Part shown: positions 1-64,000 of the stretch, piece by piece
Numbering within the stretch: position 1 is the first letter of the stretch
Layout: each line of letters begins with the position of its first letter
Assembly: GCA_944389345.1 (NCBI GenBank)
Contig: CALXMA010000001.1
Span: forward strand, 1,623 to 65,622
DNA length: 64,000 bases
From: an uncultured Alphaproteobacteria bacterium
GTDB lineage: Bacteria; Pseudomonadota; Alphaproteobacteria; Rs-D84
Direction of reading: 5' to 3'
Program-made: the position numbers and the translations under genes
Notes under the pieces: model-generated
What the model was told of the DNA's origin: nothing
Database searches by the model: none
Seen by the model: the letters and a program-made list of their open reading frames with translations, nothing else

Positions 1-1
1 G

Positions 2-166
2 AATATCATATTGGTCGTGCCAACTGTTATCGTTGGATATTACGGTATGAATATGCAATTGCCGTTTGCCGAATATGCCCAGACCGCAACAGTAATATTT
101 GTGCTGATAATGATATTGTTGTTGGGGTTTGCGTTGTTCAGTTTAATAAGACGTCGCGTCGTGTAA
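2..166 (+). CDS. corA: CorA-family Mg2+/Co2+ transporter, C-terminal end (5' part outside window)
   Basis: Frame-2 translation ...VIVGYYGMNMQLPFAEY...LIRRRVV* has the CorA YGMN signature followed by a final TM helix; TAA at 164-166. Confidence 0.7.
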   Translation, partial: NIILVVPTVIVGYYGMNMQLPFAEYAQTATVIFVLIMILLLGFALFSLIRRRVV

Positions 167-194
167 AAAAAATCGCCGTGGTGGCGATTTTTTA
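165..194. terminator. bidirectional intrinsic terminator between convergent corA and adk
   Basis: A-run, stem atcgcc/ggcgat (172-177/183-188), T-run. Confidence 0.6.
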
Positions 195-746
195 TTGTCC
201 CAATGCGGTTAGAATATTTTTGAAATTTTCGTCCACAGGACCAGATACATCAACGTCCGAGAACCGTATACCCGGTGCCGTTCGCAACCATTCAATCGCA
301 GGCATCGTTTCTTGGAAAAATAAATCCAGACGTTTGCGTACGGCGTTTGTGTCCGCGTCGTCGGCACGACCACCGCCGTCTTGGATGCGTTTTTGAATCC
401 GTTGAATCATAATTTCGGCCGGTACGTTTAAGTATAATACGTGGATATTAAATTTGTTCGCGTATGTTTTTACCAACCATTGTGCCTGGGCCAGGGTGCG
501 CGGAAATCCGTCCAGCAGGCAATCGCGTTGTGTGTCCATATTATTGGCAACAATTTCCGTCAGCATTTCAAACGGCAACAGTTCGCCACGTTGCATAATG
601 TCCGCGATTTTTTTGTTTGTCTTGGCAGATTCGCGCAGAATATTGCCGGTTTCTATGTATTTATAGTCGTGGCGTTCGCGTAGCATGCGCGCAAATGTGC
701 CCTTGCCCACGCCTTGGCCACCCATCAGGATGATTATGTCTTTCAT
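192..746 (-). CDS. adk: adenylate kinase (short form without LID insertion)
   Basis: MKDIIILMGGQGVGKGT P-loop, LLDGFPRT motif, RADDADTNAVRKRL; ATG at 746 chosen over the upstream extension in the ORF track. Confidence 0.85.
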   Translation of the reverse strand: MKDIIILMGGQGVGKGTFARMLRERHDYKYIETGNILRESAKTNKKIADIMQRGELLPFEMLTEIVANNMDTQRDCLLDGFPRTLAQAQWLVKTYANKFNIHVLYLNVPAEIMIQRIQKRIQDGGGRADDADTNAVRKRLDLFFQETMPAIEWLRTAPGIRFSDVDVSGPVDENFKNILTALGQ

Positions 747-821
747 GTGGTGTATTTTAGCATAAAAAACAGAACCCGACAAGCGCCGGATTCCGTTTTT
801 TCAGATAAATATGAATTTATC

Positions 822-2543
822 TTATTTTTTGCTGTTTTCAATCGCAGCACCCAGAATGTCGCCCAGGACAGAACCACTGTCGGCCTGGTTCGCGTATTCT
901 TTGACCGCCTGTTTTTCCAGCGTTACCTGTAACGCACGGATAGACAGTTTGACAACGTTGTTGTCAACGGATACAACAGATGCTTCGACTGTGTCGCCAA
1001 CCTTGAACTTGTTGGTATCCTGTTCGGATTTTTCACGCGACAGGTCTGTGCGACGAATAACACCGCGGATGTCATTCGGCAATGCCAAAATCAATTCGTC
1101 CGGTGTGATTTCGGATACAGTACCAGAAACAACCGCGCCCTTCTTTAACGATGCGCTGTTGTTTTCCGCGCTTTCCGTCAGTTGTTTGATACCCAACGTA
1201 ATGCGTTCTTTTTCCGGATTGATGTCCAGAATCTTGGCGGTGACTTCTTGGCCACGGACGAATTTCTTTAATTCTTCTTCGTCCAATTTGTTCCAAGACA
1301 GGTCGGAAATGTGGACCATACCGTCCAATTCCGGTGTCAATGCCACGAACAGACCGAATTCAGTCGTGTTCTTAATCGGGCCGGTGATAACATCGCCAAC
1401 GTTGTGGGTTTCTGCAAACTGTTTCCATGGATTTGGTTGCAGTTGTTTATAGCCCAACGAAATACGGCGTTTTTCTTGGTCGATGCCCAACACGACAACA
1501 TTAACATCTTGGCCAACTTGTAAAACTTTGCTGGGGTGGATGTTTTTGTTTGTCCATGACAATTCAGACATGTGGACCAGGCCTTCGATATTATTGCCCA
1601 GGTCAATGAATGCACCATAGTCTGTCAAAGAAGATACCTTGCCAGATACTGTGTCGCCAACGTTGAACGCGCGAGATGCATTTTCCCATGGGTCTTCTTC
1701 CAGTTGTTTTGCACCCAACGAAATACGATGAGATTCTGGGTCGAACTGGATAACTTTGACCTTTATTTTCTGGCCAACGTGCACCAATTCACGTGGGTGA
1801 TTAACACGTTTCCAAGACAAATCTGTTACGTGCAACAAACCGTCAATTCCGCCCAGGTCAACAAACACACCGTAATCAGTAATGTTTTTAACAGTACCTT
1901 CGATAACCGCACCCAGCGAGATGTTCTTCATCGCTTCTTTTTGGGCGGCGGCGATTGTGTCAGCCTGAATCGCGCGACGTGATACGATTGCGTTTGTACG
2001 CAATGCGTCCATTTTCAGTACACGGAATTTATCTTTTAATCCAATCAAAGATTTTGGATCGCGAACCGGTTTGTGATCAACCTGGGACGATGGCATAAAT
2101 GCAAATACGCCATTGATGTCGACAGTGTATCCGCCACGAACAACGTCGATAATTGTACCTTCGGGATCGATGCCTTCGGCAACGGTCTTTTCCAGTTCTT
2201 TCCATGCCTTTTCGGCGCGTGCCTTGGTATAGGACAGAACGGCGGTACCTTCGCGGGATTCATAGCGTTCGACAAAAACGTCAATGATGTCGCCCACAGA
2301 TGGAACAGATGCACCAAATTCTTTTAATGGAACGCGACCTTCGGATTTCAGACCAACATCAACAATCGCGAAATCACCGCGAATGTCTTTGACGGTACCC
2401 TTGGTGGCATAGCCTTGCAGGGTTTCCTGTTTGCCATAGTCGCTGTTAAACATCTGGACAAAATCTTCGCCAGATATTGGATTGTATAAATCTTTGGATA
2501 AATCTTTCATAAAGAAATTTTCATACAAAGTTGGCCGTCGCAT
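822..2543 (-). CDS. rpsA: 30S ribosomal protein S1
   Basis: 573-aa ORF with six repeated S1/OB motifs (G..v.G.V..i..fGaFVdl.gi.GLlH.S..sW); alternative ATG at 2510. Confidence 0.95.
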   Translation of the reverse strand: MRRPTLYENFFMKDLSKDLYNPISGEDFVQMFNSDYGKQETLQGYATKGTVKDIRGDFAIVDVGLKSEGRVPLKEFGASVPSVGDIIDVFVERYESREGTAVLSYTKARAEKAWKELEKTVAEGIDPEGTIIDVVRGGYTVDINGVFAFMPSSQVDHKPVRDPKSLIGLKDKFRVLKMDALRTNAIVSRRAIQADTIAAAQKEAMKNISLGAVIEGTVKNITDYGVFVDLGGIDGLLHVTDLSWKRVNHPRELVHVGQKIKVKVIQFDPESHRISLGAKQLEEDPWENASRAFNVGDTVSGKVSSLTDYGAFIDLGNNIEGLVHMSELSWTNKNIHPSKVLQVGQDVNVVVLGIDQEKRRISLGYKQLQPNPWKQFAETHNVGDVITGPIKNTTEFGLFVALTPELDGMVHISDLSWNKLDEEELKKFVRGQEVTAKILDINPEKERITLGIKQLTESAENNSASLKKGAVVSGTVSEITPDELILALPNDIRGVIRRTDLSREKSEQDTNKFKVGDTVEASVVSVDNNVVKLSIRALQVTLEKQAVKEYANQADSGSVLGDILGAAIENSKK

Positions 2544-2680
2544 ATATCTATGAAAAATGCGAGGACTTGTGGGGTTAATCGGATTCGCCCTGCGCCCACC
2601 CGCAGAACTGTGCCGATTATATATGAAAAATTTAGAAAAAGCAAGAAATTATCAAAAATACAAAACGCTGAACGAGATGC

Positions 2681-2709
2681 TTGACAAAAATATATTTTGT
2701 GATTATAAT
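2681..2709 (+). promoter_or_regulatory. consensus sigma70-type promoter for the 2746 gene
   Basis: TTGACA (2681-2686), 17-nt spacer, TATAAT (2704-2709). Confidence 0.6.
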
Positions 2710-2745
2710 GCAGTGTGTATAGTTTAAGCATATAAAGGCAGGATT

Positions 2746-3171
2746 ATGAAATACAATATCGGACGTATTACAAGTGCAACAAAATACGGTGCCCTGGGTG
2801 CCGGGTGTTTGGGATTGGGTACGGCATTGCTGGTCCCGGTTTTGGGCGTGTTGGCGCATATCGGCGGCGGAACGTTGACTGATGCCAGTTTGCAGAATTA
2901 TTCTTTGAAGAATCGATTTGAAACCGCGTATTCGTTTAATACACCAGAAGAACACAAATCGTATTACTATACTATGGATGCGATTTATCCAGATGAATAT
3001 CACAAAACGTATTATCTGGCGTCGCCATACGCGACATACGGTGTAATTGCGTTGGGTGGATTGGCCGGATTGTTGTTGGGTGGCCGTATAGGTTTGAACG
3101 AGGCCAAATCACGTGAAGAAGAAGCGCGCACCGCACGTATTGCGCGTGATATGCAACAGAAATTGCGCTAA
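2746..3171 (+). CDS. hypothetical membrane protein (two Gly-rich hydrophobic segments, charged C-terminus)
   Basis: ATG with AAAGGCAGG upstream; hydrophobic stretches GALGAGCLGLGTALLVPVLGVLA and GVIALGGLAGLLLGG; consensus promoter upstream and terminator downstream. Confidence 0.55.
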   Translation: MKYNIGRITSATKYGALGAGCLGLGTALLVPVLGVLAHIGGGTLTDASLQNYSLKNRFETAYSFNTPEEHKSYYYTMDAIYPDEYHKTYYLASPYATYGVIALGGLAGLLLGGRIGLNEAKSREEEARTARIARDMQQKLR

Positions 3172-3188
3172 TCATTAATAAGGCAAAT

Positions 3189-3219
3189 AAAAAAAACGCC
3201 CAAAACGGGCGTTTTTTTT
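3189..3219. terminator. bidirectional intrinsic terminator
   Basis: A-run, stem cgccc/gggcg (3197-3201/3207-3211), T-run, between convergent genes. Confidence 0.7.
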
Positions 3220-3700
3220 ATTTTGTACGCTGTAAATTTGCAATCAGTTTGTCTTGTTCCGTGCGTTGCATACGCAAAAATGCGTCCAGTGGTATGCCGT
3301 GCGCCGGAGAGTTATGGTACACATGTAAAACTTCTGATTCATACAGACGTCGTGGGGCCAGAATATTCCCGTTTTCGTCAACAATTTTATGTAATTGGTC
3401 TGTGTTTAATGACCACGCCAAATCCATAACCAGGCCCGGGTTCAAAATCATTTCGTATACTTCGGCCGTTGGTGTGTATGGCAAATTGTATTTTTTGTGA
3501 ATATTGATATAGTTTGGCAATGTCTTGAACGTTTGGCCCGTGCGACTGTCGTATTCATAGAACTTGCCAGATTTTACATAGTCTTGGGCCGCCAAAGATG
3601 TGCGCAAGATTAAATCAGAATGTTTGGCAAAATAGTATGGGCATACCTGTTGCAATAACATTGAACGTAATTTGAAAATAGGTATTAATTCTTTGGTCAT
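3218..3700 (-). CDS. hypothetical protein
   Basis: ORF 3218..3745; ATG at 3700 (MTKELIPIF...) is preceded by AAAGG; no recognisable motif. Confidence 0.5.
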   Translation of the reverse strand: MTKELIPIFKLRSMLLQQVCPYYFAKHSDLILRTSLAAQDYVKSGKFYEYDSRTGQTFKTLPNYINIHKKYNLPYTPTAEVYEMILNPGLVMDLAWSLNTDQLHKIVDENGNILAPRRLYESEVLHVYHNSPAHGIPLDAFLRMQRTEQDKLIANLQRTK

Positions 3701-3775
3701 TTTTTTACCTTTACTGAATAAAACCGCATAATATATAGCACCCATTAAAAATAAGTCAATTATATTTTGTGTCGC

Positions 3776-3803
3776 ATAAAAAACGCCCCGTGGGGCGTTT
3801 TTA
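3776..3803. terminator. intrinsic terminator downstream of tig
   Basis: A-run, stem acgccc/gggcgt, T-run. Confidence 0.6.
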
Positions 3804-3810
3804 TTGTGGT

Positions 3811-5109
3811 TTACCGATTGGCCTGTTGGAACAATTCTTCGGGCTTTACGACCTTTTCTTTTGTTTTGACATGCGACAGCATCGCATCCAGTGCCTTGCG
3901 TTCAAAAATCATTCCACGCAACATAGCCAATGCGTTTTGATTCTTGTTATAGAATTCAAATACCTGTTTGGGGTCCGGATAGCGTGATGCTTCGGCCCAG
4001 ACGGCCTGTTGCAGGTCTTCACGTGTAACCTCTACGTGATTATGTGTGCCCCATTCCGCCAAAATCAGACCCAATTTAACGCGACGTTCGGCGTCTTTGC
4101 GTTCCTTTTTATCGTCCCATTTTTCGCCGTCGTTGTTGCCGTTGGCATGCGTGCGGTCGAATTCTTGTTTTGCCATGTTCAATTCTTGGTCAACCAAGAC
4201 GTCTGGCAAATCCAATTTTACTTTGTCGGCCAATACGTCCAACAATTCGTTGCGCATTTCACGCTTTGATGCGTCTTCGTATTGATCGTTCAAGACTTTG
4301 CGGATGTATTCGCGCAATTTTTCAACGGATTCATGACCAACAGATTTCGCCAATTCGTCGTTTAATTCCGGCAATTTGTGCTTGCGAACTTCGTGTACTT
4401 TGACCGCAAAGCGCGCATCGCGACCCGCCAAATTTTTCGCGTGATAATCCGCCGGGAATTTTACGTTTACGTCAAATTCATCACCGGATTTGTGGCCAAT
4501 AACCTGGTCTTCGAAGCCCGGAATAAATGCACCCGATCCCAGAACCAGGTGATGTTTTTCCGCGGATCCACCTTCGAATGCATCGTCGCCAATAAAGCCA
4601 CGGAAATCAATAACCGCCGTGTCGCCGTTTTGTGCAACATAGTCGGCGTCTTGTTTTTCCGCAGTACTGCGCGATTTGCGGATGTTTTCCAGTGATTTTT
4701 CAACCTCGGATTCATCCAATGTGGTGGTCTTTTTGGTGATTGTGAATTTTTCCAGGTCAATTTCTGGCAGTGTCGGTAAAATGTCGAATTCCAATGTGTA
4801 TTCGGCATCTTTGCCAATTTCCCAACCGGCCAAGTCGGCCTTGGGCGTGCCCGCCAGGCGCAATTTTTTGTCCGTGATATAGTCGTTCAAATCGCGGTTC
4901 ATTAATTTGTCGACCGCGTCTGACAATGCGGATGCGTTATATTTCTGGCGCAAAATAGACAATGGAATGTGTCCCGGACGGAACCCAGGCATTTTAACCT
5001 TTTTGCCGTATTCGATTAAGATTTCGTCGGCGGCGGTCTGTAATTCATCGGCCGAAATGACGCCGTTTACTGAATAGTGCAAATCTTTTATTTTTTCTTT
5101 TTTGAACAT
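3811..5109 (-). CDS. tig: trigger factor
   Basis: MFKKEK...VKMPGFRPGHIPLSILRQKY ribosome-binding signature and FKBP-like middle domain (GFIPGFEDQVIGHK); ATG at 5109. Confidence 0.95.
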   Translation of the reverse strand: MFKKEKIKDLHYSVNGVISADELQTAADEILIEYGKKVKMPGFRPGHIPLSILRQKYNASALSDAVDKLMNRDLNDYITDKKLRLAGTPKADLAGWEIGKDAEYTLEFDILPTLPEIDLEKFTITKKTTTLDESEVEKSLENIRKSRSTAEKQDADYVAQNGDTAVIDFRGFIGDDAFEGGSAEKHHLVLGSGAFIPGFEDQVIGHKSGDEFDVNVKFPADYHAKNLAGRDARFAVKVHEVRKHKLPELNDELAKSVGHESVEKLREYIRKVLNDQYEDASKREMRNELLDVLADKVKLDLPDVLVDQELNMAKQEFDRTHANGNNDGEKWDDKKERKDAERRVKLGLILAEWGTHNHVEVTREDLQQAVWAEASRYPDPKQVFEFYNKNQNALAMLRGMIFERKALDAMLSHVKTKEKVVKPEELFQQANR

Positions 5110-5231
5110 TGTATTTCCCCTAAGAATAAGCAAATTGCTGTGTGATTATACACAGTTTTTTTATAAACGCAATAATAAGTTGTTGGGTGGGGTGTCTTTT
5201 TTATTTGCTTGTGTTTGTTTTGTGGTGGGTA

Positions 5232-5482
5232 TATAATATTACCTGTCGACGGGTGTTCCGTTGATGGGGTGTGGAAACCTCGGTGATAGCGTCGTGGTAT
5301 TGATTATGGCGCGTGGATGCGCTGTTTTTATTATTGCGATGAAAAGTAAACTCCTGATTTTTGCGTCAGGAGGGTCGCGAAATATCAAATACGCGACACA
5401 ATTCTATCAATTGTTTCCAACCTCCTGACCACCAAGTAAAACTGGTGGTTTTTTCATTACGAAAAAATCAGGAGTACGAACA
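5232..5482 (+). promoter_or_regulatory. structured 5' leader copy 1 (promoter -10, multi-helix RNA, intrinsic terminator 5428-5454, RBS): candidate riboswitch/attenuator
   Basis: Alignable block by block with 42790-43016 and 53175-53379; P1 5246-5264, AGCGTCG 5288-5294, A/B/C elements 5351-5357/5365-5373/5421-5429, CAATTCT-N4-ATTGTT 5399-5415. Confidence 0.7.
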
Positions 5483-6031
5483 ATGAAAACAAAATTTATA
5501 TTACCCATCGGGGTATTTGCGATACTAACCACAATGCCCAACATCGCCCACGCATTGTCCAGCAGTATGACCCATTGCATGGAAACAGGCTTGGGACAGG
5601 CGAATTGCACCTGTGCCGGTGGAACCAACGCTGGTGCAAAGTGCTCAGTAGATTCGCAATGTCCCGGCAGTATATGCTCCAACAGTGGTGGCGGTATAAC
5701 GCCGCCCACGCCCACCATTTGCACCCCAGCAACCTGCAAACCGACCACAACCGGTTGGGGTTCATGCGGTGTTGGCGCCAATTCGTATGTCGAATGCGAA
5801 GCAACCGCCGAATGCAGGGGCAGTTTGTGTGTACGTGGCCAAAATTACCGTTGTGTTGCCGGCGCCTATGGCAACCCCAGCGCATCAAACAAAACCGCCT
5901 GTGCACCATGCCCATCGCCCGGAACATCGGCCGCGGGTTCGACCAGTCAATCTGATTGTTATATCCCGGCCGGAACCACCGGTTCGGACAGTACGGGCAC
6001 GTATAAATATACGGCCAATTGTTATTACTGA
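5483..6031 (+). CDS. secreted Cys-rich protein, family member 1 (ephrin-receptor-like/GCC2_GCC3-type CxxC repeat, conserved C-terminal module)
   Basis: Signal peptide MKTKFILPIGVFAILTTMPNIAHA; 17 Cys in the mature part; C-terminus CAPCPSPGTSAAGSTSQSDCYIPAGTTGSDSTGTYKYTANCYY shared with the 35294 and 43295 genes. Confidence 0.8.
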   Translation: MKTKFILPIGVFAILTTMPNIAHALSSSMTHCMETGLGQANCTCAGGTNAGAKCSVDSQCPGSICSNSGGGITPPTPTICTPATCKPTTTGWGSCGVGANSYVECEATAECRGSLCVRGQNYRCVAGAYGNPSASNKTACAPCPSPGTSAAGSTSQSDCYIPAGTTGSDSTGTYKYTANCYY

Positions 6032-6054
6032 CGCATTTCCCCCAAAAAAACATT

Positions 6055-6078
6055 CCCCCATTTTGGGGGATGTTTTTT
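6055..6078 (+). terminator. intrinsic terminator after the Cys-rich gene
   Basis: stem ccccc/ggggg (6055-6059/6065-6069) followed by a T-run. Confidence 0.6.
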
Positions 6079-6108
6079 ATTGCGTATATGGTGCACCATT
6101 TCCATAAA

Positions 6109-6137
6109 AAAATCCGCCAAACGGCGGATTTTTTTGT
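6109..6137. terminator. intrinsic terminator downstream of rpsI
   Basis: aaaaaaatccgccaaacggcggattttttt hairpin flanked by A and T runs. Confidence 0.65.
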
Positions 6138-6149
6138 GTTCGACACAGA

Positions 6150-6641
6150 TTAACGTTTGCTGAACTGGGTGGAACGACGCGCCTTGTGATGACCAAAGTG
6201 CTTACGTTCAACAACACGGCTGTCGCGTGTCAAGAATCCAGCAGACTTTAATGTCTTGCGTAAATCTGGTTCGGCCTTTTCCAATGCCTTGGAAATACCG
6301 TGTTTCACGGCGCCCGCCTGGCCCGACAGACCACCACCAGATACGATGGCGTGTACGTCGTATGCGGTTTCACGTTTTGTGATACCAAACGGTTGTGCAA
6401 TAATCATTTGCAACACCGGACGACGGAAATATTCCGCACATGGAATGCCGTTAACAATAATCTGGCCCTTGCCCGCAACCAGGTATACACGGGCAACGGA
6501 ATCTTTACGTTTGCCCGTGGCGTATGTCGCGTTAGACAATTTTACAGTTGCCACGGCCTTTTTCGCACTAGATTTTGCCGGGGCGGCACGTTTTGTTGTT
6601 TTTGTTGCTGTCTTGGTCGCAGTCTTTTTTGCTTCTGTCAT
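6150..6641 (-). CDS. rpsI: 30S ribosomal protein S9 with Lys/Ala/Thr-rich N-terminal extension
   Basis: [14 protein letters not shown]...[19 protein letters not shown]...[18 protein letters not shown]. Confidence 0.95.
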
Positions 6642-7114
6642 TATTCGCCCCTTTTATTTTTGCGATTCAATTCCGCAAAGTTGATAACAATTGGGTTCTG
6701 GGCCGTGTGTTTGTGTTCAGCGCCCGCATACACGTGCAGTTTGGTCAAACGTTTGTTCGCCAATGCAACCGCCGTGCGACGTCCCATCATACGTTTTACC
6801 GCGTTGGTAACCAGTTTTTCAGGCTTTTCATTGCGCATTTGGCCCAATGTGCGTTCCTTGGTACTGCCCGTCCACAGGGAATGCCAAAAGAATTTTGTCT
6901 TGTCAGCCTTTTTCCCAGACAGTGCAACCCGGGCCGCGTTAATGATGATGACATGATCGCCACAGTCCATATTAGGCGTCCATGTCGGTTTATTCTTACC
7001 GCGCAAGATGTTTGCCGTATATGCCGCCAAACGACCCAGCGTGCAATCTGTTGCGTCAATCAGATACCATTTGGCGTCCAATTCGCATTTCTTTAACGAT
7101 TTTGTCGTTGCCAT
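6641..7114 (-). CDS. rplM: 50S ribosomal protein L13
   Basis: [46 protein letters not shown]; TAATG overlap with rpsI. Confidence 0.95.
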
Positions 7115-7228
7115 GTTTTTTACCTTTGTTAAATTTTAGCGGGACAATTATGCCCCGCCGTACCAGAAAAGTCAAGAAAAATCGATACGGTATTATTATA
7201 CCGCAAAACATTGCCCTGTTCCAGTCAA

Positions 7229-8509
7229 CTAGATTGGCAATACAACGCGAACGCGCAGACCGCCCAAATCACTGTTTTCCAGGAACATTTGACCGCCGTG
7301 GTTTTCAATCGCCGTTTGGGCAATTGACAGCCCCAGTCCGGTTCCGCCTGTTTTTTCACTGCGTGATTCATCCAAGCGTATGAATGGGCGCATGGCGTCG
7401 GCCTTTTTATCGTCTGGGATTCCGGGACCGTCGTCTTCGATTATAACCTCTATCTGGTCAGGTGAATCGTGTTCACTGATACGGATTGTGTGTTTGGCAT
7501 AGCGCGATGCGTTTTCGATGATATTACCAAACGCACGGGCCAACGCCATTGGGCGCGCATAAAACTGGGCCGGTTCATTCGGAAAATCTGTTTGTATGTC
7601 TTTGTCCGGGGCGGAATCACGTGCAATACGCAACAGCATTGCGGGTAATTCCGTGGCCTGTTCTATTTCGGGCATTTCGCCACGCGCAAACGCCAGGTAT
7701 CCATTAACCATTTCGGTCATACGGTCAATGTCGCGCAGTAAGTCTTGGCGTGATATGGATTCTGTTTCCACCCCCAGGCGCATACGCGTCAGTGGCGCCT
7801 TTAAGTCATGACTGACCGCGTTTAACATATCTGTTCTGGTTCTGTTATAGCGGTTCAGGCGTTCTTTCATGGTAATCATTGCCGTTGCCGCTTCGCGGAT
7901 TTCTTTGGAGCCAGTCGGTTGGAACCCAGGCGCGTCCAGACCACGCCCAAAGCGTCCCGCGGCCTTGGCAATGCGACGAATACTGCGTGTGTGCATGATG
8001 ATAAACGGTGTAATCAAAATAGACACAATCAGTATCGAACCAATCAGCCAAATTATGAACACTTCGGTACTGGTGGAATAAATGCGGTACAGCGATGTTC
8101 CAAATGTCGCAATTTTCCCGTCCAGTGTCGGAATGTCCACGAATACCAGGCGTTTGCCTTTATCAATATAAATCTGGGCCGGGCGTTGTAATCTGTTGGA
8201 TAACGCGTTGGCCAATGGGCCCGCCATGCGTGATTCATTGTCGTTATGGGCCGGGCGATTTAATTTCGGGTTTACGGAAATGTTTACACCCATTTCACGC
8301 GCCATTTTCTGGGCAACATCAGAATTGCCTTCGTCCATGAAATTCATCATGGTTGATATATCAACGGCCAAACTGCGCGCCAGTGTCGCGTGTACACGTT
8401 CCCAGTGATTGCCAAAAAATACGTTCGCAATAATAACCTGGGCGATGATTAATGGTATTAAAATCATCAATATCGTGCGCCATAAAAAACTGCGTGGTAT
8501 TAATCTCAT
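7229..8509 (-). CDS. sensor histidine kinase (EnvZ-like, two TM segments)
   Basis: H-box AVSHDLKAPLTRM, N-box NIIENASRYA, DDGPGIP, GGTGLGLSIA. Confidence 0.9.
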   Translation of the reverse strand: MRLIPRSFLWRTILMILIPLIIAQVIIANVFFGNHWERVHATLARSLAVDISTMMNFMDEGNSDVAQKMAREMGVNISVNPKLNRPAHNDNESRMAGPLANALSNRLQRPAQIYIDKGKRLVFVDIPTLDGKIATFGTSLYRIYSTSTEVFIIWLIGSILIVSILITPFIIMHTRSIRRIAKAAGRFGRGLDAPGFQPTGSKEIREAATAMITMKERLNRYNRTRTDMLNAVSHDLKAPLTRMRLGVETESISRQDLLRDIDRMTEMVNGYLAFARGEMPEIEQATELPAMLLRIARDSAPDKDIQTDFPNEPAQFYARPMALARAFGNIIENASRYAKHTIRISEHDSPDQIEVIIEDDGPGIPDDKKADAMRPFIRLDESRSEKTGGTGLGLSIAQTAIENHGGQMFLENSDLGGLRVRVVLPI

Positions 8510-8511
8510 AT

Positions 8512-9165
8512 TTATTCACCGTCTTTGTTTTGCGGGGTCCGGATTTCAATCAATTTGTATCCGCGACCGCGTATTGTAATTATATCTATACCCGATAATA
8601 CTACATTTAATTTGTTGCGCAAGCGTTTTGCGACCATGGGCTGGGCCGGTACAACATTGCCCACAGGCATTGTCAGATTGTATAACAATTTCTTTTCTTC
8701 GCCCGATAATGCCAGAATTCGTGGCGTGCCATCCGGTGATGATACAAAAAATTCGTCGTCTGTGAATACCAGGCCGTCGGGCAATTTGTTCCCGGATGTT
8801 GTGTCGTGGCGTATGATGTTGTTCAGGCGCAATACCAGTTCACGCAACTGGAACGGCTTTGCCAGGTAATCGTTTGCCCCGCCCGACAGACCGTCTATGG
8901 CGTTTTCGGGGCCTGTCATCGCGGTCAGCATTATCGTGGGTGTTTGCAGTCCGGATTTTCGCATTTCGCGCAAAAATGTCAGGCCGTCTTTGCCGGTCAT
9001 CATTCTGTCCAGAACAATTGCGTCCACGGATATTCGCGACAGTATTTGTTCTGCGGATTCCGCAGATTGCGCCGTCAGCACGTCAAAGCCATTGTCGCGC
9101 AACCCGTTCGCCAACGTTTTGCGCAACATATCATCATCGTCAATAATTAAAACTGTTTTGTTCAT
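8512..9165 (-). CDS. response regulator, OmpR/winged-helix type
   Basis: Receiver motifs LIIDDDD...VLDRMMTGKDG...YLAKPF; C-terminal RGRGYKL wing; 2 nt upstream of the kinase gene. Confidence 0.9.
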   Translation of the reverse strand: MNKTVLIIDDDDMLRKTLANGLRDNGFDVLTAQSAESAEQILSRISVDAIVLDRMMTGKDGLTFLREMRKSGLQTPTIMLTAMTGPENAIDGLSGGANDYLAKPFQLRELVLRLNNIIRHDTTSGNKLPDGLVFTDDEFFVSSPDGTPRILALSGEEKKLLYNLTMPVGNVVPAQPMVAKRLRNKLNVVLSGIDIITIRGRGYKLIEIRTPQNKDGE

Positions 9166-9215
9166 AATGAATACAAACCGTTTGCACAGGCAAACATCAA
9201 CACAGCGATGGCGGT

Positions 9216-10142
9216 TTATTTATTCAGCGGTTCAACCGCGTATTCGCCAGGCTGTATCGTCATCATAGAATTCATGCCGGCAACGTCATCTTCGCCTGTA
9301 ACCGCGGCGCGGAACTGCATACCACCGGTTGTAAATTCTGTCTTGAACAGTGCGTATCCCGTGCCACCGCCCGTGGTCGGACCCTGCATTCCCAGGGAAT
9401 AATAACCGCCCAAAATTCCATAATCCAGATCGATATAGTCGATGTTAACCAATAATGATACATTGCTGAGCCCGTCACTGGTCATATTACATGTGAATTC
9501 GCGGTTCGATAATGTCGCCTGGGAATTCACAGGAATAACGATGTCCATTATGGTGGGTTCACATGTGCGTGCAATGCCATTGACCAAGAATTCGTACGTC
9601 ATCCCGACCGTCGCGCGCGACAAGCCTGTGGAAATATTTACCTGGGATATTGTGGCCTTGGGAATTTTGACCAATGCGTTGGCAATACCACTGCGTACCG
9701 GGAAAGATATGCCAGATTGCAGGCAATCACGTGAAAACGGGTCCGCTTCGCAGATGAAAACACGCGAATGCTGGTTCATCATGAACATATTAGCCAGGTT
9801 GTTAAACAAAAATGTACGTGTAATCCGGTCGTTCAGGCGTGTGCACCCGAAATTACGACAAATTATCATTGGGCGTTCCGCAAACATCACCCCGGGATGT
9901 TCCATGGATTCTATGTTGCGGGCGTCGATTATGTTTTGGTCATAGTTCAGACTGTCCGTTCTGTCCATGAATTCGGTTTCAGGAATGAAATTCGGATCGT
10001 CTGGGTATGCATAGTATGATTGCACCGGCGTTTCAGTGTATACGGTTTGAAATGTGTCGTATACGACGGTTTCGTCCGTGGCGGCGTACGCCCCAAACGC
10101 AATCATGCCCGCAAAAACAGTCGTCAAAAATAATCTTGCCAT
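9216..10142 (-). CDS. secreted hypothetical protein, first gene of the RR-HK operon
   Basis: Signal peptide MARLFLTTVFAGMIAFGAYAAT; co-oriented, 50 nt upstream of the response regulator. Confidence 0.6.
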   Translation of the reverse strand: MARLFLTTVFAGMIAFGAYAATDETVVYDTFQTVYTETPVQSYYAYPDDPNFIPETEFMDRTDSLNYDQNIIDARNIESMEHPGVMFAERPMIICRNFGCTRLNDRITRTFLFNNLANMFMMNQHSRVFICEADPFSRDCLQSGISFPVRSGIANALVKIPKATISQVNISTGLSRATVGMTYEFLVNGIARTCEPTIMDIVIPVNSQATLSNREFTCNMTSDGLSNVSLLVNIDYIDLDYGILGGYYSLGMQGPTTGGGTGYALFKTEFTTGGMQFRAAVTGEDDVAGMNSMMTIQPGEYAVEPLNK

Positions 10143-10300
10143 GTTAAACGCCTTTTCGTCTTGTGTTAAATCTTAGAACATTATGACGCGCCCTGTCAAA
10201 ACAAAAATTTTTATTGAAAATTGCATACAGTTTGGTTTATAAGTATTCTGAACGTCGTATATATCGGATGTGTTCGAAGTACAAAAGGAAGGCGATTATA

Positions 10301-10960
10301 ATGGTTGATATTATGATTTCTGGGATTGTTGGTAAATTGCATGCGGTGTATCATAAATCAGATGTGCCGGCGGCCCCGTTGGCCGTGGTGTTGTCTGGTA
10401 ATCCGCGACAAAAGTATCACATGAATGATCGTGTGTCTTATGCCATGTTTCGGGCGTTTATGGATATTGGTTTTTCCGTCGTACGATTTAACTATCGTGG
10501 TGTGAACTATTCCGAAGGCGCATTGGGAACACCAGAAGATAATATCAAAGATATTGTGACGGTTATGGACTGGATTCAAAACAGAAATGAAGACAGTAAT
10601 AAGATATGGTTGGCGGGTAATCAATTGGGCGCGTGGTATGTATTACAGGTTATGATGCGTCGGCCAGAGGTGTCCGGGTTTGCGTTGGTGTCGCCAGATG
10701 CATCGGTGTCTAATTTTTCGTTCTTGTCGCCACGACCAAATCGTGGTCTGTTGTTACAGGGCGCGGCAGAATCCGAAGAAGCCAAGGCGTTCGCAACACA
10801 TTTAACCCAGATTTTGAAAAAACAGGCGCAAATAGATTTGGAAACAATACGGATTAAAAATGCCGATGACCATTATTCTCATCCGGCGGAATTGCGCCAA
10901 ATGTATAATGACTTAAAGGCCTATGTCGGGCGTGAAAACGAAGAAAACAAATTGTTGTAA
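10301..10960 (+). CDS. alpha/beta-hydrolase-fold protein (COG2945-like) with the nucleophile elbow substituted
   Basis: AGGAAGG then ATG at 10301; overall pattern VRFNYRGV..S.G...D...DW....WLAG-x-x-x-GAW, but GNQLG replaces GFSFG. Confidence 0.65.
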   Translation: MVDIMISGIVGKLHAVYHKSDVPAAPLAVVLSGNPRQKYHMNDRVSYAMFRAFMDIGFSVVRFNYRGVNYSEGALGTPEDNIKDIVTVMDWIQNRNEDSNKIWLAGNQLGAWYVLQVMMRRPEVSGFALVSPDASVSNFSFLSPRPNRGLLLQGAAESEEAKAFATHLTQILKKQAQIDLETIRIKNADDHYSHPAELRQMYNDLKAYVGRENEENKLL

Positions 10961-10966
10961 AATATT

Positions 10967-11956
10967 ATGCAGAATACCGAACGATTTTTGGATCCGAATA
11001 TTCCCGATGAAATGGCGGGGTCTATACGACCACGCGTGTTGGCGGACTTTATCGGACATGATGCATTAAAACAGAATTTGTCTGTGTTTATTTCGGGTGC
11101 AAAATCCCGTGGCGAAGCGATGGATCACGTTCTGTTATATGGCCCCCCGGGATTGGGCAAGACGACGTTGGCGCATATTGTGGCGAATGAATTGGGGACT
11201 AATTTCCGGGCGACCGCGGCGCCTATGTTGACCAAGCAAGGCGATTTGGCCGCAATATTGACGTCGTTGGAACCGATGGACGTGTTGTTTATCGATGAAA
11301 TTCATCGTCTGCCAACCGCCATTGAAGAAGTGCTGTATTCTGCAATGGAAGATTTTAAGTTGGATATAATGTTGGGCGAAGGGCCGTCCGCAAAAAGTGT
11401 TCGCATTGATTTACCCCCGTTTACGTTGGTGGGTGCGACAACACGTACCGGTTTATTGTCTAATCCCCTGCGCGACAGGTTCGGAATTGATTTACGTCTG
11501 TCGTTTTATTCCCCGGGTGATTTGGCGAAAATTATCATGCGCAGTGCCAATATATTGGGAATGCCGATTGATGGTGATGGGGCGCAAATGTTGGCGCGCA
11601 GTGCGCGTGGAACACCGCGTATCGCAAACAGGTTGCTGAAACGGGCGCGCGATTTTGCAACCGCCATGGGGCGCGATTTGATTTCTGGGGATATTGTGAA
11701 AACCACCCTGGCCCAGTTGCATATTGATGGTGATGGACTGGATGAAATTGACCGTGAATATATGACTGCGATTGTTCGGCATTATGCGGGTGGGCCGGTT
11801 GGAATTGAAAATCTGGCCGCGACGTTGTCAGAACCGGCCGACACAATAGAAGATGTTATTGAACCATATTTGATGCAGTTGGGGTTTATCCAACGTACGC
11901 CACGTGGACGTATTGTAACTGATGCGGGATACGCACATTTGGGGCTTGTTAAATAA
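10967..11956 (+). CDS. ruvB: Holliday junction branch migration helicase RuvB
   Basis: [11 protein letters not shown], Walker [39 protein letters not shown]. Confidence 0.97.
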
Positions 11957-11971
11957 TCCAAGGAATAAAAA

Positions 11972-12349
11972 ATGAAAGTTCATAAATTTCCGTTTGCGGT
12001 TGCATATGCGGATACTGATGCCGGTGGCATTGTTTATCATGGTCGGTATATTGAAATTGCAGAACGTGCCCGTATGGATGTTCTGCGCGATGTACGGTTC
12101 CCAGACGGTGATGTTGGGTTCGTTATTCGTGATTTGTCCATACGGTATATAAAACCACTGTTCTTGTTTGACAGGTTTGTCGTAGAAACAACGGTGGTTA
12201 AATTGGGTGTGGCGTCGTTGTCTGTGGAACAAAAATTCGTGAAAGACGGCGATATTTGTGCTATACTGTCTGGAACGGCGGCGTATATAGGTGGTGATTT
12301 GCGACCAAAGCGTATACCTGATTCAGTCGCCATGCCATTCAAAGAATAA
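11972..12349 (+). CDS. ybgC: tol-pal-associated acyl-CoA thioesterase (4HBT fold)
   Basis: VAYADTDAGGIVYHGRYIEIAERAR; located immediately before tolQ. Confidence 0.85.
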   Translation: MKVHKFPFAVAYADTDAGGIVYHGRYIEIAERARMDVLRDVRFPDGDVGFVIRDLSIRYIKPLFLFDRFVVETTVVKLGVASLSVEQKFVKDGDICAILSGTAAYIGGDLRPKRIPDSVAMPFKE

Positions 12350-12373
12350 TTTTAATAAAGCAAAGGGTGAAAA

Positions 12374-12880
12374 ATGACAAATGCTTTTTCTTTTACAACA
12401 CTGTTTACGGGCGATTTTATGACCCTGTTTATATCATTGGTTCTGGTGTTGGGCAGTATTATGTCTTGGGCCATTATCATAGAAAAAATCCGTTTGTGGC
12501 GGTTCCAAAAACGGAATCCTGTGGAAATTAAAAATGGCGACAACCCATCTGTTATCGCAGATAAATTAATTCGGCCGTTTGACAGAAATTTGTGGTTCTT
12601 GTCTATGGTGTCGTATGTTGCGCCGTTTATTGGGTTGTTTGGAACTATTTGGGGTGTTATGGATTCGTTTGCGTCTATTGGGGTAAATCAATCCGTGTCC
12701 ATTGGTGTTATTGCACCGGGGTTGGCGACGGCACTGGGGACGACCGCACTGGGACTGATTGCCGCAGTACCCGCCGCGATTGCGTATCAATATTTCAGTA
12801 AAAAATCTGATGATTTATATGATGTTTTGACCGAAAAATGCAAAGAAATGAAAACGGGCAAGTTTTATAAAAATAAATAG
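12374..12880 (+). CDS. tolQ: TolQ (MotA/TolQ/ExbB proton channel), short form
   Basis: Three TM segments; FIGLFGTIWGVM and APGLATALGTTALGLIAAVPA motifs. Confidence 0.85.
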   Translation: MTNAFSFTTLFTGDFMTLFISLVLVLGSIMSWAIIIEKIRLWRFQKRNPVEIKNGDNPSVIADKLIRPFDRNLWFLSMVSYVAPFIGLFGTIWGVMDSFASIGVNQSVSIGVIAPGLATALGTTALGLIAAVPAAIAYQYFSKKSDDLYDVLTEKCKEMKTGKFYKNK

Positions 12881-12888
12881 GTTCGTAT

Positions 12889-13290
12889 ATGACACGCAGA
12901 AGATACAGAAATACAGATGTGAATATTTCTTTGACGCCGATGATTGATATCATGACGGTGTTGTTGGCGGTGTTTATGGTGACGACGCCTATGTTGACAA
13001 CGGGTATAGATTTGAATCTGCCACGGGCGGGAAATTCGGCACTGTCGGGGAATGATCACGCAATACAAATCAGTGTTGACGCAAATGGGAAATACTATGT
13101 CGGTAAAACACAGTTGTCCCGTGATGATGCGGTGGCACGGGTTATCGCAATGCGTGGCGAAAATCCTGACCTTACCATAATGATAAATGGTGATGAATCC
13201 GCGGACTATGGTGCGGTGATGTCTGTTATGGGTAAATTAAAAGATGCTGGTTTCCAACGGGTTGGATTGCGGACGCAACTGGGTGATTAA
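12889..13290 (+). CDS. tolR: TolR (ExbD/TolR family)
   Basis: INISLTPMIDIMTVLLAVFMV TM with conserved Asp, followed by a periplasmic domain. Confidence 0.85.
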   Translation: MTRRRYRNTDVNISLTPMIDIMTVLLAVFMVTTPMLTTGIDLNLPRAGNSALSGNDHAIQISVDANGKYYVGKTQLSRDDAVARVIAMRGENPDLTIMINGDESADYGAVMSVMGKLKDAGFQRVGLRTQLGD

Positions 13291-13296
13291 TAGAAT

Positions 13297-14076
13297 ATGA
13301 ATTTGGGGTCAAGATTTTCATCGGAAAATTTGCTGATGTCGGTGTGCGGGCACTTGGCATTGGTGGCGATTATGGTTACGTCTTTTGCCGTGGTTGTGCA
13401 TCGGGCGACGTTGGTCGCGCCAGACCGTATAGAAATTTTGGAAATAGATTTGGATGCGGTGCATGTCGGTGGCGATGAAACGATTTTGCATAATGTAAAC
13501 GCGGATGCGGTTGTGGAACCAGAACCGGCGCCGGAACCGGAACCCGAAAATGTTGCGGAACCCGTGCCAGAGCCGGTTGAGACGGACGTTGAAACCGAAA
13601 TTGTTGAACCAAGTTTGATTGAATCCGTACCCGAAGTGCCGGAACCCGTCGTTCAACCCGTGGCCAAGGCGGACGATGCAAACAAATCGGCGGATGAAGA
13701 AGCGCCAAAAAAGAAAAAGACGGTTGTGCGTGTAAATCGCGAAGTGGTGTCGTTGGACCGTACGCTGACGGTGTCTGTGGTGGATGCGTTGCGCGTGGCG
13801 ATGACGCGTTGTTGGACCATAGATACCACGCATCCGGGGATTGGCGATATTCGTGCGGTGGCGCATTTGACCATGCGTCGTAATGGAACCGTGCGTGATG
13901 TGTGGTTTGAATCGGCGGCGCGTGCGGATACAGATCCGGCATTTGCGTACGTATTGGAAACAATACGAAATGCGATAAATGTGTGTCAGCCGTTTAAGAT
14001 GTTGCCACCAAACGAATTTGACAAGTGGCAGAAAATACAACTGACATTTTATCCGACCCAGGGAAAGGTTATGTAA
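13297..14076 (+). CDS. tolA: TolA-like protein (N-terminal TM, Pro/Glu-rich linker, C-terminal TolA/TonB-type domain)
   Basis: TM LALVAIMVTSFAVVV; linker EPEPAPEPEPENVAEPVPEPVETDVETEIVEP; position after tolR. Confidence 0.65.
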   Translation: MNLGSRFSSENLLMSVCGHLALVAIMVTSFAVVVHRATLVAPDRIEILEIDLDAVHVGGDETILHNVNADAVVEPEPAPEPEPENVAEPVPEPVETDVETEIVEPSLIESVPEVPEPVVQPVAKADDANKSADEEAPKKKKTVVRVNREVVSLDRTLTVSVVDALRVAMTRCWTIDTTHPGIGDIRAVAHLTMRRNGTVRDVWFESAARADTDPAFAYVLETIRNAINVCQPFKMLPPNEFDKWQKIQLTFYPTQGKVM

Positions 14077-14082
14077 AGCGGT

Positions 14083-14113
14083 GCCCGCGTTGTGCAATAC
14101 GTGGGCATTTTTG
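14083..14113 (+). terminator. intrinsic terminator after tolA
   Basis: stem gcccgcg/cgtgggc (one G-U pair) followed by attttt. Confidence 0.5.
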
Positions 14114-14223
14114 TTTTATTGGTTATGCGTATGTTTGCAACAACATTTATTTCGGTTTTATGAAATCAAAAGAAAAACGTTCCGCGTCTGCGGAACGTCT
14201 AATCGTTATAACGATAAATGGAT

Positions 14224-14640
14224 TTATTCCATACCATTCAAACTGCGCAACAGTTTCATTACCATTTCGCGTTTGTCGTCGCCCGGCAATTTCCAATACA
14301 GATTTATTAACGTCAGTGATTCGTTCTTGGACAGCGGATCATCCTTGCTTGTTTGCTGGGCCACGTGTTGGATACGACCAGTGCGGTCCGGTTCGGGCAT
14401 TAATCCCGGCAGACCACGGAAAAAGAACGTAATCGGCGTTTCCAGTACGGAACTGAGTTCAAACAGTCGCGATGCGTAGATCCGATTCTCTGCGCGTTCG
14501 TATTTTTGAATCTGTTGTGATGTAACACCGCACAGGTTCGCCAAATCACGCTGGGACAGGCCCATCATGGTACGGCGCAGTTGCAGGCGTTTGCCGATGT
14601 GTTCATCAATAGAATTGTGTACTATTGGCTGTTCTGACAT
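14224..14640 (-). CDS. XRE-family helix-turn-helix transcriptional regulator
   Basis: IGKRLQLRRTMMGLSQRDLANLCGVTSQQIQKYERAENRIYASRLFELSSVL. Confidence 0.85.
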   Translation of the reverse strand: MSEQPIVHNSIDEHIGKRLQLRRTMMGLSQRDLANLCGVTSQQIQKYERAENRIYASRLFELSSVLETPITFFFRGLPGLMPEPDRTGRIQHVAQQTSKDDPLSKNESLTLINLYWKLPGDDKREMVMKLLRSLNGME

Positions 14641-14765
14641 GAATTTATCCTGCGGTTATTATGAAAATTCTCCTAAGATTATTTATACTAGTTTTCTTTT
14701 TCTTTTGCAATCAAAAAACTGATGTGATAGATTTTTGGCGTTAAATTTTTATCGAGAGGAAAGAT

Positions 14766-16241
14766 ATGAGCAAGCCTGTTGTTTTATGTATTATGGATGG
14801 TGTCGGTATCGGACAAGATGATAATCATAATGCCGTGGAAATGGCAAAAATGCCGTGCTATCGCGGGTTGTTGCGGGATTACCCGCATTCACAATTAAAT
14901 GCCAGTGGACCGGCCGTGGGGTTGCCAGATGGCACAATGGGCAATTCAGAAGTTGGGCATATTACAATCGGTTCGGGACGCGTTGTTAATCAATTTTTGC
15001 GTCGATTTCAATTAGAAAATTGGAAACAGAATGCACCGTTGCGTGGTTTTATCGATTCGGTGCGTGACGATGGTGGAATTGTTCATGTCGCGGGGTTGAT
15101 GTCTGATGGACGTGTGCATTCCGATGTTCGTGATATTTTAACCATTGTACGGTTTATATTGGATGCCGGGGTGCGCGTATGTATTCATTTTATTGCAGAT
15201 GGACGTGATACACCGCCACAATCCGCACCTAGATATGTCGCGATGATACAGGAATCTTTGGCCCCGTATTTGGCCGATGGACGGGCGTTTTTTGGGACTT
15301 TGTCGGGACGGTACTATGCGATGGACCGAAACAAAAATATGGACAGAACAGAATCGGCATTTAATGCGATTGCGTGTGCAAAATCTGAATATGTCGCGGA
15401 TGATATAGATTCTGCACTGGCCGATGCGTATGCGCGTGGTGAAACAGACGAATTTATACGGCCGACCGTTATCAGTGGCGATGTGCCAATTACATCAAAA
15501 GATGGGTTCTTGTTCGGAAATTATCGCAGTGATCGTGCACGCCAGATTGTGCGGGCGGTGTTGTGTACGGGGGCCCGGATGTTATGTTTTTCCCAATATG
15601 GCGAAGGATTAAATGAATTGTGCCCCGCCCTGTTGCCGGATGAAGTCGTTGGTGATGTTCTGGGCGATGTTTTGGCACAACATGGTAAAACACAACTGAG
15701 AATCGCAGAAACAGAAAAATACAATCATGTTACGTATTTCTTTGATGCGGAACGTAATGTTGATTTTGACGGTGAAGAAAAAGTTTTGATTCCATCGCCT
15801 GATGTGGCAACGTTTGATTTGAAACCAGAAATGTCCGCAGGTGAAATTACGGATGCGTTGTTGCCAAAACTGTCGCAATTTGACGTTGTAATTTTGAACT
15901 ATGCCAATGGTGATATGGTTGGGCATACCGGGAATCAAGATGCAACAATTCGGGCAATGGAATTTTTGGACAAACAATTGGCACGATTGGTCCCGGCGGT
16001 ATTAGAACTGGGCGGGGTGATGTTGATTGCCGCAGATCACGGAAATGCAGAAAAAATGTGGGATGATGTGAACAATCTGCCTTGGACGGCGCATACGACA
16101 AATCCCGTGAACTTTATTGTTGTGTCAAATGAAAAGCATGTCGTGCATGATGGCGGTTTGGCGGATATCGCACCAACAATATTAAAGTTGGTTGGTATAG
16201 AACAGCCAAAATCTATGACGGGAAAATCGTTAATAGATTAA
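14766..16241 (+). CDS. gpmI: 2,3-bisphosphoglycerate-independent phosphoglycerate mutase
   Basis: VVLCIMDGVGIG, MGNSEVGHITIGSGRV, GLMSDGRVHS, ADGRDTPP, NYANGDMVGHTG, ADHGNAE. Confidence 0.95.
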   Translation: MSKPVVLCIMDGVGIGQDDNHNAVEMAKMPCYRGLLRDYPHSQLNASGPAVGLPDGTMGNSEVGHITIGSGRVVNQFLRRFQLENWKQNAPLRGFIDSVRDDGGIVHVAGLMSDGRVHSDVRDILTIVRFILDAGVRVCIHFIADGRDTPPQSAPRYVAMIQESLAPYLADGRAFFGTLSGRYYAMDRNKNMDRTESAFNAIACAKSEYVADDIDSALADAYARGETDEFIRPTVISGDVPITSKDGFLFGNYRSDRARQIVRAVLCTGARMLCFSQYGEGLNELCPALLPDEVVGDVLGDVLAQHGKTQLRIAETEKYNHVTYFFDAERNVDFDGEEKVLIPSPDVATFDLKPEMSAGEITDALLPKLSQFDVVILNYANGDMVGHTGNQDATIRAMEFLDKQLARLVPAVLELGGVMLIAADHGNAEKMWDDVNNLPWTAHTTNPVNFIVVSNEKHVVHDGGLADIAPTILKLVGIEQPKSMTGKSLID

Positions 16242-16258
16242 GTTAAAAGACGGCGATG

Positions 16259-16720
16259 TTATTCGCCGTTTTTTGATTTTTTGCGTCGCAAGGCAAAAAA
16301 ATCACGCAACAGTTGGGCGGATTCGTCCGCGTATTCGGGGATTTGGTGTACAGTTGGACGCCACAGGTGTTTGTCTGTGTCATATACGCGGGCGTTGGAT
16401 GTTATGCCACCACCCTTGGCGTCGGGGGCGGCGAAGTATACATTGCGAATACGCGCCAATGATATCGCCGTGGCGCACATCGCACATGGTTCCAGACTGA
16501 TGTAAATATCGCAATCGTCTAAGAATTTAGTCCCCAGTTTTTTACATGCGCGATTTATCGCGACTATTTCTGCATGTAATGTTGGATTTTTGCGTAATTG
16601 CACCATGTTTTCACCGCGGGCAATAACTTTGCCGTCGCGTACAATTACCGCACCAATCGGAACGTCGTCGTGCGACATGGCGCGGATGGCTGAATTTAAG
16701 GCTTGCTTCATAAACGTCAT
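16259..16720 (-). CDS. tadA: tRNA adenosine(34) deaminase
   Basis: VPIGAVIV...HAEIVAINRA...LEPCAMCATAI deaminase zinc motif; ATG at 16720 (MTFMKQAL). Confidence 0.9.
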   Translation of the reverse strand: MTFMKQALNSAIRAMSHDDVPIGAVIVRDGKVIARGENMVQLRKNPTLHAEIVAINRACKKLGTKFLDDCDIYISLEPCAMCATAISLARIRNVYFAAPDAKGGGITSNARVYDTDKHLWRPTVHQIPEYADESAQLLRDFFALRRKKSKNGE

Positions 16721-16737
16721 AATGTACACTGTATCGT

Positions 16738-17298
16738 ATGAATTCAAGATTGCAAATTTTTTCGGGACGTTTTCGTGGGCGCAAGTTGTTTTTGCCCCCA
16801 GATGCACGCCCAACACAAAATCGTGCGCGGATGGCGTTGTTTAATATCCTGGGCGGATTAATAGGCGCAGATGAAAATATTGTTGTGTGGGACGCGTTCG
16901 CAGGCAGTGGTGCGTTCGGAATTGAATGTCTGTCGCGATATCCGGGTGCGCGTGTGTATTTTACAGATGTTGCGACAACGTCTGTCCAGACCGTGCGAAA
17001 AAATTTGGCTATGTTGCAGGTTGGCAATGTCGCGGTGGTCGAACAGATTGATGCGAATATGGCCGTTAAACGTATCGGTGGTATCGCAGATTTGATTTTC
17101 GTTGATGCCCCATATGATGATGCAGATGTGGGATTTACGTTTGTGCGGGCGTTGGGAAAACGTGCAAAAAATGGCGCAATTCTGATTTGGGAACAAGAAA
17201 CCAGTCATTCTGTAAATCCGCCAGACGGATGGGAAATATTGCGGGACAAGGTATATGGGCGCGCGCGCTTTTTGGTTTTACAGCGGTGTGGCGAATAA
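16738..17298 (+). CDS. rsmD: 16S rRNA (guanine966-N2)-methyltransferase
   Basis: LQIFSGRFRGRKLFLPPDARPTQNRARMALFNIL...WDAFAGSGAFGIE...FVDAPY. Confidence 0.88.
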   Translation: MNSRLQIFSGRFRGRKLFLPPDARPTQNRARMALFNILGGLIGADENIVVWDAFAGSGAFGIECLSRYPGARVYFTDVATTSVQTVRKNLAMLQVGNVAVVEQIDANMAVKRIGGIADLIFVDAPYDDADVGFTFVRALGKRAKNGAILIWEQETSHSVNPPDGWEILRDKVYGRARFLVLQRCGE

Positions 17299-17397
17299 AA
17301 ACCTTGATTTTTCAAAGATTTTAGTAAATAATATGGCCCGCGTGGCACCCTTGGAGGCCACGTTAGCAAAAAACAAAATGTAAAAAGGAAATATAAA

Positions 17398-18024
17398 ATG
17401 GCTATTAAATTAAACGCAGAAATTCGTGGACGTGTTGGCAAGGGGGCCGCGCGTGGTATCCGCAAAAACAAGAATATCCCCGCGGTTGTATATGGCGAAA
17501 AAAAGGCGCCGGTTGCAATCGAACTGAACGGTCGTGATTTCGAAATGCTGTTGCAAACCCCCAGTTTGCGCACAAAGTTGTTTGAAATCGATACCGCAAA
17601 TGGTCATGAAGACGCGATGTTGATGGATATTCAATATCACCCAGTTAATGATACGGTTGTTCATGTGGATTTTAAGCGTATCGATGTCAAGAAACCGGTG
17701 AACGTCAGCGTGCCGGTCGAAGTTGTGAATGTCGAAACGTCCAAGGGACTGAAAATGGGCGGTGTGTTGAACTTTGCTGTGCGTAAGGTTGCTTTGCGCG
17801 GTTTGGTTCACGATATTCCAGAAAAGATCACAATTGATTTGACCAATTTGAATATTGGTGATTCTGTGCACGGTTCTGATTTGGTTCTGCCGGCGGGCGT
17901 TGAATTGGGGCTGCACCAGGCAGAATTGGCGTTCGCCACAATCGGTGGTAAAATGCCCGATGAAACACCGGCTGCGGCGGCTGCGACAACCGCTGCCCCG
18001 GCAACAGCCGAAGCGAAAAAATAA
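17398..18024 (+). CDS. rplY: 50S ribosomal protein L25/general stress protein Ctc
   Basis: RGRVGKGAARGIRKNKNIPAVVYG...HPVNDTVVHVDFKRI; Ala-rich C-terminal tail. Confidence 0.92.
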   Translation: MAIKLNAEIRGRVGKGAARGIRKNKNIPAVVYGEKKAPVAIELNGRDFEMLLQTPSLRTKLFEIDTANGHEDAMLMDIQYHPVNDTVVHVDFKRIDVKKPVNVSVPVEVVNVETSKGLKMGGVLNFAVRKVALRGLVHDIPEKITIDLTNLNIGDSVHGSDLVLPAGVELGLHQAELAFATIGGKMPDETPAAAAATTAAPATAEAKK

Positions 18025-18042
18025 TTTCGCATTTGTGTTAGA

Positions 18043-18071
18043 AAAAAAACCGCCCACGTGGGCGGTTTTTT
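18043..18071 (+). terminator. intrinsic terminator after rplY
   Basis: stem ccgccc/gggcgg (18050-18055/18060-18065) followed by a T-run. Confidence 0.7.
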
Positions 18072-18092
18072 GTATTATTTTTTTCCTGTGGT

Positions 18093-18121
18093 CTTGAAAT
18101 GGTATTTTGTGTTCACTATAT
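18093..18121 (+). promoter_or_regulatory. RpoH (sigma32)-type heat-shock promoter upstream of dnaK
   Basis: CTTGAAA (18093-18099), about 14-nt spacer, CACTATAT (18114-18121); resembles the alphaproteobacterial CTTG-N17-CYTATNT consensus. Confidence 0.5.
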
Positions 18122-18163
18122 GGTATGCAACGGAAAAAAATTACAGTTTGTAAGGAGTGAAAA

Positions 18164-20065
18164 ATGGCAAAAGTATTGGGTATTGATTTGGGTACCACTA
18201 ATTCCGCAATGGCGTTTATGGATGGCAGTGAACCCAAAATTATCGAAAATTCCGAAGGTCAACGTACAACGCCGTCTGTGGTCGCAATGACGTCGGGTGG
18301 CGAACAGTTGGTCGGTATTACCGCAAAAAACCAGGCGGTGACAAATCCAGAAAATACTATTTATGAAATTAAACGTTTGATGGGGTTGCGTTTTGACAAT
18401 CCCGCGGTCAAAGAAATTGCCGGTCGTGTGCCGTACAAAATTGTTGCAGGCGACAATGGTGATGCGTGGGTGGAAATCGACGGTAAAAAATATGCACCAT
18501 CACAAATTTCTGCGATGATTTTGGCCAAGTTAAAGAAAGATGCAGAAGCGTATTTGGGCGAAACGGTTAATGATGCTGTTATTACCGTGCCGGCGTATTT
18601 TAATGATTCCCAGCGCCAGGCCACAAAAGATGCGGGACGTATTGCGGGGCTGAACGTTTTACGTATAGTTAATGAACCGACCGCCGCCGCGTTGGCATAC
18701 GGTTTGGACAAGAATAAGAACGGAACCGTGGCCGTATATGATTTAGGTGGTGGTACGTTCGATATTTCTGTGTTGGAAATTGTTGACGGCGTGTTCGAAG
18801 TAAAATCCACGAATGGTGATACGGCGTTGGGTGGTTCTGATTTCGATGCGCGTATTCTGAAATATCTGATTGAAGAATTCAAAGGTCAAACAGGTATTGA
18901 TTTGTCCAATGATAAATTGGCGTTGCAACGTTTGAAAGAAGCCGCAGAAAAGGCAAAAATCGAACTGTCGTCCAAGACGTCAACGGATATTAATTTGCCG
19001 TTCTTGACGGCGGACGCAACCGGTCCGAAACACTTTAACACAACGTTGACACGCGCAAAGTTGGAATCTTTGGTTGATGATTTGATTCAAAAGACCATTG
19101 AACCATGTCGCAAGGCGTTGAAAGACGCGGGTTTGGACAAGGGGCAAATTAACGAAGTTATCTTGGTCGGTGGCCAGACACGTATGCCAAAGGTTCAAGA
19201 AGTTGTCAAAGAATTCTTTGGGCGTGAACCGCACAAGGGTGTTAACCCGGATGAAGTGGTTGCGTTGGGGGCCGCGATTCAAGGTGGTGTGTTAAAGGGC
19301 GATGTCAAAGACGTGTTGTTGTTGGATGTTACACCGCTGTCGTTGGGTATTGAAACATTGGGTGGTGTGTTTACGCGCCTGATTGACCGTAATACAACCA
19401 TTCCGACAAAAAAGACCCAGGTGTTTAGTACCGCGGAAGATAATCAGTCTGCTGTGACTATTCGTGTGTTCCAGGGTGAACGTGAAATGGCCGCGGACAA
19501 CAAATTGTTGGGGCAATTTAACCTGGAAGGTATTGCGCCCGCGCCACGTGGTGTGCCACAAATCGAAGTGTCTTTTGATATCGACGCCAATGGTATAGTT
19601 CACGTGTCGGCCAAGGATAAAGGCACAGGTAAAGAACAGGCGATTTCTATTAAGTCTGATGGAGGGTTGTCCGAAGAAGAAATCCAGCGTATGGTGGATG
19701 AAGCCGCCGCAAACGCGGATGCGGACGCGAAAAAACGTGCACTGGCCGAAGCCAAAAACAATGCAGAAACGGCGGTGTTTACGGTTGAAAAGGCATTGAA
19801 AGAACATGGCGATAAAATCAGTGCTGATGATAAAAAAGCCATCGAAGACGCCAAGAAAGAATTGTCTGATGAATTGGCGAAATCTGATGCCACCGCGGAA
19901 TCGTTAAAGGCCAAGACAGATGTGTTGACGGAAAAGTCTATGAAATTGGGCGAAGCGGTTTACAAGGCAACCCAAGAAGCGTCCCAAAATGCGTCGGCCG
20001 AAAATACCGAAGGCAAATCAGACGAAGGTGGTGCGCGTGATGCAGATTTTTCTGAAAAGAAATAA
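18164..20065 (+). CDS. dnaK: molecular chaperone DnaK (Hsp70)
   Basis: [30 protein letters not shown]; full-length 633 aa. Confidence 0.99.
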
Positions 20066-20087
20066 TTGCATTGGCGTATCATTACAA

Positions 20088-20118
20088 GAAAAATCCCGCA
20101 AATGCGGGATTTTTTTTG
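20088..20118. terminator. bidirectional intrinsic terminator between dnaK and pfk
   Basis: aaaaatcccgcaaatgcgggattttttttg. Confidence 0.7.
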
Positions 20119-20128
20119 TTTGTGCGCC

Positions 20129-21208
20129 CTATTTTATTTCGCCAATATAGATTCCCATATTTGTGGCAATGTTCAATAATGGGTCGTCTGGGGAAACGAA
20201 TGCATCCGATGTTTGTACGTCTGGGATGTTCGGGTCGGCCGTTACGTATCCTGAATCGAAAAAGTCCGCCAGGCTGACCGTTTCACATTTGCAATCGTTT
20301 ATCGCCGTCATAACGTATGTTTCATTATTGTCTATGGCACGCAATGCGCAATCGGCCATACGGGTCGCCAGAATTCTGTCTGATGCCGTGGTATCACCAG
20401 CACGCTGGGTATGTTCTGGGTATGCGGTGCGGTTTACTATGCCCGCCGATGTTAATTTGCGCGAAATCATATCCGCCGGTCGGCCGGAATGTCCGCGCAG
20501 GGATATTCCTTCGGATACCAGGATAATCCCATAGTCGCGTTCAACGTTTTGTATGTGGTTTACCAATGAATTTATATCGAATTTAATTTCTGGAATTAAA
20601 ACAGCGTCCGCGCCAATCGCAATGCCGGCATTTAATGCCAATTGTCCACAATCGCGTCCCATTGTTTGTACAATGAACCAGCGATGATGACTGCGCGCGG
20701 TCATTAATAACTGGTCGCAAAAAGATGTTAATTGTTGTACCGCGGTATTAAATCCAATTGTTTTGTCGGTCAGTGGGATGTCCATGTCTATGGTTTTTGG
20801 AATACAAATCAACTGGATATCTGAATAAATATCGCGGTTGCGCCATGCCAAGGACAGACTGCCGTTGCCACCAATTAAAACCAATGCGTCCAGTTTTAAT
20901 TCTGATAATGATTTCTTTAATTTCTTGTTGAATTTATCCAGTTTTCCCGTTTTGGCCGCCGTTTCAAAATTCAATGCGTCTGCGCGACCGTTGTGCAAAA
21001 AACTGCCCGCGAGGCGTGCGCATTCAATCGGTAATGTGTTCGGGTCGAATTTTACGATTGTCGGTGGTGTCGTGCACAGACCGTCTGTGCCGTCTTGGAT
21101 TCCAATAACACGCCACCCACGCAGAGTTGCGCCGTGAACAATGCGGTGGATTACCGTGTTCAGTCCAGAACAATCACCGCCCGTTGTCATAATGCCTATT
21201 TTCTTCAT
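20129..21208 (-). CDS. pfkA: 6-phosphofructokinase (PfkA family)
   Basis: KIGIMTTGGDCSGLN, LIGGNGSLS, IPKTIDMDIP, MGRDCGQLAL; phosphoryl-donor specificity cannot be judged by eye. Confidence 0.8.
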   Translation of the reverse strand: MKKIGIMTTGGDCSGLNTVIHRIVHGATLRGWRVIGIQDGTDGLCTTPPTIVKFDPNTLPIECARLAGSFLHNGRADALNFETAAKTGKLDKFNKKLKKSLSELKLDALVLIGGNGSLSLAWRNRDIYSDIQLICIPKTIDMDIPLTDKTIGFNTAVQQLTSFCDQLLMTARSHHRWFIVQTMGRDCGQLALNAGIAIGADAVLIPEIKFDINSLVNHIQNVERDYGIILVSEGISLRGHSGRPADMISRKLTSAGIVNRTAYPEHTQRAGDTTASDRILATRMADCALRAIDNNETYVMTAINDCKCETVSLADFFDSGYVTADPNIPDVQTSDAFVSPDDPLLNIATNMGIYIGEIK

Positions 21209-21253
21209 TTTTTATGCCCCAATATTAGTCAGTCAGATTATATCATAAATAAG

Positions 21254-21282
21254 TTGACAAAGAAATTATATTTGCAATAATT
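21254..21282 (+). promoter_or_regulatory. sigma70-type promoter for the LysM gene
   Basis: TTGACA (21254-21259), 17-nt spacer, ATAATT (21277-21282). Confidence 0.4.
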
Positions 21283-21324
21283 TGTCCACGATAAAAATAC
21301 AATTATTTCTAGGAGAAAATCGGT

Positions 21325-22476
21325 ATGTCCAAACACGATAAAAACAAAAATAAAAAGACTTCTACGGATGATTTAATCGACAGTGCTATTGCGCAACAGA
21401 AAGATTGGATGGAAAATCGCCGTACGTTCGCGCGAAAATTCTTGAAGACGTTGAATATATTTGCGCGCCCCGCCCCAAAGAAAGACGATGCGGTGGTTGC
21501 AACCCAGGTTGTGGAAAATCGCCGTCGCAGTGGTTTGGCGTCGTATTGGTTTCCGATTTTGTGCGCAGTGATTGTTGTACTGATTGCGGTATGGGTGGCA
21601 TTTATTCGCCCCACCCCGACCAGTACCGTTGTCGTTGTTCCCGATGTGCCGGAACCCGTCGTACAAACAGTTGAAAAAACGGACACAGATACCAGTGTTC
21701 CTATGTTTGATATTGTTCGCATAGAACCAGGTGGAACAATTGTTGTCGCGGGTCGTTGGATTCCAGAACAAAGCGTATCGATTGTTATTAATGGTGAAAT
21801 CGTTGCCACCGAACGTACCGATGTAAATGGTGAATTTGTATATTCGCCAACACGTGCATTCGATGCGGGGAATTATACAATTTCTTTGATTGGTGTTGAA
21901 AAAGATGCTAAATCCGAAGAAAATGTTTTCATTTATATTTCGCCACGCGGATATGAAAATTCTGTATCTTTGTTGATGGATAAAGATGGCAGTACCCTGT
22001 TACAGGCGCCGACATTGCTGACGGATGGCGATTTGGTTGTGTCCAAGATTGACTATCTGGATACGGGACGGATTGTGATAACGGGTGATGCGTTGCCACG
22101 GTTGCGTGTGTCTTTATCATTAGATGGAAAATATTTGGGTTTTGCACGCGTTTCTGATCATAAACATTTTGGTCTGGGCGCAGATGTTGGACAATTGAAA
22201 ACGGGTCAAGAATATCAGTTGGCGGTTCGTTTGCATGATGGCGATGGACGTACAATCGCCCAGGTAAATCACACGTTTACCATGCCAGAAATGACCGGTG
22301 ATGACGATACGTATTATACCGTACGCCGTGGTGATTGTCTGTGGATTATTGCGCGTAATTTCCTGCGTCGTGGTGTGTTGTTCAGTATTATTGCAGACCG
22401 CAACAATATTGAAAATCCTGACCTGATTTTCCCAAATCAAAATTTACAGATACCAACGGGGGGAACAGCAAAATGA
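21325..22476 (+). CDS. LysM peptidoglycan-binding domain protein with N-terminal TM anchor
   Basis: TM WFPILCAVIVVLIAVWVAFI; C-terminal LysM YYTVRRGDCLWIIARNF...IADRNNIENPDLIFPNQNLQIP. Confidence 0.8.
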   Translation: MSKHDKNKNKKTSTDDLIDSAIAQQKDWMENRRTFARKFLKTLNIFARPAPKKDDAVVATQVVENRRRSGLASYWFPILCAVIVVLIAVWVAFIRPTPTSTVVVVPDVPEPVVQTVEKTDTDTSVPMFDIVRIEPGGTIVVAGRWIPEQSVSIVINGEIVATERTDVNGEFVYSPTRAFDAGNYTISLIGVEKDAKSEENVFIYISPRGYENSVSLLMDKDGSTLLQAPTLLTDGDLVVSKIDYLDTGRIVITGDALPRLRVSLSLDGKYLGFARVSDHKHFGLGADVGQLKTGQEYQLAVRLHDGDGRTIAQVNHTFTMPEMTGDDDTYYTVRRGDCLWIIARNFLRRGVLFSIIADRNNIENPDLIFPNQNLQIPTGGTAK

Positions 22477-22748
22477 ATGAAAAGCGTCAAAATGAAATGA
22501 TTTATCGTACTGCATCGATGGAATCACGGCATGAAATGGATTTGGCAGGATTGCTGATGATGGTGTCATCGTTGGAAATGCGGGCAAAGGTTTTGCGTGC
22601 GATCTCGGTATTGCGGATTCTGGAAAATGTTCGCAAGAATATTGAACGCGGTGGCGTAAATAAAAAAGTCTTGCGTGCAACGCAAACAAAACTGGAAAAA
22701 ATTCAGGCGGAATTGATAGATTATCAGCAAAACCAAAACAGCAGATAA
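22473..22748 (+). CDS. hypothetical small protein (predicted helical)
   Basis: ATGA overlap with the LysM gene stop; no motif recognised. Confidence 0.35.
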   Translation: MNEKRQNEMIYRTASMESRHEMDLAGLLMMVSSLEMRAKVLRAISVLRILENVRKNIERGGVNKKVLRATQTKLEKIQAELIDYQQNQNSR

Positions 22749-22779
22749 TAATATCTGTTGCTGCACATGGGGGGGATTT

Positions 22780-23277
22780 ATGTCTGGCAGGAATATATTT
22801 GGGTATTTTGTTGGAATACTGTTGTTCTTGATAATTATTCCCGGGGTGATGTATGGCGTTGCGGTTAATTTTGTTGTGCCCATAGATTTATTGGTGTGTT
22901 GTGTGCTGGGGTTATTGCTGGCTGTATTGGGCATGGTTTTTATGATTTGGTCAAATGTTGATATGGTCAGAATTGGTCGCGGATGTCCAACAGATGGATT
23001 TAATATCGCGTTGGGTGAACGAACCAAGAAACTGATTGTCAGCGGACCATACCGGTATACACGAAATCCGATGTTGTTTGGTACATTTGTTTTCTATTTT
23101 GGATTGGCGTTGCTGTTTAATTCATATTCTGCGTTGGTTGTGCCGATTGTATTTATTTCATATATGGTGTGGCATGTAAAAAAATTTGAAGAACCCAGAT
23201 TGTATAACGACTTCAAAGACGAATATATTAGATATAGAAACACTACCCCATTGTTGTTTCCAAAATTTAAAAAATAA
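22780..23277 (+). CDS. isoprenylcysteine carboxyl/phospholipid methyltransferase-family membrane protein
   Basis: Multi-TM; LIVSGPYRYTRNPMLFGTFVFYFGLALLF signature; GGGGGG RBS. Confidence 0.7.
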   Translation: MSGRNIFGYFVGILLFLIIIPGVMYGVAVNFVVPIDLLVCCVLGLLLAVLGMVFMIWSNVDMVRIGRGCPTDGFNIALGERTKKLIVSGPYRYTRNPMLFGTFVFYFGLALLFNSYSALVVPIVFISYMVWHVKKFEEPRLYNDFKDEYIRYRNTTPLLFPKFKK

Positions 23278-23302
23278 AAAACCGACACAGTGTTGGTTTA
23301 AT
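23271..23302 (+). repeat. terminator-like hairpin, copy 1 of a direct repeat (copy 2 at 23579-23609)
   Basis: aaaataaaaaaccgacacagtgttggtttaat versus aaaataaaaccgacacagggtcggtttaat. Confidence 0.7.
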
Positions 23303-23412
23303 ATATCAAATGCATTTGCCACACTTCGTCAAGACTTCGTGTGGCACGCCTTTGCCTGTACGGCTCGTCTGACGTGTGGCGTAGCCACCCGAAGCCTCGC
23401 CGAGGCGAAGGG

Positions 23413-23442
23413 TGGTGCGGGCGAAGGGAATGTATAATTCCC
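23413..23442 (-). repeat. degenerate duplicate of the tRNA-Gly 3' end (acceptor strand plus T-arm-like hairpin)
   Basis: tggtgcgggcgaagggaat is identical to 23614-23632; it continues as the hairpin gggaat/attccc. Confidence 0.75.
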
Positions 23443-23578
23443 TGCCGAAATCAATCCAATCGCTGGGGCTCTTGGTGATTTCGGCGGGCCCCTTTCACTG
23501 CGCGCTGGCGCGCTGCGTTCCGAACCCTGCGCCGCTGGCGCGGCTTTGTCAGGTTCAATTCCGTCGCCGGCAATCCAA

Positions 23579-23609
23579 AAAAATAAAACCGACACAGGGT
23601 CGGTTTAAT
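23579..23609 (+). repeat. terminator-like hairpin, copy 2
   Basis: See 23271-23302; abuts the 3' end of tRNA-Gly. Confidence 0.7.
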
Positions 23610-23613
23610 TTTT

Positions 23614-23687
23614 TGGTGCGGGCGAAGGGAATCGAACCCTCGTCTTCAGCTTGGGAAGCTGACGTGCTGCCATTATACCACGCCCGC
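23614..23687 (-). tRNA. tRNA-Gly (anticodon CCC), CCA encoded
   Basis: Reverse complement gcgggcg..tcagc-ttCCCaa-gctga..gaggg-ttcgatt-ccctt-cgcccgc-a-cca folds as a cloverleaf. Confidence 0.9.
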
Positions 23688-23817
23688 GATGGGGTGAATT
23701 CTATAATAAAGGTTCGTGAATGTCCAGTACAAAACGCAGTTTCGGGATTTGGGTTGCTTTTTTTGTTTTTCGGGCGTACCATCACATATTGCCTGTTTAA
23801 CAAAGGGAGTTATAATT

Positions 23818-25071
23818 ATGGCAAATGAAAATTTGAACCCGCTGATAGGAGCCCAGCAACGCGTTAAAGTCGCGTGTGAAAAATTGGGACTGGGGGCGGA
23901 TGTTTATGAAATTCTGAAATACCCACAAAGAATGCTGGAAGTGTCTGTTCCGGTTAAAATGGATGATGGATCTGTACGTGTATTCACCGGGTGGCGCGCA
24001 CAGCATAATACGGCCGTTGGACCGTCCAAGGGTGGTGTCAGATTTCACCCAAATGTAACACGCGACGAAGTGGCCGCGCTGTCAATATGGATGACTTTCA
24101 AATGTTCTGTGACCGGTATTCCGTACGGTGGTGGCAAAGGCGGTATCATCGTTAATCCAAAAGAACTGTCCGCTGGCGAACTGGAACGTTTGTGTCGTGG
24201 GTATGTTGATGCGATATATCCGATACTGGGCGAAAAGAAAGATGTGCCCGCACCAGATGTTAACACCAATGCCCAGATTATGGCGTGGATGACCGATGAA
24301 TATATCAAATTATCAGGCGAAAGTTCGTTCGGTACATTTACGGGAAAACCTGTGGAACTGGCGGGATCTTTGGGACGTACCAAGGCGACCGGTTTGGGGA
24401 TTTCTATTATTATGAACGAAGCGCTGAAAAAGCAAGGCAAGTCATTGGACGGTGCACGTGTTGCAATCCAGGGATTTGGCAATGTCGGCAGTTTTACCGC
24501 CAAGTGTGCACATGATATGGGTGCACGTGTTGTCGCAATCGCAGAATGGAATACGACACTGTATAACGAAAACGGAATTGATATCGAAAAATTGATGCAA
24601 TTCAAGGCCGATAATGCCGGCAGTATCAAGGGATTCCCAGATGCATCTGAAATCAGCATCGAAGAATTCTGGGGGTTGGATGTTGATGTGTTGTCGCCAT
24701 GTGCGATGGAAAACACCATCAACAGTGAAACCGCGCCGTTAATCAAGACCAGTTTGGTGGTCGAAGGTGCCAATGGGCCGACAACACTTGACGGCGACAA
24801 GATATTGCAAGACAAAGGTATTACCGTTGTCCCAGACATTTTGGCGAATGCCGGTGGTGTTACGGTTTCTTATTTCGAATGGGTCCAGAATCGCTATGGT
24901 TATTACTGGGGCGAATCCGAAGTCGAACAAAAAGAAGAAACGGCGATGAAGACGGCGTTCGATGCGATTTATAAAATTAAAGAAGAATACAATGTTTCTA
25001 TGCGTGAAGCCACGTATATGTATTCTGTAAAGCGCGTCGCAACCGCAATGAAATTGCGTGGATGGTGTTAA
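23818..25071 (+). CDS. gdh: NAD(P)-dependent glutamate dehydrogenase
   Basis: GPSKGGVRFHP, IPYGGGKGGI, IQGFGNVGS Rossmann motif; AAGGGAG then ATG at 23818 (the ORF-track start at 23716 lies in the intergenic region just downstream of the tRNA). Confidence 0.92.
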   Translation: MANENLNPLIGAQQRVKVACEKLGLGADVYEILKYPQRMLEVSVPVKMDDGSVRVFTGWRAQHNTAVGPSKGGVRFHPNVTRDEVAALSIWMTFKCSVTGIPYGGGKGGIIVNPKELSAGELERLCRGYVDAIYPILGEKKDVPAPDVNTNAQIMAWMTDEYIKLSGESSFGTFTGKPVELAGSLGRTKATGLGISIIMNEALKKQGKSLDGARVAIQGFGNVGSFTAKCAHDMGARVVAIAEWNTTLYNENGIDIEKLMQFKADNAGSIKGFPDASEISIEEFWGLDVDVLSPCAMENTINSETAPLIKTSLVVEGANGPTTLDGDKILQDKGITVVPDILANAGGVTVSYFEWVQNRYGYYWGESEVEQKEETAMKTAFDAIYKIKEEYNVSMREATYMYSVKRVATAMKLRGWC

Positions 25072-25092
25072 TCGTCGTGCGATTCGATAAAA

Positions 25093-25128
25093 TAAAAATC
25101 CCCAATTCGGGGATTTTTATTTTTTTTG
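25093..25128. terminator. bidirectional intrinsic terminator
   Basis: stem atcccc/ggggat flanked by A and T runs, between convergent genes. Confidence 0.7.
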
Positions 25129-25144
25129 TTGTGCGCTTTTATTT

Positions 25145-25555
25145 TTATTGTGCACAAACTTCCACAGCGTATGCTTCGCCGGTGGCCTGTTCCGCAGTGC
25201 CACAGAACAAACGGAAATTACATTTGTTTTCTGGGGTGCCCATATCGGCCATAACTTTGTCTGGGATGATGTTCAACAGACATTGACCTTCGGCGACGTA
25301 TTGTGCCGGGTTTTCAACAGACAAAAATGCAACGGTTCTGGCCTTGTTGCCGATTGCGGTCAGTGTTTCTGTGGCCGGCAAAGTGATAATGTAATCGCCC
25401 TGTTGGCCGATTGCAGTAATAGACAGTGCAACGCCGTTTGCAACGCTGTTCTGGATTTCTGTTTCGATTGTTGTGTAATCTTCTGGGGTTGGTTTGCTGT
25501 CGCCACAGGCCACCAATGTGACAGCCGCCAATGCCAATAATGACAGTTTTTTCAT
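25145..25555 (-). CDS. lipoprotein, function unknown
   Basis: MKKLSLLALAAVTLVACGDS lipobox; AAAGGAG then ATG at 25555. Confidence 0.65.
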   Translation of the reverse strand: MKKLSLLALAAVTLVACGDSKPTPEDYTTIETEIQNSVANGVALSITAIGQQGDYIITLPATETLTAIGNKARTVAFLSVENPAQYVAEGQCLLNIIPDKVMADMGTPENKCNFRLFCGTAEQATGEAYAVEVCAQ

Positions 25556-25808
25556 ATAGTTCTCCTTTGGTTTGTTTTGCGTTTGCAAGGTTAGTATAAC
25601 ATACTTTTTTACAAAATGTTTGACTTTTTTTATTTTTTGGTACATAATTTTGTGGCAAATCCCAAAGATTGCTATTACAATAACCCCAGTACGCGGTATG
25701 CGTGTGGTACATCAACCGACGAGTTTTCGTCTTTGATGTGTGTTTTTGTTATGTTGTCTGTTGGGCAAGAAATAAAATAAAAAACAGTTTTTTTAAGGAG
25801 CATTAAGT

Positions 25809-26237
25809 ATGGCAACTGTTATCAGATTGGCGCGTTTCGGTGCAAAAAAACGCCCGTATTATCATGTCGTTGTAACGGATTCACGCAATGCGCGTAATTC
25901 TGGCAATGTTTTGGCAACCGTTGGTAAATATGACCCAATGTTGCCACGCGACAGTGAAAAGCGCGTTGTGTTGAAAATCGATGAAATCAAAGATTGGATG
26001 GCCAAGGGTGCAAAGCCGTCTGACCGTGTTTACAAGTTCTTGGCAAAGGCCGGATTGGTCCAGGCTCGCCCTGTTCCGGTTCAGACCAAAAAACATCTGC
26101 AATCCGAAAAAACATTGCAGAAGATCAAGGACAAACAAGACAGATTGGCAAAGATAGCCGAAGAACAGGCAAAGGCCACGGCCGAGGCAGAAGCCCCAGC
26201 ACAAGATGACGCCACCGATGCACCGGTTGCCGAATAA
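25809..26237 (+). CDS. rpsP: 30S ribosomal protein S16 with charged C-terminal extension
   Basis: MATVIRLARFGAKKRPYYHVVVTDSRNARNSG...WMAKGAKPSDRV. Confidence 0.95.
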   Translation: MATVIRLARFGAKKRPYYHVVVTDSRNARNSGNVLATVGKYDPMLPRDSEKRVVLKIDEIKDWMAKGAKPSDRVYKFLAKAGLVQARPVPVQTKKHLQSEKTLQKIKDKQDRLAKIAEEQAKATAEAEAPAQDDATDAPVAE

Positions 26238-26302
26238 GTTGCAATGTAATCCGGGGCATATTCCCCGGATTATTCTTTTACAGTACACGGAGTATATTTG
26301 GC

Positions 26303-26545
26303 ATGGTCGGCGAAAATAAAAAACTTTGTCCGTATGATACGGTCGTACCGTTTGAATGCGATTTGATGTATCGTGATGGTGAACTGTATCGGCAATTACA
26401 GCGCGCCATGTCCAGTGGACGGGAATCGTTTGTGTATCTGCGTTCGGGTGCAGAATGTAATTGCGACCCAGAAATTTGTTCGCGGTATGTTCAACATTTG
26501 ATTGCAAATCTGGATAAATACAAAAAAGTTAATAATGGCAGATAG
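26303..26545 (+). CDS. hypothetical small Cys-containing protein between rpsP and rimM
   Basis: ATG with ACGGAG upstream; 80 aa; overlaps the rimM start by 11 nt; no motif recognised. Confidence 0.3.
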   Translation: MVGENKKLCPYDTVVPFECDLMYRDGELYRQLQRAMSSGRESFVYLRSGAECNCDPEICSRYVQHLIANLDKYKKVNNGR

Positions 26546-27002
26546 AAAACAAATCTTGATTGGGAAAATTGTCGCCCCCCAAGGTGTTCGGGGCGAAGTT
26601 CGTGTTCAAACATATACGGCAAACCCGTCTGATTTGCGCGATTTACCCGTGCATTGTCGAAAATTCGGTGATGGCGCGTTTCACTTTGTGCGGACGGTTC
26701 CGTCTTCGACCGTTATAATTGCGCGTGTTGATGGAATTGAAAATCGCAATGACGCCGAATTGTTACGTGGCACAGATTTGTTCGTTTATCGTGATGAATT
26801 GCCCGATGCGGGTGATGGACAGTTTTATCATGCCGACTTAATTGGTATGCGCGTTGTGCGTGGCGACGTTGAAATTGGCGTCGTCGAAGACATACAGAAC
26901 TATGGCGGTGGTGATATTTTGGAACTGGATAATGGGGATATGGTGTCGTTGGTCGGGGCCCAGGTTGATATGGCCACGCGTACTATATTCGTTCGGGGGT
27001 AA
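26535..27002 (+). CDS. rimM: 16S rRNA processing protein RimM
   Basis: ILIGKIVAPQGVRGEVRVQTYT...DELLPDAGDGQFYHADLIGM. Confidence 0.9.
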   Translation: MADRKQILIGKIVAPQGVRGEVRVQTYTANPSDLRDLPVHCRKFGDGAFHFVRTVPSSTVIIARVDGIENRNDAELLRGTDLFVYRDELPDAGDGQFYHADLIGMRVVRGDVEIGVVEDIQNYGGGDILELDNGDMVSLVGAQVDMATRTIFVRG

Positions 27003-27008
27003 TAAAAA

Positions 27009-27389
27009 ATGAAGCAGTATAATAAGTTAATGCCCAGAACATTTGTAATGGAATCTGATGATTTTCAGACGTTGTATTTGCCGAACCGACCCAGTGGTCG
27101 CAAGAATGGCGATTGTGTATCCTGTTGTGTTTATGCGTGTTCCCAATTTATGGAATACGCGGTGGACAGATGGGGACGCAGAATTATCCCCAAGGGCGCC
27201 AAGTGTCCGCACCAGGTTTTATATCATGGTGGACATCCGGTATGTGATGGACAACGCGTTTGTCATAATGGCGAAATTGTTGGGACCGTGCGCAGATACG
27301 AATCCGTGAGACGCATAGGTGTATCTTTGCGGGATCAGATGGCAATTCGGCAAGATTTTATTGAACTGAACAATCAAAAGATACGATAG
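27009..27389 (+). CDS. hypothetical Cys/His-rich protein inserted between rimM and trmD
   Basis: GGGGG RBS 9 nt upstream of the ATG; GDCVSCCVYACSQF...CPHQVLYHGGHPVCDGQRVCHNG. Confidence 0.45.
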   Translation: MKQYNKLMPRTFVMESDDFQTLYLPNRPSGRKNGDCVSCCVYACSQFMEYAVDRWGRRIIPKGAKCPHQVLYHGGHPVCDGQRVCHNGEIVGTVRRYESVRRIGVSLRDQMAIRQDFIELNNQKIR

Positions 27390-27398
27390 AACACGAAG

Positions 27399-28079
27399 AT
27401 GCATTTTAACATACTGACGATTTTTCCAGAAATGTTCCCGGGCACGTTGGGTGCCGGGGTCGTTGGACGGGCACTGGAACGCAAGATATGGTCGTATGAT
27501 GTTATCAATATTCGCGATTTTGCACATGATAACTATGGCAGTGTTGATGATGAACAATTTGGCGGTGGTGTGGGTCAAGTAATGCGCGCCGATGTTTTGG
27601 GTGATGCATTGGATTCTATAAAAAATCGCGGAAAAATTATATACTTTTCACCACGTGGTCCACGGTTGAACCAGAAAATGGTTCGGGAATTTTCCGGGGA
27701 AACGGATGGTGTTTATACCCTGGTCTGTGGACGGTACGAAGGAATCGACCAACGGGTCATTGATGAGTATGGTATAATGGAATTATCGATTGGCGATTAC
27801 ATACTGTCGGGGGGTGAAATTCCCGCGCAAGTTTTTATTGACAGCGTGGTTCGCGTGATGGATAATGTCCTGGGCGGTGGCGCAGATGCCACGGCAAACG
27901 AAAGTTTCGAAATCGGCGGGTTGGAATGGCCGTTATATACCCGTCCGTCGGCATGGCGTGGACGTTGTGTCCCAGAAGTCCTGCTGTCCGGTCATCACGG
28001 CAATATAGAAAGATGGCGGAAACAACAATCGGACGAAATAACAAAGCAACGTCGTCCGGATTTAATAAAGGAAAAGTAA
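27399..28079 (+). CDS. trmD: tRNA (guanine37-N1)-methyltransferase
   Basis: [51 protein letters not shown]. Confidence 0.95.
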
Positions 28080-28081
28080 AA

Positions 28082-28468
28082 ATGAGCATTATTAAAAAAA
28101 TCGAACAGGCCCAAGTCGAAAAATTAAAGGGCGATAAAAAAATCCCAGCGTTCAAGGCCGGTGATACTGTCAAAGTCCATGTGAAAATCAAGGATGGCGA
28201 TAAATTCCGTATCCAGGTGTTCGAAGGCGTTGTCATCGCACGCGATGGCGGGAATGGTAATAATGCCAGCTTTACAGTGCGTCGCGAATCATACGGCGTT
28301 GGTGTGGAACGTAAATTCCCGCTGTACAGCCCGGCGATTGAAAAAATCGAAAAAGTGCGCACCGGTAAGGTTCGTCGTGCAAAACTGTTCTTTTTGCGTG
28401 GTTTGTCCGGCAAAAAGGCACGTATTGTCGAAGATTTGTCTGCGAATGCAAACAAAGAAGACAAATAA
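28082..28468 (+). CDS. rplS: 50S ribosomal protein L19
   Basis: [34 protein letters not shown]...[22 protein letters not shown]. Confidence 0.95.
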
Positions 28469-28490
28469 TTTTAATTTGTTTTTGCACAAT

Positions 28491-28520
28491 AAAAAACCGC
28501 ACGTTTTGTGCGGTTTTTTG
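28491..28520 (+). terminator. intrinsic terminator ending the rpsP-rplS operon
   Basis: stem ccgcac/gtgcgg (28497-28502/28508-28513) followed by a T-run. Confidence 0.75.
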
Positions 28521-29045
28521 TTATCTGGAAAATATACGCGGTTGGGTTATGTATGGGTTAATTAACGGAACCGGTTTATAATTTGTTTGTTCCAGACAAA
28601 CGTTAATACACTGTTTATGTTCCGCAAAGTCATAGTCTTGGATGTGTATATGACCGTGGTAATTTACAATCGGTGGATTATTCCCGAATTCTGGTAATGG
28701 TTCGTGCGACAGTAAAATATAGTTTTTCGCGTCATAGATTGGGTGCGAAAAAACCTTGTCAAAACCGCATGATAACCACCAGGTTTCAGAATGATTACGA
28801 TCATGATTGCCCATAATCAAATATTTGCGACCGCGCATACGACTGAGAATATTAAATACCTTTTCTTTGGATGCGTCGTACATAACGTCGCCCAGCCAAT
28901 AACAAGTGTCTTGTTTTTTGACCGTCATATTATAGTTGTTTATGATTGTTTTGTTCATTTCGGCAACGCTGGTAAATGGGCGGTTGCCGTTAACAATAAT
29001 TTTTTCTGAATCAAAATGTGGATCTGAAAAGACATAGATAGCCAT
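28521..29045 (-). CDS. calcineurin-like metallophosphoesterase
   Basis: VFSDPHFD, WLGDVMYD, IMGNHDRNH, YHGHIHIQ metal-ligand motifs. Confidence 0.8.
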   Translation of the reverse strand: MAIYVFSDPHFDSEKIIVNGNRPFTSVAEMNKTIINNYNMTVKKQDTCYWLGDVMYDASKEKVFNILSRMRGRKYLIMGNHDRNHSETWWLSCGFDKVFSHPIYDAKNYILLSHEPLPEFGNNPPIVNYHGHIHIQDYDFAEHKQCINVCLEQTNYKPVPLINPYITQPRIFSR

Positions 29046-29064
29046 AATTTTACCCCCGTTCTGA

Positions 29065-29991
29065 TTACAATGTTTTTAACTGTGTTTTTAAGTTTTGCAA
29101 ATCGCGTACGATTGTTTGCCATTCTTCGCGAATACCCATAAATCTGTCCGTCATTTGATTATAATCCGTACCCAGTTTAGTCAAAGTTTCGTCGTCTGGC
29201 AACAATTGAACATCGCCCAGTGTCGGCAACGGTTCAATACGCTTCATAGTATATTTTGCCTGGTGGCGTTCTATGTCGCGCAACATCTGTTGTGTGGCGC
29301 CCAGGTTTACATATCTGGACAGTTTTGCCGTGTCATAATAATGACGTGAAAAGAACTGAGAGAAATGCGGACGTTCGGCCACGCTGTTAGAATGCAACGC
29401 GTATACTTTGTCCCAGAATGTCTGTTCATAGCGAACGGTACGAATGCCGTCAATCGGACATTCCAGCGCGTACGGCGAAATAGTTTTGTATTCTAATGAT
29501 GTGTCGGGATATTTGCGCGGTATTACTTCTATGCACAAATGCCCCAGGTTCGGGCTGAATTCCGATTTGTACATCAAGTGTAATGTTGGTGAACTCATGA
29601 ACTGTTCAATGTTCTTTAATTGACCCCAGTCATGGTCGGTCATAATCAAAAACTGTTGGTTTTTGTTTATGGTTTCGCCAATCTTTTGCTTTAATTCTGT
29701 AAACACATTGTGCTTAAAACCCTTTTTGAATTTATCCAGTTGCTTTCGCGAATGGTCGTCCGGAATGTCGTCAAATGTTTGGCATACCAAATCAATGTCT
29801 TGGCAAATACGATTGCTTAATTTGTATGCCTTGGACAAAGAACCACCGCCGGCGAAAACAAAGTTGTCGCCAATGTAATTACTGTTGAACAATTCTTGCA
29901 AAATCGCACATTCCAAGTAATCCTTTTCGGCAGAACATGGATCTTTGGCGTTGCGCAAGATGTTATAAGTTGATGTATTTATCTTTACCAT
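29065..29991 (-). CDS. AbiEii/AbiGii-like nucleotidyltransferase (DUF1814 toxin family)
   Basis: EKDYLECAILQELF...FVFAGGGSLSKAYKLSNRICQDIDLVC resembles the family signature GGTAL..y...R.S.DiD; ATG at 29991 (the track start at 30012 is a TTG). Confidence 0.65.
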   Translation of the reverse strand: MVKINTSTYNILRNAKDPCSAEKDYLECAILQELFNSNYIGDNFVFAGGGSLSKAYKLSNRICQDIDLVCQTFDDIPDDHSRKQLDKFKKGFKHNVFTELKQKIGETINKNQQFLIMTDHDWGQLKNIEQFMSSPTLHLMYKSEFSPNLGHLCIEVIPRKYPDTSLEYKTISPYALECPIDGIRTVRYEQTFWDKVYALHSNSVAERPHFSQFFSRHYYDTAKLSRYVNLGATQQMLRDIERHQAKYTMKRIEPLPTLGDVQLLPDDETLTKLGTDYNQMTDRFMGIREEWQTIVRDLQNLKTQLKTL

Positions 29992-30092
29992 GCTTTTATT
30001 ATATGTACACAAAAACTATTTGTCAATGTTTTTGATGCAAATTTTATTTAATGGTTTGACTTTATTTGTGGGTGTCTGTAAAATCATCAATT

Positions 30093-30494
30093 ATGATGTA
30101 CAGAAACGCGTTTTTATCTTTGATTTTTGGTTTTTTCGTGGTTGGGGGCGTAATCCCGCATGATGCCCGGGCGTACGTTGACCGCGACAGTGCGGTGGTT
30201 CGTATTATGGATAAAACCGCGGGCAAGGTTCAGACAATTACCCTGCCCGTGAATCAGGTGGCGAAATACGAAAAACTGGAAATGGTTGTGCGGTCGTGCA
30301 AGCAAACCGATCCGTTCGATGCAGAAGATTTCTTTATGTTTATAGAAATTTCTAAGTATGGCGAAGGCAAGATTTTTAGCGGTTGGATGAGTGCAAATGA
30401 ACCCGGTGATAATCCGTTGCAAAATGCGGACTATGACGTTTGGTTGGTGCGTTGTGTTCAATCGTCCGAATTGGAAACCAGCGAAAACAATTAA
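30093..30494 (+). CDS. DUF2155-like secreted protein (alphaproteobacterial)
   Basis: Signal peptide MMYRNAFLSLIFGFFVVGG; VRIMDKTAGKVQTITLPVNQ...LEMVVRSC...WMSANEPG...YDVWLVRC. Confidence 0.6.
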   Translation: MMYRNAFLSLIFGFFVVGGVIPHDARAYVDRDSAVVRIMDKTAGKVQTITLPVNQVAKYEKLEMVVRSCKQTDPFDAEDFFMFIEISKYGEGKIFSGWMSANEPGDNPLQNADYDVWLVRCVQSSELETSENN

Positions 30495-30516
30495 ATAACA
30501 ACAACGGAATTTTCAG

Positions 30517-30822
30517 ATGAAAGCATTAAAGAAATTATTGAAGTTGTTTATAGGAATTGCCGTACTGGTAATTGTAATTGTTGTGTTTTTCTTTGCAATG
30601 AAATCCAGTGATTTGGAAAACGGAAACCTGCGTCAATGGCGTGGGACCAATCTGGAAATGCGTACTGCGACGGTTCAGGTTTTGGTCGCGTCTGACAGTG
30701 ATTTAGAATTGTTGGTTCAGTGTGTGGACAAGATTGCAACCCTGCCCGATTCTGGGGAAATGGCGGTGCGCGATGCGGTGGCGTTGTGTTATACCGGAAT
30801 TCAAGTAAATCAAAACAACTGA
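30517..30822 (+). CDS. hypothetical membrane-anchored protein
   Basis: N-terminal TM LFIGIAVLVIVIVVFFFAM; no motif recognised. Confidence 0.45.
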   Translation: MKALKKLLKLFIGIAVLVIVIVVFFFAMKSSDLENGNLRQWRGTNLEMRTATVQVLVASDSDLELLVQCVDKIATLPDSGEMAVRDAVALCYTGIQVNQNN

Positions 30823-30826
30823 TGAT

Positions 30827-31519
30827 ATGCGGGTATTGATGGCGTTGATTTTTATTCTGGGCGGATGTGCGTGCGATGCAAACGACGCGTATATCGGCGC
30901 GGAATATCTGGGGGCGCCGTATTTGAATGACCCATTGGGCGAAGGCGTGCCACCCGATACAGATCCATTATTTCGTGGTGATGCGTTTGATTGTGTAACG
31001 TTTGTGGAAACCGTACTGGCCGGGGGAGATGCGGGTAAATTGGTTCAAATTCGTTATCGCGATGGTGATGTTGATTTTGTAAACCGTAATCATTTTATGG
31101 AAACAGATTGGCTGGGGAATAATTCTGATTTGGTTGAAAATGTCAGCAAACTGTACGGCAAGACCGCGTTGCGTCATATTGTGATAGATAAACAAAATTG
31201 GTTTCGTGCGGTACATAACATAGACGTTAATGTCCCTGTACAGGTGATGGATTTGGAATATATACCGTACGAAAATCTGGGGCCTATTTATCCATCTGAA
31301 CCGATGATTGTGTTATTTATTTCTGGACAAGACAAAAAAAGTGATAAAATAGGTACGGATTTGGCGGTTCGCCATGTTGGTTTTCTGTTGCCGAACGGCA
31401 TGTTGCGACATGCGTCGTCGGCGAATGGTCGCGTTATGGATACAGACTTTTATAAATATGCAATGGCGCGCGCAGAAAATCCGTCTAACCTGGGGATAGT
31501 GGTGGTGCAAATAAAATGA
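30827..31519 (+). CDS. lipoprotein, DUF1460/amidase-like (putative cysteine hydrolase fold)
   Basis: MRVLMALIFILGGCA lipobox; DAFDCVTFVETVLA motif. Confidence 0.5.
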   Translation: MRVLMALIFILGGCACDANDAYIGAEYLGAPYLNDPLGEGVPPDTDPLFRGDAFDCVTFVETVLAGGDAGKLVQIRYRDGDVDFVNRNHFMETDWLGNNSDLVENVSKLYGKTALRHIVIDKQNWFRAVHNIDVNVPVQVMDLEYIPYENLGPIYPSEPMIVLFISGQDKKSDKIGTDLAVRHVGFLLPNGMLRHASSANGRVMDTDFYKYAMARAENPSNLGIVVVQIK

Positions 31520-32640
31520 ATGACGACAAATTAATTCGTATGGATATGGGCGGAATGCGCGGTGATGCACATGGTGGCAATCGCCCAATATTGTGTTTGG
31601 GGATTGAATCTTCGTGTGATGAAACCAGTGCGGCAATTGTGGATTCTGACAGAAATATTTTATCGCATATAATCTATTCCCAAATTCCAGAACATCAAAA
31701 GTATGGCGGTGTTGTGCCAGAACTGGCGGCGCGTGCGCATATATTGGCGATTGATGAAGTTATTGAACAAACATTGGCCAAGGCCGGTAAAAAGATTTCT
31801 GACATAGATGTTATTGCCGCCACCGCGGGACCCGGTTTAATTGGTGGTGTTTTAATTGGTTGGATGGTGGCGACGGGAATTGCGCAATCATTGGGAAAAC
31901 CATTGGTCGCGGTTAATCATTTAGAAGGCCATGCGTTGGTCCCGCGCCTGCATGCGACGTCTGCCAGTGGTGCAGATGGTGCGTTAAGTGTTGATTTTCC
32001 GTATTTGTTAATGCTGGCATCGGGCGGACATTGTCAGATATTGTTAGTTCGTGGTGTTGGCCAGTACGAGATGATTGGTCAAACACTGGACGACAGTGCG
32101 GGCGAAGCATTTGATAAAATTGCCAAGATGTTGGGATTGGGATATCCGGGTGGTCCGATTGTGGATAAACGTGCGTCCATGGGAAATCCGAATGCGTTTC
32201 ATTTCCCGCGCCCGTTGTGTGATAAACCCGGTTGTGATTTTTCGTTCAGTGGTATTAAAACGGCCGGGCGGACGTTCTTGTCGCATGTAACGCCACCGTA
32301 TTCAGATGAATTTATAAATGATTTCTGTGCGTCTTTCCAGGTGGCGGTTGTTGATTGTATTATAAACCGTTTAGAGCATGCATTAGCCGATGCGCGTGTT
32401 ATTGATGTAAATCCAAAGACACTGGTGGTGGCCGGTGGTGTTGCCAAGAACAGCGCCATACGCAGTGCAATGGAAAAATTAGCGGAACGTCATGGGATTG
32501 TCTTTGCGGCGCCACCGATGAATTTGTGTACAGACAATGGTGCGATGATTGCATGGGCGGGAATTGAAAACTATCGTTTGGGACACGTTGTACATTCGCC
32601 TGTGGCACCGCGTCCACGTTGGCCTTTGACAGAGTTATAA
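31516..32640 (+). CDS. tsaD: tRNA N6-adenosine threonylcarbamoyltransferase
   Basis: ILCLGIESSCDETSAAIV, GGVVPELAARAH, VNHLEGHAL, GGVAKNSAIR; the true start may be an internal Met. Confidence 0.93.
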   Translation: MNDDKLIRMDMGGMRGDAHGGNRPILCLGIESSCDETSAAIVDSDRNILSHIIYSQIPEHQKYGGVVPELAARAHILAIDEVIEQTLAKAGKKISDIDVIAATAGPGLIGGVLIGWMVATGIAQSLGKPLVAVNHLEGHALVPRLHATSASGADGALSVDFPYLLMLASGGHCQILLVRGVGQYEMIGQTLDDSAGEAFDKIAKMLGLGYPGGPIVDKRASMGNPNAFHFPRPLCDKPGCDFSFSGIKTAGRTFLSHVTPPYSDEFINDFCASFQVAVVDCIINRLEHALADARVIDVNPKTLVVAGGVAKNSAIRSAMEKLAERHGIVFAAPPMNLCTDNGAMIAWAGIENYRLGHVVHSPVAPRPRWPLTEL

Positions 32641-32642
32641 AG

Positions 32643-33188
32643 ATGCCGAATAAATACGAAATCGCAACACAAAGATTAATTCAGCAAATTCAAAATCTGA
32701 ATTTGCCGGCGGAATTTCATGCGCGATATGATATGGTCCAGACCGTGCGCGATTTTCGTCGTGCATTTTCAGACCCGATGGTGCGTGATGGAATTTTGTT
32801 GCCAAAATACGAACAGGCCAGAATGGCCCAAGAACGCTATTCTGCGGGATTTTGCGGTATTGCCAGTTATACGTGGAATCATCTGTTCCGTATGCCGAAT
32901 GGCGACGAGATTTGGCGTCTGAAACAGTACAGAAATTCTGAAAACACCGGGTACAATCATGTTTGGTTGGAAAATGTTTATGATGGGGAAATACTGGATT
33001 TAACATACGACCAATTCGGCGATGTTGGCGTGTTCCCGTACGACAAGTTGGGCGGGAAATTCGTGGACAGTAATTTTGAATTTCGTCGCGCATACACATT
33101 CGCAGAACGTGCGGGATTTGGCGATTTAAGCCAGATTGTATTCGAAAATATGTTGCATAAACTGGCGCAGTATGTGCCACGCAGATAA
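32643..33188 (+). CDS. hypothetical protein with a transglutaminase/papain-like Cys-His-Asp pattern (paralog A)
   Basis: GFCGIASYTWNHLF...(36 aa)...YNHVWLENVYDGEILDLTYDQF. Confidence 0.5.
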   Translation: MPNKYEIATQRLIQQIQNLNLPAEFHARYDMVQTVRDFRRAFSDPMVRDGILLPKYEQARMAQERYSAGFCGIASYTWNHLFRMPNGDEIWRLKQYRNSENTGYNHVWLENVYDGEILDLTYDQFGDVGVFPYDKLGGKFVDSNFEFRRAYTFAERAGFGDLSQIVFENMLHKLAQYVPRR

Positions 33189-33227
33189 ACTTGTTTTTAA
33201 TCGTAAATATGCTATAATTCGTCTGCT

Positions 33228-33740
33228 ATGGATGAATATATAAAAAAGTATGATTTGGCCACTAAACGTGTGCTGGAAAATGCCCAGAAAATAGATTCTG
33301 TGGCGTTGCAACATATTGATACGCAATACACTTTGTATGATATCGCGAATGTTTTGCGTGATAAATTCAAAGACCACTTGTTCCGCGACAGGTATGTTGG
33401 CGATATGCAGTTTATGGGTTTTGTCCCGTATGCCAAGGGTTTTTGTGCCCTGTCCACGATTTGCATATATAATCTGTATGGTGGTGCCGATTTGTGGACA
33501 CCGTCCGCGATTAAGTTAGGCGCATGGGAATATGCACCCGTGGTGTTTTTACGTGATAATATTCTGGATCAACCGTTTGATACAACCGGCGACCAATTTG
33601 CGCCATTGCGCGTGCCGTACGAATTGGGGACGCCTATTAACAAGCGGGTACAAGATATGAAAACACCCAATAAAGAAAAGTTTATGGCGGAAATCAAAAA
33701 AGAATTAGACAGACGTCAGGTGTTAAAGTCCAATGATTGA
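33228..33740 (+). CDS. hypothetical protein, paralog B of the 32643 gene (the His position is not conserved)
   Basis: Shared blocks YDLATKRV/YEIATQRL, GFCALS/GFCGIA, FDTTGDQF/LDLTYDQF. Confidence 0.5.
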   Translation: MDEYIKKYDLATKRVLENAQKIDSVALQHIDTQYTLYDIANVLRDKFKDHLFRDRYVGDMQFMGFVPYAKGFCALSTICIYNLYGGADLWTPSAIKLGAWEYAPVVFLRDNILDQPFDTTGDQFAPLRVPYELGTPINKRVQDMKTPNKEKFMAEIKKELDRRQVLKSND

Positions 33741-34968
33741 AAAACCACAACCTTTTGTACAGGCAGATACAGTTTATAGTGTGTCTGATGCGTCGTCGTT
33801 GTTAAAGACGGTTGTCGAAACCGCGTTCCCGCGTATTCGTGTGCGTGGCGAACTGTCCCAGATTACACGTGCGTCATCGGGACATATTTATATGACTATC
33901 AAGGATGCAAATTCCGCGATTTCGGCAATTATATGGCGGTCTACGCCGGTGCCGTTTAAGTTAGAAGACGGGTTAGAGGTTATTATTACCGGACGTTTTA
34001 CCACGTATCCCGCACGCAGTAATTATCAGATTATTGTCAGCGAAATCGAAATGGCGGGGGCCGGTGCAATCTTGAAAATGCTGGAAGAGCGCAAGCGTAA
34101 ACTGGCGGCCGAAGGTTTGTTTGACCAGGCGCGGAAAAAGCCCCTGCCCCGGTTCCCACAGACGATTGGTATTGTGTCCAGTCCGACCGGGGCCGCGTTT
34201 CAAGATATTCAAAATCGTTTGCGCGAACGATTCCCTGTGCACGTTATTTTGTATCCTGCCACGGTCCAAGGCGCAACCGCGGCCACGGAAATTACCGCGG
34301 GTGTTGAATATTTTAATCGTGCAAAAAATGTCGATGTTATTATTGTCGCACGCGGTGGTGGTGCGTTGGAAGATTTGTTGCCTTTTTCCGAAGAATGCGT
34401 TGTGCGTGCCGTCGCGGCCAGTGAAATTCCCGTCGTGTCCGGGGTTGGACATGAGCCCGATTGGATGCTGATTGATTTTGCGGCGGATGTACGTGCGCCA
34501 ACACCAACCGGGGCGGCGGAAATTGTTGTCCCGACCAAGTTGTCTTTGGTCCAGGAATTGGATAACCTGTGGCACAGAATGTCTGGGATGTTTGCAACGC
34601 GTTTGGCCAATGCGCGGGCGCGTATGGATTCGATTGTTATTAAAAATCCAACACAGTTGCTGATGGAACGCGAACAACGTCTGGATGATTTGGGGCGCAC
34701 GTTGGGTATTTTGATTAACGCAAAAATAACTGATGCAACGCGTAAAATGGAAATTATATCCACGTTTCCAAACATATTACAAAATAAAATGACGTCGCTG
34801 AATCAGGCGATTGTGCATATTGGTCAAATGTTGGGTTCTTTGGGTTATAAAAGTGTTTTGCAACGCGGGTATGCAATTGTTCGCAACGACAAAAATCAAA
34901 TAATCAGTCGGGCCGATGGTGGACGACCCGCGTCAATAGAATTTGCAGACGGTGTTGTGCAAATTTAA
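33733..34968 (+). CDS. xseA: exodeoxyribonuclease VII large subunit
   Basis: VRGELSQITRASSGHIYMTIKD OB-fold, IGIVSSPTGAAFQDI, ARGGGALEDLLPF. Confidence 0.93.
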   Translation: MIEKPQPFVQADTVYSVSDASSLLKTVVETAFPRIRVRGELSQITRASSGHIYMTIKDANSAISAIIWRSTPVPFKLEDGLEVIITGRFTTYPARSNYQIIVSEIEMAGAGAILKMLEERKRKLAAEGLFDQARKKPLPRFPQTIGIVSSPTGAAFQDIQNRLRERFPVHVILYPATVQGATAATEITAGVEYFNRAKNVDVIIVARGGGALEDLLPFSEECVVRAVAASEIPVVSGVGHEPDWMLIDFAADVRAPTPTGAAEIVVPTKLSLVQELDNLWHRMSGMFATRLANARARMDSIVIKNPTQLLMEREQRLDDLGRTLGILINAKITDATRKMEIISTFPNILQNKMTSLNQAIVHIGQMLGSLGYKSVLQRGYAIVRNDKNQIISRADGGRPASIEFADGVVQI

Positions 34969-34973
34969 TAAAC

Positions 34974-35293
34974 TTGCTTTTCTTGTGGTACTAAATTATA
35001 CTGTTTTGTGAATCCAAATGGATATTGGGTTCGGGGTCGTCAAAAAGCCCTTAATCAAAGCAATGTCGCAAGGCATTGAATACTATCCGCTGTACGAAAA
35101 TACGTGGCGCGGTTTGCGCCGTTTGTGTTTTTGTATACCCCGATTTATAGGTCGGGGGGCCGTCGGTTATACCACAGGATTTTATCCAAAGACCGATGGG
35201 ATCATTTCTTTGATTATGATTTTTTGACCTCCCCGGCCGCCAATATTTTGTTGGCGGTTTTTGCTTTTAACAAAAATGCAAAGGGGGAAAATA
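34974..35293 (+). promoter_or_regulatory. divergent copy of the structured leader (promoter TTGCTT-N17-TATACT, helices, terminator 35237-35262, RBS)
   Basis: Same architecture as copy 1: hairpin ggcgc-ggttt-gcgcc (35106-35120), A ccccga 35138-35143, B tcgggggg 35152-35159, C cctcccc 35228-35234, terminator ccgccaa/ttggcgg plus T-run. Confidence 0.5.
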
Positions 35294-35851
35294 ATGAAAA
35301 TCAAAATCAGCGCACTGGCGTTGTTGGTGATTGCAACAATGCCAGATGTCGCACTGGGCAGGTGTGCTCCAATATATTTGCTACCTGGCGAAACCTGTGT
35401 AAGTGCCGGCGGTGTTATATGCGGGGACGGTTCGTGTTATAAGTGTTGCGATGCGGGTAACGAACCGGGTTTGCCAATTTGTGGTACTGGGGTGTATACT
35501 ACAACCACGGAAAGTTTTTCTGATTACAAAGGCAGTGGCACAAAAACGTATAGAAAATATAAAATTGAATGTAGGTGCCCAGACGGCAGTATATCAAAAT
35601 GTTGGCAAAGCACCACATATACATCATGCAATGCCGGGTATTATAAAAGTGGCGGATCGTGTAATGCGTGTCAAAAAGGAACGTATAAATCGTCCGCCGG
35701 GACCGCGACATCTTGTACGTCGTGCACGTCGCCCGGCACGACCGCGTCAACCGGTTCAACCAGTTCATCGGACTGTTATATTCCGTCGGGGACAACCGGT
35801 TCAGACAGCACAGGCACGTATAAATATACGTCAAATTGTTATTGGAAATAA
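35294..35851 (+). CDS. secreted Cys-rich protein, family member 2
   Basis: Signal peptide MKIKISALALLVIATMPDVALG; C..C..G.Y repeats; C-terminus CTSCTSPGTTASTGSTSSSDCYIPSGTTGSDSTGTYKYTSNCYWK. Confidence 0.8.
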   Translation: MKIKISALALLVIATMPDVALGRCAPIYLLPGETCVSAGGVICGDGSCYKCCDAGNEPGLPICGTGVYTTTTESFSDYKGSGTKTYRKYKIECRCPDGSISKCWQSTTYTSCNAGYYKSGGSCNACQKGTYKSSAGTATSCTSCTSPGTTASTGSTSSSDCYIPSGTTGSDSTGTYKYTSNCYWK

Positions 35852-35877
35852 CAAAACCGCCAAATGGCGGTTTTCTT

Positions 35878-37530
35878 TTACTGTTTGATTAATGTGCGGG
35901 CCGTGGCCAATGATTCCGGGGTGATTTCGGCGCCACTGATAATTCGGGCAATTTCGTTTATGTGCTCGTCCCCGGATATTTCCGAGACTGTTGTTGTCGT
36001 TGTGTTGCCGTCTGAATTTTTGGAAATTTTGAAATGTTTGTCGGCGTATCCGGCAACCTGGGCCGAATGGGTTATAACCAATGCCTGGGATGTGGCGGAT
36101 AACCGTGCCAGGCGCGATCCAACCGCGGACGCGGTGGCGCCACTGATACCCGTATCGATTTCATCAAATACAAATGTATGCGCGTTATCAGAATCCGCCA
36201 GCACCACACGCATCGCCAACATTAATCGCGATAATTCGCCCCCAGATGCAGATTTGTGCAATGGTGCGAACGGCATACCCGGATTTGTTTTTATCATAAA
36301 CGTGATGTCGTCACAGCCCGTGCGTGACGGTGTGCCGTCGGTTTGTTCAACCATAAAATCGGCCGATGCCAGTTTTAATTCTGGTAATTCTGATAAAATT
36401 TGCGTGCGCAGGTCTGTGCCCGCGCGGGCGCGCAGTTCACTTAATTTTTTGGCCAGGCGCATAAAGTTGGCGCGTGCGGTTTCGGTGGCGTTTTGTAATT
36501 TATGTAATTCCGCATCCGAATTTTCAATTGCATTCAACTGGGCCGACATTTGTTCCAGTTTCGCAGGTAATTCGTCCGCAGAAACCCGATGCTTGCGCGC
36601 AACCGCACGAATTGCAAACAAACGTTCTTCGACAGATTCCAAATCATCGGTGTCCGTATCAGCGGGGGTTAATTGTTCGGAAATTTCGGATAACCGTTGC
36701 CCTACGTCATACAGTGCATCAATTTGTTCCTGGTACGGGTTGGCATCACCACGGCATCGTTGCAAAATGTGTGCCACAGAAAACACCCGCGAATCTAGTG
36801 ATTCACCATTCGGGCACAATGCGTTTATTGCGTCAGATAATATTTCGGTATTCTTTTCGGCATTCATTAACGTTGCGCGACGTGTGGCCAATTCATCTTC
36901 TTCGCCGATGCGTACGTTTAATGTGCGTAATTCGTTAACATTATGTTCCAAAAAATCACGTTCGTTGGCCGATTTTTCCAACATTTCGACCAATTCGTCC
37001 AAACGTCGCCGGGCGGAATTGTATTCTTGGTACGCAATATCAACACTGTTTAATAATTCTTTGTATTCAGGATATTTTTTTATTCCGAATAAATCCAATG
37101 ATTCGCGATGTGTCGTCGGATCCAGCAATGTGTGATTTGCAAATTGGCCATGAATTTCGACCAACATATCGCCGATTTGTTTTAATGTTTTTATTGATAC
37201 AGGCGTGTCGTTTATCCATGCGCGACTTTTCCCGTCGTTCGATAACGTTCGGCGCAATATCAGTGCATCTTCGAATTCCAGCCCGTTTTCGTCCAATAAT
37301 CTTTTTAATTCATCAGTTATTGTGTCGAATTCCGCGATTACCGTAGATGCGTCGCATCCATGACGCACCAATCCAACATCAGACCGCGCGCCCAGCGCCA
37401 ACGCCAATGCGTCCAGCAATATGCTTTTACCCGCGCCCGTTTCGCCCGTCAGTACATTCAGCCCCGCCCCGAATTCCAGGTTCAGTTTTTCAATCAGTAC
37501 TATGTTAGAAATATACAGGCGTGTTAACAT
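35878..37530 (-). CDS. recN: DNA repair protein RecN
   Basis: MLTRLYISNIVLIEKLNLEF..LNVLTGETGAGKSILLDAL Walker A; SGGELSRLMLA signature; VFDEIDTGISG. Confidence 0.95.
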   Translation of the reverse strand: MLTRLYISNIVLIEKLNLEFGAGLNVLTGETGAGKSILLDALALALGARSDVGLVRHGCDASTVIAEFDTITDELKRLLDENGLEFEDALILRRTLSNDGKSRAWINDTPVSIKTLKQIGDMLVEIHGQFANHTLLDPTTHRESLDLFGIKKYPEYKELLNSVDIAYQEYNSARRRLDELVEMLEKSANERDFLEHNVNELRTLNVRIGEEDELATRRATLMNAEKNTEILSDAINALCPNGESLDSRVFSVAHILQRCRGDANPYQEQIDALYDVGQRLSEISEQLTPADTDTDDLESVEERLFAIRAVARKHRVSADELPAKLEQMSAQLNAIENSDAELHKLQNATETARANFMRLAKKLSELRARAGTDLRTQILSELPELKLASADFMVEQTDGTPSRTGCDDITFMIKTNPGMPFAPLHKSASGGELSRLMLAMRVVLADSDNAHTFVFDEIDTGISGATASAVGSRLARLSATSQALVITHSAQVAGYADKHFKISKNSDGNTTTTTVSEISGDEHINEIARIISGAEITPESLATARTLIKQ

Positions 37531-37571
37531 GGTTGCATTATAACCCGCGATACAATGGGTTTTCAAGATTT

Positions 37572-38027
37572 TTATACGGCGACTTCGTCCAGTGTCCAAT
37601 CGTGCAACCACAGTAAAAATCCGCGGATTTTGTACGATGGGTATATTTCGCGCAACAGTGTCGCGTATTCTGATATTTGCGCCACATATTTGTCATAAAA
37701 CGTCGAATGGTTTATGTCAGTCTTGTAATCCAGCACGTATACAGTATGGGTGTCATCGTCCACCCGCATACGGTCTATGCGACGACTGATAAATTTCCCC
37801 GCAATGATTCCGGCGATTGGAACCTCGGTCTGGGAGTCTTGGGTAAAGAATTTTTCCAATTCTGGGTGCGCACGTATTTGTGTAATCAGTTCTGAATCGC
37901 CCGTTGTGGCCGTGCCATCAATACGAATTTGTGCCATTTTTTTATGTGTCGCACGCCCGGACGCGGTTGCGAATTCTTGGGCGTCCATGGACGACATTAA
38001 ATCATGCAATTTTATATCATTCGTCAT
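37572..38027 (-). CDS. addA: PD-(D/E)XK nuclease domain protein, corresponding to the AddA C-terminal nuclease module encoded separately
   Basis: GRATHKKMAQI...RRIDRMRVDDDTHTVYVLDYKTD; the ATG at 38027 overlaps the helicase ORF stop (ATGACGAATGA) and has AGGA 9 nt upstream. Confidence 0.65.
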   Translation of the reverse strand: MTNDIKLHDLMSSMDAQEFATASGRATHKKMAQIRIDGTATTGDSELITQIRAHPELEKFFTQDSQTEVPIAGIIAGKFISRRIDRMRVDDDTHTVYVLDYKTDINHSTFYDKYVAQISEYATLLREIYPSYKIRGFLLWLHDWTLDEVAV

Positions 38028-40683
38028 ATTGTTCAATCCTGATGTAATCATCTGAATGTGTTGCGGTCGGTACGGACGCCAGAACACGCCACAGTTGGGC
38101 AAACCAGGATTTATCCGGGGCGTGCGTTGCGTTAGAAACCGTGCCGTATATATACAGGCGCGAAATTGCGCGCGTCATCGCAACGTATAACAATCGGTAA
38201 TATTCTGCGATTTTTTCGCGGTCATGTTGGGCTTCGGCGATTGCGCGTTTTTCGCAACCGTCCGATGTCTTGGATACAGATGTCCAAATCCACGGTGTTG
38301 GGAAATTGCGAAATTCCGCCGGGATTTCCGCGGGCGTAATTTGAAACAAACTGTCCGGTTTGGGCATACGCGTTGTGTCGACAAGAAAGACTATTTTTGC
38401 CTCTAACCCCTTGGCGCCATGTACGGACATTATACGAACGCCCGACGCAGTGTCCATATCGCGCTTTATTTCGCTGTTTCCGGTGATGAACCATTTTAAG
38501 AAATGATACAGTGTACCGGTTTGTGTACGTTCGTATGACAGGCATATTGTTAAAAATTCTTCCAGTGGGTCAACAACCTGGTCGCCCAGTGCGGAAACTA
38601 TACTTTCGCGGGTGTTGTTCGTGTTCAAAACGTTTGTAAAAAATGAATATGGCGACAATGTTTTTGACCATTCCAAGATTTGTTCCAGGCGCGCATACAC
38701 ATCCGGGAACGTGTCTTGTAAAACCGCGAATACAGTTGTTGGATTGTACGTTTTTGATTCGCGCGATTTGCGCAAATTATCGTCATTTCTGATTTTGCAT
38801 ATTTCAAAAATGTCGTGTTCTTTCAATCTGAAAATCGGACTTTTTAACACACAGCATAAACTGTAATCATTTCCAGTATCCAGACAAAAACGCACCAAGT
38901 GCAACATATCACGAATTGCCGGAAAAGATGGTAATTTTATCCGGTCATTGCCGGCGACATCAATGTTGCGACGCTTTAATTCTTTAATCAACAGCGACGT
39001 ATATGGTTCGCGACGCTGTACCAGTACCATGATGTCGTGTGGTTGATATTTCCCATCCGCCAACAATGTTTCTATGTTGTTTGCGATAGATTGTATATAT
39101 TTTGACCGAGTATTGCCAGCCTGGTTGTCTGTAATGTGCAGATTATGGATTTCAACCAAAGCATCTTGGTCTTCTAAAAAAGACCGGTGCGTATTGTTCA
39201 CAAATCCAATATCGTTCTTTATAAAATCGTCATTAAAGAAACGGTCCACGGTTTTCAGTATTAATGGCACAGAACGAAAACTTTGACTGAGTGGAACGTC
39301 GGCGAATTCCCGGTTGTTTTGTTGAATTGCCCGGGAAATGTCGGCGCGACTGGATTCAAATGCGCGCGGATCGGCGCCTTGGAACCCGTAAATAGACTGT
39401 TTTGTATCGCCGACAACGAACCAAGAATGCGGGTCTTGGGCTGTGTCGCCTTCGGCGAAGAAATCGTCCACAATCAAGCGCATTATGTCCCATTGTTCGG
39501 GGCTGTTGTCTTGCGCTTCGTCCACCAAAATATGACCCAATTTAACGTTTAATTGCGACAAAACCCATCCCATTGTTTGGGAATCTGAAAATAATTGATG
39601 GGTGCGCAGTATTAAATCATCATAGTCCAGTAATTTGCGCGCATGTTTCATATCGTTATAAACACCGGCGAATGCGGACAAGATATCATACAGTGCCATT
39701 GTGTCGTCAAACAGGTCTTGATTTAATTCGTGTTGTGTTAATTTATACAGCCTGTCTTGTTCGGCCAATAATTCTGGAACGCCCGTTTTAGATACTTTGG
39801 CCATTTTTGTAAAAGTGGTGGTCAAAAATAATCCGCGCCATTTTTTGAAATCCATCGGCGTATCAATGTATTGGGTGGCATAATTAATAATATCTTTTAA
39901 GTACGTTGCCGATGATTTTTTGGATTTTTGATATTCTTGGGCCGCATGGGCGATTTTTTTCAATTCTGATGCCGAAATTTCGGTCTGTATTGGTGTATTT
40001 AATTCCAAAAAATTCTTAATCGTATCAATAAAGTATTCGCGATATTTAACATTTGATGTTATGTAAAAAAAGTCCGTATGTTTATTTTGTAATATCGCCA
40101 ACAGTTTATCCAGTTTACCTTCGGATATTCGGCCGACAATATGTTCAAATGCGTTATACGTTTTTGCGTCCGCAGGACTGTTGACCAGTTTTGCAAATGC
40201 ATTTTGTAATAATTCCCCCTGGGTTTCGTCGGACATTAATGTCCAAGACGGGGATATGCCGGCCTCCAATGGAAAACGACGCAAAATTTCTTCGCAGAAA
40301 CTGTGTATCGTTTTTATTTTTAACAGTTCTGGGTTATCAATATATGTAAAAAACACGTTTCGCGCGTGCATAATATCCGCATCGCGCACGGGCAATTCAC
40401 GCACCACATTTTCCAACATTTCACGCAGAACGTCATCTGGGGCGGTTGCCCATTCGGACAAACGCTTTAATATTCTGGTACGCATTTCGCCGGCCGCGGC
40501 CTTGGTATACGTCAGGCACAAAATTCCGCAATCGTTCAATGATTTTGCGCGGAATAATATACGCAATAAACGTTGTACCAACACGAATGTTTTTCCCGTG
40601 CCGGCATTCGCCTGGACCCAGACGTTTATTTCGGGGTTTGATGCCCTGTTCTGTTCGGGCGAAAGTTCGATTTTTTTATCCAT
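38017..40683 (-). CDS. addA: AddA-type UvrD/Rep-family helicase (helicase portion, 888 aa)
   Basis: EQNRASNPEINVWVQANAGTGKTFVLVQRLLRIL, CLTYTKAAAGEM, ILVDEAQDNSP, VGDTKQSIYGFQGA, VHGAKGLEA, LYVAMTRA. Confidence 0.85.
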   Translation of the reverse strand: MDKKIELSPEQNRASNPEINVWVQANAGTGKTFVLVQRLLRILFRAKSLNDCGILCLTYTKAAAGEMRTRILKRLSEWATAPDDVLREMLENVVRELPVRDADIMHARNVFFTYIDNPELLKIKTIHSFCEEILRRFPLEAGISPSWTLMSDETQGELLQNAFAKLVNSPADAKTYNAFEHIVGRISEGKLDKLLAILQNKHTDFFYITSNVKYREYFIDTIKNFLELNTPIQTEISASELKKIAHAAQEYQKSKKSSATYLKDIINYATQYIDTPMDFKKWRGLFLTTTFTKMAKVSKTGVPELLAEQDRLYKLTQHELNQDLFDDTMALYDILSAFAGVYNDMKHARKLLDYDDLILRTHQLFSDSQTMGWVLSQLNVKLGHILVDEAQDNSPEQWDIMRLIVDDFFAEGDTAQDPHSWFVVGDTKQSIYGFQGADPRAFESSRADISRAIQQNNREFADVPLSQSFRSVPLILKTVDRFFNDDFIKNDIGFVNNTHRSFLEDQDALVEIHNLHITDNQAGNTRSKYIQSIANNIETLLADGKYQPHDIMVLVQRREPYTSLLIKELKRRNIDVAGNDRIKLPSFPAIRDMLHLVRFCLDTGNDYSLCCVLKSPIFRLKEHDIFEICKIRNDDNLRKSRESKTYNPTTVFAVLQDTFPDVYARLEQILEWSKTLSPYSFFTNVLNTNNTRESIVSALGDQVVDPLEEFLTICLSYERTQTGTLYHFLKWFITGNSEIKRDMDTASGVRIMSVHGAKGLEAKIVFLVDTTRMPKPDSLFQITPAEIPAEFRNFPTPWIWTSVSKTSDGCEKRAIAEAQHDREKIAEYYRLLYVAMTRAISRLYIYGTVSNATHAPDKSWFAQLWRVLASVPTATHSDDYIRIEQYDE

Positions 40684-40829
40684 TATGGCCTTGCTTTATT
40701 TTGTGGATTCTAGTATAAATTTCTTGGAACTGCAAGGATATATAAATTGCGGTCGTGTCGTTATGTGGTTGTGTTCCAACATGACGCGCGGTATTATGCA
40801 ATGTGCGTAAATAAAATCGGGGGAGTATT

Positions 40830-42755
40830 ATGGATTTCGGACAATTTTACATAATTTTGGTTTCGGTACTGGGCGGTTTGTTGGTGATTGCGTTGGGGGT
40901 ATTGTTTTTCGTTTCACGTCGGTCCCAAAAAGTTATGCAATCTGTGTTGGAAATTATGACCAGACCAGAACGCGCCCGTGTCCAGGACGCCGTACGCGTA
41001 TTGAATTCTATTTTGGCCGATGAAATTATAAAACTGGAATCCAGTTTCCAGGTAATTCGTGATGAACTGAATGGACAGATTGCCGTTGCCAAAGAATTAA
41101 ATCAGCAATTGGCCGAACAAAATAACCGATTGGTCGAAACGGCAGACGATGCCACAAAAAAGATTGCGGTGATGGCGCAACGATTGGATAATACGGTTGG
41201 CGATTTGACCGGCGTCGTGCAATCTGGGGGGTGGCAAGACATCGGCGTTATAACCGAAAGATTTAGTACAACAGTCAACGAGTTGTTGGCAAAAATTGAT
41301 ACAACGTCCCAAGAAACAACCGAACGCGTCGCCACGATACAGAATAATATAGATCAATGGATTTTGGCCGGCGATACATTGAATCAAAAGTTAACATCGG
41401 ACTTTGATTCCAGCGTTGAACAAATGAAAAATTTGAATACGGAATGCGAATCTATGCAACAGAAACTGGAAAGTCTGTCGACGTCTGTGGCAAATGGTTT
41501 TGAAAATGTTAAAACATCTGCACAAAATTATGAAGACGTAATGGACAATACCAACAAGGCGTTGGACGAACATTTGGTCAAAATGGATACGTTTGGAAAA
41601 CAGGCCAAGAAATCTTTGACCGGACAAATGAATACACTGGTCAATACGGCGAACGTTGTTGCCGGCCAGGTTCGGTTGTCTGAAACGTCCATAGATGCCC
41701 AGGTACGTAAATTAACCGGGGTTGTTGATACATTAAGTGCGACCGCCACAAATACGGAAAATTCTGTGCGCAGTGTGTCCAAAGAATTAAATGACCTGTC
41801 TAATTTCTTTGATAAAAACATCAAGGAATTTTCGTCTGATGTTGTCGGTGAATTAAAGACTGTGTCGGGTGTTGCGAATTCTACGTTGGAAAACACCAGA
41901 AGTGCCGCGAATGCGTTTTCTGAATCGGTCAAGGCAATGGCAACCGGCGTGCGCGAAACGTTAATAGAAATGAATACCGCGCATACACAATTGTCGGGCC
42001 AGTCGGCCAATCTGATAAAAATGTCCGCAGAAACAACCGCACAGTTGCAACCGTTGTCCGAATTAATTGAAAAATACTATTCTGCATTGCCGGGATTGGC
42101 GCGCGATTCCGTATCAACCGGTGATAATTTGCAAAAAATTGTGTCGGGGTTGAATGAAAAAATTGCGCTGATGAACCAGACCGTTGCGGATTCTACGACA
42201 ACCATCGCGGAATCGGCCGTAAAATTAGAAGATTTGGCCGGCCAATCACGTCAACAAATGATAGATTTGATGTCTGATTATACCAAGGCTGTGAACACCA
42301 TGCAGACATTGAACAAGCAAATGATGGTCGCACGCGCAACCGCACCAATGGACGCAATCAGTACCGCCCCAACCCCAATGTATGGCCGTGTCAGCAGTCA
42401 AGATTTCTTGAAACAAAGTGAACGGTTGTTCGAAAAAATGCACGAACAAACATTGGATTTGACGCGTTCCGCGGGCGCGGACATTCCCGATGTCGTTTGG
42501 AAAAAATATCATGCGGGGGATAAAGCCGTGTTTTCTAAATGGTTTGCCAAGGTAATTGGGGCCGCCGATAAAAAGCAAATTCGTGAAATGTTAAAATCTG
42601 ATACGGTGTTCCATTCCCAGGCAACGCAATTCGTACGCAGTTTTGATAAAATATTGGCGTCCGCAAAACAGGCCGACGGCACGGATAAACTGGCCAATAC
42701 ACTGTTAAAGACCGACCTGGGACAGATTTATGTCGCATTAAAGGGACACGCGTAA
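40830..42755 (+). CDS. membrane-anchored long coiled-coil protein
   Basis: GGGGGAG RBS; TM ILVSVLGGLLVIALGVLFFV; about 450 aa of heptad-like Q/E/L/T-rich sequence; globular C-terminus (DVVWKKYHAGDKAVFSKWFAK). Confidence 0.7.
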   Translation: MDFGQFYIILVSVLGGLLVIALGVLFFVSRRSQKVMQSVLEIMTRPERARVQDAVRVLNSILADEIIKLESSFQVIRDELNGQIAVAKELNQQLAEQNNRLVETADDATKKIAVMAQRLDNTVGDLTGVVQSGGWQDIGVITERFSTTVNELLAKIDTTSQETTERVATIQNNIDQWILAGDTLNQKLTSDFDSSVEQMKNLNTECESMQQKLESLSTSVANGFENVKTSAQNYEDVMDNTNKALDEHLVKMDTFGKQAKKSLTGQMNTLVNTANVVAGQVRLSETSIDAQVRKLTGVVDTLSATATNTENSVRSVSKELNDLSNFFDKNIKEFSSDVVGELKTVSGVANSTLENTRSAANAFSESVKAMATGVRETLIEMNTAHTQLSGQSANLIKMSAETTAQLQPLSELIEKYYSALPGLARDSVSTGDNLQKIVSGLNEKIALMNQTVADSTTTIAESAVKLEDLAGQSRQQMIDLMSDYTKAVNTMQTLNKQMMVARATAPMDAISTAPTPMYGRVSSQDFLKQSERLFEKMHEQTLDLTRSAGADIPDVVWKKYHAGDKAVFSKWFAKVIGAADKKQIREMLKSDTVFHSQATQFVRSFDKILASAKQADGTDKLANTLLKTDLGQIYVALKGHA

Positions 42756-42789
42756 AAAATAACCGCTTGTATTCGCGGGGTATGTTAGA

Positions 42790-43016
42790 TATAATTTCGT
42801 TGTTGACGGGTGTTCCGTCAATGAGGCCTCAAGAACCTCTGCCTTAGCGTCGGCGTAATCTTTGCGCAGACGATAAACATGCTCCTGGACTTAATGGTTC
42901 AGGAGGAGTTGCAAAATACCCAATATGCGACGCAATTCTAAGGATTGTTCTTGACCTCCTGAACCACCACTATGTTGCGGTGGTTTTTTTTACAAAAAAC
43001 TCAGGAGAAAGAACTT
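42790..43016 (+). promoter_or_regulatory. structured 5' leader copy 2 (TATAAT 42790-42795, helices, terminator 42962-42991, RBS 43001-43007)
   Basis: P1 42803-42821, AGCGTCG 42846-42852, A 42882-42887, B 42896-42906, hairpin 42908-42931, CAATTCT-N4-ATTGTT 42933-42949, C 42955-42965. Confidence 0.7.
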
Positions 43017-43280
43017 ATGAAAAAACTTTGTTTGATTTGCGGAATCGCACTGTATTCCGCCAACGCGGGGGCCGCGTGTACAATCACAGACCATCCCGCA
43101 TCATGTGTCCAACAACCAGAATCTTGCAGTGGCGGATACTGTAAAACTGCGTATACGTATTCGGCACCACACAGAACATGCTCGTGCCCGATGAACTATT
43201 GTTGTTCGTGCGAAGAACAGGCAGAGCCCACATGTCGTTGTCCCACAACGGCCGGGGGTCGACCCTGTCCTGTGTGTTAA
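43017..43280 (+). CDS. small secreted protein, extremely Cys-rich (87 aa)
   Basis: Signal peptide MKKLCLICGIALYSANAGA; 13 Cys in the 68-aa mature part, including CSCPMNYCCSCEE and CRCP..CPVC; RBS TCAGGAG. Confidence 0.65.
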   Translation: MKKLCLICGIALYSANAGAACTITDHPASCVQQPESCSGGYCKTAYTYSAPHRTCSCPMNYCCSCEEQAEPTCRCPTTAGGRPCPVC

Positions 43281-43294
43281 AGGGGGGGGCGAAT

Positions 43295-43684
43295 ATGAAT
43301 ATGCATAAATCTGTGTTGGCCACCATGGTCATGGTGGCGGTGTTTGCCGTGGATTCTGTGTTCGCGGCATGTAATCCCGTCGGTACCAGTTGCAGTTCGT
43401 GCACAACGTATCGGTGTAATTCTGGGTATTATGGAACGGCGCGCAGTGCGTCCAGCGGATGTACAAAATGTCCGTCTAATGCGACGTGTGCCGGTGGCAA
43501 CGGGTCAACATTCGTTTGCGCCAAGGGATACTATAAAAGTGGCAGTTCTTGTGCCGATTGCCCGAATAACGGGACAACGTCCAGCACGGGCGCAACATCG
43601 ATATCCAGGTGCTATATCCCCAGCGGAACCACAGGGTCAGATTCCACAGGTACGTTCAAGTATGTTGGAAATTGTTATTACTGA
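43295..43684 (+). CDS. secreted Cys-rich protein, family member 3
   Basis: AGGGGGGG RBS; signal peptide MNMHKSVLATMVMVAVFAVDSVFA; C-terminus CADCPNNGTTSSTGATSISRCYIPSGTTGSDSTGTFKYVGNCYY. Confidence 0.8.
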   Translation: MNMHKSVLATMVMVAVFAVDSVFAACNPVGTSCSSCTTYRCNSGYYGTARSASSGCTKCPSNATCAGGNGSTFVCAKGYYKSGSSCADCPNNGTTSSTGATSISRCYIPSGTTGSDSTGTFKYVGNCYY

Positions 43685-43704
43685 TGCGTGGTTATACATG
43701 TGAT

Positions 43705-43729
43705 GCCGGTCCCATTCCCCCGGACCGGC
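43705..43729. terminator. GC-rich hairpin between convergent genes (no T-run)
   Basis: gccggtcc/ggaccggc 8-bp stem. Confidence 0.4.
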
Positions 43730-43744
43730 GCCACATAAAATACA

Positions 43745-44439
43745 TTATGAAAATCTGGTCCTGGTATTTGCTATCAATTTATCAATAACCGGACGCAGAT
43801 GTGAAAACACTTCGTCGATGTTCATACGTGTGCCATCAGGGCACATTTCGTCCACTATGGTCCATGTCGTGGGATTGGCGTTCGCAATTTGTTTGTATAC
43901 GTTTGACGTATCGTACAGTAATTTGAAATCTGATTCGTGAATGTCTGGATGGCCGTTTTGGTATTGCTTTAACCCCGTATCGCGCATATTGTATGAAATC
44001 TTTGGGTCCAGATATAGGTATATGTTGTGGTCTGGTTTAATAATCCCCAGTTGGTTAAATTCCAGGTCTTCCATAAATTTTATTTTATCCGCCCATTGGT
44101 CACGCGGATATTTTGCAACCGAAAAAGAATTGCTGTATGTATATCTGTCCAGTATTACCCATTTACCGTCCCGCAACCAATTGTTAATCTGGGGCTGGTG
44201 CTGTAATCGGTCCAGGGCGTACGCAACATTGTATATTCCGCCGGTAAATTTCGCGTTGTACCAAATTTGCCGTTCAGATAATCGCGTACCATACGACCAA
44301 AAAACGCGTTGTATTGGGGAAAATCCAATGTTTCCGCCATAATGCCCCGCGAATGCAGGTATTGCATTATTTTCATAACCTGGTTATATTTTCCGGCCTT
44401 GTCGGTGCCTTCGATGGCAAGCATATATCCATTGGACAT
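43745..44439 (-). pseudogene. thymidylate-kinase-like gene interrupted by a frameshift near 44235
   Basis: Frame A: MLAIEGTDKAGK P-loop...FPQY...NGKFGTTRNLPAE. Frame B continues YNVAYALDRLQHQPQINNWLRDGKWVILDRYTYSNS. The two ORF-track pieces (44155..44439 and 43745..44176) are one gene. Confidence 0.7.
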
Positions 44440-44497
44440 TTGTATTTCCCTTTGTTAGTTAAATAAATCCCGCCGTGTGGCGGGAAATATGTTGTTG

Positions 44498-46573
44498 TTA
44501 ATCTTCCAAGAAACTGCGCAGTTTGCGTGCACGTGTTGGGTGCTTTAATTTATTCAACGCCTTTTGTTCTATTTGGCGGATACGTTCACGTGTCACGCCG
44601 ATGTATGCACCAACTTCTTCCAGGGTACTGGTGGTGTTCGTGCTCATACCAAAGCGCTGGCGCAGGACAGTTTCCTCTTTGGGATCCAATTCCGACAAAA
44701 TTTGTGTCACAATTTTACGCAGGTTCTTTTGCGCGGCGGACACAAATGGATTTTTGGCGGTTTCGTCCGCGATGATTTCGATACGACTGCTGTCGTCTTC
44801 GGTGCCGACGGGGGCCTCTAATGAAATTGGTTTCAGGTTAACCTTCATGGCCTTGTGTATTTTATCCACAGGCAGATAGATTATCTTGGACAATTCTTCG
44901 GCGGTTGGTTGACGTCCGTATTTATGCATAAACTGGCGCGATGCACGTTGAATCTTGTGAATGTTGTCTATCATGTGCACAGGAATTCGAATGGTGCGTG
45001 CCTGGTCCGCGATACTGCGCGATATGCCCTGTTGTATCCAGTTAGTGGCATACGTGGAAAATTTATTCCCCAGACGATAGTCAAATTTATCCACCGCCTT
45101 CATCAATCCGATATTACCGTCCTGGACCAGGTCAGAAAAATCCAACCCCAGGCCACGATTACTGGATTTTTTTGCAAATTTAATTACCAGACGTAAATTC
45201 GCCTCTATCATTTCGCGTTTTGCACGGGCGGCCTCGGTCTGGCCACGGCGCACCAGTTCAACAACCTTTTTATATTCGCCGGTGGGCTGGCCCGTTTCTT
45301 GGGCGATTGCGGTAATATCATCTTGGATTTTCAAGATGTCTTGTTCGTGTTTCTTGGCGAAATTTACCCACACTGGATTTTTGTGCTTCATCAGTTTCTT
45401 TACCCAGTTGCGGTTGATTTCGTTGCCAACATATTCGGCCAAGAAATCTTCGCGTTTAATCTTGTTCGCCAATGCCAGACGTAATAATTTACCTTCCAGC
45501 CCCATTAACAACTGGTCGCGCTTGGTCAATTGTTCCAAGATTTCTGCGATACGATCGTCGTTCAGGCGAATCTTGCTGACATGTTCGAATAATTCCAAAC
45601 GCATTTTGACGTATTTCTTTTCCAGGGCTTCGTCTGGTTTGGATGAAGACAACAGATTTTCCAGACGTTTGGCCTGTAATTTTTGCATACTGTTAAATAT
45701 GCGTTTAATTTTGCCGAACAGTTCCGTTATCATTGGCATCAGGGCCTCTTCCATTACAGGAATTGGAACACCGGATGTTCCACGCGGACTGTCTTCTTTT
45801 TTGATGCCGTCGTCGTCATCGTCTTCGTCGTCTTCGTCATCGCTGATGGTGGATTCTTCTAAATCGTCCAAATCATCGTCGTCCAATTCGTCTACGTGTT
45901 CAACACCCTTGGATTTCAGGGCCTCGGATAATGCGGCCAATGATTTTTGTTCAGATTCACTGGAATACATTACTTCCAAATTAACGATATAACGCAATCT
46001 GATGTCGTCATTCAGCAATTGTTGATACCAATCCAGCATTGCCTTGATTGTCATCGGACTTTCGCACAAACCATACACCATCAGGCGTGATGCGGCCTCG
46101 ATACGTTGGGCAATTGCGACCTCGCCCGCGGCGGTTAATAATTGCACCGTGCCGATTTGTTTCAAATACGATTGCACGGAATCTTGGACACCCAGTACCA
46201 AGTTGCCCGTCTGACTGCGTTCTAATTGTTTGGCATAATGTTCATAATCTTCGTCATTGACGTCAACCTGTTCCGCGTCGGCGTTCAACAAATTACGTGT
46301 TTTATCCAACGATTCTTCGTTGTCGTCGTCATAGTATTTTTCCAGATTTTGTGAAAAACTGTCTGTCTCTAAGACTTCCAGACCCAAATCTTGTTGAAAG
46401 AAATCCAGTACTTCGTCTTGTTCTTCTGATGGAACCTCGTCCGCTTCGGTTGCGGAATCGAAATCGATGCGCGATAAATAACCAACCTCTATGGCAGAGG
46501 TTGCAAGTTTTTGTAAATTTTCTGGCAAAGAATCAATCAGTAATTTTGTTGCTTCGTCCAATTTTTTAGCCAT
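44498..46573 (-). CDS. rpoD: RNA polymerase sigma factor RpoD (sigma70)
   Basis: Region 2 [30 protein letters not shown]; region 4 [20 protein letters not shown]; acidic insert [12 protein letters not shown]. Confidence 0.98.
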
Positions 46574-46608
46574 AAACGAACCTTCTTATGTTTTTTAAGT
46601 TTGTTCTT

Positions 46609-47127
46609 TTATTTTTTTGCCTTGGCGACCGCATCATGCAATGCAGATTCTGAAACCAAACCCAGAACAATTGGACTTTGAATTTGAATTTCTGAATATG
46701 ATTTATGTGTTTTGTTGCGCACAGATGCAACAGTTGGATTTGTACTGCGCATCAGGCGGGCAATCTGCCCATCTGATAATTCTGGGTAATTTTTGATAAT
46801 CCATAAAATTCCACCCAAACGATTTTGACGATGCAATTTCGGTGTATATCCGACGCCTTTTTTATTTTGTGCCTTTTGCGCGTTAACAATTTCTTGGCGC
46901 AAAGTCAAACGTGCGGACGAATCCGCTTCGCACTTTTCAATATCTTCGCGTGTCAATTGACCGTTCAAGATTGGATTTAATCCCTGAATCTTTGATGTTT
47001 CAGCATCGGCAATATTTTTAACCTCTAATTCATGCAAACCACAGAAATCCGCGATTTGTTCGAATGTCAACGACGTGTTTTCAATCAACCACAGCGCTGT
47101 GGATTTTGGCATATATGGGTAATTCAT
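46609..47127 (-). CDS. DUF1013 protein (TrcR-like, alphaproteobacteria-specific)
   Basis: MPKSTALWLIENTSLTFEQIADFCGLHELEVKNIAD. Confidence 0.75.
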   Translation of the reverse strand: MNYPYMPKSTALWLIENTSLTFEQIADFCGLHELEVKNIADAETSKIQGLNPILNGQLTREDIEKCEADSSARLTLRQEIVNAQKAQNKKGVGYTPKLHRQNRLGGILWIIKNYPELSDGQIARLMRSTNPTVASVRNKTHKSYSEIQIQSPIVLGLVSESALHDAVAKAKK

Positions 47128-47203
47128 GAACGTTCCTCTTGTTGCTGGGGGGTAATATACACTAAAACGCCCCTAAATTCAAGACCTTTTTACACAAAAT
47201 TAC

Positions 47204-47240
47204 ACACCACGGTTAAAAGTTTCCGTGGTGTGATTTTATA
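47204..47240 (-). terminator. intrinsic terminator downstream of cysS
   Basis: 10-bp stem cacaccacgg/ccgtggtgtg with a U-rich tail on the minus strand. Confidence 0.6.
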
Positions 47241-47253
47241 CACAATTTTTACG

Positions 47254-48672
47254 TTATGCACGTTTGACGATTTTTGTCCCGTCGCGCGTATCAACAACCG
47301 TCCAGCCCGCGTTTTCTATTTGTGCACGGATTTCGTCCGCACGGGCCCAATCTTTGTTTTCTTTGGCCGCGCGTCGCGCGTCCGCCAATGCCACGATTTC
47401 CGCCGGCACGGTTTCGGATTCCGCATCGTTTAATTTTTTTGCACGGTCAATAAATTGCAGTCCCAACAGGCGGTCTATGAATTCAAACAGTGCAATTTTG
47501 GTTGCAGAATTAACGTTCGTATCACGCAGTAATTCGTGAACCAGCACCAATGTTTCTGCGGTTTTCATATTGTCCGATATGGTGGCCAACATCTTGTCGT
47601 GCCATTCGTTGAATACGGCCGTATCCAATGGGGCAGAATCATGATCTTTTAGTAATTCTGCGATACGACGGACCATGGATTTATAACCATTGCTGGCCGC
47701 GTCCAGGGCATCAAACGAAAAATCCAAAGGCTGGCGATAATGTCCCATCAACAGCATATAACGAAACGCCATCGGGTCATAACCACGGTCTATTAAATCT
47801 TGGACCGTCAGAAAATCGCCCGAAGATTTAGACATTTTTCCGTCTTTGGACAACAGCCATTCGTAATGAACCCAATAATTTACCCACGGTTTTCCAACAA
47901 TAGGTTCGCTTTGTGCGATTTCGTCGGTATGATGAACCTTGATATGCTCTTGGCCACCGACGTGAATGTCAAAGTGCGGGCCCAATAATTTCATGCTCAT
48001 GGCACTGCATTCGATATGCCATCCGGGGAATCCGACGCCCCACGGACTGTCCCATTCCATTGCGCGCTTTTTATCCGTTGGCGAAAATTTCCATAATGCA
48101 AAGTCGGTCGGGTTGCGTTTCCCAGAATCATCTATGCGTGCCCCGCCCCGTAATTCTGACAAGTTTTGACCGCCCAGTGCACCATAATCTGTGAATTTAC
48201 TGGTGTCATAATAAATACCGTCGCCCGGGATTTCGTATGTATAGCCCAATTCTTGTAATTTCTGAACCTGGGCGATTTGTTCGGCAATATAGTCTGTGGC
48301 GCGTGGCATTTCTGTGGGTCGGATTATGTTTAATGAATCTATGTCGCGCAAAAATGAATTTATATACTTTTGGGCGATGTCCCATACAGACATTTTTTCA
48401 CGGGCGGCGCCCTTTTCCATTTTATCTTCGCCGGTGTCTTCGTCGCTGGTCAGGTGGCCGACGTCGGTGATGTTCATAACGTGATGCACATCATAACCGT
48501 TTTCAATAAACATTCGTTTCAAAATATCACTGTTAACAAAACTGCGCATATTGCCAATGTGTTGATCCCAATAGACCGTCGGACCGCACGAATAAAACCC
48601 CATTTTGCCGGGAACCAATGGTTTGAATTCTTCGATTTTACGACTCATTGTATTAAATAATTTGATTGTCAT
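47254..48672 (-). CDS. cysS: cysteine--tRNA ligase
   Basis: YSCGPTVYWDQHIGN (HIGH region), GWHIECS, KMSKSSG (KMSKS). Confidence 0.97.
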   Translation of the reverse strand: MTIKLFNTMSRKIEEFKPLVPGKMGFYSCGPTVYWDQHIGNMRSFVNSDILKRMFIENGYDVHHVMNITDVGHLTSDEDTGEDKMEKGAAREKMSVWDIAQKYINSFLRDIDSLNIIRPTEMPRATDYIAEQIAQVQKLQELGYTYEIPGDGIYYDTSKFTDYGALGGQNLSELRGGARIDDSGKRNPTDFALWKFSPTDKKRAMEWDSPWGVGFPGWHIECSAMSMKLLGPHFDIHVGGQEHIKVHHTDEIAQSEPIVGKPWVNYWVHYEWLLSKDGKMSKSSGDFLTVQDLIDRGYDPMAFRYMLLMGHYRQPLDFSFDALDAASNGYKSMVRRIAELLKDHDSAPLDTAVFNEWHDKMLATISDNMKTAETLVLVHELLRDTNVNSATKIALFEFIDRLLGLQFIDRAKKLNDAESETVPAEIVALADARRAAKENKDWARADEIRAQIENAGWTVVDTRDGTKIVKRA

Positions 48673-48978
48673 GTGCGGGTCCTTTTATAATATCTGGGAT
48701 ATAACTAAACAGAATTTTGTGCGCAAACGAAACATGTTTGCAATGTGGCAAATTTAGCAACAACAACAACAAGATAAAAACTGTTTCATGCCAATTATGT
48801 TATACCATATTGCATAAATTTGCAACCGGTATTTTTATGGATTTTTTGATAGATTGATAAAAGGATTGTGTTTTCGCCCGCAACGATTTGTCTGCGCAAT
48901 ATGCTTGTCAAATCTGCTCCGTATCGAACCTATGCGGTTCTCGTACATTAATGTTCGCCCACCATTTTTTATAAAAAA

Positions 48979-49067
48979 TGGCGGAGCGTATAGGACTCGA
49001 ACCTATGGACCGCTATAACACGGTCACGGATTAGCAATCCGCTGCATTACCACTCTGCCAACGCTCC
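48979..49067 (-). tRNA. tRNA-Ser (anticodon GCU), long variable arm, CCA encoded
   Basis: Reverse complement ggagcgt..cggat-tGCTaat-atccg..long variable arm..atagg-ttcgagt-cctat-acgctcc-g-cca. Confidence 0.9.
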
Positions 49068-49154
49068 GCAAGTGTGCGTCGGATATTGTAATATAAAACA
49101 GTTTTGAAAAGCAAGCGTAAAAATAAAAAAATCGCCCAAACGGGCGATTTTTGT

Positions 49155-50927
49155 TTATTTATCTTCGGCATCATGATCCGGGGCACAGAATTCCACATCG
49201 CGCGTCATTGCCAAGAATTTTTCCGCACGACGGGCCGGCAATTCTTCCACAGGTATTTGCTGTAATTCTGTGATATGTTCCGCAACCGCGGTTCCCAACA
49301 GTTCCATTGTGGTTTGCCAATCTGTATGCGCCCCGCCCGCTGGTTCGTCAACAATCTGGTCAATTATGTTCAAATTGGCCATGTCGCGCGCCGTCAGTTT
49401 CATCGCCGTTGCCGCCACAGATTTATATTTGTTGTCTTTCCACAAAATGCTGGCACAGGATTCCGGGGCAATCACCGAATAAATTGTATTTTCCAGCATC
49501 AACACCCGATCGCCGGTACCAATTGCGATTGCACCGCCACTGCCCCCTTCGCCGACATTGACGGCGACATACGGTGTTTTGATACTAAGTCCTGTTGCAA
49601 TAGATGACGCGACGGCCTGGGACTGGCCACGTTCTTCGGCGGCACTGCCGGCGAATGCGCCCGCCGTATCAAACAGCGATATCAAAGGCAATTCAAATTT
49701 TTCCGCCAAACGCATCAGTCGTTGGGCCTTGCGATAACCTTCGGGATTGGGCATTCCAAAACGATGGAATTGACGCGTTTCAATGGTGCGCCCCTTTTCT
49801 TGGCCGATAATCACGGCCGGAATACCACGCCAGTATCCAATACCACCGCACATGGCCGGGTCTTCGCCGAACAATCTGTCGCCGGCCAAATATGTCCAGT
49901 CTTCAACAATCCCATTGATATAATCCAGAAAATGCGGACGATTTTCATTTCGGGCCAACAAAACCTTGTCATAGGCATCACTTTCGCCCATGCCACGAAC
50001 CTTTTTCCCGTCGGACAACGGTGTCGCGACATTAATAGTGTGCGGATTGTGCGGTTGTTTGGTTAATACGGCCAAAATCTTTTCCAATTTAGCCTTTAAT
50101 TCCGCACGCGGTACGACCATATCGACCATTCCATGTTCGTACAGATATTCCGCGGTTTGAAAGTCCGCCGGCAATTTTTCGCGTATATTTTGTTCAATAA
50201 CACGACGGCCTGCGAATCCGATACGGGCGCCTTTTTCCGCAATGTGAATATCCCCCAGCATCGCGAATGACGCCGTAACGCCACCGAATGTCGGGTCGGT
50301 TAACAGCACAATATACGGTATGCCGTTTGCGTGCAATTTATTAACCGCAACTGTTGTGCGTGCCATCTGCATCAAAGACAAAATGTTTTCCTGCATACGG
50401 GCGCCACCACTGCATGTCACCATGATGAATGGTTGTTTTTTTTCTATGGCGTGTTCCATGCTGGCCACTATGCCATCACCGGCCGCACGCCCCATAGACC
50501 CCAGCATAAAATCCCCGTTCAGCACACAGATTGTCGTGGGAATTCCACCAATGACACCGTCGGCCGTCGTGACCGCATCGTTGTATCCGGTTTCCGCACG
50601 CGATTCCGCCAAGCGGTCTTTATATGCCTTGCGGTCAACAAAGTTTAATGGGTCGTCCGAAACGATTGGCAATTGCAGGCGTTCCCATTCAATATTATCA
50701 AACAACAAATCAAACCGCTGTTTCGGTGTCATAATAAACGCACGGCCACAGCGTGGACATATATAATGATTTGTTTTATAATCCTTGTAATACACCAAAC
50801 GCCCACAGGATTCGCACTTAATCCACATCAGACGACGAATCCGGTCATAGCGTTCACGATTATGATTTTTAATTCCTGATTTTTTACCAAACAACATTTT
50901 TATACCTGTTTGTTTTTCTTTATTCAT
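49155..50927 (-). CDS. accDA: acetyl-CoA carboxylase carboxyltransferase, fused beta (AccD) and alpha (AccA) subunits
   Basis: N-terminal half: CESCGRLVYYKDYKTNHYICPRCG zinc ribbon, SGGARMQE, GFAGRRVIEQ. C-terminal half: RPHFLDYI, GDRLFGEDPAM, FGMPNPEGYRKA, GEGGSGGA, EPAGGAH. Confidence 0.9.
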   Translation of the reverse strand: MNKEKQTGIKMLFGKKSGIKNHNRERYDRIRRLMWIKCESCGRLVYYKDYKTNHYICPRCGRAFIMTPKQRFDLLFDNIEWERLQLPIVSDDPLNFVDRKAYKDRLAESRAETGYNDAVTTADGVIGGIPTTICVLNGDFMLGSMGRAAGDGIVASMEHAIEKKQPFIMVTCSGGARMQENILSLMQMARTTVAVNKLHANGIPYIVLLTDPTFGGVTASFAMLGDIHIAEKGARIGFAGRRVIEQNIREKLPADFQTAEYLYEHGMVDMVVPRAELKAKLEKILAVLTKQPHNPHTINVATPLSDGKKVRGMGESDAYDKVLLARNENRPHFLDYINGIVEDWTYLAGDRLFGEDPAMCGGIGYWRGIPAVIIGQEKGRTIETRQFHRFGMPNPEGYRKAQRLMRLAEKFELPLISLFDTAGAFAGSAAEERGQSQAVASSIATGLSIKTPYVAVNVGEGGSGGAIAIGTGDRVLMLENTIYSVIAPESCASILWKDNKYKSVAATAMKLTARDMANLNIIDQIVDEPAGGAHTDWQTTMELLGTAVAEHITELQQIPVEELPARRAEKFLAMTRDVEFCAPDHDAEDK

Positions 50928-51198
50928 TCATTTCTTTGGTCAGTTCACGACTGGGCTTGAACAAAATTGTCGTGCTGGCCGCCAGATGCATTGGCTGGCC
51001 GGTACAGGGGTTATACCCAATCTTGGTCGCGCGGGCACGCGGTTGGAATGTGCCGAAACCACGAACCTCTATTCTGTTGCCGTTGGCCACAGATTCAATC
51101 ATTTGATCCGCAATGGTGTCCAACATCTGGGCCGCATCAGTGGCACGCATGTGTTTGAACTGGACCTGGATAGAGCGCACAATATCAGAACGTTTCAT
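50920..51198 (-). CDS. ihfB: integration host factor subunit beta
   Basis: NRIEVRGFGTFQPRARATKIGYNPCTGQPMHLAASTTILFKPSRELT; 8-nt overlap with the longest accDA ORF. Confidence 0.88.
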   Translation of the reverse strand: MKRSDIVRSIQVQFKHMRATDAAQMLDTIADQMIESVANGNRIEVRGFGTFQPRARATKIGYNPCTGQPMHLAASTTILFKPSRELTKEMNE

Positions 51199-51334
51199 CT
51201 TTGTTTCCTTTCATTCTTTTGCAGTATATTATTTATTTCTTAACTGATTTTATCAAGAATAAAGTTTTTTGCCACATAAAAAATGCGGTAATTCACAACC
51301 GAATATACGCAAATTACAATATGATACCACTGTA

Positions 51335-51679
51335 TTAAAACTTTAACGGAAAATCGCGAATATCCATTGGTACACCGTCGCGTTCAGGATTCCATTGATA
51401 TTCGTCCATGCGTACCTTTTTATCACGGGTAAATTTTACACCTTCGGATTTTAACGCCTTGTATTGTTGTTCGAAAAATCCGGCGCCACACAGCGAACCG
51501 TCTTTGAACACCACGCGGTGCCACGGCAGATGCCAACTGTTTTTATTATTGGACGCATATCCCACAAAGCGCGCCATACGTGGTCGACCAATCATACGTG
51601 CAATTTGGCCAAATGTTGCCACCCGCCCCGCCGGGATTCGTGCAACAATATCATAAACTTGTTCATTAAACGATTTCAT
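51335..51679 (-). CDS. alkyltransferase-like (ATL) protein: MGMT DNA-binding domain with Trp in place of the acceptor Cys
   Basis: VYDIVARIPAGRVATFGQIARMIG...LPWHRVV (PWHRV instead of PCHRV). Confidence 0.75.
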   Translation of the reverse strand: MKSFNEQVYDIVARIPAGRVATFGQIARMIGRPRMARFVGYASNNKNSWHLPWHRVVFKDGSLCGAGFFEQQYKALKSEGVKFTRDKKVRMDEYQWNPERDGVPMDIRDFPLKF

Positions 51680-51899
51680 GACGATAATATTGTATCGCAT
51701 CGCCCAAAAAATCAAATTGTTTTTGGTTAGATGAATAAAAAACTCGTTTGACTGTGTTTATGTAAAAGATGTACAATTTTGGTAAATAGGTTAAATTCTT
51801 GGTGCCTGCGATTGCAGAACGAAAGGTACTGCATATACAGCCTTATATTTCACGGGCTATTGTTTGACTTATAAAACAAATTATCCTACACTGTCCCTG

Positions 51900-52301
51900 A
51901 TGAAACAATTAATAACTATATTTTTATTAATATTCCCGATATCCGCATATGCCGAATACAAGACAGATATTGAAAAATGCGACGAACAGTTTGAACACGA
52001 TATGGACAGAAATTTAACAGCCTCAGAAATGATTGCGACGACAGATTCACAGGTTGTCTGTTATGAATCTGTCGCGCATAAAATTATTGATAAATATTAT
52101 TCCAAACAATCGGAGGTCATGAAAAATAACCTTCGTGAATCTATAACGGCTTATAAAAAAACCGCAAACGATATGTATAATCCAGACAGATGCTATAATG
52201 CATGTGGTAATTTAACCGCATTGATGGCATACAGTCCTGTTTTGGATTTTATTAAAAATTACATTGAACATTTAACAAATGCTATAAATTCTGATTTTTA
52301 G
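51900..52301 (+). CDS. secreted hypothetical protein
   Basis: Signal peptide MKQLITIFLLIFPISAYA; ATG at 51900 (the track start is a TTG). Confidence 0.5.
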   Translation: MKQLITIFLLIFPISAYAEYKTDIEKCDEQFEHDMDRNLTASEMIATTDSQVVCYESVAHKIIDKYYSKQSEVMKNNLRESITAYKKTANDMYNPDRCYNACGNLTALMAYSPVLDFIKNYIEHLTNAINSDF

Positions 52302-52307
52302 CTTAGC

Positions 52308-52859
52308 TTAATATCTGTTTGTTCGGGCTGTCCAGCCACCTTTGGCCGTCGGCCAGTTGACCATTGTCTGTAATGATTTCATTCTGTTGTCTATCAGTGA
52401 TTTCATAAAATCATTTATTTTATTGTCTGGGATTGCATTTAATGCGGTTATCGTTTGTTTGCCCAGATATCCTGTTTCTGGTAAATTGGCATTCATTTGT
52501 TCATTTAATGTTTGCTGGATTGTTTTTGTTGGAATAGTTGGACCACTCATTACACTCATATCAAATATTGCATTTCGTATACGTGAATTATTTATCTTTG
52601 GTATGTTTGTATTATCCCAATATTCGGCCTTGTATATTTCGCGTGCTTGTTCGGGTGTTAATTTTTTTACATCGGATGGCATGTTTGATTCAGGGTGCTT
52701 TGCAGAATAACTGGTCAGTGTACTTTGTGTGATTCCCATATTGGTTGGTTCGTCATCAATTTGATTACTGCCATCAGTATAACCGCCTTCGCGTTCTGCA
52801 AGTTTTTCATAAGCAATATCAAAATGTTTGTCGTTTATTTTATAATTTTTGTTGTACAT
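52308..52859 (-). CDS. GH108-type lysozyme with C-terminal peptidoglycan-binding domain (no signal peptide)
   Basis: AYEKLAEREGGYTDGSNQIDDEPTNMGITQSTL, AREIYKAEYWD, IFDMSVMSG, GYLGKQTITALNA; ATG at 52859 (the longer track ORF runs into tRNA-Ser). Confidence 0.6.
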   Translation of the reverse strand: MYNKNYKINDKHFDIAYEKLAEREGGYTDGSNQIDDEPTNMGITQSTLTSYSAKHPESNMPSDVKKLTPEQAREIYKAEYWDNTNIPKINNSRIRNAIFDMSVMSGPTIPTKTIQQTLNEQMNANLPETGYLGKQTITALNAIPDNKINDFMKSLIDNRMKSLQTMVNWPTAKGGWTARTNRY

Positions 52860-52881
52860 GGTGTATCCTTTTATTTCAATA

Positions 52882-52912
52882 AAAAAAAATCCCGCGGGGC
52901 GGGATAAAAAAA
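52882..52912 (-). terminator. intrinsic terminator downstream of tRNA-Ser(CGA)
   Basis: stem atcccgc/gcgggat with a T-run on the minus strand. Confidence 0.55.
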
Positions 52913-53010
52913 GACGGGCGCACCGCGTCCGTTTCATTGTGTTTGTGCCGTAATTGTACCATAAAATACGCAAAAATTCAATAAAAAATACCGCATTGCG
53001 GTATAAATCC

Positions 53011-53100
53011 TGGCGGAGACGAAGGGATTTGAACCCTTGATACGGTTGCCCGTATACGCGATTTCGAGTCGCGCGCATTCAACCACTCTGCCACGTCTCC
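53011..53100 (-). tRNA. tRNA-Ser (anticodon CGA), long variable arm, CCA encoded
   Basis: Reverse complement ggagacg..cgcga-ctCGAaa-tcgcg..variable arm..aaggg-ttcaaat-ccctt-cgtctcc-g-cca. Confidence 0.9.
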
Positions 53101-53174
53101 GACGAAGTGTGATTATACAGATTTCGTTTTTATTTGCAAGTGATTTTGACCTTGCATAACGCAATATATGTTTT

Positions 53175-53379
53175 TATAGTGATAACGATATGACGAGTTG
53201 TCATATCGGGGCTTCACAACCCTTTAACCAGCGTCGGTGACGACGATAAATATCCCCAATCTGTAATGGTTGGAGTGCGGTTAATATATTGAATACCCGC
53301 GCAATTCTGGTTAATTGTTGTGAAACTCCAACTACCTAGAATTTGTTGGTGGTTTTGTTTTTAACAAAAAGGGGCTTTT
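53175..53379 (+). promoter_or_regulatory. structured 5' leader copy 3 (TATAGT 53175-53180, helices, weak terminator, RBS) upstream of an outer-membrane protein gene
   Basis: P1 53186-53208 (loop GAGTT), AGCGTCG 53230-53236, B 53268-53276, CAATTCT-N5-ATTGTT 53302-53319, C 53325-53333, hairpin ccaac/gttgg plus T-run. Confidence 0.65.
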
Positions 53380-54048
53380 ATGAACAAAGCAATATTAACT
53401 GGTATATGTGCACTGGGACTGGTTGGAACGGCATGGGCAGAAACCGCGCCAGCATCGGAATTACCAATAAAGGTGTTCGTTGGTGCAAATCTGGCAATGA
53501 CAATGCCAGTATGGTCGAACGATGTAAATGACGTAATGGATCAAATAAGCACAGAATTACCGGGATTAAATTTAGGATTAGGGGGCGAAGCCGGTATAAA
53601 AATTGGTGCGATCGACAAAATATATAATTTTGGATTAAGTGTTGCGTATGATTATATGTTTGATTCTGCCGCAGAGATTGATTATCCATATGATCAATTG
53701 ATATACGAAATAAGCAATGGCTTTTCGGCCATCAGCGTTTTTTTTGATAATTATATAAGATTTGCTGACAACGCCGGCAAACGTAGCGATTTGGTCTTAG
53801 GTATCGGTTATACAAATGGTACAGAACGCATGCAAATGACGCCCGAGCAATTGGGATATGCATATGGATTGAATACAATAGATGTTGATGACACAGGATC
53901 TTTTGTTGGGTTAAAAATTGGATACTTGCAACAAATTACATCAAATCTAGATTTTTCTGCCATGTTACGTGTATTGATTCCGACAGGTAACGGAGGCGAT
54001 GTCGATTCTATATTTAATCTGAGTGCCGGAATTAGATATAATTTCTAA
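53380..54048 (+). CDS. outer-membrane beta-barrel protein (OmpA-like barrel/OmpW-size)
   Basis: Signal peptide MNKAILTGICALGLVGTAWA; alternating amphipathic strands; C-terminal GIRYNF ending in Phe. Confidence 0.65.
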   Translation: MNKAILTGICALGLVGTAWAETAPASELPIKVFVGANLAMTMPVWSNDVNDVMDQISTELPGLNLGLGGEAGIKIGAIDKIYNFGLSVAYDYMFDSAAEIDYPYDQLIYEISNGFSAISVFFDNYIRFADNAGKRSDLVLGIGYTNGTERMQMTPEQLGYAYGLNTIDVDDTGSFVGLKIGYLQQITSNLDFSAMLRVLIPTGNGGDVDSIFNLSAGIRYNF

Positions 54049-54077
54049 TAAAAAACGCCTAATTTGGCGTTTTTTTA

Positions 54078-55235
54078 TTAAACATCAAAATTATATGCCT
54101 GGACTGATTTGACGATGGCGGCCACTAATTTATCCTGGTGGGCGGACGTTTTTAATAGTTTTTCTTCGGTCGCATTAGACAAATGCCCCAATTCAATTAA
54201 CGCCCCGGGAACCGTTGAACGCAACACCGCAAACGGCGCATGACGAACGTCTGGGCCAGGTTGCTGGGTTATTTTGGCCCGCTTGAATGCGGATGCGCAC
54301 CCGTTTGCGTATTCCACAGACATTTCCGCCACCGCGTGCTGTTGCAGTGATGATAACGCGATTCTGATATCTTTATCAAACTGTTCAAAACCACTGACGT
54401 CGATTTTGTCGGCGGCGTTTTCCGCATCGGCCAGTTTTGCAGCCTCCTCATCCGACGCCTTTTCCGATAATGTATAGATTGAAAATCCCTGCATAGAGCG
54501 ACTGGGGTTAGCGTTCGCGTGCAAAGACAAGAACAAATCTGCGTGTTTCTTTTCGCCAATAGATGCACGATGCGCCAATTTCAGGTATGTATCATTACTG
54601 CGCGTCAGGTATGTTTGGAACCCGGCCGCATCCAGTTTTGATTTCAATTTTTTTGCCACAGACAGAACAACAACCTTTTCTTTGGTTCCGCCCTTGCCTA
54701 TGCAACCGGGATCTTTGCCCCCGTGGCCGGCGTCTATCACAATCGTATATTTACGTGATGGCGTTGTTGAATGCGCGACACTGGTTGTGGTGGCGGTTTT
54801 GGCCCCCGCCCCCGTACCGGCAACAAAGTCCAACACCAGGCGGTAATCATTATCGCCGTTCGGATTCAGCAACATTATACTGTCGCGCGGTATTTCATTT
54901 ATGGGACGCGACAAGTCCGCAATGATTTGCAGTTTGTCGCCACTTTGTACCTGGGTTATGGCGGTAATCAACGTCCCCGACGCCATTGCCGGTGCCAAAG
55001 ATGCATTCGCCGCGGTGTTAGATAATGTAACGACCAACTGATTCGTTGGATATGACAATGTATACGACGGACGTTCGGACGTTTCAATCACCAGACGGGT
55101 TTTATTTCCCGGCTGAATCCCCGTGCGAACAGTACGCAAAGAATTGCGTCCCGCAAATGCGACACGTGGCAACATTGCAATTGCCATCGTGCCCAGTCCC
55201 GTAATTTTCAAAAGTGTACGACGTGTAAACTTCAT
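54078..55235 (-). CDS. amiC: N-acetylmuramoyl-L-alanine amidase with Tat signal and AMIN domain
   Basis: MKFTRRTLLKITGLGTMA twin-arginine signal; IVIDAGHGGKDPGCIG, FLSLHANA, ELGHLSN. Confidence 0.9.
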   Translation of the reverse strand: MKFTRRTLLKITGLGTMAIAMLPRVAFAGRNSLRTVRTGIQPGNKTRLVIETSERPSYTLSYPTNQLVVTLSNTAANASLAPAMASGTLITAITQVQSGDKLQIIADLSRPINEIPRDSIMLLNPNGDNDYRLVLDFVAGTGAGAKTATTTSVAHSTTPSRKYTIVIDAGHGGKDPGCIGKGGTKEKVVVLSVAKKLKSKLDAAGFQTYLTRSNDTYLKLAHRASIGEKKHADLFLSLHANANPSRSMQGFSIYTLSEKASDEEAAKLADAENAADKIDVSGFEQFDKDIRIALSSLQQHAVAEMSVEYANGCASAFKRAKITQQPGPDVRHAPFAVLRSTVPGALIELGHLSNATEEKLLKTSAHQDKLVAAIVKSVQAYNFDV

Positions 55236-55355
55236 TTTGTATCATTGTATCAAATTTTCGATATTCATTCAAGTTTTATCCAGGAATAAAAACGGACGAT
55301 TGATTAAAATCGTCCGTTTAAGGGTATGTTTTTTATTGCTTGTTATGGTTTGCCA

Positions 55356-56540
55356 TTACTGGCTGATGCAACTGGCAAACATTTGCGCAACCATATTTGT
55401 TTCCTGGGTTGTCATGGTTGCCACAGGAACAATATAACAACGCGAACTGTCGCGGATAATAAACACCTTGGTCCCGCGGGTATATGCGGTTTGCATATCC
55501 GCCAACTGGGCCGTGGTCAAGAACGCGTTTTGTGTTGTTGCAGGATTGCTCATGGCGGCCTGGACAACCTGGTGCGCGGTATCATAGTCATAAATCTGGG
55601 ACATGGATGTTAATTCCATATACAGACTCTGATTTTCATACGGATTTTCCACCTGGGGTGTTGCAGTTGGAAATGCGACGCCCGTTGCCAGTGCCGCGAC
55701 CGTTTGCAACGTTGTTGGTTGCGACGAATCAGATGTCGGTGTTGACGCCGTGTTTATCTGTAAATTGTCGCCACACGCCAAATTCATACGGTTGGCATAA
55801 CTGGCCAATACGGAATCAACCGCCATTTGCCAATCTTCGCCCTTGTTATTCATATCCAGGTTCAAAATCTTTTCCGCCCATCCCCATATGTTCGCGCCGA
55901 CATTGCCCGCATTCGCAAATCGCGTAACCATTTCTGCCGAACCGCCTGGGACGCCCGCACCACACGCATCAGTTAACTGGGTATTTAACATACTGGCGGT
56001 TTCGTTTCCGTATGCCAACGCAACGGAATGACACGCCATTGCGGCCTCTAATTCCTGGCGACGTTGCAGACACAAATCAGAATGTGTTTTTGACAATTCG
56101 TCGGCCATATTCGCCATGGACAGGTATGACATAACCTCTTGCTGGACATAAGGGGGACACAGACGCGCCGCCGTATTCAAACCACCCGTTCCCGTGCGTG
56201 TATTCGTGTTATATTGTGGCAGTAAAACATCCGTATCGCGTTGCAGACACAGCAATGCGTAATTATACAATTCTGTTTCCGTGGCATATTGACAACGACC
56301 AGTACGCTGGCCCGGTAAAACCGTTACATCGCCACAGTATTCCGCCAAACAATTATAAATTTTTTCACGACATGCACTGTCCACATCTGGCTGGGTCACC
56401 ATGTAATATGTGTTCCGCTGGTTCGTTTGGTATGCGTTAGCCAAACTCTGGTATCCGCGTCCAGTTGTCGGTGTCGCACCAAAAGCCGGAACCGCGCACA
56501 AACCCGCCATTACACCAATTGCCAGAAATGTGTTCTTCAT
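55356..56540 (-). CDS. secreted hypothetical protein (about 394 aa, multiple Cys)
   Basis: GAGAGGGA RBS; signal peptide MKNTFLAIGVMAGLCAVPAFGA; no motif recognised. Confidence 0.6.
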   Translation of the reverse strand: MKNTFLAIGVMAGLCAVPAFGATPTTGRGYQSLANAYQTNQRNTYYMVTQPDVDSACREKIYNCLAEYCGDVTVLPGQRTGRCQYATETELYNYALLCLQRDTDVLLPQYNTNTRTGTGGLNTAARLCPPYVQQEVMSYLSMANMADELSKTHSDLCLQRRQELEAAMACHSVALAYGNETASMLNTQLTDACGAGVPGGSAEMVTRFANAGNVGANIWGWAEKILNLDMNNKGEDWQMAVDSVLASYANRMNLACGDNLQINTASTPTSDSSQPTTLQTVAALATGVAFPTATPQVENPYENQSLYMELTSMSQIYDYDTAHQVVQAAMSNPATTQNAFLTTAQLADMQTAYTRGTKVFIIRDSSRCYIVPVATMTTQETNMVAQMFASCISQ

Positions 56541-56660
56541 GATAAATTCCCTCTCTGTTAGAAAAATTTTAGCACATTGTGAAAAAAAAGGCAATCGTTC
56601 ATTTATATCCCGTTTCACAAATTTATTGATTCCGCGCAATAAGTTGCTACTATACCAGGT

Positions 56661-57744
56661 ATGATTATGCCAAACGAAGTTTTATCACAAATCGCAGACG
56701 ACATTTCCGCCGTCAGGGGGTTTCTTTGACCCGGAAAAGTTAGAATCCGAAATATCCAAATTGAACGACCGGGTTAACGCGCCTGATTTATGGGACAATC
56801 CTGATAATGCGCGTGCATTGTTGCAGAAAAAATCTGGGCTGGAAAAATCATTGGCAGAATTACGCGATTTAGAGTCTGAATATGCGATGCTGGCCGAAAT
56901 GTATGAATTTGCCCCGGATGATCCGGACGTTATACAAGGCATAGAAAAATTGGCCGAAAATGCACATCGCGCAAAATTCATCACCCTGTTCCGCGACCCT
57001 GCCGACAATAATGGTGCGTTTCTGTTTATCCAGGCCGGCGCCGGCGGGACCGAGGCCCAAGACTGGGCGCAAATGTTGGCGCGAATGTATGCACGGTGGG
57101 CCGAACGTCATGGATTCACATGTGATGTTATCGAAGAACATCCGGGCGATACCGCCGGAATAAAAAACATTACATATCGCATAAGCGGTGAGCGTGCGTA
57201 CGGGTGGTTAAAAAACGAAATTGGCGTTCATCGGTTGGTACGAATTTCACCATTTAACGCAAACGGCAAGCGCCAGACCAGTTTTGCGTCTGTGGATGTT
57301 TGGCCCGACGTTGATGATTCTGTGGAAATTGAAATTAATGATAAAGACCTGCGTATCGATACATATCGGTCGTCTGGGGCCGGTGGCCAGCATGTTAACA
57401 AAACCGACAGCGCCGTTCGAATAACACATATACCAACCGGCGTGGTTGTCACATGCCAGAACGAACGCAGTCAAATCCAAAATCGCGAAATGGCGATGAA
57501 GATGTTGCGCAGTCGTCTGTATGAACTGGAAATGCAAAAACGGGCCGAGGCCGAAAATGCCGTTTTGGCACAACAGAAAAAAATCGAATGGGGCAGTCAA
57601 ATCAGAAACTATGTACTGTACCCGTATCAGTTGGTCAAAGATGTTCGCACAGGTGTCGAAAAAACAGATTCTGGGGCTGTGCTGGACGGCGATTTAGACG
57701 ATTTTATGATTGCGTGTCTGCAACGCGACCAGGGAACAAAATAA
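56661..57744 (+). CDS. prfB: peptide chain release factor 2, with programmed +1 frameshift at 56724-56730
   Basis: ATG 56661; AGGGGG-TTT-CTT-TGA-C site; downstream frame has the SPF-region context, GGQHVNKTDSAVRITH (GGQ) and LYPYQLVKD. Confidence 0.95.
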
Positions 57745-57810
57745 GGCACACTTGACTTTTTTATATGTTGACATAAAATACATTTGACAAGAACAAAAGC
57801 AAAAAAAAGA

Positions 57811-58617
57811 ATGTCAGACGTTTTATATCATTTTTCGGCGATACGCAGTGTTATTCCGTATGCGTTCGATATCACACAACCCAAAATCCCCGGCAGTTTG
57901 CGTTCTGTATTTGTCGCGCACAGTGCCGATGGTGATTTTATATGCAAATTTAACCACAGAAATTTGGCGGTAAAAAACGCAATTGTGGCAAATGCTATGT
58001 CCCAATGCGGAATCAAGGTACCGAATATCAGCGTTCATAACTATAAAGGCAAATGGTTCGAAGTATATCCGATTATTCCGGGCAAGACACTGTACGAAAA
58101 CATAGGCGCAGGAATGCCCCGCGACCAGGTTGAATCTGTGTATGCAGACATTGTCCGCGCATTCGCAAAAATGGACATCATCAGCCCGAACATATTGGCC
58201 GACGTTAAATGCAAGCATTCTTACCAAGTTGCCAAAATTAATATAACGGATGCCAATAACGCCATATTCGCATTTGTGTTCTCTGGCGCGGTACGATATA
58301 TGAACCAGACGAGTCCAGAAAATCGTGGAATTTACCACTGTGGAATTACGCCAAAGAATATAATATTGGACGAAAACGGCAAATTTTCTGGTCTGGTCGA
58401 TATGGACGAAGTTGCAATCGCAGACAAAAATTACGCGTTCGGGATGATGGCCGCCAAGTATCAACAATTGGGGCACAACCCGGAAAATTTGATGAACCAG
58501 TACGAGACGCAAACCGGAAGAAAGTTAGACAGACAAAAAATCAAAATTATTTCGGATATGACCAATATGGGTAAAGCGATACTGTGGCGCGCCAATCATT
58601 TGATTCGTGGCAGATAG
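57811..58617 (+). CDS. aminoglycoside/choline-kinase-like phosphotransferase fold protein with an atypical catalytic loop
   Basis: FICKF (Lys), YHCGITPKNIILDENGKFSGLVDMDEV aligns with the HGDLxxxNIL...IDxE pattern, but Gly replaces the catalytic Asp. Confidence 0.6.
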   Translation: MSDVLYHFSAIRSVIPYAFDITQPKIPGSLRSVFVAHSADGDFICKFNHRNLAVKNAIVANAMSQCGIKVPNISVHNYKGKWFEVYPIIPGKTLYENIGAGMPRDQVESVYADIVRAFAKMDIISPNILADVKCKHSYQVAKINITDANNAIFAFVFSGAVRYMNQTSPENRGIYHCGITPKNIILDENGKFSGLVDMDEVAIADKNYAFGMMAAKYQQLGHNPENLMNQYETQTGRKLDRQKIKIISDMTNMGKAILWRANHLIRGR

Positions 58618-59087
58618 TAAACAATATTTTTCCTAATATGCGGTCGGCAATCTATATCCATCGCCACTGCCACCGCCAGTATTACAGCCACACAACGCCA
58701 ACACAATTATCAACGTAGTATATCTTTTCTTTTTCTCTCCCCTTTATGGATACCTAATTAAAAAGACCGCCAACAAGAATTGACGGTCGGGGAGTTCGTA
58801 AATCACTATGGCGTTGATTCCGTTGGCCTTTGGATAAAACCTTTTGTATAACCAACAGCTTCCCGACACGCAGTCGAGTGATAATCTAACGATACAATGG
58901 TGTGGAATACTGGATTACGACAACACTGTGCCGGCTATAGCAGAGCTTACGACAGCCCCGAACCCAATTCCCATTGGATTCAACCAGTATTATATCAGGA
59001 ATTTATGTAATTGTAAATAGTGGACATAAATTAAACCACCACCGATGAAACCCAATAAAAATATATACAGCCAGATAAAATCATGTA

Positions 59088-59115
59088 TTGATTTTGTGCA
59101 GGAAATCTGTATAAT
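59088..59115 (+). promoter_or_regulatory. sigma70-type promoter for tRNA-Arg
   Basis: TTGATT (59088-59093), 16-nt spacer, TATAAT (59110-59115), 16 nt before the tRNA 5' end. Confidence 0.5.
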
Positions 59116-59131
59116 TCACGGGAAAGTCAAG

Positions 59132-59208
59132 GCACCCGTGGCTCAACTGGATAGAGCATCGCCCTCCGAAGGCGGGGACTGCGCGTTCGAATCGCGCCGG
59201 GTGCGCCA
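59132..59208 (+). tRNA. tRNA-Arg (anticodon CCG), CCA encoded
   Basis: gcacccg..gctc/gagc..tcgcc-ctCCGaa-ggcgg..gcgcg-ttcgaat-cgcgc-cgggtgc-g-cca. Confidence 0.9.
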
Positions 59209-59215
59209 GAAATCC

Positions 59216-59240
59216 AACCGCCGTATGGCGGTTTAATTTA
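59216..59240 (+). terminator. intrinsic terminator after tRNA-Arg
   Basis: stem aaccgcc/ggcggtt followed by taattt. Confidence 0.55.
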
Positions 59241-59341
59241 TGCAACGTATCCCCGCCCCTGTAATTATGGATGCCAGAATAATTTATAACTTGCCGGGGT
59301 GTGGGGATTTTTGTACACTGGCGACAACACGGGGTATCATT

Positions 59342-59800
59342 ATGAAATATTATTTTGTGTTGTGCGCGTTATTTGTCCTGGTCGGTTGCAACAGCGTATA
59401 TGTAAAACCGGCATCGATTAATCCAGAATATACTTTCTATGCCGACCGTGGCGGATATGGTATGCGTCGCAGTATCAAAGAAAAGATGCAAGAACGCGGT
59501 TATCGCGTAGTTGTTGGCAAGGCGACCACCACACGCGATGCGGTGATTGGTACCGAAAGCATAGAATGGGATTCTGCGACAATTCCAACGGACGCGCGAT
59601 ATGTTGTAAAGGTTGCTGAACGTCGTGAACGTTTCAATCCGTTTTGGTGTCCGTTTAATGGGTTCTGGTGGTGGAATTTTAACGTATCTGTGGCAGACCA
59701 GAAAACCGGCGAAGAAATTATGACGTGGCGTGGACGCGCGTGTCAAAACAGTGCGTTGCGCATGCTGGACGACATTCTGGACAAGATGGAGGAAAAATAA
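59342..59800 (+). CDS. lipoprotein, function unknown
   Basis: MKYYFVLCALFVLVGCNS lipobox; ATG at 59342. Confidence 0.6.
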   Translation: MKYYFVLCALFVLVGCNSVYVKPASINPEYTFYADRGGYGMRRSIKEKMQERGYRVVVGKATTTRDAVIGTESIEWDSATIPTDARYVVKVAERRERFNPFWCPFNGFWWWNFNVSVADQKTGEEIMTWRGRACQNSALRMLDDILDKMEEK

Positions 59801-59802
59801 AA

Positions 59803-60231
59803 ATGTCAAACACGGATGATATTCAATCAATTATAGATATTGTTAAATCGTGCGAAAATGCTGTTTTGGCGACTAATCGATTGGACGGATATCCAGATGT
59901 TCGTACAATTATGAATGCGCTGAACGCCGATATAACCGATTTGCATTTGCACTTTATCACGGATGCGGACAGTCCAAAGTTCAAACAAATTGCACATAAT
60001 CAAAAATGCTGTATATATTATTTCAATCCAGAAACGCGCATGGCCGTACGATTGTTCGGAGAAATGCAAAACGTTGACGACATAGATGCCAAGAAAAGAT
60101 ATTGGCACGACAGGTATCGGCAATTTGGGTATACCGGTCCAGATGATGCGAATTTGATTTTGATGGAATTTATGCCAAAAACATACAAATTTTACGACAG
60201 AAACGACGAATTAAAAACCGGATTAATTTAA
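59803..60231 (+). CDS. pyridoxamine 5'-phosphate oxidase-like FMN-binding protein (general stress protein 26-like)
   Basis: CENAVLATNRLDGYPDVRTIMNAL...CCIYYFNPETRMAVRLFGEM...YWHDRY pattern. Confidence 0.55.
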   Translation: MSNTDDIQSIIDIVKSCENAVLATNRLDGYPDVRTIMNALNADITDLHLHFITDADSPKFKQIAHNQKCCIYYFNPETRMAVRLFGEMQNVDDIDAKKRYWHDRYRQFGYTGPDDANLILMEFMPKTYKFYDRNDELKTGLI

Positions 60232-60232
60232 T

Positions 60233-60260
60233 TAAAAATCCCCCAAACGGGGGATTTTTC
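60233..60260. terminator. bidirectional intrinsic terminator
   Basis: stem tccccc/ggggga (60239-60244/60249-60254) flanked by A and T runs. Confidence 0.7.
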
Positions 60261-60283
60261 TTGTCTGTGTTCCGGGTTCACCA

Positions 60284-60910
60284 TTATTCATCAATATTGG
60301 TGTATTCACAGAAACCTTCGTTAGTATCACAGCGAGAAATTGTACCTTCGCTGATGAAATAGCCCTGGGCGTGCAAGCATGCCGGACAAACCTTTGGTGC
60401 TTCGGTTCCGATGTGCCACATGCCACAGTTCGTGCAACGCCACATAACAATTTTGTCTTGCTTGAACAATGTGCCGTTTTCGATGGCGTCTATTAACGCG
60501 CGATAGCGTGATTCGTGATAACGTTCCGCATACCCGATATTTTTCAAAATTTCTGCGATTGCGTCAAAGCCTTCTTGGGCGGCGATTTGCGCAAATTTCG
60601 GATACATATTTGTGTTTTCTTCGTGTTCACCGAATGCGGCCGCCTGTAAATTTTCCAGGGTCGTACCGATTTTTCCCGCCGGGAACGATGCGGTTATTTC
60701 TAAATCGCCACCTTCTAGAAATTTGAACAAGCGGGACGCGTGTTCTTTTTCCTGTTCTGCGGTTTCCAAAAAGATTTTACCAATTGCCTGGTATCCTTCG
60801 TCTTTGGCCTTGCTGGCGAAAAAAGTATAACGATTGCGTGCCTGGGATTCGCCGGCGAATGCAATCAACAAATTCTTTTCGGTTTGTGTGCCTTTTAATG
60901 ACAATGCCAT
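60284..60910 (-). CDS. rbr: rubrerythrin
   Basis: GTQTEKNLLIAFAGESQARNRY, EQEKEHA, AFGEHEE, ERYHESRY di-iron ligands; C-terminal rubredoxin-like WRCTNCG...CPAC. Confidence 0.9.
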   Translation of the reverse strand: MALSLKGTQTEKNLLIAFAGESQARNRYTFFASKAKDEGYQAIGKIFLETAEQEKEHASRLFKFLEGGDLEITASFPAGKIGTTLENLQAAAFGEHEENTNMYPKFAQIAAQEGFDAIAEILKNIGYAERYHESRYRALIDAIENGTLFKQDKIVMWRCTNCGMWHIGTEAPKVCPACLHAQGYFISEGTISRCDTNEGFCEYTNIDE

Positions 60911-60992
60911 GATTATGTTCTCCTTTTCTGGTTTGTTTATTAGCGGTTGGAATTTTAACAGATAAAATTCCAAAAATCAAATTTCCAATCTG

Positions 60993-62532
<1,540 letters not shown>

Positions 62533-62582
62533 CTAAACTCCTCGCTAATAACGCTCGTCGTTAAGAACCGCTATGTGCGGAT

Positions 62583-62659
62583 TCGCGACGGAAACTGGCA
62601 CTGCCGTTGCCGCCATCACCCGCCCGAATATGAATCTTTGCTTTATCTAGAAACTTCAT
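62583..62659 (-). repeat. 77-nt duplicate of the obgE 5' coding end, forming a 32-codon upstream ORF
   Basis: Identical to 62408-62484 except for 5 substitutions, all synonymous; reads [32 protein letters not shown]. Confidence 0.85.
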
Positions 62660-62739
62660 CTGTTTTTTCTTTGTTTTTGGTCATTATAACTTAAAAACTT
62701 GCATTTGCCACCATAAATATTATAATTGTTTTGTCGCAA

Positions 62740-63050
62740 TTGCGATGATGATTCTGAACCCGTTGCGGAATAGTCGTTATGGACTGGGGGGCGGTACCCC
62801 ACAGCTCCACCAATAAATTCTTCATGGGGCTGACATAGTTTCGACAGGCGAAATAAAGGCAAATCGGTTGAATCCGACGTGGCGTCGTAAAAAGCCAAAT
62901 AAAAACTGAATGGCGATAGAATCGCTGCGAACGACAACGTTCGCCTTGCAATGGCTGCCTAATTGGCGTTTGGATATAATTGGCGATTGTTGATTGTATC
63001 CGTTTAGCCTTATTGCGGGGTCGCTGGGTACCCGGCAACAGAAACCCAGC
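62740..63050 (+). ncRNA. ssrA: tmRNA (ssrA), circularly permuted two-piece type; outer boundaries approximate
   Basis: Acceptor piece ends ...ggac-tgggg-ggcggta-cccca-cagctccACCA at 62812. The coding piece starts GGGGCTGAcatagTTTCGACagg at 62826. Tag ORF 62927-62962 reads ANDNVRLAMAA*. Confidence 0.8.
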
Positions 63051-63101
63051 GTGATGTTTATAACAAACCGCTGTGAATCAAATAAATAAAAAGGTTAAAA
63101 T

Positions 63102-63332
63102 ATGTTTGGAAAAATCAAAAAAGTATTCTTTACGGGTATGTTTGGGATTTTGTATGTATCGTTTGTTGCACAGATTGTTTATGTCTTGGGATGGGTCCCG
63201 GGGATTGAGGCAAAATTGTCTTGGATGGGCGTGATGTCTTTGGAATGGTTGGTGTTAATCGCGGCACGCTATCTGTCCAAGCGTTCCAGCAACAGTGCAC
63301 AGTACAACGGTTTTAACAATCGTCGTCGTTAA
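63102..63332 (+). CDS. small membrane protein
   Basis: Two hydrophobic helices (FTGMFGILYVSFVAQIVYVLGWV, MGVMSLEWLVLIAARYL); terminator follows. Confidence 0.45.
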   Translation: MFGKIKKVFFTGMFGILYVSFVAQIVYVLGWVPGIEAKLSWMGVMSLEWLVLIAARYLSKRSSNSAQYNGFNNRRR

Positions 63333-63350
63333 TTTTAATCGCCGATTGTT

Positions 63351-63381
63351 TGTCCCCCGTTGAATACGGGGGATTTTTTTA
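63351..63381 (+). terminator. intrinsic terminator
   Basis: stem tcccccgt/acggggga followed by a T-run. Confidence 0.7.
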
Positions 63382-63427
63382 TAGACACTTGAAAATCAGT
63401 AAAAAAGTTCTTATATTAAATGGCGCT

Positions 63428-64000
63428 ATGAAACATTTTATTTTACCTTTTCGTAATATGATTGTTCACCCGGGACGTATCGTGCCGATTTATGTCGAAG
63501 AAGACCAGGCATTGGAAACACTGGCGCGTGCAGATGCGGGCGATAAAACCGTAATTTTGGGGTCTCATCGGGAATTATGGGAATACCCGGATCAGGTCGA
63601 AGATATTTTTTATATCGGAATTCTGGGCGAAATTGTCCAGGTGTTAAATCTGCCAAATGGCAGTGCGCACGCCGTTATTCGTACAACGAATGTTGTGCGG
63701 TTGTCTGACATTACCGTCGAAGATGGAATTTTCAGCGCGGACGCCGAAATAATCGAATACAAAGATGACGAAAAGTCCCCAGAAACATTGGGGTTGCGTA
63801 ATTTACTAGTTGAAAAAATTCAGGAATTGTCCGCATACAAGAAATTTAAGCACGAATTAATGCCGCCATTGTACCAAGACATACCATTGGCGCCATTTGT
63901 TGACCATGTGTTAAGTATGTTGGTGTTGAACACCGATGAAGAATTCCGTATTCTGTGCATACCGTCGTGGCACGACAAATTATTACACTTAATTGAATTG
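63428..64000 (+). CDS. lon: Lon protease, N-terminal substrate-binding domain (3' part outside window)
   Basis: Own translation: MKHFILPFRNMIVHPGRIVPIYVEEDQALETL...FYIGILGEIVQVLNLPNGSAHAVIRT; open to the window end (not in the ORF track because there is no stop). Confidence 0.8.
   Translation, partial: MKHFILPFRNMIVHPGRIVPIYVEEDQALETLARADAGDKTVILGSHRELWEYPDQVEDIFYIGILGEIVQVLNLPNGSAHAVIRTTNVVRLSDITVEDGIFSADAEIIEYKDDEKSPETLGLRNLLVEKIQELSAYKKFKHELMPPLYQDIPLAPFVDHVLSMLVLNTDEEFRILCIPSWHDKLLHLIEL

Follow-up and report, generated by a model that had tools for sequence, protein, structure and literature searches.

A multicopy leader RNA with two pseudoknots and mutually exclusive helices: a candidate cis-acting switch in uncultured gut Alphaproteobacteria

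Anti-antiterminator/antiterminator/terminator logic in bacterial leaders is exemplified by the PyrR-controlled pyr leaders and, among ON-type riboswitches, by the pbuE adenine switch. SAM-II and preQ1-II/III are riboswitches built as H-type pseudoknots that occlude the Shine-Dalgarno (SD) sequence, and the c-di-GMP-I/II riboswitches and T-box leaders are cases in which a single leader class is reused many times per genome. By analogy, the RNA described here appears to function as a terminator attenuator with three elements, or as the platform of a riboswitch, yet it stands outside all curated families. Five copies were detected by covariance-model search (models R1 and R2) in the stretch of DNA analysed (64 kb, hereafter 'the window'; Table 1). 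The window has a G+C content of 45%, and a tmRNA of the two-piece alpha type at 62695-63052 marks it as alphaproteobacterial.

A first-pass annotation of this DNA had proposed a structured element in copy 1, from the TATAAT box to the ATG at 5483, with likeness to 42790-43016, 53175-53379 and, more loosely, 34997-35293. All of its element coordinates in copy 1 were confirmed on the sequence, and the three other regions proved to be related by their covariance-model scores, the similarity of copy 1 to the other window copies being far above chance in R1 scores. Copy 5, on the minus strand, was missing from that annotation and was found by the covariance models. Each unit consists of its own sigma-70 promoter, an RNA of 170-215 nt and an intrinsic terminator, and the MFE z-scores of the leaders relative to shuffled sequences ranged from -4.8 to -6.7. 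In an alignment of 127 leaders, TAtaaT lies at a constant distance from P1 throughout the family, and TTG is conserved 17 nt 5' of TATAAT; copy 1 was not listed by a stricter promoter scan.

Table 1. Coordinates of the leader copies, of the elements of copy 1 and of the adjoining genes in the window
Feature	Position	Strand	Evidence or remark
Leader copy 1	5242-5455	+	R1 133 bits, E 3e-27
Leader copy 2	42799-42990	+	R1 114 bits, E 4e-23; 5' of gene 43017-43280
Leader copy 3 (short class, B = GGUUGGAG)	53184-53359	+	R1 144 bits, E 1e-29; 5' of 53380-54048
Leader copy 4 (divergent class 3)	35007-35264	+	R1 34 bits, E 1e-5; R2 55 bits, E 3e-13
Leader copy 5 (class 3)	58760-58985	-	R1 28 bits; R2 39 bits, E 1e-8
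-35-like hexamer TTGTGT, copy 1	5209-5214	+	Weak here; family consensus TTG..
-10 box TATAAT, copy 1	5232-5237	+	Seen in sequence
P1 hairpin, 8 bp, loop GUGUU	5245-5265	+	8/8 pairs compensated; 97-98% paired
P2a hairpin	5266-5281 (stem 5266-5269 with 5278-5281)	+	Stem covaries
PK1, copy 1, UGGAAA with UUUCCA	5272-5277 with 5414-5419	+	Covariation
PK2, copy 1, GAUA with UAUC	5285-5288 with 5405-5408	+	4/4 pairs compensated; 76-92% paired
P3, long form	5290-5341	+	Base CGUCG/CGAUG: 4/4 pairs compensated, 97% paired
A, anti-SD-like CUCCUGA, partner of B (anti-antiterminator)	5351-5357	+	Pairing counts
B, SD-like GUCAGGAGG, partner of A or C	5365-5373	+	Pairing counts
P5 hairpin	5374-5397	+	5/5 pairs compensated; 95-98% paired
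P6 hairpin CAAUU/AAUUG	5399-5413	+	98% paired
C, anti-SD-like CCUCCUGAC, partner of B (antiterminator) or, if free, of the gene SD	5421-5429	+	
Intrinsic terminator GACCACCA..UGGUGGUU and U-tract	5427-5455 (hairpin 5427-5450)	+	Terminator scan
SD UCAGGAG of downstream gene, mimics B	5468-5474	+	
Gene for 182-aa Cys-rich protein, signal peptide, C-terminus ..NCYY	5483-6031	+	Translation
Gene for small Cys-rich secreted protein, 3' of copy 2	43017-43280		
Outer-membrane beta-barrel-like gene, 3' of copy 3	53380-54048		
Cys-rich Ephrin_rec_like gene, 3' of copy 4	35294-35851		
Short lipoprotein-like reading frame, 3' of copy 5			

More than 140 distinct relatives were collected from genomes and metagenomes of gut Alphaproteobacteria (Candidatus Enterousia, order Rs-D84). 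Most external leaders were gathered with a sequence pattern taken from the conserved 3' part (CAATTC N5-6 ATTG N8 CTCC N15-22 GGYGGTTTT), which matched at least 119 stretches in a species-representative genome collection and at least 120 more in metagenomes, human gut included; among the matches listed for the genome collection, all were from gut, rumen or faecal alphaproteobacterial MAGs, many of them named Candidatus Enterousia. Enterousia lies within the uncultured order Rs-D84, a lineage with genomes of about 0.75-1 Mb, mostly below 1 Mb (PMC12306168). The pattern produced 134 distinct leaders, and 126 and 141 leaders were aligned with the two covariance models, in three groups: a long one of ~215 nt (B = GGUCAGGAGG), a short one of ~170 nt (B = GGUUGGAG) and the divergent class 3. 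Collection by pattern means that CAATTC, ATTG, CTCC and GGYGGTTTT are invariant in the external set partly by construction. Independent of the pattern are the covariation in P1, P2a, PK1, PK2, P3, P5 and the outer positions of A, B and C, the class-3 copies, and the loci retrieved through their proteins. Orthologues of the protein encoded downstream of copy 1 formed a graded series (98-41% identity) in gut metagenome assemblies, and three of them carried the same leader, with compensatory changes, in their upstream DNA. Four further loci, fetched by distant protein homologues alone and blind to the RNA, had the leader in every case; in three of them it ends ~25-30 nt 5' of the called start, and in the other (locus L247) it overlaps the start. 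This brings the loci retrieved via protein alone to 7 of 7 with a leader.

Covariation was assessed over the 126-141 aligned distinct leaders by comparing paired cells with column shuffles and with slid partners. The proportion of paired cells was 95-97%, relative to 75-81% in shuffles and 29-52% with slid partners; for the 126-sequence alignment, 97.4% of cells were paired (80.8% in column shuffles) and compensatory changes occurred in 37 of 44 pairs. Values were similar over the 126- and 141-sequence alignments, with 37-46 compensated pairs, so that covariation, whose persistence in a larger set had been chosen beforehand as a test, remained strong with more than 120 homologues added and extended to every helix of the first-pass proposal. 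Judged by these alignments, the structure is real and under selection. The fold comprises nine helices and a double pseudoknot, together with the conserved loops GUGUU and GAAUAUAUUGAAUAA, the latter being the A/U-rich family consensus of the P5 loop in the alignment. The P2a stem occurs as GGGG/CCYC, GAGG/CCUC, GUGG/CCAC and GGAG/CUCC, and P6 in class-3 copies is AUCAU/AUGAU in place of CAAUU/AAUUG. The distal part of P3, a GC hairpin with a U-run, is missing in the short class; in copy 1 this hairpin (5306-5325) was terminator-like by the terminator scan. The heptamer AGCGTCG (5288-5294), previously described as invariant, turned out to be the 5' strand of P3, and its invariance holds among the three window copies only, whereas in the family it varies with compensation.

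The two pseudoknots had not been part of the first-pass annotation. PK1 is formed between the P2a loop, of 8-9 nt, and 6-7 nt located 3' of P6 and just 5' of C. This helix is in neither covariance model, yet it was 97-98.5% paired with 5-6 of 6 pairs compensated (one column pair, for example, had GC:42, AU:39, UA:24 and CG:13), and it gave the top APC-corrected mutual-information (MI) scores. Variants in other copies include UCAAGAC/GUCUUGA, UAACGAC/GUCGUUA and UAAGCAC/GUGCUUA, and on this covariation PK1 together with P2a is an H-type pseudoknot. PK2, which was discovered by the MI scan, pairs the P2a/P3 linker with the P6 loop; it too is in no covariance model and still covaries. Copy 4 retains both pseudoknots as 8-bp helices of completely different sequence (PK1, 35039-35046 with 35221-35228; PK2, 35053-35060 with 35208-35215). 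Several other contacts were rejected. Pairing of the P2 GGGG with the CCUCC of C, as suggested by single-sequence MFEs, was discarded because the P2 stem varies (GUGG, GGAC, GGAU) in step with its local partner, whereas C is CCUCC throughout, the long-range contact being PK1. An extra R-U closing pair of P6 (columns 268-311, RNAalifold) was not retained either, R covarying instead with the first base of the P2a loop (column 45), which is linked to the purine before P6 with UA:82 and CG:29 in the MI scan. A kissing contact between the P1 and P5 loops showed no covariation in that scan.

The B segment (GGAGG, SD-like) has a complement in A and another in C, and helices A:B and B:C are for this reason mutually exclusive. 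The dual complementarity was seen in all B variants, of which there are at least eight (including UCAGGAG, GUUGGAG, UCGGGAG, GCUGGAG, GCGGGAG, GGGUGGAG and UCGGGGG). In the alignment whose model included A:B, this helix was 93.5% paired and 7 of its 8 pairs were compensated; B:C, which that model lacked, was 97.9% paired, and 5 of its 7 pairs were compensated. Cognate helices averaged 8.5 and 9.8 bp for A:B and B:C, respectively, compared with 5.7 and 6.3 bp for non-cognate ones. With both helices covarying and cognate helices longer than non-cognate, the switch between A:B and B:C that had been suggested from copy 1 and its window relatives gained clear support. The terminator was 98.6-99.5% paired in the family, and its 5' base overlaps C: full-length B:C (UGGUCAGGAGG/CCUCCUGACCA, reaching ..GACCA) takes the first 3-4 nt of the terminator 5' arm, in agreement with the 2-4 nt overlap annotated earlier. 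In copy 1 the overlap of B:C and terminator is only 2 nt, and both coexist in the MFE. A pseudoknot-free partition function gave 0.93 for A:B, 0.004 for B:C and 0.98 for the terminator; at these values, A:B plus the terminator would be the default state in the model. Since B:C is conserved but reaches only 0.004 in a nested model, it would need extra stabilisation (tertiary fold, ligand or factor), and within the limits of that model this need is the signature of an input-dependent state. Those defining features of a terminator attenuator that can be read from sequence are present, namely an own promoter, a hairpin with U-tract before an ORF, an alternative helix that shares terminator nucleotides, and a competitor of that helix.

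Complete class-2 units were also found head to tail in arrays of 2-5, and each unit in them has a TTGATA-N17-TATAAT promoter and a terminator of its own. Array L120 has five units with a period of ~238 nt and ends at an HTH gene, and arrays L121 and L154 have four and five units, respectively. Within one array the PK1 sequence differs from unit to unit, always with compensation, from which every array unit is taken to be functional. Arrays of autonomous units are atypical of riboswitches, which suggests that a role of the terminated RNA itself, as sRNA or sponge, stays possible.

A co-oriented ORF follows 127 of the 134 leaders, a few units being without one, and the distance from terminator to start codon has a median of 30 nt (19-49 nt in 105 of 118). 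By a crude rule, 108 of the 127 ORFs have a signal-peptide-like N-terminus. Many of the proteins are Cys-rich and end in ..NCYY, and others are outer-membrane beta-barrel or small HTH proteins; the original statement that all downstream genes encode Sec-signal proteins is thus correct for most of them, but not for those that encode small HTH proteins. Very few of 100 downstream proteins had Pfam matches (14 families, including Ephrin_rec_like, OMP_b-brl and HTH_3), and almost nothing emerged from Pfam, for these 100 proteins, as a theme that would suggest a ligand. The downstream proteins are mutually unrelated (~5% mean column identity), so the leader is no mere passenger of a single duplicated gene. 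Linkage to downstream genes, which had likewise been set as a check in advance, was upheld: the homologues are tightly linked to co-oriented, otherwise unrelated genes.

A second layer of potential control was seen at the SD sequence. The SD CAGGAG was present in 43 of 90 class-1 genes (48%), relative to 1 of 24 class-2 genes (4%) and 4 of 345 background genes (1%). The SD was predicted to be paired in 91 of 109 full leaders and in 42 of 109 when the leader was left out, mostly with C, which was its predicted partner in 45 of 109 leaders. A helix between A and the SD, proposed as the masking helix instead of C:SD, was dominant in only 5 of 109 leaders (copy 1 included) and was rejected in this role; in silico, either C or A masked the SD, whichever state was modelled. 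No conserved leader ORF was found in the 126 leaders, the only recurrent AUG being present in 80 of them, with ORFs scattered from 3 to >57 codons. Leader-peptide (ribosome-mediated) attenuation was rejected, as these 126 leaders hold no conserved short ORF.

The RNA is considered, with somewhat better than even confidence, to be a cis-acting leader switch that controls termination and translation for the secreted and surface proteins specific to this lineage; data on expression, termination or ligands are lacking, and the genomes are uncultured MAGs. The initial proposal of a novel structured cis-regulatory RNA with exclusive helices and a terminator before the RBS was supported in every part open to testing in silico, while the term riboswitch remains unproven. 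In the proposed mechanism, the RNA would fold into P1, P2a, P3, P5 and P6, locked by PK1 and PK2, with a toggle made of a CUCC-type anti-SD-like segment (A), a GGAG-type SD-like segment (B) and a CCUCC-type segment (C). In the OFF state, the putative default, A:B would be formed and the terminator complete, and in read-through RNA the free C would cover the SD of the gene. In the ON state, B:C would close a three-way junction with P5 and P6, beside PK1, and would extend into ..GACCA at the base of the terminator stem; as B:C would thereby invade the terminator base, termination is proposed to be prevented and the SD released. Helices, mutual exclusivity, terminator overlap, gene linkage and geometry can be read from the sequences, whereas the action of a signal on the pseudoknotted domain, shifting the balance to B:C, is inferred only. 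PK1 and PK2 are sterically compatible with A:B as well as with B:C, and there is consequently no evidence yet of how a signal couples to the toggle. Similar likelihood is assigned to a small-molecule or ion ligand, which would make the RNA a riboswitch, and to a dedicated RNA-binding factor. The narrower proposal, a new riboswitch class in which a double-pseudoknot aptamer senses a cellular or host-derived signal and C gates termination as well as ribosome binding for a large part of the secreted and surface proteins of reduced-genome gut symbionts (order Rs-D84, Candidatus Enterousia), is put forward only tentatively and with confidence short of even. An aptamer-like character, in the sense of a conserved covarying fold with invariant unpaired nucleotides, is met, and ligand binding itself has not been shown. 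If this riboswitch reading holds, the class would have many uses per genome (five in the window), and the arrays may buffer or sharpen the response.

It is possible, although unlikely, that the unit is instead a stand-alone sRNA of ~170-215 nt that acts by base-pairing in trans or titrates a protein or ligand as a sponge or decoy, any read-through being secondary. Each unit is a complete promoter-RNA-terminator gene, a few units lack a downstream ORF, the terminator is formed in 98% of the predicted ensemble, autonomous 4-5-unit arrays exist (L120, L121 and L154) with PK1 compensated between units, and the CUCC/CCUCC motifs resemble the anti-SD seeds that are generally known from sRNAs. However, these motifs are located in stems and not in loops, a plain sRNA would not need the internal A/B/C toggle, the geometry is very strict (median 30 nt to the start codon, 127 of 134 co-oriented), and the SD of the adjacent gene co-varies with the leader class. 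The single-stranded P5 loop is conserved without a complementary site elsewhere in the window, and in that one 64-kb stretch, the only one searched, no trans targets of this loop were found beyond chance.

A structured 5' UTR without sensing, that is, a fixed attenuator or stability element giving low, noise-filtered expression, or a passive response to temperature or transcription speed, is regarded as improbable. It would fit the absence of an identified ligand or factor, the dominance of the OFF state in silico and the lack of a common metabolic theme among the downstream genes that points to a ligand, but the maintenance of both A:B and B:C by compensatory evolution is hard to explain without switching, and a double pseudoknot with a conserved loop of 15 nt exceeds the needs of a fixed terminator or RNA thermometer. 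Next to no weight is given to the idea of duplicated or mobile DNA that travels with paralogous genes and has no function at the RNA level. Several copies do occur per genome, and some of the downstream genes are paralogues sharing the ..NCYY C-terminus, yet the copies are less than 78% identical with all helices kept through double substitutions, the downstream genes include unrelated ones (OMP, HTH and others), and strand, promoter and start-codon distance are fixed. Going by the covariation counts in the alignments, this explanation is already contradicted.

If the cis-acting switch proves true, a large and well-defined orphan switch RNA would join the short list of complex bacterial leaders, with hundreds of natural variants already mapping its helices. 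It would then be the main visible regulatory device for the surface and secreted Cys-rich proteins of an uncultured lineage of human and livestock guts whose gene regulation is little known, and its trigger, once identified, would reveal what these gut symbionts sense. An anti-SD strand with dual use in termination and translation, and arrays whose units bear their own promoters, would likewise constitute new design principles for RNA switches.

Comparison with known RNAs was done with the 4227 covariance models of Rfam 15. At gathering thresholds the whole window produced only a tmRNA and tRNAs, and at E<=10 there was no credible match in copies 1, 2 and 4 and eight loci (~16 leaders); nor was a description of this leader RNA found in full-text literature searches. 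The view that it is not a described RNA family therefore survives the Rfam comparison that had been set for it beforehand, with no family at gathering score and no credible match at E<=10. The sole Rfam family with any signal was sRNA-Xcc1 (RF02221), described as a Xanthomonas sRNA that is carried on integrons and acts in trans (PMC2996969). Its 87-nt model is covered in full by copies 1 and 4, with E-values of 0.002-0.005 in small searches, but membership was rejected at 28.0 and 27.4 bits against a gathering score of 53, and copy 2 and ~16 other leaders (62 kb) had no match to it at E<=10. The likeness consists of a G-rich/C-rich outer helix, a two-hairpin junction and ..ACC.., similar to B:C, P5 and P6 of the leader; sRNA-Xcc1 is without a counterpart of P1, P2a, P3, A, PK1 and PK2.

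With the c-di-GMP-I/II riboswitches and T-box leaders, the leader has in common that one class stands before many genes, the surface or secreted products recalling the c-di-GMP switches in particular, whereas it has no similarity to them in sequence or structure (no Rfam match). As in SAM-II and preQ1-II/III, the loop of a hairpin is paired with a strand further 3' that adjoins the expression platform, and the putative output includes SD accessibility, but the pseudoknot strand is not the SD, the leader is 3-4 times larger, and it has a second pseudoknot and a terminator. The likeness to three-element attenuators and terminating riboswitches lies in the promoter-proximal leader, the shared terminator base, the sequestering third segment and the ORF just downstream. 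From these the leader differs in having two pseudoknots, a sequence and fold unrelated to any Rfam family, and a toggle of SD and anti-SD mimics in which a single strand, C, could govern termination as well as ribosome binding, and it is multicopy in genomes of ~0.9 Mb, with tandem arrays whose units carry separate promoters.

Leaders of the short class (class 2, about 170 nt) were found in head-to-tail arrays of two to five complete units, each unit with its own promoter and terminator (see table). PK1, the pairing of the P2a loop with the strand between P6 and C, differs from unit to unit within the arrays and is compensated in every one. Of the arrays, L120, L087 and L112 were inspected for their downstream gene, and each of these three ends at a small XRE-type HTH gene (MR.G.EIE.IR..). 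Elements that retain only the 3' half were also observed at two related loci, L020 and L071; in both, an unrelated, AT-rich sequence makes up the 5' half and the B:C pairing is absent. They are possibly degenerate or recombined leader copies.

Features of the window and of related loci (L numbers)
Feature	Location	Strand	Remark
Leader copy 5	58760-58985, downstream to ~58640	minus	Fifth in window, divergent
P3 hairpin, copy 1	window 5306-5335		Flagged as terminator-like by terminator scan
Cys-rich secreted protein genes	window 5483-6031, 35294-35851, 43295-43684		Lineage-specific family; also many other loci
tRNA-Gly-CCC	window 23614-23687		
tRNA-Ser-GCU	window 48979-49067		
tRNA-Ser-CGA	window 53011-53100		
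tRNA-Arg-CCG	window 59132-59208		
tmRNA	window 62695-63052		Two-piece (permuted), alphaproteobacterial
Leader array	L120 3936-5066	minus	
Leader array	L121 6832-7628		
Leader array	L154 8425-9382		
Leader array	L112 4276-4693		
Leader array	L087 375-788		
3'-half-only element	L020 7381-7558		P5, P6, C, terminator retained
3'-half-only element	L071 1519-1686		P5, P6, C, terminator retained

Within the long-form P3 of copy 1, a GC-rich hairpin precedes GUUUUUAUUAUU, and an equivalent is present in approximately 60% of leaders; this hairpin could serve either as a further early attenuator or merely as a structural arm. In some leaders, those at L007 (from ~7400), L028 and L058, an additional hairpin (for example, UUGGUGGUGUAUUU..AUACACCACCACCAA) lies between the terminator and the Shine-Dalgarno sequence (SD) and reiterates the GGUGG/CCACC motif of the terminator.

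The terminator of copy 5, which adjoins tRNA-Arg, is followed by a GGGGAG SD and a short frame ending in KKKRYTTLIIVLALCGCNTGGGSGDGYRLPTAY and a stop. This frame resembles a lipoprotein signal peptide, and no canonical start codon is present at the usual distance; the gene may have decayed or been mis-started. The start of leader copy 3 lies about 85 nt past a tRNA-Ser gene, on the opposite strand. The Cys-rich secreted proteins of the lineage-specific family share the C-terminus CYIP.GTTGSDSTGTYKYT.NCYY; nearly all lack Pfam annotation, and some match the eukaryote-type domain Ephrin_rec_like (GCC2/GCC3). A Cas9-Cas1-Cas2 locus on a related contig (L246 1-2421), about 8 kb from a gene with a leader, has no connection to the leader RNA finding.

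The B-P5-P6-C domain (window 5365-5437 and 35150-35246) aligned end to end with Rfam sRNA-Xcc1, with which it has the three-way-junction layout in common, at approximately 28 bits in these two leader copies against a gathering score of 53 bits. The likeness could reflect convergence or very distant kinship, and might mean that sRNA-Xcc1 itself belongs to a larger switch.

Follow-up and report, generated by a model that had tools for sequence, protein, structure and literature searches.

Results

A structured leader upstream of two genes for secreted cysteine-rich proteins

We analyzed a leader RNA (copy 2) encoded on the forward strand of a 64-kb stretch of DNA from an uncultured alphaproteobacterium, here called the window. 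The leader lies between a promoter and two genes for secreted cysteine-rich proteins of 87 and 129 aa. A sequence-only reading of this locus had listed a series of leader elements, all of which were confirmed in position; a terminator scan found the terminator as well, at 42966-42984. The features of the unit are as follows.

42767-42795, + strand: promoter, with -35 box TTGTAT (42767-42772), 17-nt spacer and -10 box TATAAT (42790-42795)
42802-42809/42815-42822, + strand: hairpin P1, GTTGACGG-GTGTT-CCGTCAAT, at the 5′ end of the RNA
42823-42826, + strand: G-tract GAGG, the 5′ arm of Pa-upper, which pairs with CCTC 42955-42958 or takes part in P2
42823-42839, + strand: local hairpin P2, GAGG..CCTC, alternative to the Pa pairings
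42830-42836, + strand: CAAGAAC, the 5′ arm of Pa-lower, which pairs with GTTCTTG 42947-42953
42842-42847, + strand: CCTTAG, the 5′ arm of Pb, which pairs with CTAAGG 42938-42943
42848-42872, + strand: hairpin P3, CGTC-GGCGTAATCTTTGCGCA-GACG, including the 3′ part of the AGCGTCG box (42846-42852)
42873-42881, + strand: A-rich linker between P3 and A
42882-42890, + strand: strand A, CTCCTGGAC, which contains CTCCTG (42882-42887) and pairs with B
42896-42906, + strand: strand B, GGTTCAGGAGG, which pairs with A or C
42908-42913/42926-42931, + strand: hairpin H1, GTTGCA-AAATACCCAATA-TGCGAC, with a conserved 12-nt loop
42932, + strand: G42932, just after H1, partner of C42827
within 42933-42954, + strand: H2 arms CAATT and GATTG, which flank the Pb 3′ arm CTAAGG; GTTCTTG follows
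42955-42965, + strand: strand C, CCTCCTGAACC, which can pair with B, with the 5′ GAGG (Pa-upper) or with the SD
42962-42991, + strand: intrinsic terminator, AACCACC-loop-GGTGGTT plus T8, stem 42962-42984, its first 3-4 nt common to C
43001-43007, + strand: SD TCAGGAG
43017-43019, + strand: start codon ATG of the first gene
43017-43280, + strand: first gene (ORF), 87-aa secreted cysteine-rich protein
43295-43684, + strand: second gene (ORF), 129-aa secreted cysteine-rich protein

Copy 2 has, as had been claimed, its own promoter, intrinsic terminator and SD. A simple promoter scan misses this promoter because TTGTAT matches TTGACA at only three of six positions. The relationship of copy 2 to another leader in the window, copy 1, also held: the two align with 75% column identity, and the compensatory differences described for P1 and the H1 hairpin are present. 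P3 is a short form in copy 2; the insert in copy 1 is longer (about 50 nt in all). Both leaders contain four switch hexamers: CTCCTG occurs twice (strands A and C), and so does CAGGAG (strand B and the SD). The restriction of these hexamers to leaders was rejected as evidence of specificity; it is a by-product of a lineage-wide depletion of AG/CT dinucleotides (odds ratio 0.44) and is therefore not independent evidence.

A family of leader RNAs in gut Alphaproteobacteria

An alignment of the proteins encoded downstream of copies 1 and 2 was used to scan a genome collection. The scan led to MAGs of uncultured Alphaproteobacteria from gut samples and gave four complete leaders ahead of homologous genes; three loci from this protein-based scan (L004, L006 and L007) were without a leader. 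A DNA pattern built from invariant parts of the leader, in which B, ATTGT and C were fixed, matched 120 metagenome loci, mostly from human or animal gut. Two pattern scans together gave 122 loci (120 metagenome, 2 viral), 27 of which were chance matches without a leader. Several metagenome contigs contained 3-4 leader copies each. One leader copy was located on a contig classed as viral by IMG/VR.

An nhmmer search followed by covariance model R1 yielded 117 matches, 115 of them real, in 100 sources. The covariance-model alignment has 107 distinct rows, two terminator-only false hits included; positions 63332-63419 of the window and L090:3180-3262 were rejected as leaders because they are such terminator-only false positives of the model. 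The real matches came nearly all from gut metagenomes or alphaproteobacterial MAGs.

All real members show promoter, leader, terminator, SD and ATG in this order and at constant spacing. Each copy begins about 7 nt after a conserved -10 box: among 97 distinct upstream regions, TTGnnn and TATAAT occur at a fixed distance from each other, with the -10 box ending about 7 nt before P1, which implies that the RNA starts with P1. A terminator was found in every real member, about 25-30 nt upstream of the start codon of a gene that encodes a signal peptide, and the distance between terminator and ATG hardly varies across the family.

A search of the whole window against Rfam 15 at gathering thresholds returned only tmRNA and tRNAs and left the leaders unmatched, and a search in E-value mode that covered copies 1 and 2 as well as 12 further loci gave no recurrent match on the leaders. 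Conserved 14-mers of the leader were absent from the literature searched, and we know of no comparable structured RNA family from this uncultured gut Alphaproteobacteria lineage. A catalogue of structured RNAs of the human microbiome (PMC8040213) gave no match in the 200 of its 408 supplementary files that were covered. The copy 2 leader was confirmed as a member of an undescribed family of structured 5′ leader RNAs of uncultured gut Alphaproteobacteria. The picture of a few related copies drawn from the sequence, however, did not hold, since the family has more than 100 members, five of them in the window.

The copies in the window

These five were identified with the covariance model. Besides copy 2 (model match 42794-43024, 171 bits), the leaders and their genes are:

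5232-5482 (approximately), + strand: copy 1, 241.5 bits, model match 5237-5491
5483-6031, + strand: gene directly after copy 1, 182-aa cysteine-rich secreted protein
35002-35293, + strand: copy 3, divergent 'CGGGG' subfamily, 36.3 bits, E = 2.6e-10, model match 35002-35300
35294-35851, + strand: gene downstream of copy 3, 185-aa cysteine-rich protein
53179-53379, + strand: copy 4, 'GTTGGAG' subfamily, 95.3 bits, model match 53179-53391
53380-54048, + strand: gene downstream of copy 4, 222-aa protein, not cysteine-rich
58722-58989, - strand: copy 5, 'CGGG' subfamily, 29.3 bits, E = 4.7e-8

The switch strands of copy 3 are CCCCGA (A), GGTCGGGGGG (B) and CCTCCCCGGCC (C), and in copy 4 every helix can be identified by eye. 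A signal peptide and the C-terminal ...RYNF suggest that the protein encoded after copy 4 is an outer-membrane protein; NCBIfam gave only a weak autotransporter-barrel match for it. Copy 5 precedes a tiny lipoprotein-like ORF (..LIIVLALCGCNTGGGSGDGYRLPTAY).

Downstream genes, synteny and divergence

Nearly every protein encoded downstream of a leader has a signal peptide, and most contain 7-11% cysteine and a C-terminal motif, with a few that are not cysteine-rich. The proteins after copies 1 and 2, together with a third paralogue in the window, have the C-terminal motif CYIPxGTTGSDSTGTxKYxxNCYY in common. For the 129-aa protein of the copy 2 unit, the Pfam search gave Ephrin_rec_like above the cut-off and a VSP-like match below it; its homologues are all annotated as hypothetical proteins and belong mostly to Alphaproteobacteria MAGs, with one labelled Muribaculaceae. 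Such genes point less to a metabolite than to the biology of the envelope or of secretion, and they suggest no ligand.

The copy 2 unit is syntenic in two other genomes (loci L130 and L132), with a gene for a 640-aa coiled-coil protein on one side and thymidylate kinase / rpoD on the other. The leaders of L130 and L132 are 72% and 58% identical to copy 2, compared with 61-62% and 51-52% for the two genes, in agreement with the claim that the coding regions are more diverged than the leader.

A conserved fold, probably the default, with a long-range clamp

RNAalifold, run on six sequences, predicted a long-range fold (fold X, including helix Pb) de novo. When 66 sequences were aligned with MAFFT only, fold X had 96.4% of cells paired, compared with 37-52% in slid controls, and 33 pairs showed double-sided changes, a value reached in none of 500 shuffles. 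In the covariance-model alignment (107 distinct rows), which is itself fitted to fold X, double-sided changes occurred in 52 of 58 pairs, and this value was likewise reached in 0 of 500 shuffles. The leader is a conserved structured domain backed by covariation, and the alignment that was not fitted to the structure agrees; the leader is indeed under a structural constraint of its own, as had been claimed. The minimum-free-energy z-score against shuffled sequences was -6.0 for copy 2 and about -6 for both copies 1 and 2, which, together with about 115 homologues and the covariation, places the leader far beyond chance.

Support extended over nearly all helices. P1 had double-sided changes in all 8 pairs, with 99.2% of cells paired, and 7 of the 8 also covaried on the MAFFT-only alignment. 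Pa-lower (7/7 pairs, 99.4% paired) and Pb (6/6 pairs with 4-5 pair types each, 98.4% paired) covaried throughout, as did the six pairs of H1, whose loop motif AAUAU..AAUA is conserved in the main subfamily. Pa-upper was 96.6% paired, with little variation and almost no covariation. The base of P3 is largely conserved in sequence, with double-sided changes in some sequences at each of its five pairs (96.8% paired), and its distal part is variable in length. A:B was 98.7% paired with covariation in 4 of 6 pairs, and the terminator stem 94.3% with covariation in 6 of 7.

A mutual-information scan found, in addition, an isolated long-range pair between the base after the G-tract and the base after H1, which are C42827 and G42932 in copy 2. 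This column pair reads UA 87 and CG 12, with no mismatches, and the change is found in several unrelated lineages. A kissing interaction of the P1 loop (GUGUU) with the H1 loop (AAUAU), or a pairing of the P1 loop with GAGAAC, was rejected, as neither showed mutual information. In the resulting model, a clamp of Pa and Pb is predicted to enclose a four-way junction with P3, the A:B hairpin and H1.

This fold is more elaborate than the one proposed from the sequence alone, whose interpretation as a whole was partly supported. The AGCGTCG element is present but is not a free box, as it forms the last Pb pair and the 5′ arm of P3. The proposed hairpin CAATTCT-aagg-ATTGTT is at best a minor alternative, because its supposed loop CTAAGG pairs with CCTTAG, and GTTCTTG with CAAGAAC, both with very strong covariation.

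An alternative fold with a putative antiterminator

Strands A, B and C change together across three subfamilies. The A:B helix occurs as CUCCUGA/UCAGGAG, CUCCAAC/GUUGGAG and CCCCGAC/GUCGGGG, and the full sets of strands are:

Subfamily 1 (A / B / C): CUCCUGA / GGUCAGGAGG / CCUCCUGACC
Subfamily 2 (A / B / C): CUCCAAC / GGUUGGAGG / CCUCCAACC
Subfamily 3 (A / B / C): CCCCGAC / GGUCGGG(G/A)(A/G)G / CU(U/C)CCCGACC

The B:C helix of this alternative fold (fold Y) was 96.7% paired in the covariance-model alignment, with double changes in 6 of 10 pairs when the divergent copies were included. Because B, ATTGT and C were fixed in the search pattern, the main subfamily cannot test B:C, and its support comes from about 15 divergent copies and an insertion variant, and thus from few independent events. 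In this variant, to which copy 2 and related sequences belong, B contains one additional U (GGU-U-CAGG) and C a matching additional purine (CCUGA-R-CC). Both insertions are present together in 5 of 6 cases, and the inserted form is present in none of 79 standard sequences. The longer B and C of copy 2 (GGTTCAGGAGG/CCTCCTGAACC), to which attention had been drawn, represent this matched insertion and are common to its orthologues.

The matched insertion preserves the register of the terminal GG:CC pairs, and these pairs fall within the stem of the terminator. Since the terminal CC bases are the first bases of this stem, B:C would act as an antiterminator; it overlaps 3-4 nt of the 7-bp stem, and a shortened terminator hairpin still formed in 43 of 100 folds constrained to Y. 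Two further helices, P2 and H2, are compatible only with fold Y. The second pair of P2 (46,66) reads GC 56, GU 24 and AU 20, with no AC, and H2 (CAAUU/RAUUG) is conserved in sequence, with one pair that switches from AU (91) to UA (5) in one subfamily. Judged from the sequences, the terminator and antiterminator pairings would be mutually exclusive. This agrees with the original proposal that A:B and B:C exclude each other and reach into the terminator, and both pairings covary across the subfamilies. Our confidence that the family and both of its conformations are real is high.

Predicted energetics of the two folds

For the terminated RNA, X was the minimum-free-energy fold in most of 100 distinct members and was more stable, by 10.6 kcal/mol, than the best fold in which B:C was enforced. 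In transcripts cut before the 3′ arm of the terminator (the decision point), X was favoured by 5.0 +/- 3.7 kcal/mol, which implies that read-through with B:C formed would need help from an effector. The claimed B:C pairing is thus supported, but the predicted equilibrium strongly favours A:B.

In the ensemble of the full-length mRNA, mean pairing probabilities were 0.90 for A:B, 0.07 for B:C, 0.25 for Pa-upper and 0.42 for C with the SD, and in copy 2 the minimum-free-energy structure pairs C with the SD, the terminator hairpin being enclosed between them. On these equilibrium probabilities, the unassisted leader would terminate transcription and, if transcription read through, C would mask the SD. 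When fold Y was enforced, the freed A tended to pair with the SD, and mean SD accessibility was 0.33, compared with 0.51 in the X core. Such masking of the SD by A in fold Y would not fit a simple picture of a switch that is 'ON at both levels'.

Discussion

A putative two-state transcription attenuator

We propose that the leader is a cis-acting, riboswitch-like, two-state transcription attenuator that belongs to a previously undescribed RNA family; we put the probability of this reading at roughly 60%. Termination and read-through at the leader are what we infer from its sequence. As to the direction of the switch, the same evidence makes it fairly probable that X is the OFF state and Y the ON state.

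Transcription would start at the leader's own sigma-70-type promoter, and the RNA would begin with hairpin P1. In the OFF state, the 5′ strand (GAGG-C-..CAAGAAC....CCTTAG) would clamp the 3′ strand (CTAAGG..GTTCTTG-A-CCTC), forming Pb, Pa-lower and Pa-upper; this clamp would close the four-way junction, and C42827:G42932 would tie the internal loop of Pa to it. Since A would sequester B and the G-tract would sequester C, the terminator would form, transcription would stop about 25 nt upstream of the SD, and an RNA of about 190 nt would result. In transcripts that escape termination, C would tend to pair with the SD as a second, translational lock. In the ON state, a B:C helix of 10-11 bp would occupy the initial 3-4 nt of the terminator stem, P2 would form from the G-tract, and polymerase would read on into the secreted-protein gene or genes. 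Strand A could then be regarded as an anti-antiterminator, and the Pa/Pb clamp with its four-way junction as a sensor or lock. The switch to ON would need either removal of A from B or stabilization of the B:C/H1/H2 junction.

A small ligand, an RNA-binding protein and an sRNA are the most likely candidates for the effector, which could act at the conserved junction, at the loop of H1, or at A together with the A-rich linker. With regard to an sRNA acting in trans through a B-like seed, no B-like 8-mers were found outside the leaders in 747 kb of related loci with sampled flanks; C-like 8-mers outside the leaders gave four matches in the same 747 kb, all resembling coding sequence. The notion of a new riboswitch class, in which a four-way-junction aptamer of about 190 nt with a long-range clamp would bind a small molecule and control a secreted cysteine-rich/envelope regulon at many loci per genome, is tentative and in our view somewhat doubtful; the molecule sensed would then plausibly be a signalling or envelope-related metabolite. 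The A/B/C flavours CAGGAG, GUUGGAG and CGGGG could define sub-regulons with different thresholds or effectors.

With more than 100 examples, two covariation-backed conformations and one tertiary pair, the leader adds a large and well-supported RNA family. The switch appears to control the main secreted or surface protein family of these bacteria, all of whose members are annotated as hypothetical. Were it to bind a ligand, the leader would count as a new orphan riboswitch whose regulon is unusual; with a protein or sRNA as effector, it would define a new antitermination system.

Alternative explanations

Alternatively, the terminated transcript (about 190 nt) might itself be the functional product, either as a multi-copy sRNA that acts in trans or as a protein sponge, with the genes expressed only by leak-through or with a dual function of the transcript. 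Given near-consensus promoters and, in most members, a minimum-free-energy fold that consists of X and the terminator, short RNAs should abound. The loops of H1 and P1 are conserved in sequence, and the A-rich (ARN-like) linker and the U-tail presumably resemble features bound by Hfq. RNAs of equal architecture, the Brt RNAs, also provide a precedent (PMC5387305). We nevertheless consider it unlikely that a trans-acting RNA is the main product, because the triple covariation of A, B and C and the matched insertion into the terminator stem are hard to explain without B:C antitermination, the leader is always found at constant spacing to an SD and ATG, and no candidate target or seed was found. 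The two functions are compatible and not mutually exclusive.

Quite unlikely, in our estimate, is that control is mainly translational, with C (or A) masking the SD, the clamp of G-tract and C unmasking it, and the terminator serving as a constitutive, leaky attenuator. Several predictions agree with such control: pairing of C with the SD exceeds Pa-upper in the full-length mRNA (0.42 vs 0.25), enforcing the X core leaves the SD more accessible, and C is paired with the SD in the minimum-free-energy fold of copy 2. By eye and in a few cases, leaders of the 'CGGGG' type also have unusual GGGGA-type SDs that match their own C. What translational control leaves unexplained is the complementarity of B and C over 10-11 nt, including the part of C in the GUUGGAG subfamily that is not complementary to the SD, as well as the extension of B:C into the terminator stem.

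Attenuation by a ribosome that translates a leader peptide, covers A and so frees B for C has the same logic of three overlapping pairings (A:B, B:C and terminator), and an ATG is present at the 3′ end of P1 in most copies, with a frame in copy 1 that runs to a TGA inside C. This ATG is missing, however, in 27 of the 107 distinct sequences and has no SD ahead of it, the ORF varies from 3 to more than 65 codons (8 in copy 2), and the region evolves through compensatory base-pair changes rather than by codon; as no leader ORF is conserved among the 107 sequences, we rejected this mechanism as very improbable. If promoter-leader cassettes had recently been duplicated or gene-converted, or if the element were a mobile repeat, with no RNA function in either case, the several copies per genome ahead of paralogous genes and the one copy on a contig classed as viral by IMG/VR would be accounted for. 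Such an origin is effectively refuted by covariation, as hundreds of compensatory double changes hold the helices despite sequence divergence. Orthologous leaders are also syntenic in different genomes, and leaders precede unrelated genes as well (those for the putative outer-membrane protein after copy 4 and for the lipoprotein-like ORF).

Comparison with known systems

Several described RNAs were considered and set aside. A weak resemblance was seen to sRNA-Xcc1 (RF02221): the three-way junction of B:C, H1 and H2 in copy 1 aligns with its closing stem and two hairpins. It was rejected because the score on copy 1 was 28.0 bits, compared with a gathering score of 53, copy 2 and 12 other loci gave no match, and the genomic context is different. 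A T-box leader was rejected because no T-box match was obtained even at E <= 10 and the genes downstream encode secreted proteins. RNA thermometers (ROSE, fourU) were rejected for the lack of an Rfam match and because the leader is about 190 nt long, with a four-way junction and a terminator before the SD. Inspection also argued against the dual hexaloops recognized by ANTAR proteins and against the RAT of BglG/LicT, since the loops near the terminator measure 12 nt (H1) and 5-7 nt (H2) and the motif is absent; a protein effector of a type other than ANTAR or BglG/LicT is possible.

Riboswitches of the c-di-GMP-I (GEMM) class occur in many copies per genome ahead of genes for surface, secreted or membrane proteins. 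The analogy with our leader is functional only, as the leader has no Rfam match and its architecture is unrelated.

The leaders of the trp, his, leu and phe operons resemble the new leader in their series of mutually exclusive pairings, in which A:B corresponds to 1:2, B:C to 2:3 and C/terminator to 3:4. In contrast to them, the new leader lacks a conserved leader peptide, and the long-range clamp and four-way junction are found only in it.

Parallels also exist with transcription-terminating riboswitches, for instance those with four- or five-way-junction aptamers such as SAM-I and lysine. Like the new family, these are 5′ leaders of about 190 nt in which a long-range helix closes a multi-helix junction and lends its 3′ strand to the antiterminator, with an intrinsic terminator immediately following. 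Both also covary strongly, conserve nucleotides in junction and loops, and have a tertiary pair. Unlike them, the leader matches no Rfam 15 model, has an extra anti-antiterminator (A) inside the junction, precedes secreted cysteine-rich/envelope genes rather than metabolic or transport genes, and occurs in five copies within 64 kb.

Among Alphaproteobacteria, the Brt1-9 RNAs of Bartonella are multi-copy, highly structured RNAs of about 200 nt located upstream of the trp1-9 paralogues; each has a putative terminator/riboswitch region 10-18 nt before its gene, and they were proposed to function both as sRNAs and as cis switches (PMC5387305). No similar sequences were reported outside Bartonella, and the Brt RNAs precede HTH regulators (PMC5387305), whereas the new leader precedes genes for secreted proteins. 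The likeness, which is one of architecture as described in that report (PMC5387305), lies in a multi-copy structured alphaproteobacterial leader ahead of paralogous genes. By analogy with the Brt RNAs, the terminated transcript (about 190 nt) may have a trans-acting role as well. Taken together, the pairings read from its sequence indicate that the leader would work like a terminator-type riboswitch or attenuator that probably falls outside every described family and would represent a new class.

Proteins encoded downstream of the leaders

The Cys-rich secreted proteins end in a common, strongly conserved sequence, the C-terminal motif C[YF]IPxGTTGSDSTGT[YF]xYxxNC[YW][YW], which may function in sorting or anchoring. 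Three ORFs of the window end in it:

5483-6031, ORF ending in the C-terminal motif
35294-35851, ORF ending in the C-terminal motif
43295-43684, ORF ending in the C-terminal motif

The same motif was present in most downstream proteins across L001-L127, the related loci found in other genomes and metagenomes. The remainder of these proteins is fast-evolving and contains Ephrin_rec_like/VSP-like repeats. In four loci with otherwise identical leaders (L086, L114, L060 and L062), the downstream Cys-rich gene was truncated; these truncations may represent frameshifts, pseudogenes or assembly errors.

Only one ORF was detected 3′ of leader copy 5 (58722..58989, minus strand):

58600-58720, minus strand, tiny ORF with a TTG start (..LIIVLALCGCNTGGGSGDGYRLPTAY)

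Its translation contains a lipobox-like LALC motif. Copy 5 may thus regulate a mini-lipoprotein, about 30 aa long and overlooked by ORF lists.

Neighboring leaders and a viral-classed contig

Several loci carried two leaders which were unlike in the subfamily of their A/B/C switch segments or divergently oriented; the distance between them ranged from a few hundred bases up to several kb:

L106, 242-498 (minus strand) and 569-783 (plus strand), leader pair
L018, 4035-4292 (minus strand) and 7318-7555 (plus strand), leader pair
L001, 926-1183 (minus strand) and 2602-2860 (plus strand), leader pair

The three A/B/C types (CAGGAG, GUUGGAG and CGGGG) therefore share one genome. In addition, a full leader followed by a Cys-rich gene was detected on a contig classed as viral by IMG/VR, which could be explained by a prophage, a cargo gene or misclassification:

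L128 (IMGVR_UViG_3300010163_000459), 10352-10599, minus strand, full leader, 198 bits

Genomic context and sequence composition

Leader copy 2 adjoins, on its upstream side, a gene for a coiled-coil-like, low-complexity protein that is syntenic in L130 and L132, two loci with copy 2 orthologues. This protein has a single N-terminal hydrophobic segment and only weak Pfam matches (ATG17-like, apolipoprotein). The ORF list also includes an RpoD-like sigma factor with a long, highly acidic insert.

40830-42755, plus strand, coiled-coil-like protein, 641 aa
44498-46573, minus strand, RpoD-like sigma factor, 691 aa
62695-63052, plus strand, two-piece (permuted) alphaproteobacterial tmRNA gene, 158 bits

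Presence of this permuted tmRNA agrees with an alphaproteobacterial origin of the window.

Dinucleotide counts revealed extreme depletion of AG/CT (symmetrized odds ratio 0.44) in the whole window, and also in L002, L010, L011, L030 and L039; other odds ratios were 1.42 for CG and 0.69 for TA. Many AG/CT-rich hexamers, with an expectation of 25-36, were absent from the 64 kb, and GGAGG was observed 8 times versus 89 expected. AG/CT depletion is a lineage trait.

Follow-up and report, generated by a model that had tools for sequence, protein, structure and literature searches.

The window analyzed here, a 64-kb stretch (64,000 nucleotides) from an uncultured bacterium of the alphaproteobacterial lineage Rs-D84, contains at 53186–53379 the 5' leader of the mRNA of a predicted beta-barrel gene. 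The elements that an earlier, sequence-only reading had described in this leader were all located where it had placed them, to within ±1 nt. In the list below, the promoter, AGCGTCG, the conserved segment at 53302–53319, the Shine-Dalgarno and the gene were read directly from the sequence, the terminator-like hairpin follows the family consensus, and the helices were assigned from covariation (for P1 also from the minimum-free-energy, MFE, fold; for P2 from some covariation).

53152–53180, + strand: putative sigma-70 promoter, TTGCAT, 17 nt, TATAGT (-10 element, 53175–53180).
53186–53208, + strand: hairpin P1, CGAUAUGAC, loop GAGUU, GUCAUAUCG (cgatatgac/gagtt/gtcatatcg).
53209–53223, + strand: hairpin P2, GGG (53209-11) with CCU (53221-23).
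53213–53220, + strand: PKa, UUCACAAC, the P2 loop strand that pairs with 53317–53324.
53225–53231, + strand: PLRa, UAACCAG, 5' partner of CUGGUUA (53307–53313) in a long-range helix.
53230–53236, + strand: AGCGTCG.
53232–53245, + strand: hairpin P3, CGUCG-GUGA-CGACG, short form.
53254–53259, + strand: element A, CCCCAA (CUCCAA in orthologs), forming hairpin P4 with UUGGAG of B.
53268–53276, + strand: element B, GGUUGGAGU (ggttggagt), Shine-Dalgarno-like, partner of A or C.
53277–53300, + strand: hairpin P5, GCGG/CCGC, with the conserved loop UUAAUAUAUUGAAUAC.
53302–53319, + strand: conserved segment CAATTCTggttaATTGTT.
53302–53317, + strand: CAAUU-[CUGGUUA]-AUUG, whose center is PLRb (53307-13) and whose flanks form the alternative hairpin P6.
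53317–53324, + strand: PKb, GUUGUGAA, partner of the P2 loop (53213-20).
53325–53333, + strand: element C, ACUCCAACU, anti-Shine-Dalgarno-like, partner of B.
53332–53362, + strand: terminator-like hairpin CUACC..GGUGG (53332-36 / 53348-52), then UUUUGUUUUU.
53369–53382, + strand: Shine-Dalgarno AAGGGG (53369-74) and start codon ATG (53380-82).
53380–54048, + strand: the gene under putative control of the leader; its 222-aa product has a signal peptide and the C-terminus ..GIRYNF.

The upstream neighbor of this leader is tRNA-Ser on the opposite strand, and the leader therefore requires its own promoter. The -35 element is weak, with three of six consensus matches, and for this reason the promoter was missed by a simple promoter scan. 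A -10 box (consensus ATAAT) was present at equal spacing from P1 in nearly all of 80 aligned leader copies, and transcription would be expected to start approximately 6–8 nt downstream of TATAGT, at the foot of P1.

The RNA from 53186 to 53362 had a folding energy of -65.3 kcal/mol versus -40.6 ± 4.2 kcal/mol for 200 dinucleotide shuffles (z = -5.93), and its MFE fold included P1. The secondary structure originally proposed proved to be one of two alternative folds, but the thermodynamically dominant fold was absent from it; missing were element A (53254-59, the partner of B) and the long-range helices PK and PLR. Element C was present, but 53325–53333 reads ACTCCAACT and the reported aactccaac lies at 53324–53332. 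The CGUCG-GUGA-CGACG hairpin forms, but the AG of AGCGTCG is part of a long-range helix and not of P3, and the invariance attributed to this heptamer held among three window copies but not across the family (AGTGTC, AGCATC, AGCGTCT and others). The flanks of the presumed CAATTCT-ggtta-ATTGTT hairpin can form P6, but its variable middle pairs with TAACCAG just 5' of GCGTC. Likewise, the hairpin and T-run described as ccaac/gttgg are present, but the in-register stem is CUACC/GGUGG. The partner strand of the P2 loop is GTTGTGAA, and this pairing crosses P2 to give an H-type pseudoknot.

The 222-aa protein is probably an 8-stranded outer-membrane beta-barrel. It had no Pfam match even at E ≤ 10. 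Its AlphaFold model was of low confidence (pLDDT 53.7) with eight long strands, and the best small-barrel matches in Foldseek were the OmpA transmembrane domain and OmpX, none at E ≤ 0.001. At most, the model is compatible with a small barrel of the outer membrane.

A covariance model built from 80 seed copies, among them the copy before the beta-barrel gene, identified five copies of the leader within the window. The beta-barrel copy scored 150.5 bits (orthologs outside the seed, 144–156 bits) and matched two of the other leaders in blastn, at 42869–42999 (E 7e-6) and 5382–5466 (E 5e-5). The other four copies were as follows.

5233–5467, + strand: copy 1 (class I), before a 182-aa Cys-rich secreted protein; 189.8 bits.
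42791–43002, + strand: copy 2 (class I), before an 87-aa Cys-rich secreted protein; 140.3 bits.
34998–35276, + strand: fourth copy, divergent class III (CCCCGA / UCGGGGGG / CUCCCCGG), before a 185-aa Cys-rich secreted protein with an Ephrin_rec_like domain; 45.8 bits, E 2.6e-11.
58748–58993, - strand: fifth copy, degenerate class III, with only a lipoprotein-like short ORF without ATG downstream; 27.3 bits, E 3.6e-6.

Across gut MAGs of Candidatus Enterousia and its uncultured alphaproteobacterial relatives, the family comprised at least 105 copies, with at least four in each of four MAGs. Members of Rs-D84 / Candidatus Enterousia are uncultured; they are widespread in the guts of animals and humans and have genomes of <1 Mb (PMC12306168). 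The copies precede dozens of unrelated protein families, and the claim that the element recurs ahead of unrelated genes was thus borne out on a much larger scale.

The many copies per genome, with five in the 64-kb window, and the degeneration or truncation of some of them (58748–58993, L013 and L025) are features that could also suggest a MITE- or REP-like DNA repeat, or a 5' UTR carried along with gene duplications, that has no RNA function. Against this, the copies are without terminal inverted repeats, have a fixed orientation and distance to start codons, and are followed by unrelated protein families. In the ortholog comparison the leader was 88–93% conserved, like codon positions 1 and 2 (position 3, 69–73%), indicating purifying selection equal to that on non-synonymous codon positions. 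No genuine copies were found in viral contigs; eight pattern matches in such contigs were chance matches, and a phage origin was rejected.

Covariation in support of a structured RNA was overwhelming. In the alignment of 105 copies, 95.3% of cells in the 50 modelled pairs were paired, versus 73% in shuffles, and compensatory changes were found in 45 of the 50 pairs. The covariation score was 0.534, compared with 0.164 for shuffled alignments and ≤0.07 when partners were slid, and a structure-blind MAFFT alignment gave 90.3% paired and a score of 0.419 versus 0.158. The 80 seed copies were chosen partly by requiring PK or PLR complementarity, which slightly inflates the pairing figures for those two helices; 25 copies found by the model only, with no such selection, are pooled in the same alignment (95% paired overall). 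Among the local hairpins, P1 was 97% paired with compensatory changes in 7/7 modelled pairs, P3 was 98.5% paired with covariation in 4/4 modelled pairs, and the P5 stem was 97% paired and covaried. P2 was 84% paired with some covariation (pair 47:67 was GC 65, GU 17, AU 15). The PLR helix was 98.9% paired, with four pair types at variable positions (94% in MAFFT), and the PK helix 99.7% (98.8% in MAFFT), pair 57:422 being CG 38, GC 37, AU 21 and UA 4. The P6 flanks vary jointly in divergent copies (CUAUU/AAUAG, CUAU/GUAG, AUCAU/AUGAU), and P3 in class I copies has an extra 40–60 nt insert bearing an inner GC hairpin. This covariation effectively refutes the DNA-repeat explanation, which we regard as extremely unlikely. 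Together with the recurrence, it upheld the proposal that the element is a functional RNA and not a by-product of gene duplication, and we are highly confident that it is a functional, cis-acting structured leader.

The distribution of conservation was uneven. PK, PLR, P1 and P3 kept pairing and not sequence, and sequence conservation was focused in the P5 loop (whose AAUAU..AAUA motif is nearly invariant), CAAUU/AUUG, B and C, which are the parts of a three-way junction.

Two of the covarying helices compete with each other, as A:B and B:C share the nucleotides of B. The A:B helix (P4) was 94% paired and covaried by class (CUCCUGA, CUCCAA, CCCCGA); the beta-barrel copy has a single C-A mismatch in this helix that its orthologs lack. 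The B:C helix was 93.3% paired and covaried, confirming the coordinated change of both strands that had been noted between window copies. Its support is independent of A:B, since pair 298:425 (G-C 72, U-A 23) lies outside the competing A:B hairpin. A, B and C co-vary across three classes.

Several other readings of these segments were rejected. A distal pairing of the 5' GGGG with CCUC of C, favoured by RNAfold, showed covariation not above shuffles or slid controls, and the local P2 was preferred for that reason. A leader peptide was discarded because class II (AUUGGG) has no counterpart of the ATG that follows P1 in class I (GAUGGGG), and because neither frames nor stops are conserved. By eye, a pyrimidine-purine-pyrimidine triplex of A, B and C misfits class II in the parallel register, and CsrA-type GGA sites do not fit class III, whose B is without GGA.

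The 3' end of the leader resembles an attenuator. The family terminator consensus is CCACCAA-N4-8-UUGGUGG-U5 (90% paired). The stem in the beta-barrel copy is weaker than this consensus, with 5 bp including a G-U, and no terminator was called in this copy by a simple terminator scan; the weakened 5' arm is common to this copy and its 95%-identical relative L010. In the beta-barrel copy the terminator 5' arm begins with the last 2 nt of C, and across the family B:C extends to the first C of that arm in 97 of 101 copies and to the second in 49. This overlap of 1–2 nt is shorter than that of most antiterminators, so both helices might coexist, e.g., coaxially stacked.

The position of the leaders relative to genes was also consistent. 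All copies with a called downstream ORF were co-oriented with it (102/105), in these 102 copies the model ended 13.5 nt (median) before the start codon, and 95 of the 102 ended within -15..+45 nt of it. In the copies examined, the tails from terminator to start codon were ~28–60 nt long and no separate gene promoter was evident in them. These data argue against the copies being independent trans-acting small-RNA genes, with their own promoter and terminator, that merely lie upstream of other genes. A -10 box and a terminator in each copy would fit such genes and lead one to expect a discrete RNA of ~190 nt, and there were sub-threshold matches to the small RNA sRNA-Xcc1 (28 to 36.6 bits). In addition to the positional data, however, the PK and PLR sequences differ among copies of one genome, which argues against a shared trans target. 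We therefore consider independent small-RNA genes very unlikely.

Pairing of the leader with the ribosome-binding site was class dependent. A CAGGAG-type Shine-Dalgarno, complementary to C and A, was present in 25/49 class I versus 2/35 class II copies, and in MFE folds of full mRNAs C paired with the Shine-Dalgarno region in 25/49 class I and 6/33 class II copies. Co-evolution of C and the Shine-Dalgarno was little supported by duplex energy, as a copy's own pairing (-9.9 kcal/mol versus -9.1 kcal/mol across classes) was only ~0.4–0.9 kcal/mol better than cross-class pairing; the class I enrichment of CAGGAG alone was clear.

Based on these observations, we propose that the leader alternates between two folds. 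Fold 1 is the thermodynamic ground state: it was the exact MFE structure in 53 of 98 copies and was more stable than Fold 2 in every copy (median gap 12.8 kcal/mol). The MFE fold of the beta-barrel copy was also Fold 1. In Fold 1, PK (P2 loop with GUUGUGAA) and PLR (UAACCAG with CUGGUUA) would close a multi-helix 5' domain, B would be held in the A:B hairpin and C left unpaired. The full terminator hairpin and U-run could then form, and transcription would halt ahead of the gene; in transcripts that read through, C could mask the Shine-Dalgarno. In Fold 2, B:C would replace A:B and create a three-way junction of B:C, P5 and P6. Two leading bases of the terminator stem would be captured, the Shine-Dalgarno would be freed, and the gene would be ON. 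It is fairly probable, in our judgment, that B switches between A and C in this way and thereby controls the terminator and Shine-Dalgarno. Some details may differ from this scheme. Instead of alternating, PK, PLR and P6 might all be present in one knotted fold, and in one window copy the full-length MFE fold paired A with the Shine-Dalgarno while B:C was also formed, in which case the ribosome site might stay covered in the ON state.

The dominance of Fold 1 in every copy, the small B:C/terminator overlap and the weak terminator of the beta-barrel copy would also suit a constitutive structural leader that, like the ompA 5' UTR, stabilizes the mRNA or tunes how envelope proteins are translated. 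In that case the terminator-like hairpin would be a stability element, and the A/B/C complementarity would set a fixed, low ribosome access. That both exclusive pairings of B have been kept by covariation in three classes is hard to explain without switching, and a G+C-rich hairpin with U5-6 just before the Shine-Dalgarno in ~100 copies is a signature of attenuation. A constitutive leader thus appears improbable to us.

The proposed switching leader resembles known attenuating riboswitches in several respects. Like them, it is a long 5' leader that begins at the (here predicted) transcription start, with a pseudoknotted multi-helix domain and conserved junction nucleotides; it is a structured 5' UTR domain backed by covariation, and its mutually exclusive, covarying pairings touch the Shine-Dalgarno and a putative intrinsic terminator. 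Further likenesses are its multiple copies in each genome and an envelope-protein-rich regulon. It differs in that its relay has four elements (A, B, C and the Shine-Dalgarno) and a terminator overlap of 1–2 nt, in a copy density that is very high for genomes of <1 Mb, and in matching no Rfam riboswitch model in sequence or structure. With Rfam 15 (4227 models, all riboswitch classes), a search of the whole window gave no match to the leader at gathering thresholds and identified tRNAs and tmRNA only, and permissive scans of 52900–53500 and 5150–5550 found nothing relevant above threshold. No description of the motif was found in the literature on Enterousia, Rs-D84, riboswitch candidates or sRNA-Xcc1. 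The family is apparently undescribed, a new class within a known kind of regulator.

The closest functional analogues are the c-di-GMP-I and -II riboswitches, which occur in many copies per genome before genes for surface, adhesin and secreted proteins. T-box leaders are similarly long, structured and multi-copy, with a conserved distal element that sets the choice between terminator and antiterminator. The leaders described here, however, lack T-box and specifier features, match no Rfam family, precede genes that are not aminoacyl-tRNA related, and belong to an alphaproteobacterial lineage.

The trigger for Fold 2 would be an effector that binds the sequence-conserved three-way junction and biases the co-transcriptional choice. 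The leading candidate is a small molecule or ion, which would make the leader an ON riboswitch; that the effector is a small molecule is a tentative suggestion. As a whole, the interpretation of the leader as a conditional attenuator of the riboswitch type seems to us quite possible, falling a little short of probable.

The same two folds could instead be governed by a protein or trans-acting RNA, such as an antiterminator of the BglG/RAT, ANTAR or PyrR type, that stabilizes B:C by binding at the CAAUU/AUUG junction and at the conserved P5 loop. Leaders of the BglG/SacY RAT and ANTAR types share with the present one a default terminator that is overridden by stabilizing a weaker helix overlapping its 5' arm. 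Fold 2 is far less stable than Fold 1 and so needs substantial stabilization, and the near-invariant single-stranded GAAUAUAUUGAAUAAG and CACAAUUCU suit recognition by a protein or RNA as well as they suit a ligand pocket. In addition, the diverse surface-protein regulon points to no metabolite, and global control by a single factor shared among many leaders would be economical for such small genomes. Against a protein or RNA effector, no candidate protein gene was found beside the leaders and no protein-binding leader family in Rfam matches them. The complex pseudoknot and many covarying helices are also more like a riboswitch aptamer: RATs are single short hairpins and ANTAR sites paired hexaloop hairpins, whereas the domain here is ~190 nt and pseudoknotted. 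We consider this kind of effector rather unlikely.

Signal peptides were predicted by a crude test in roughly 75–80% of the downstream proteins, those with one being cysteine-rich secreted proteins and small beta-barrels; the exceptions, a minority, were small non-secreted proteins. The earlier suggestion of a tie to exported or envelope proteins therefore describes a strong tendency but not a rule. A Pfam census of 86 downstream proteins assigned mostly no family, with a few Ephrin_rec_like, OMP_b-brl, Opacity and Flg_new domains, and revealed no metabolic theme; the regulated surface proteins offer no hint of a metabolite ligand. One leader before five genes in 64 kb, and at least four copies in each of four MAGs, suggest that a single RNA-based control governs much of the secreted and outer-membrane proteome, through which these bacteria meet their host or other microbes. 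As a candidate orphan switch the leader is well supported: its covariation is unusually rich, and both alternative folds are conserved. It could feasibly lead to a new ligand or RNA-binding regulator and help to explain how families of Cys-rich surface proteins are regulated. We speculate, with some doubt, that it represents a new riboswitch class directly controlling dozens of secreted and outer-membrane proteins in the uncultured gut order Rs-D84, and that it responds to a signal such as a second messenger, an ion or some compound from the host. If this is true, its regulon could comprise several percent of all genes, and, in bacteria that have few protein regulators, the leader would act as the master switch for the proteins of the cell surface.

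sRNA-Xcc1 (Rfam RF02221), an 88-nt small RNA of Xanthomonas campestris reported to be specific to X. campestris pv. campestris (PMC2996969), was the sole family that recurred in permissive scans, always below threshold. Its scores were 28.0 bits for copy 1 of the window and 36.6 and 35.9 bits for class III copies, against a gathering score of 53, and it had no match to the beta-barrel copy at E ≤ 10. In cmscan alignments of the other copies, the model maps onto the three-way junction, i.e., B:C as the outer G/C-rich helix, P5 with its AUA..AAUA loop, and P6, followed by a C-rich tail; B:C covaries and P6 has compensatory variants. sRNA-Xcc1 is free-standing, whereas the segment that matches it here forms the 3' half of a ~190-nt mRNA leader, which starts ~130 nt upstream and has an extra 5' domain pairing into that segment. 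Should the riboswitch proposal hold, this integron small RNA would be a free-standing relative of the ligand-binding three-way junction.

Direct reading of the sequence confirmed the elements that the sequence-only reading had listed across 53175-53379, all of which were present at the positions it gave, save that 53325-53333 reads ACTCCAACT and the aactccaac assigned there as element C sits one base to the left. This leader (copy 3 in the window) has the following neighbors.

Neighbors of leader copy 3
53011-53100, minus strand, tRNA-Ser(CGA) gene, upstream
53380-54048, plus strand, 222-codon ORF, downstream

Based on this arrangement the leader needs its own promoter, for which TTGCAT-17-TATAGT (53152-53180) is a candidate by sequence. 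The RNA of 53186-53362 had a folding energy of -65.3 kcal/mol versus -40.6 ± 4.2 in dinucleotide shuffles (z = -5.93), and none of the 200 shuffles was as stable. A blastn search of the copy 3 region against the window matched 42869-42999 (E 7e-6), 5382-5466 (E 5e-5) and 35240-35276 (E 3.7e-4).

Scanning one genome per species with the pattern CAATTCT-N4-6-ATTGTT-NNNNAN-CTCC gave at least 118 loci. Among the matches listed, about 80 were genuine full leaders, the other loci being chance matches in unrelated taxa, and the genuine leaders listed were all from gut MAGs labelled Candidatus Enterousia, uncultured Alphaproteobacteria or 'Rickettsiales bacterium', barring three contigs. These three (L086, L109 and L129; CAVGNU01) carry good leader copies in one bin labelled 'Bacteroides fragilis' and are probably mis-binned Enterousia-like sequences. 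The hosts of leader-bearing gut MAGs include rabbit, chicken, horse, sheep, goat and deer. Enterousia has been placed in the uncultured order Rs-D84, with genomes mostly < 1 Mb (PMC12306168). A covariance model, R1 (232 positions, 47 pairs), was built from an alignment of 80 distinct copies (A2) and run against the window with filters off.

Leader copies in the window, with R1 scores
5233-5467, plus strand, copy 1, 190 bits
53176-53371, plus strand, copy 3, 150.5 bits
42791-43002, plus strand, copy 2, 140 bits
34998-35276, plus strand, copy 4, 45.8 bits
58748-58993, minus strand, copy 5, 27.3 bits

The R1 search of 86 sources identified at least 105 copies, aligned as A3, of which about 25 lacked the search pattern; no genuine copies were found in viral contigs, and literature searches found no published description of the motif. 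Rs-D84 gut Alphaproteobacteria carry a large and apparently undescribed family of structured mRNA leaders, to which copy 3 genuinely belongs, and we are highly confident that the leader is a functional cis-acting RNA. The family comprises three sequence classes, which differ in elements A, B and C and in hairpins P1 or P3.

Sequence classes of the leader family (A / B / C)
Class I: CUCCUGA / UCAGGAGG / CCUCCUGA, long P3 insert
Class II (that of copy 3): CUCCAA / GGUUGGAG(U/G) / (A/C)CUCCAAC, short P3
Class III: CCCCGA / UCGGGGGG / CUCCCCGG, P1 differs

Two unusual arrangements were observed. In the complete 958-kb MAG OZ007020.1 (L025, 7369-7570; 69 bits) the leader consists solely of its 3' part (P5, P6, C and terminator), an unrelated hairpin replacing the 5' domain of this 'half leader'. 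Divergent back-to-back pairs, 36-76 nt apart and with a paralogous gene after each leader, occur in L032 (3878-4067, minus; 4103-4294, plus) and L113 (5695-5886, minus; 5962-6156, plus).

Over the 50 pairs of A3, 95.3% of cells were paired versus 73.0% in shuffles, two-sided changes were found in 45 pairs, and the covariation score was 0.534 versus 0.164 when shuffled and 0.04-0.07 with partners slid. In a structure-blind MAFFT alignment pairing was 90.3% and the score 0.419 versus 0.158. The best-supported helices were two long-range ones, PK and PLR, both of which the sequence-only reading had missed. PK joins the P2 loop to GUUnnnn after AUU (99.7% paired) and PLR joins the bases immediately 5' of GCGUC to the variable center of CAAUUCUnnnnAUUG (98.9% paired; four pair types per position), with a slight bias toward both because seed copies were accepted partly on PK or PLR complementarity; the remainder of the leader identified the seed copies independently of these helices, at > 100 bits.

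Long-range helices in copy 3
53213-53220 with 53317-53324, plus strand, PK, UUCACAAC with GUUGUGAA
53225-53231 with 53307-53313, plus strand, PLR, UAACCAG with CUGGUUA

Since PK crosses the local P2 stem, it forms an H-type pseudoknot. Covariation was also present in P1, P3, P5 and the terminator stem.

Element B has two partners: pairing with the upstream A forms hairpin P4 (94% paired), the alternative being pairing with the downstream C (93.3% paired), and all three elements vary together between classes. Pair 298:425 (G-C 72, U-A 23) lies outside A:B and thus supports B:C independently. B:C reaches into the 5' arm of the terminator: in 97 of 101 copies it takes the first C of this arm, and in 49 the second; in copy 3, G53269-C53332 and G53268·U53333 take the first two bases of CUACC. 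The RNA enclosed by B:C forms P5 and P6 (CAAU/AUUG, the hairpin of the sequence-only reading), the latter having compensatory stem variants in divergent copies (CUAUU/AAUAG, CUAU/GUAG and AUCAU/AUGAU). As the P6 loop is the 3' strand of PLR and the first base of the 3' strand of PK is taken up in the last P6 base pair, P6 with B:C competes with PLR and PK. The structure proposed from sequence corresponds to Fold 2 (B:C with P6); the competing Fold 1, comprising PK, PLR, A:B and the full terminator, had not been drawn. In all 98 copies Fold 1 was the more stable of the two (median 12.8 kcal/mol), and in 53 of them it matched the minimum-free-energy structure exactly; for copy 3 it was both the minimum-free-energy and the centroid fold.

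A median of 13.5 nt separates the end of the terminator-like hairpin and U-run from the start codon, and the leader always has the orientation of its gene. Element C resembles an anti-Shine-Dalgarno sequence (CCUCCU). A CAGGAG-type Shine-Dalgarno, which complements C and A over 6-7 nt, was present in the tails of 25 of 49 class I copies versus 2 of 35 in class II, and when whole mRNAs were folded, the minimum-free-energy structure had C paired to the Shine-Dalgarno in 25 of 49 copies of class I and 6 of 33 of class II; C/Shine-Dalgarno duplex energies showed weak class specificity. We propose a four-element relay of A, B, C and the Shine-Dalgarno. In the OFF state A:B would be formed and C free, the terminator would form and the Shine-Dalgarno could be covered; in the ON state B:C would be formed, the terminator weakened and the Shine-Dalgarno free. 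We infer both the identity of the ON fold and that termination actually occurs. Sequence conservation was centered on the three-way junction of Fold 2 (P5 loop GAAUAUAUUGAAUAAG, CACAAUUCU, AUUG, B and C), whereas the Fold 1 helices conserved pairing only, and on this basis we assign the effector site to the junction and interpret the element as an ON switch. We lean toward a mechanism in which B exchanges partners between A and C and the leader thereby controls the terminator and Shine-Dalgarno; a small molecule is one possible trigger, which we suggest tentatively. The terminator U-run can pair with the A-run directly 5' of the Shine-Dalgarno in 48 of 84 copies (53353-53370 in the window; e.g., UUUUUCAUUUCGAAAAA), which would give a small additional hairpin in read-through transcripts.

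The only relatives of the copy 3 gene product in a large protein database were close ones (8 proteins, 80-95% identity), and the ortholog contigs (L001-L013) had the same leader and synteny. Leader identity across orthologs (87.5-93%) was close to the 91-93% of codon positions 1+2 and much higher than the 69-73% of position 3, indicating purifying selection on the leader. Element A is CUCCAA in most orthologs versus CCCCAA in copy 3, and the terminator is a clean CCACCAA..UUGGUGG versus CUACCUAG..UUGGUGG in copy 3 and its 95%-identical relative L010. One ortholog (L013, 2845-3012) is a natural deletion variant in which the leader stops after CAATTCTGGT and is fused to an N-terminally truncated beta-barrel gene (170 aa).

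By a crude test 74 of 99 distinct downstream proteins were signal-peptide-like, and several others had obvious signal peptides that the test missed. Many are Cys-rich proteins of 120-270 aa with a common C-terminal module ending ..SDSTGxYxYTxNCYY, and others are small beta-barrels; a minority, mostly class II, are small and non-secreted, or ~300 aa without signal peptides. Pfam recognized few (Ephrin_rec_like three times, OMP_b-brl twice, Opacity and Flg_new). The copy 3 gene product carries a signal peptide and, at its C-terminus, ..RYNF. Its labelling as an outer-membrane beta-barrel is plausible, not proven: the AlphaFold model has eight long strands, and its best compact structural matches were the OmpA transmembrane domain and OmpX, but model confidence was low (pLDDT 53.7), neither match was significant and Pfam gave no match. 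The module of the Cys-rich secreted proteins (~30 aa, ending ..GSDSTGTYKYTxNCYY; window 5936-6026, 35753-35843, 43589-43679 and many other loci) follows highly variable N-terminal parts and may serve a large surface-protein family as a signal for sorting or anchoring. The 87-aa product of the copy 2 gene (43017-43280) is Cys-rich and has a homolog of 80 aa after the matching leader in L126. This gene overlaps by ~100 nt an out-of-frame ORF (43178-43684) carrying the module, and the two could be either separate genes or a frameshifted fusion. Copy 5 is degenerate and is followed, to 58640, by a lipoprotein-like short ORF (..KKKRYTTLIIVLALCGCNTGGGSGDGYRLPTAY*) with no ATG and a poorly spaced TTG as its sole start codon, which looks like a decaying gene.

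No Rfam family matched the leader at threshold. The only recurring sub-threshold match was sRNA-Xcc1 (RF02221, gathering score 53), a free-standing Xanthomonas campestris small RNA of 88 nt (PMC2996969), whose three helices the model aligns to B:C, P5 and P6. Membership is unsupported, as the scores (copy 1 at 28 bits, two class III copies at 36.6 and 35.9 bits) fall below the gathering score and copy 3 itself had no match; a distant relationship to the junction module is a lead. A match to Wolbachia sRNA 46 (RF02625), on both strands and below threshold (44 bits versus a gathering score of 65), lies close to a leader locus of an Enterousia MAG (L053 5740-5887). The window also contains a two-piece (permuted) alphaproteobacterial tmRNA (62695-63052), with an 84-nt direct repeat just upstream (62408-62491 and 62583-62666; 92% identical, 175 nt apart).
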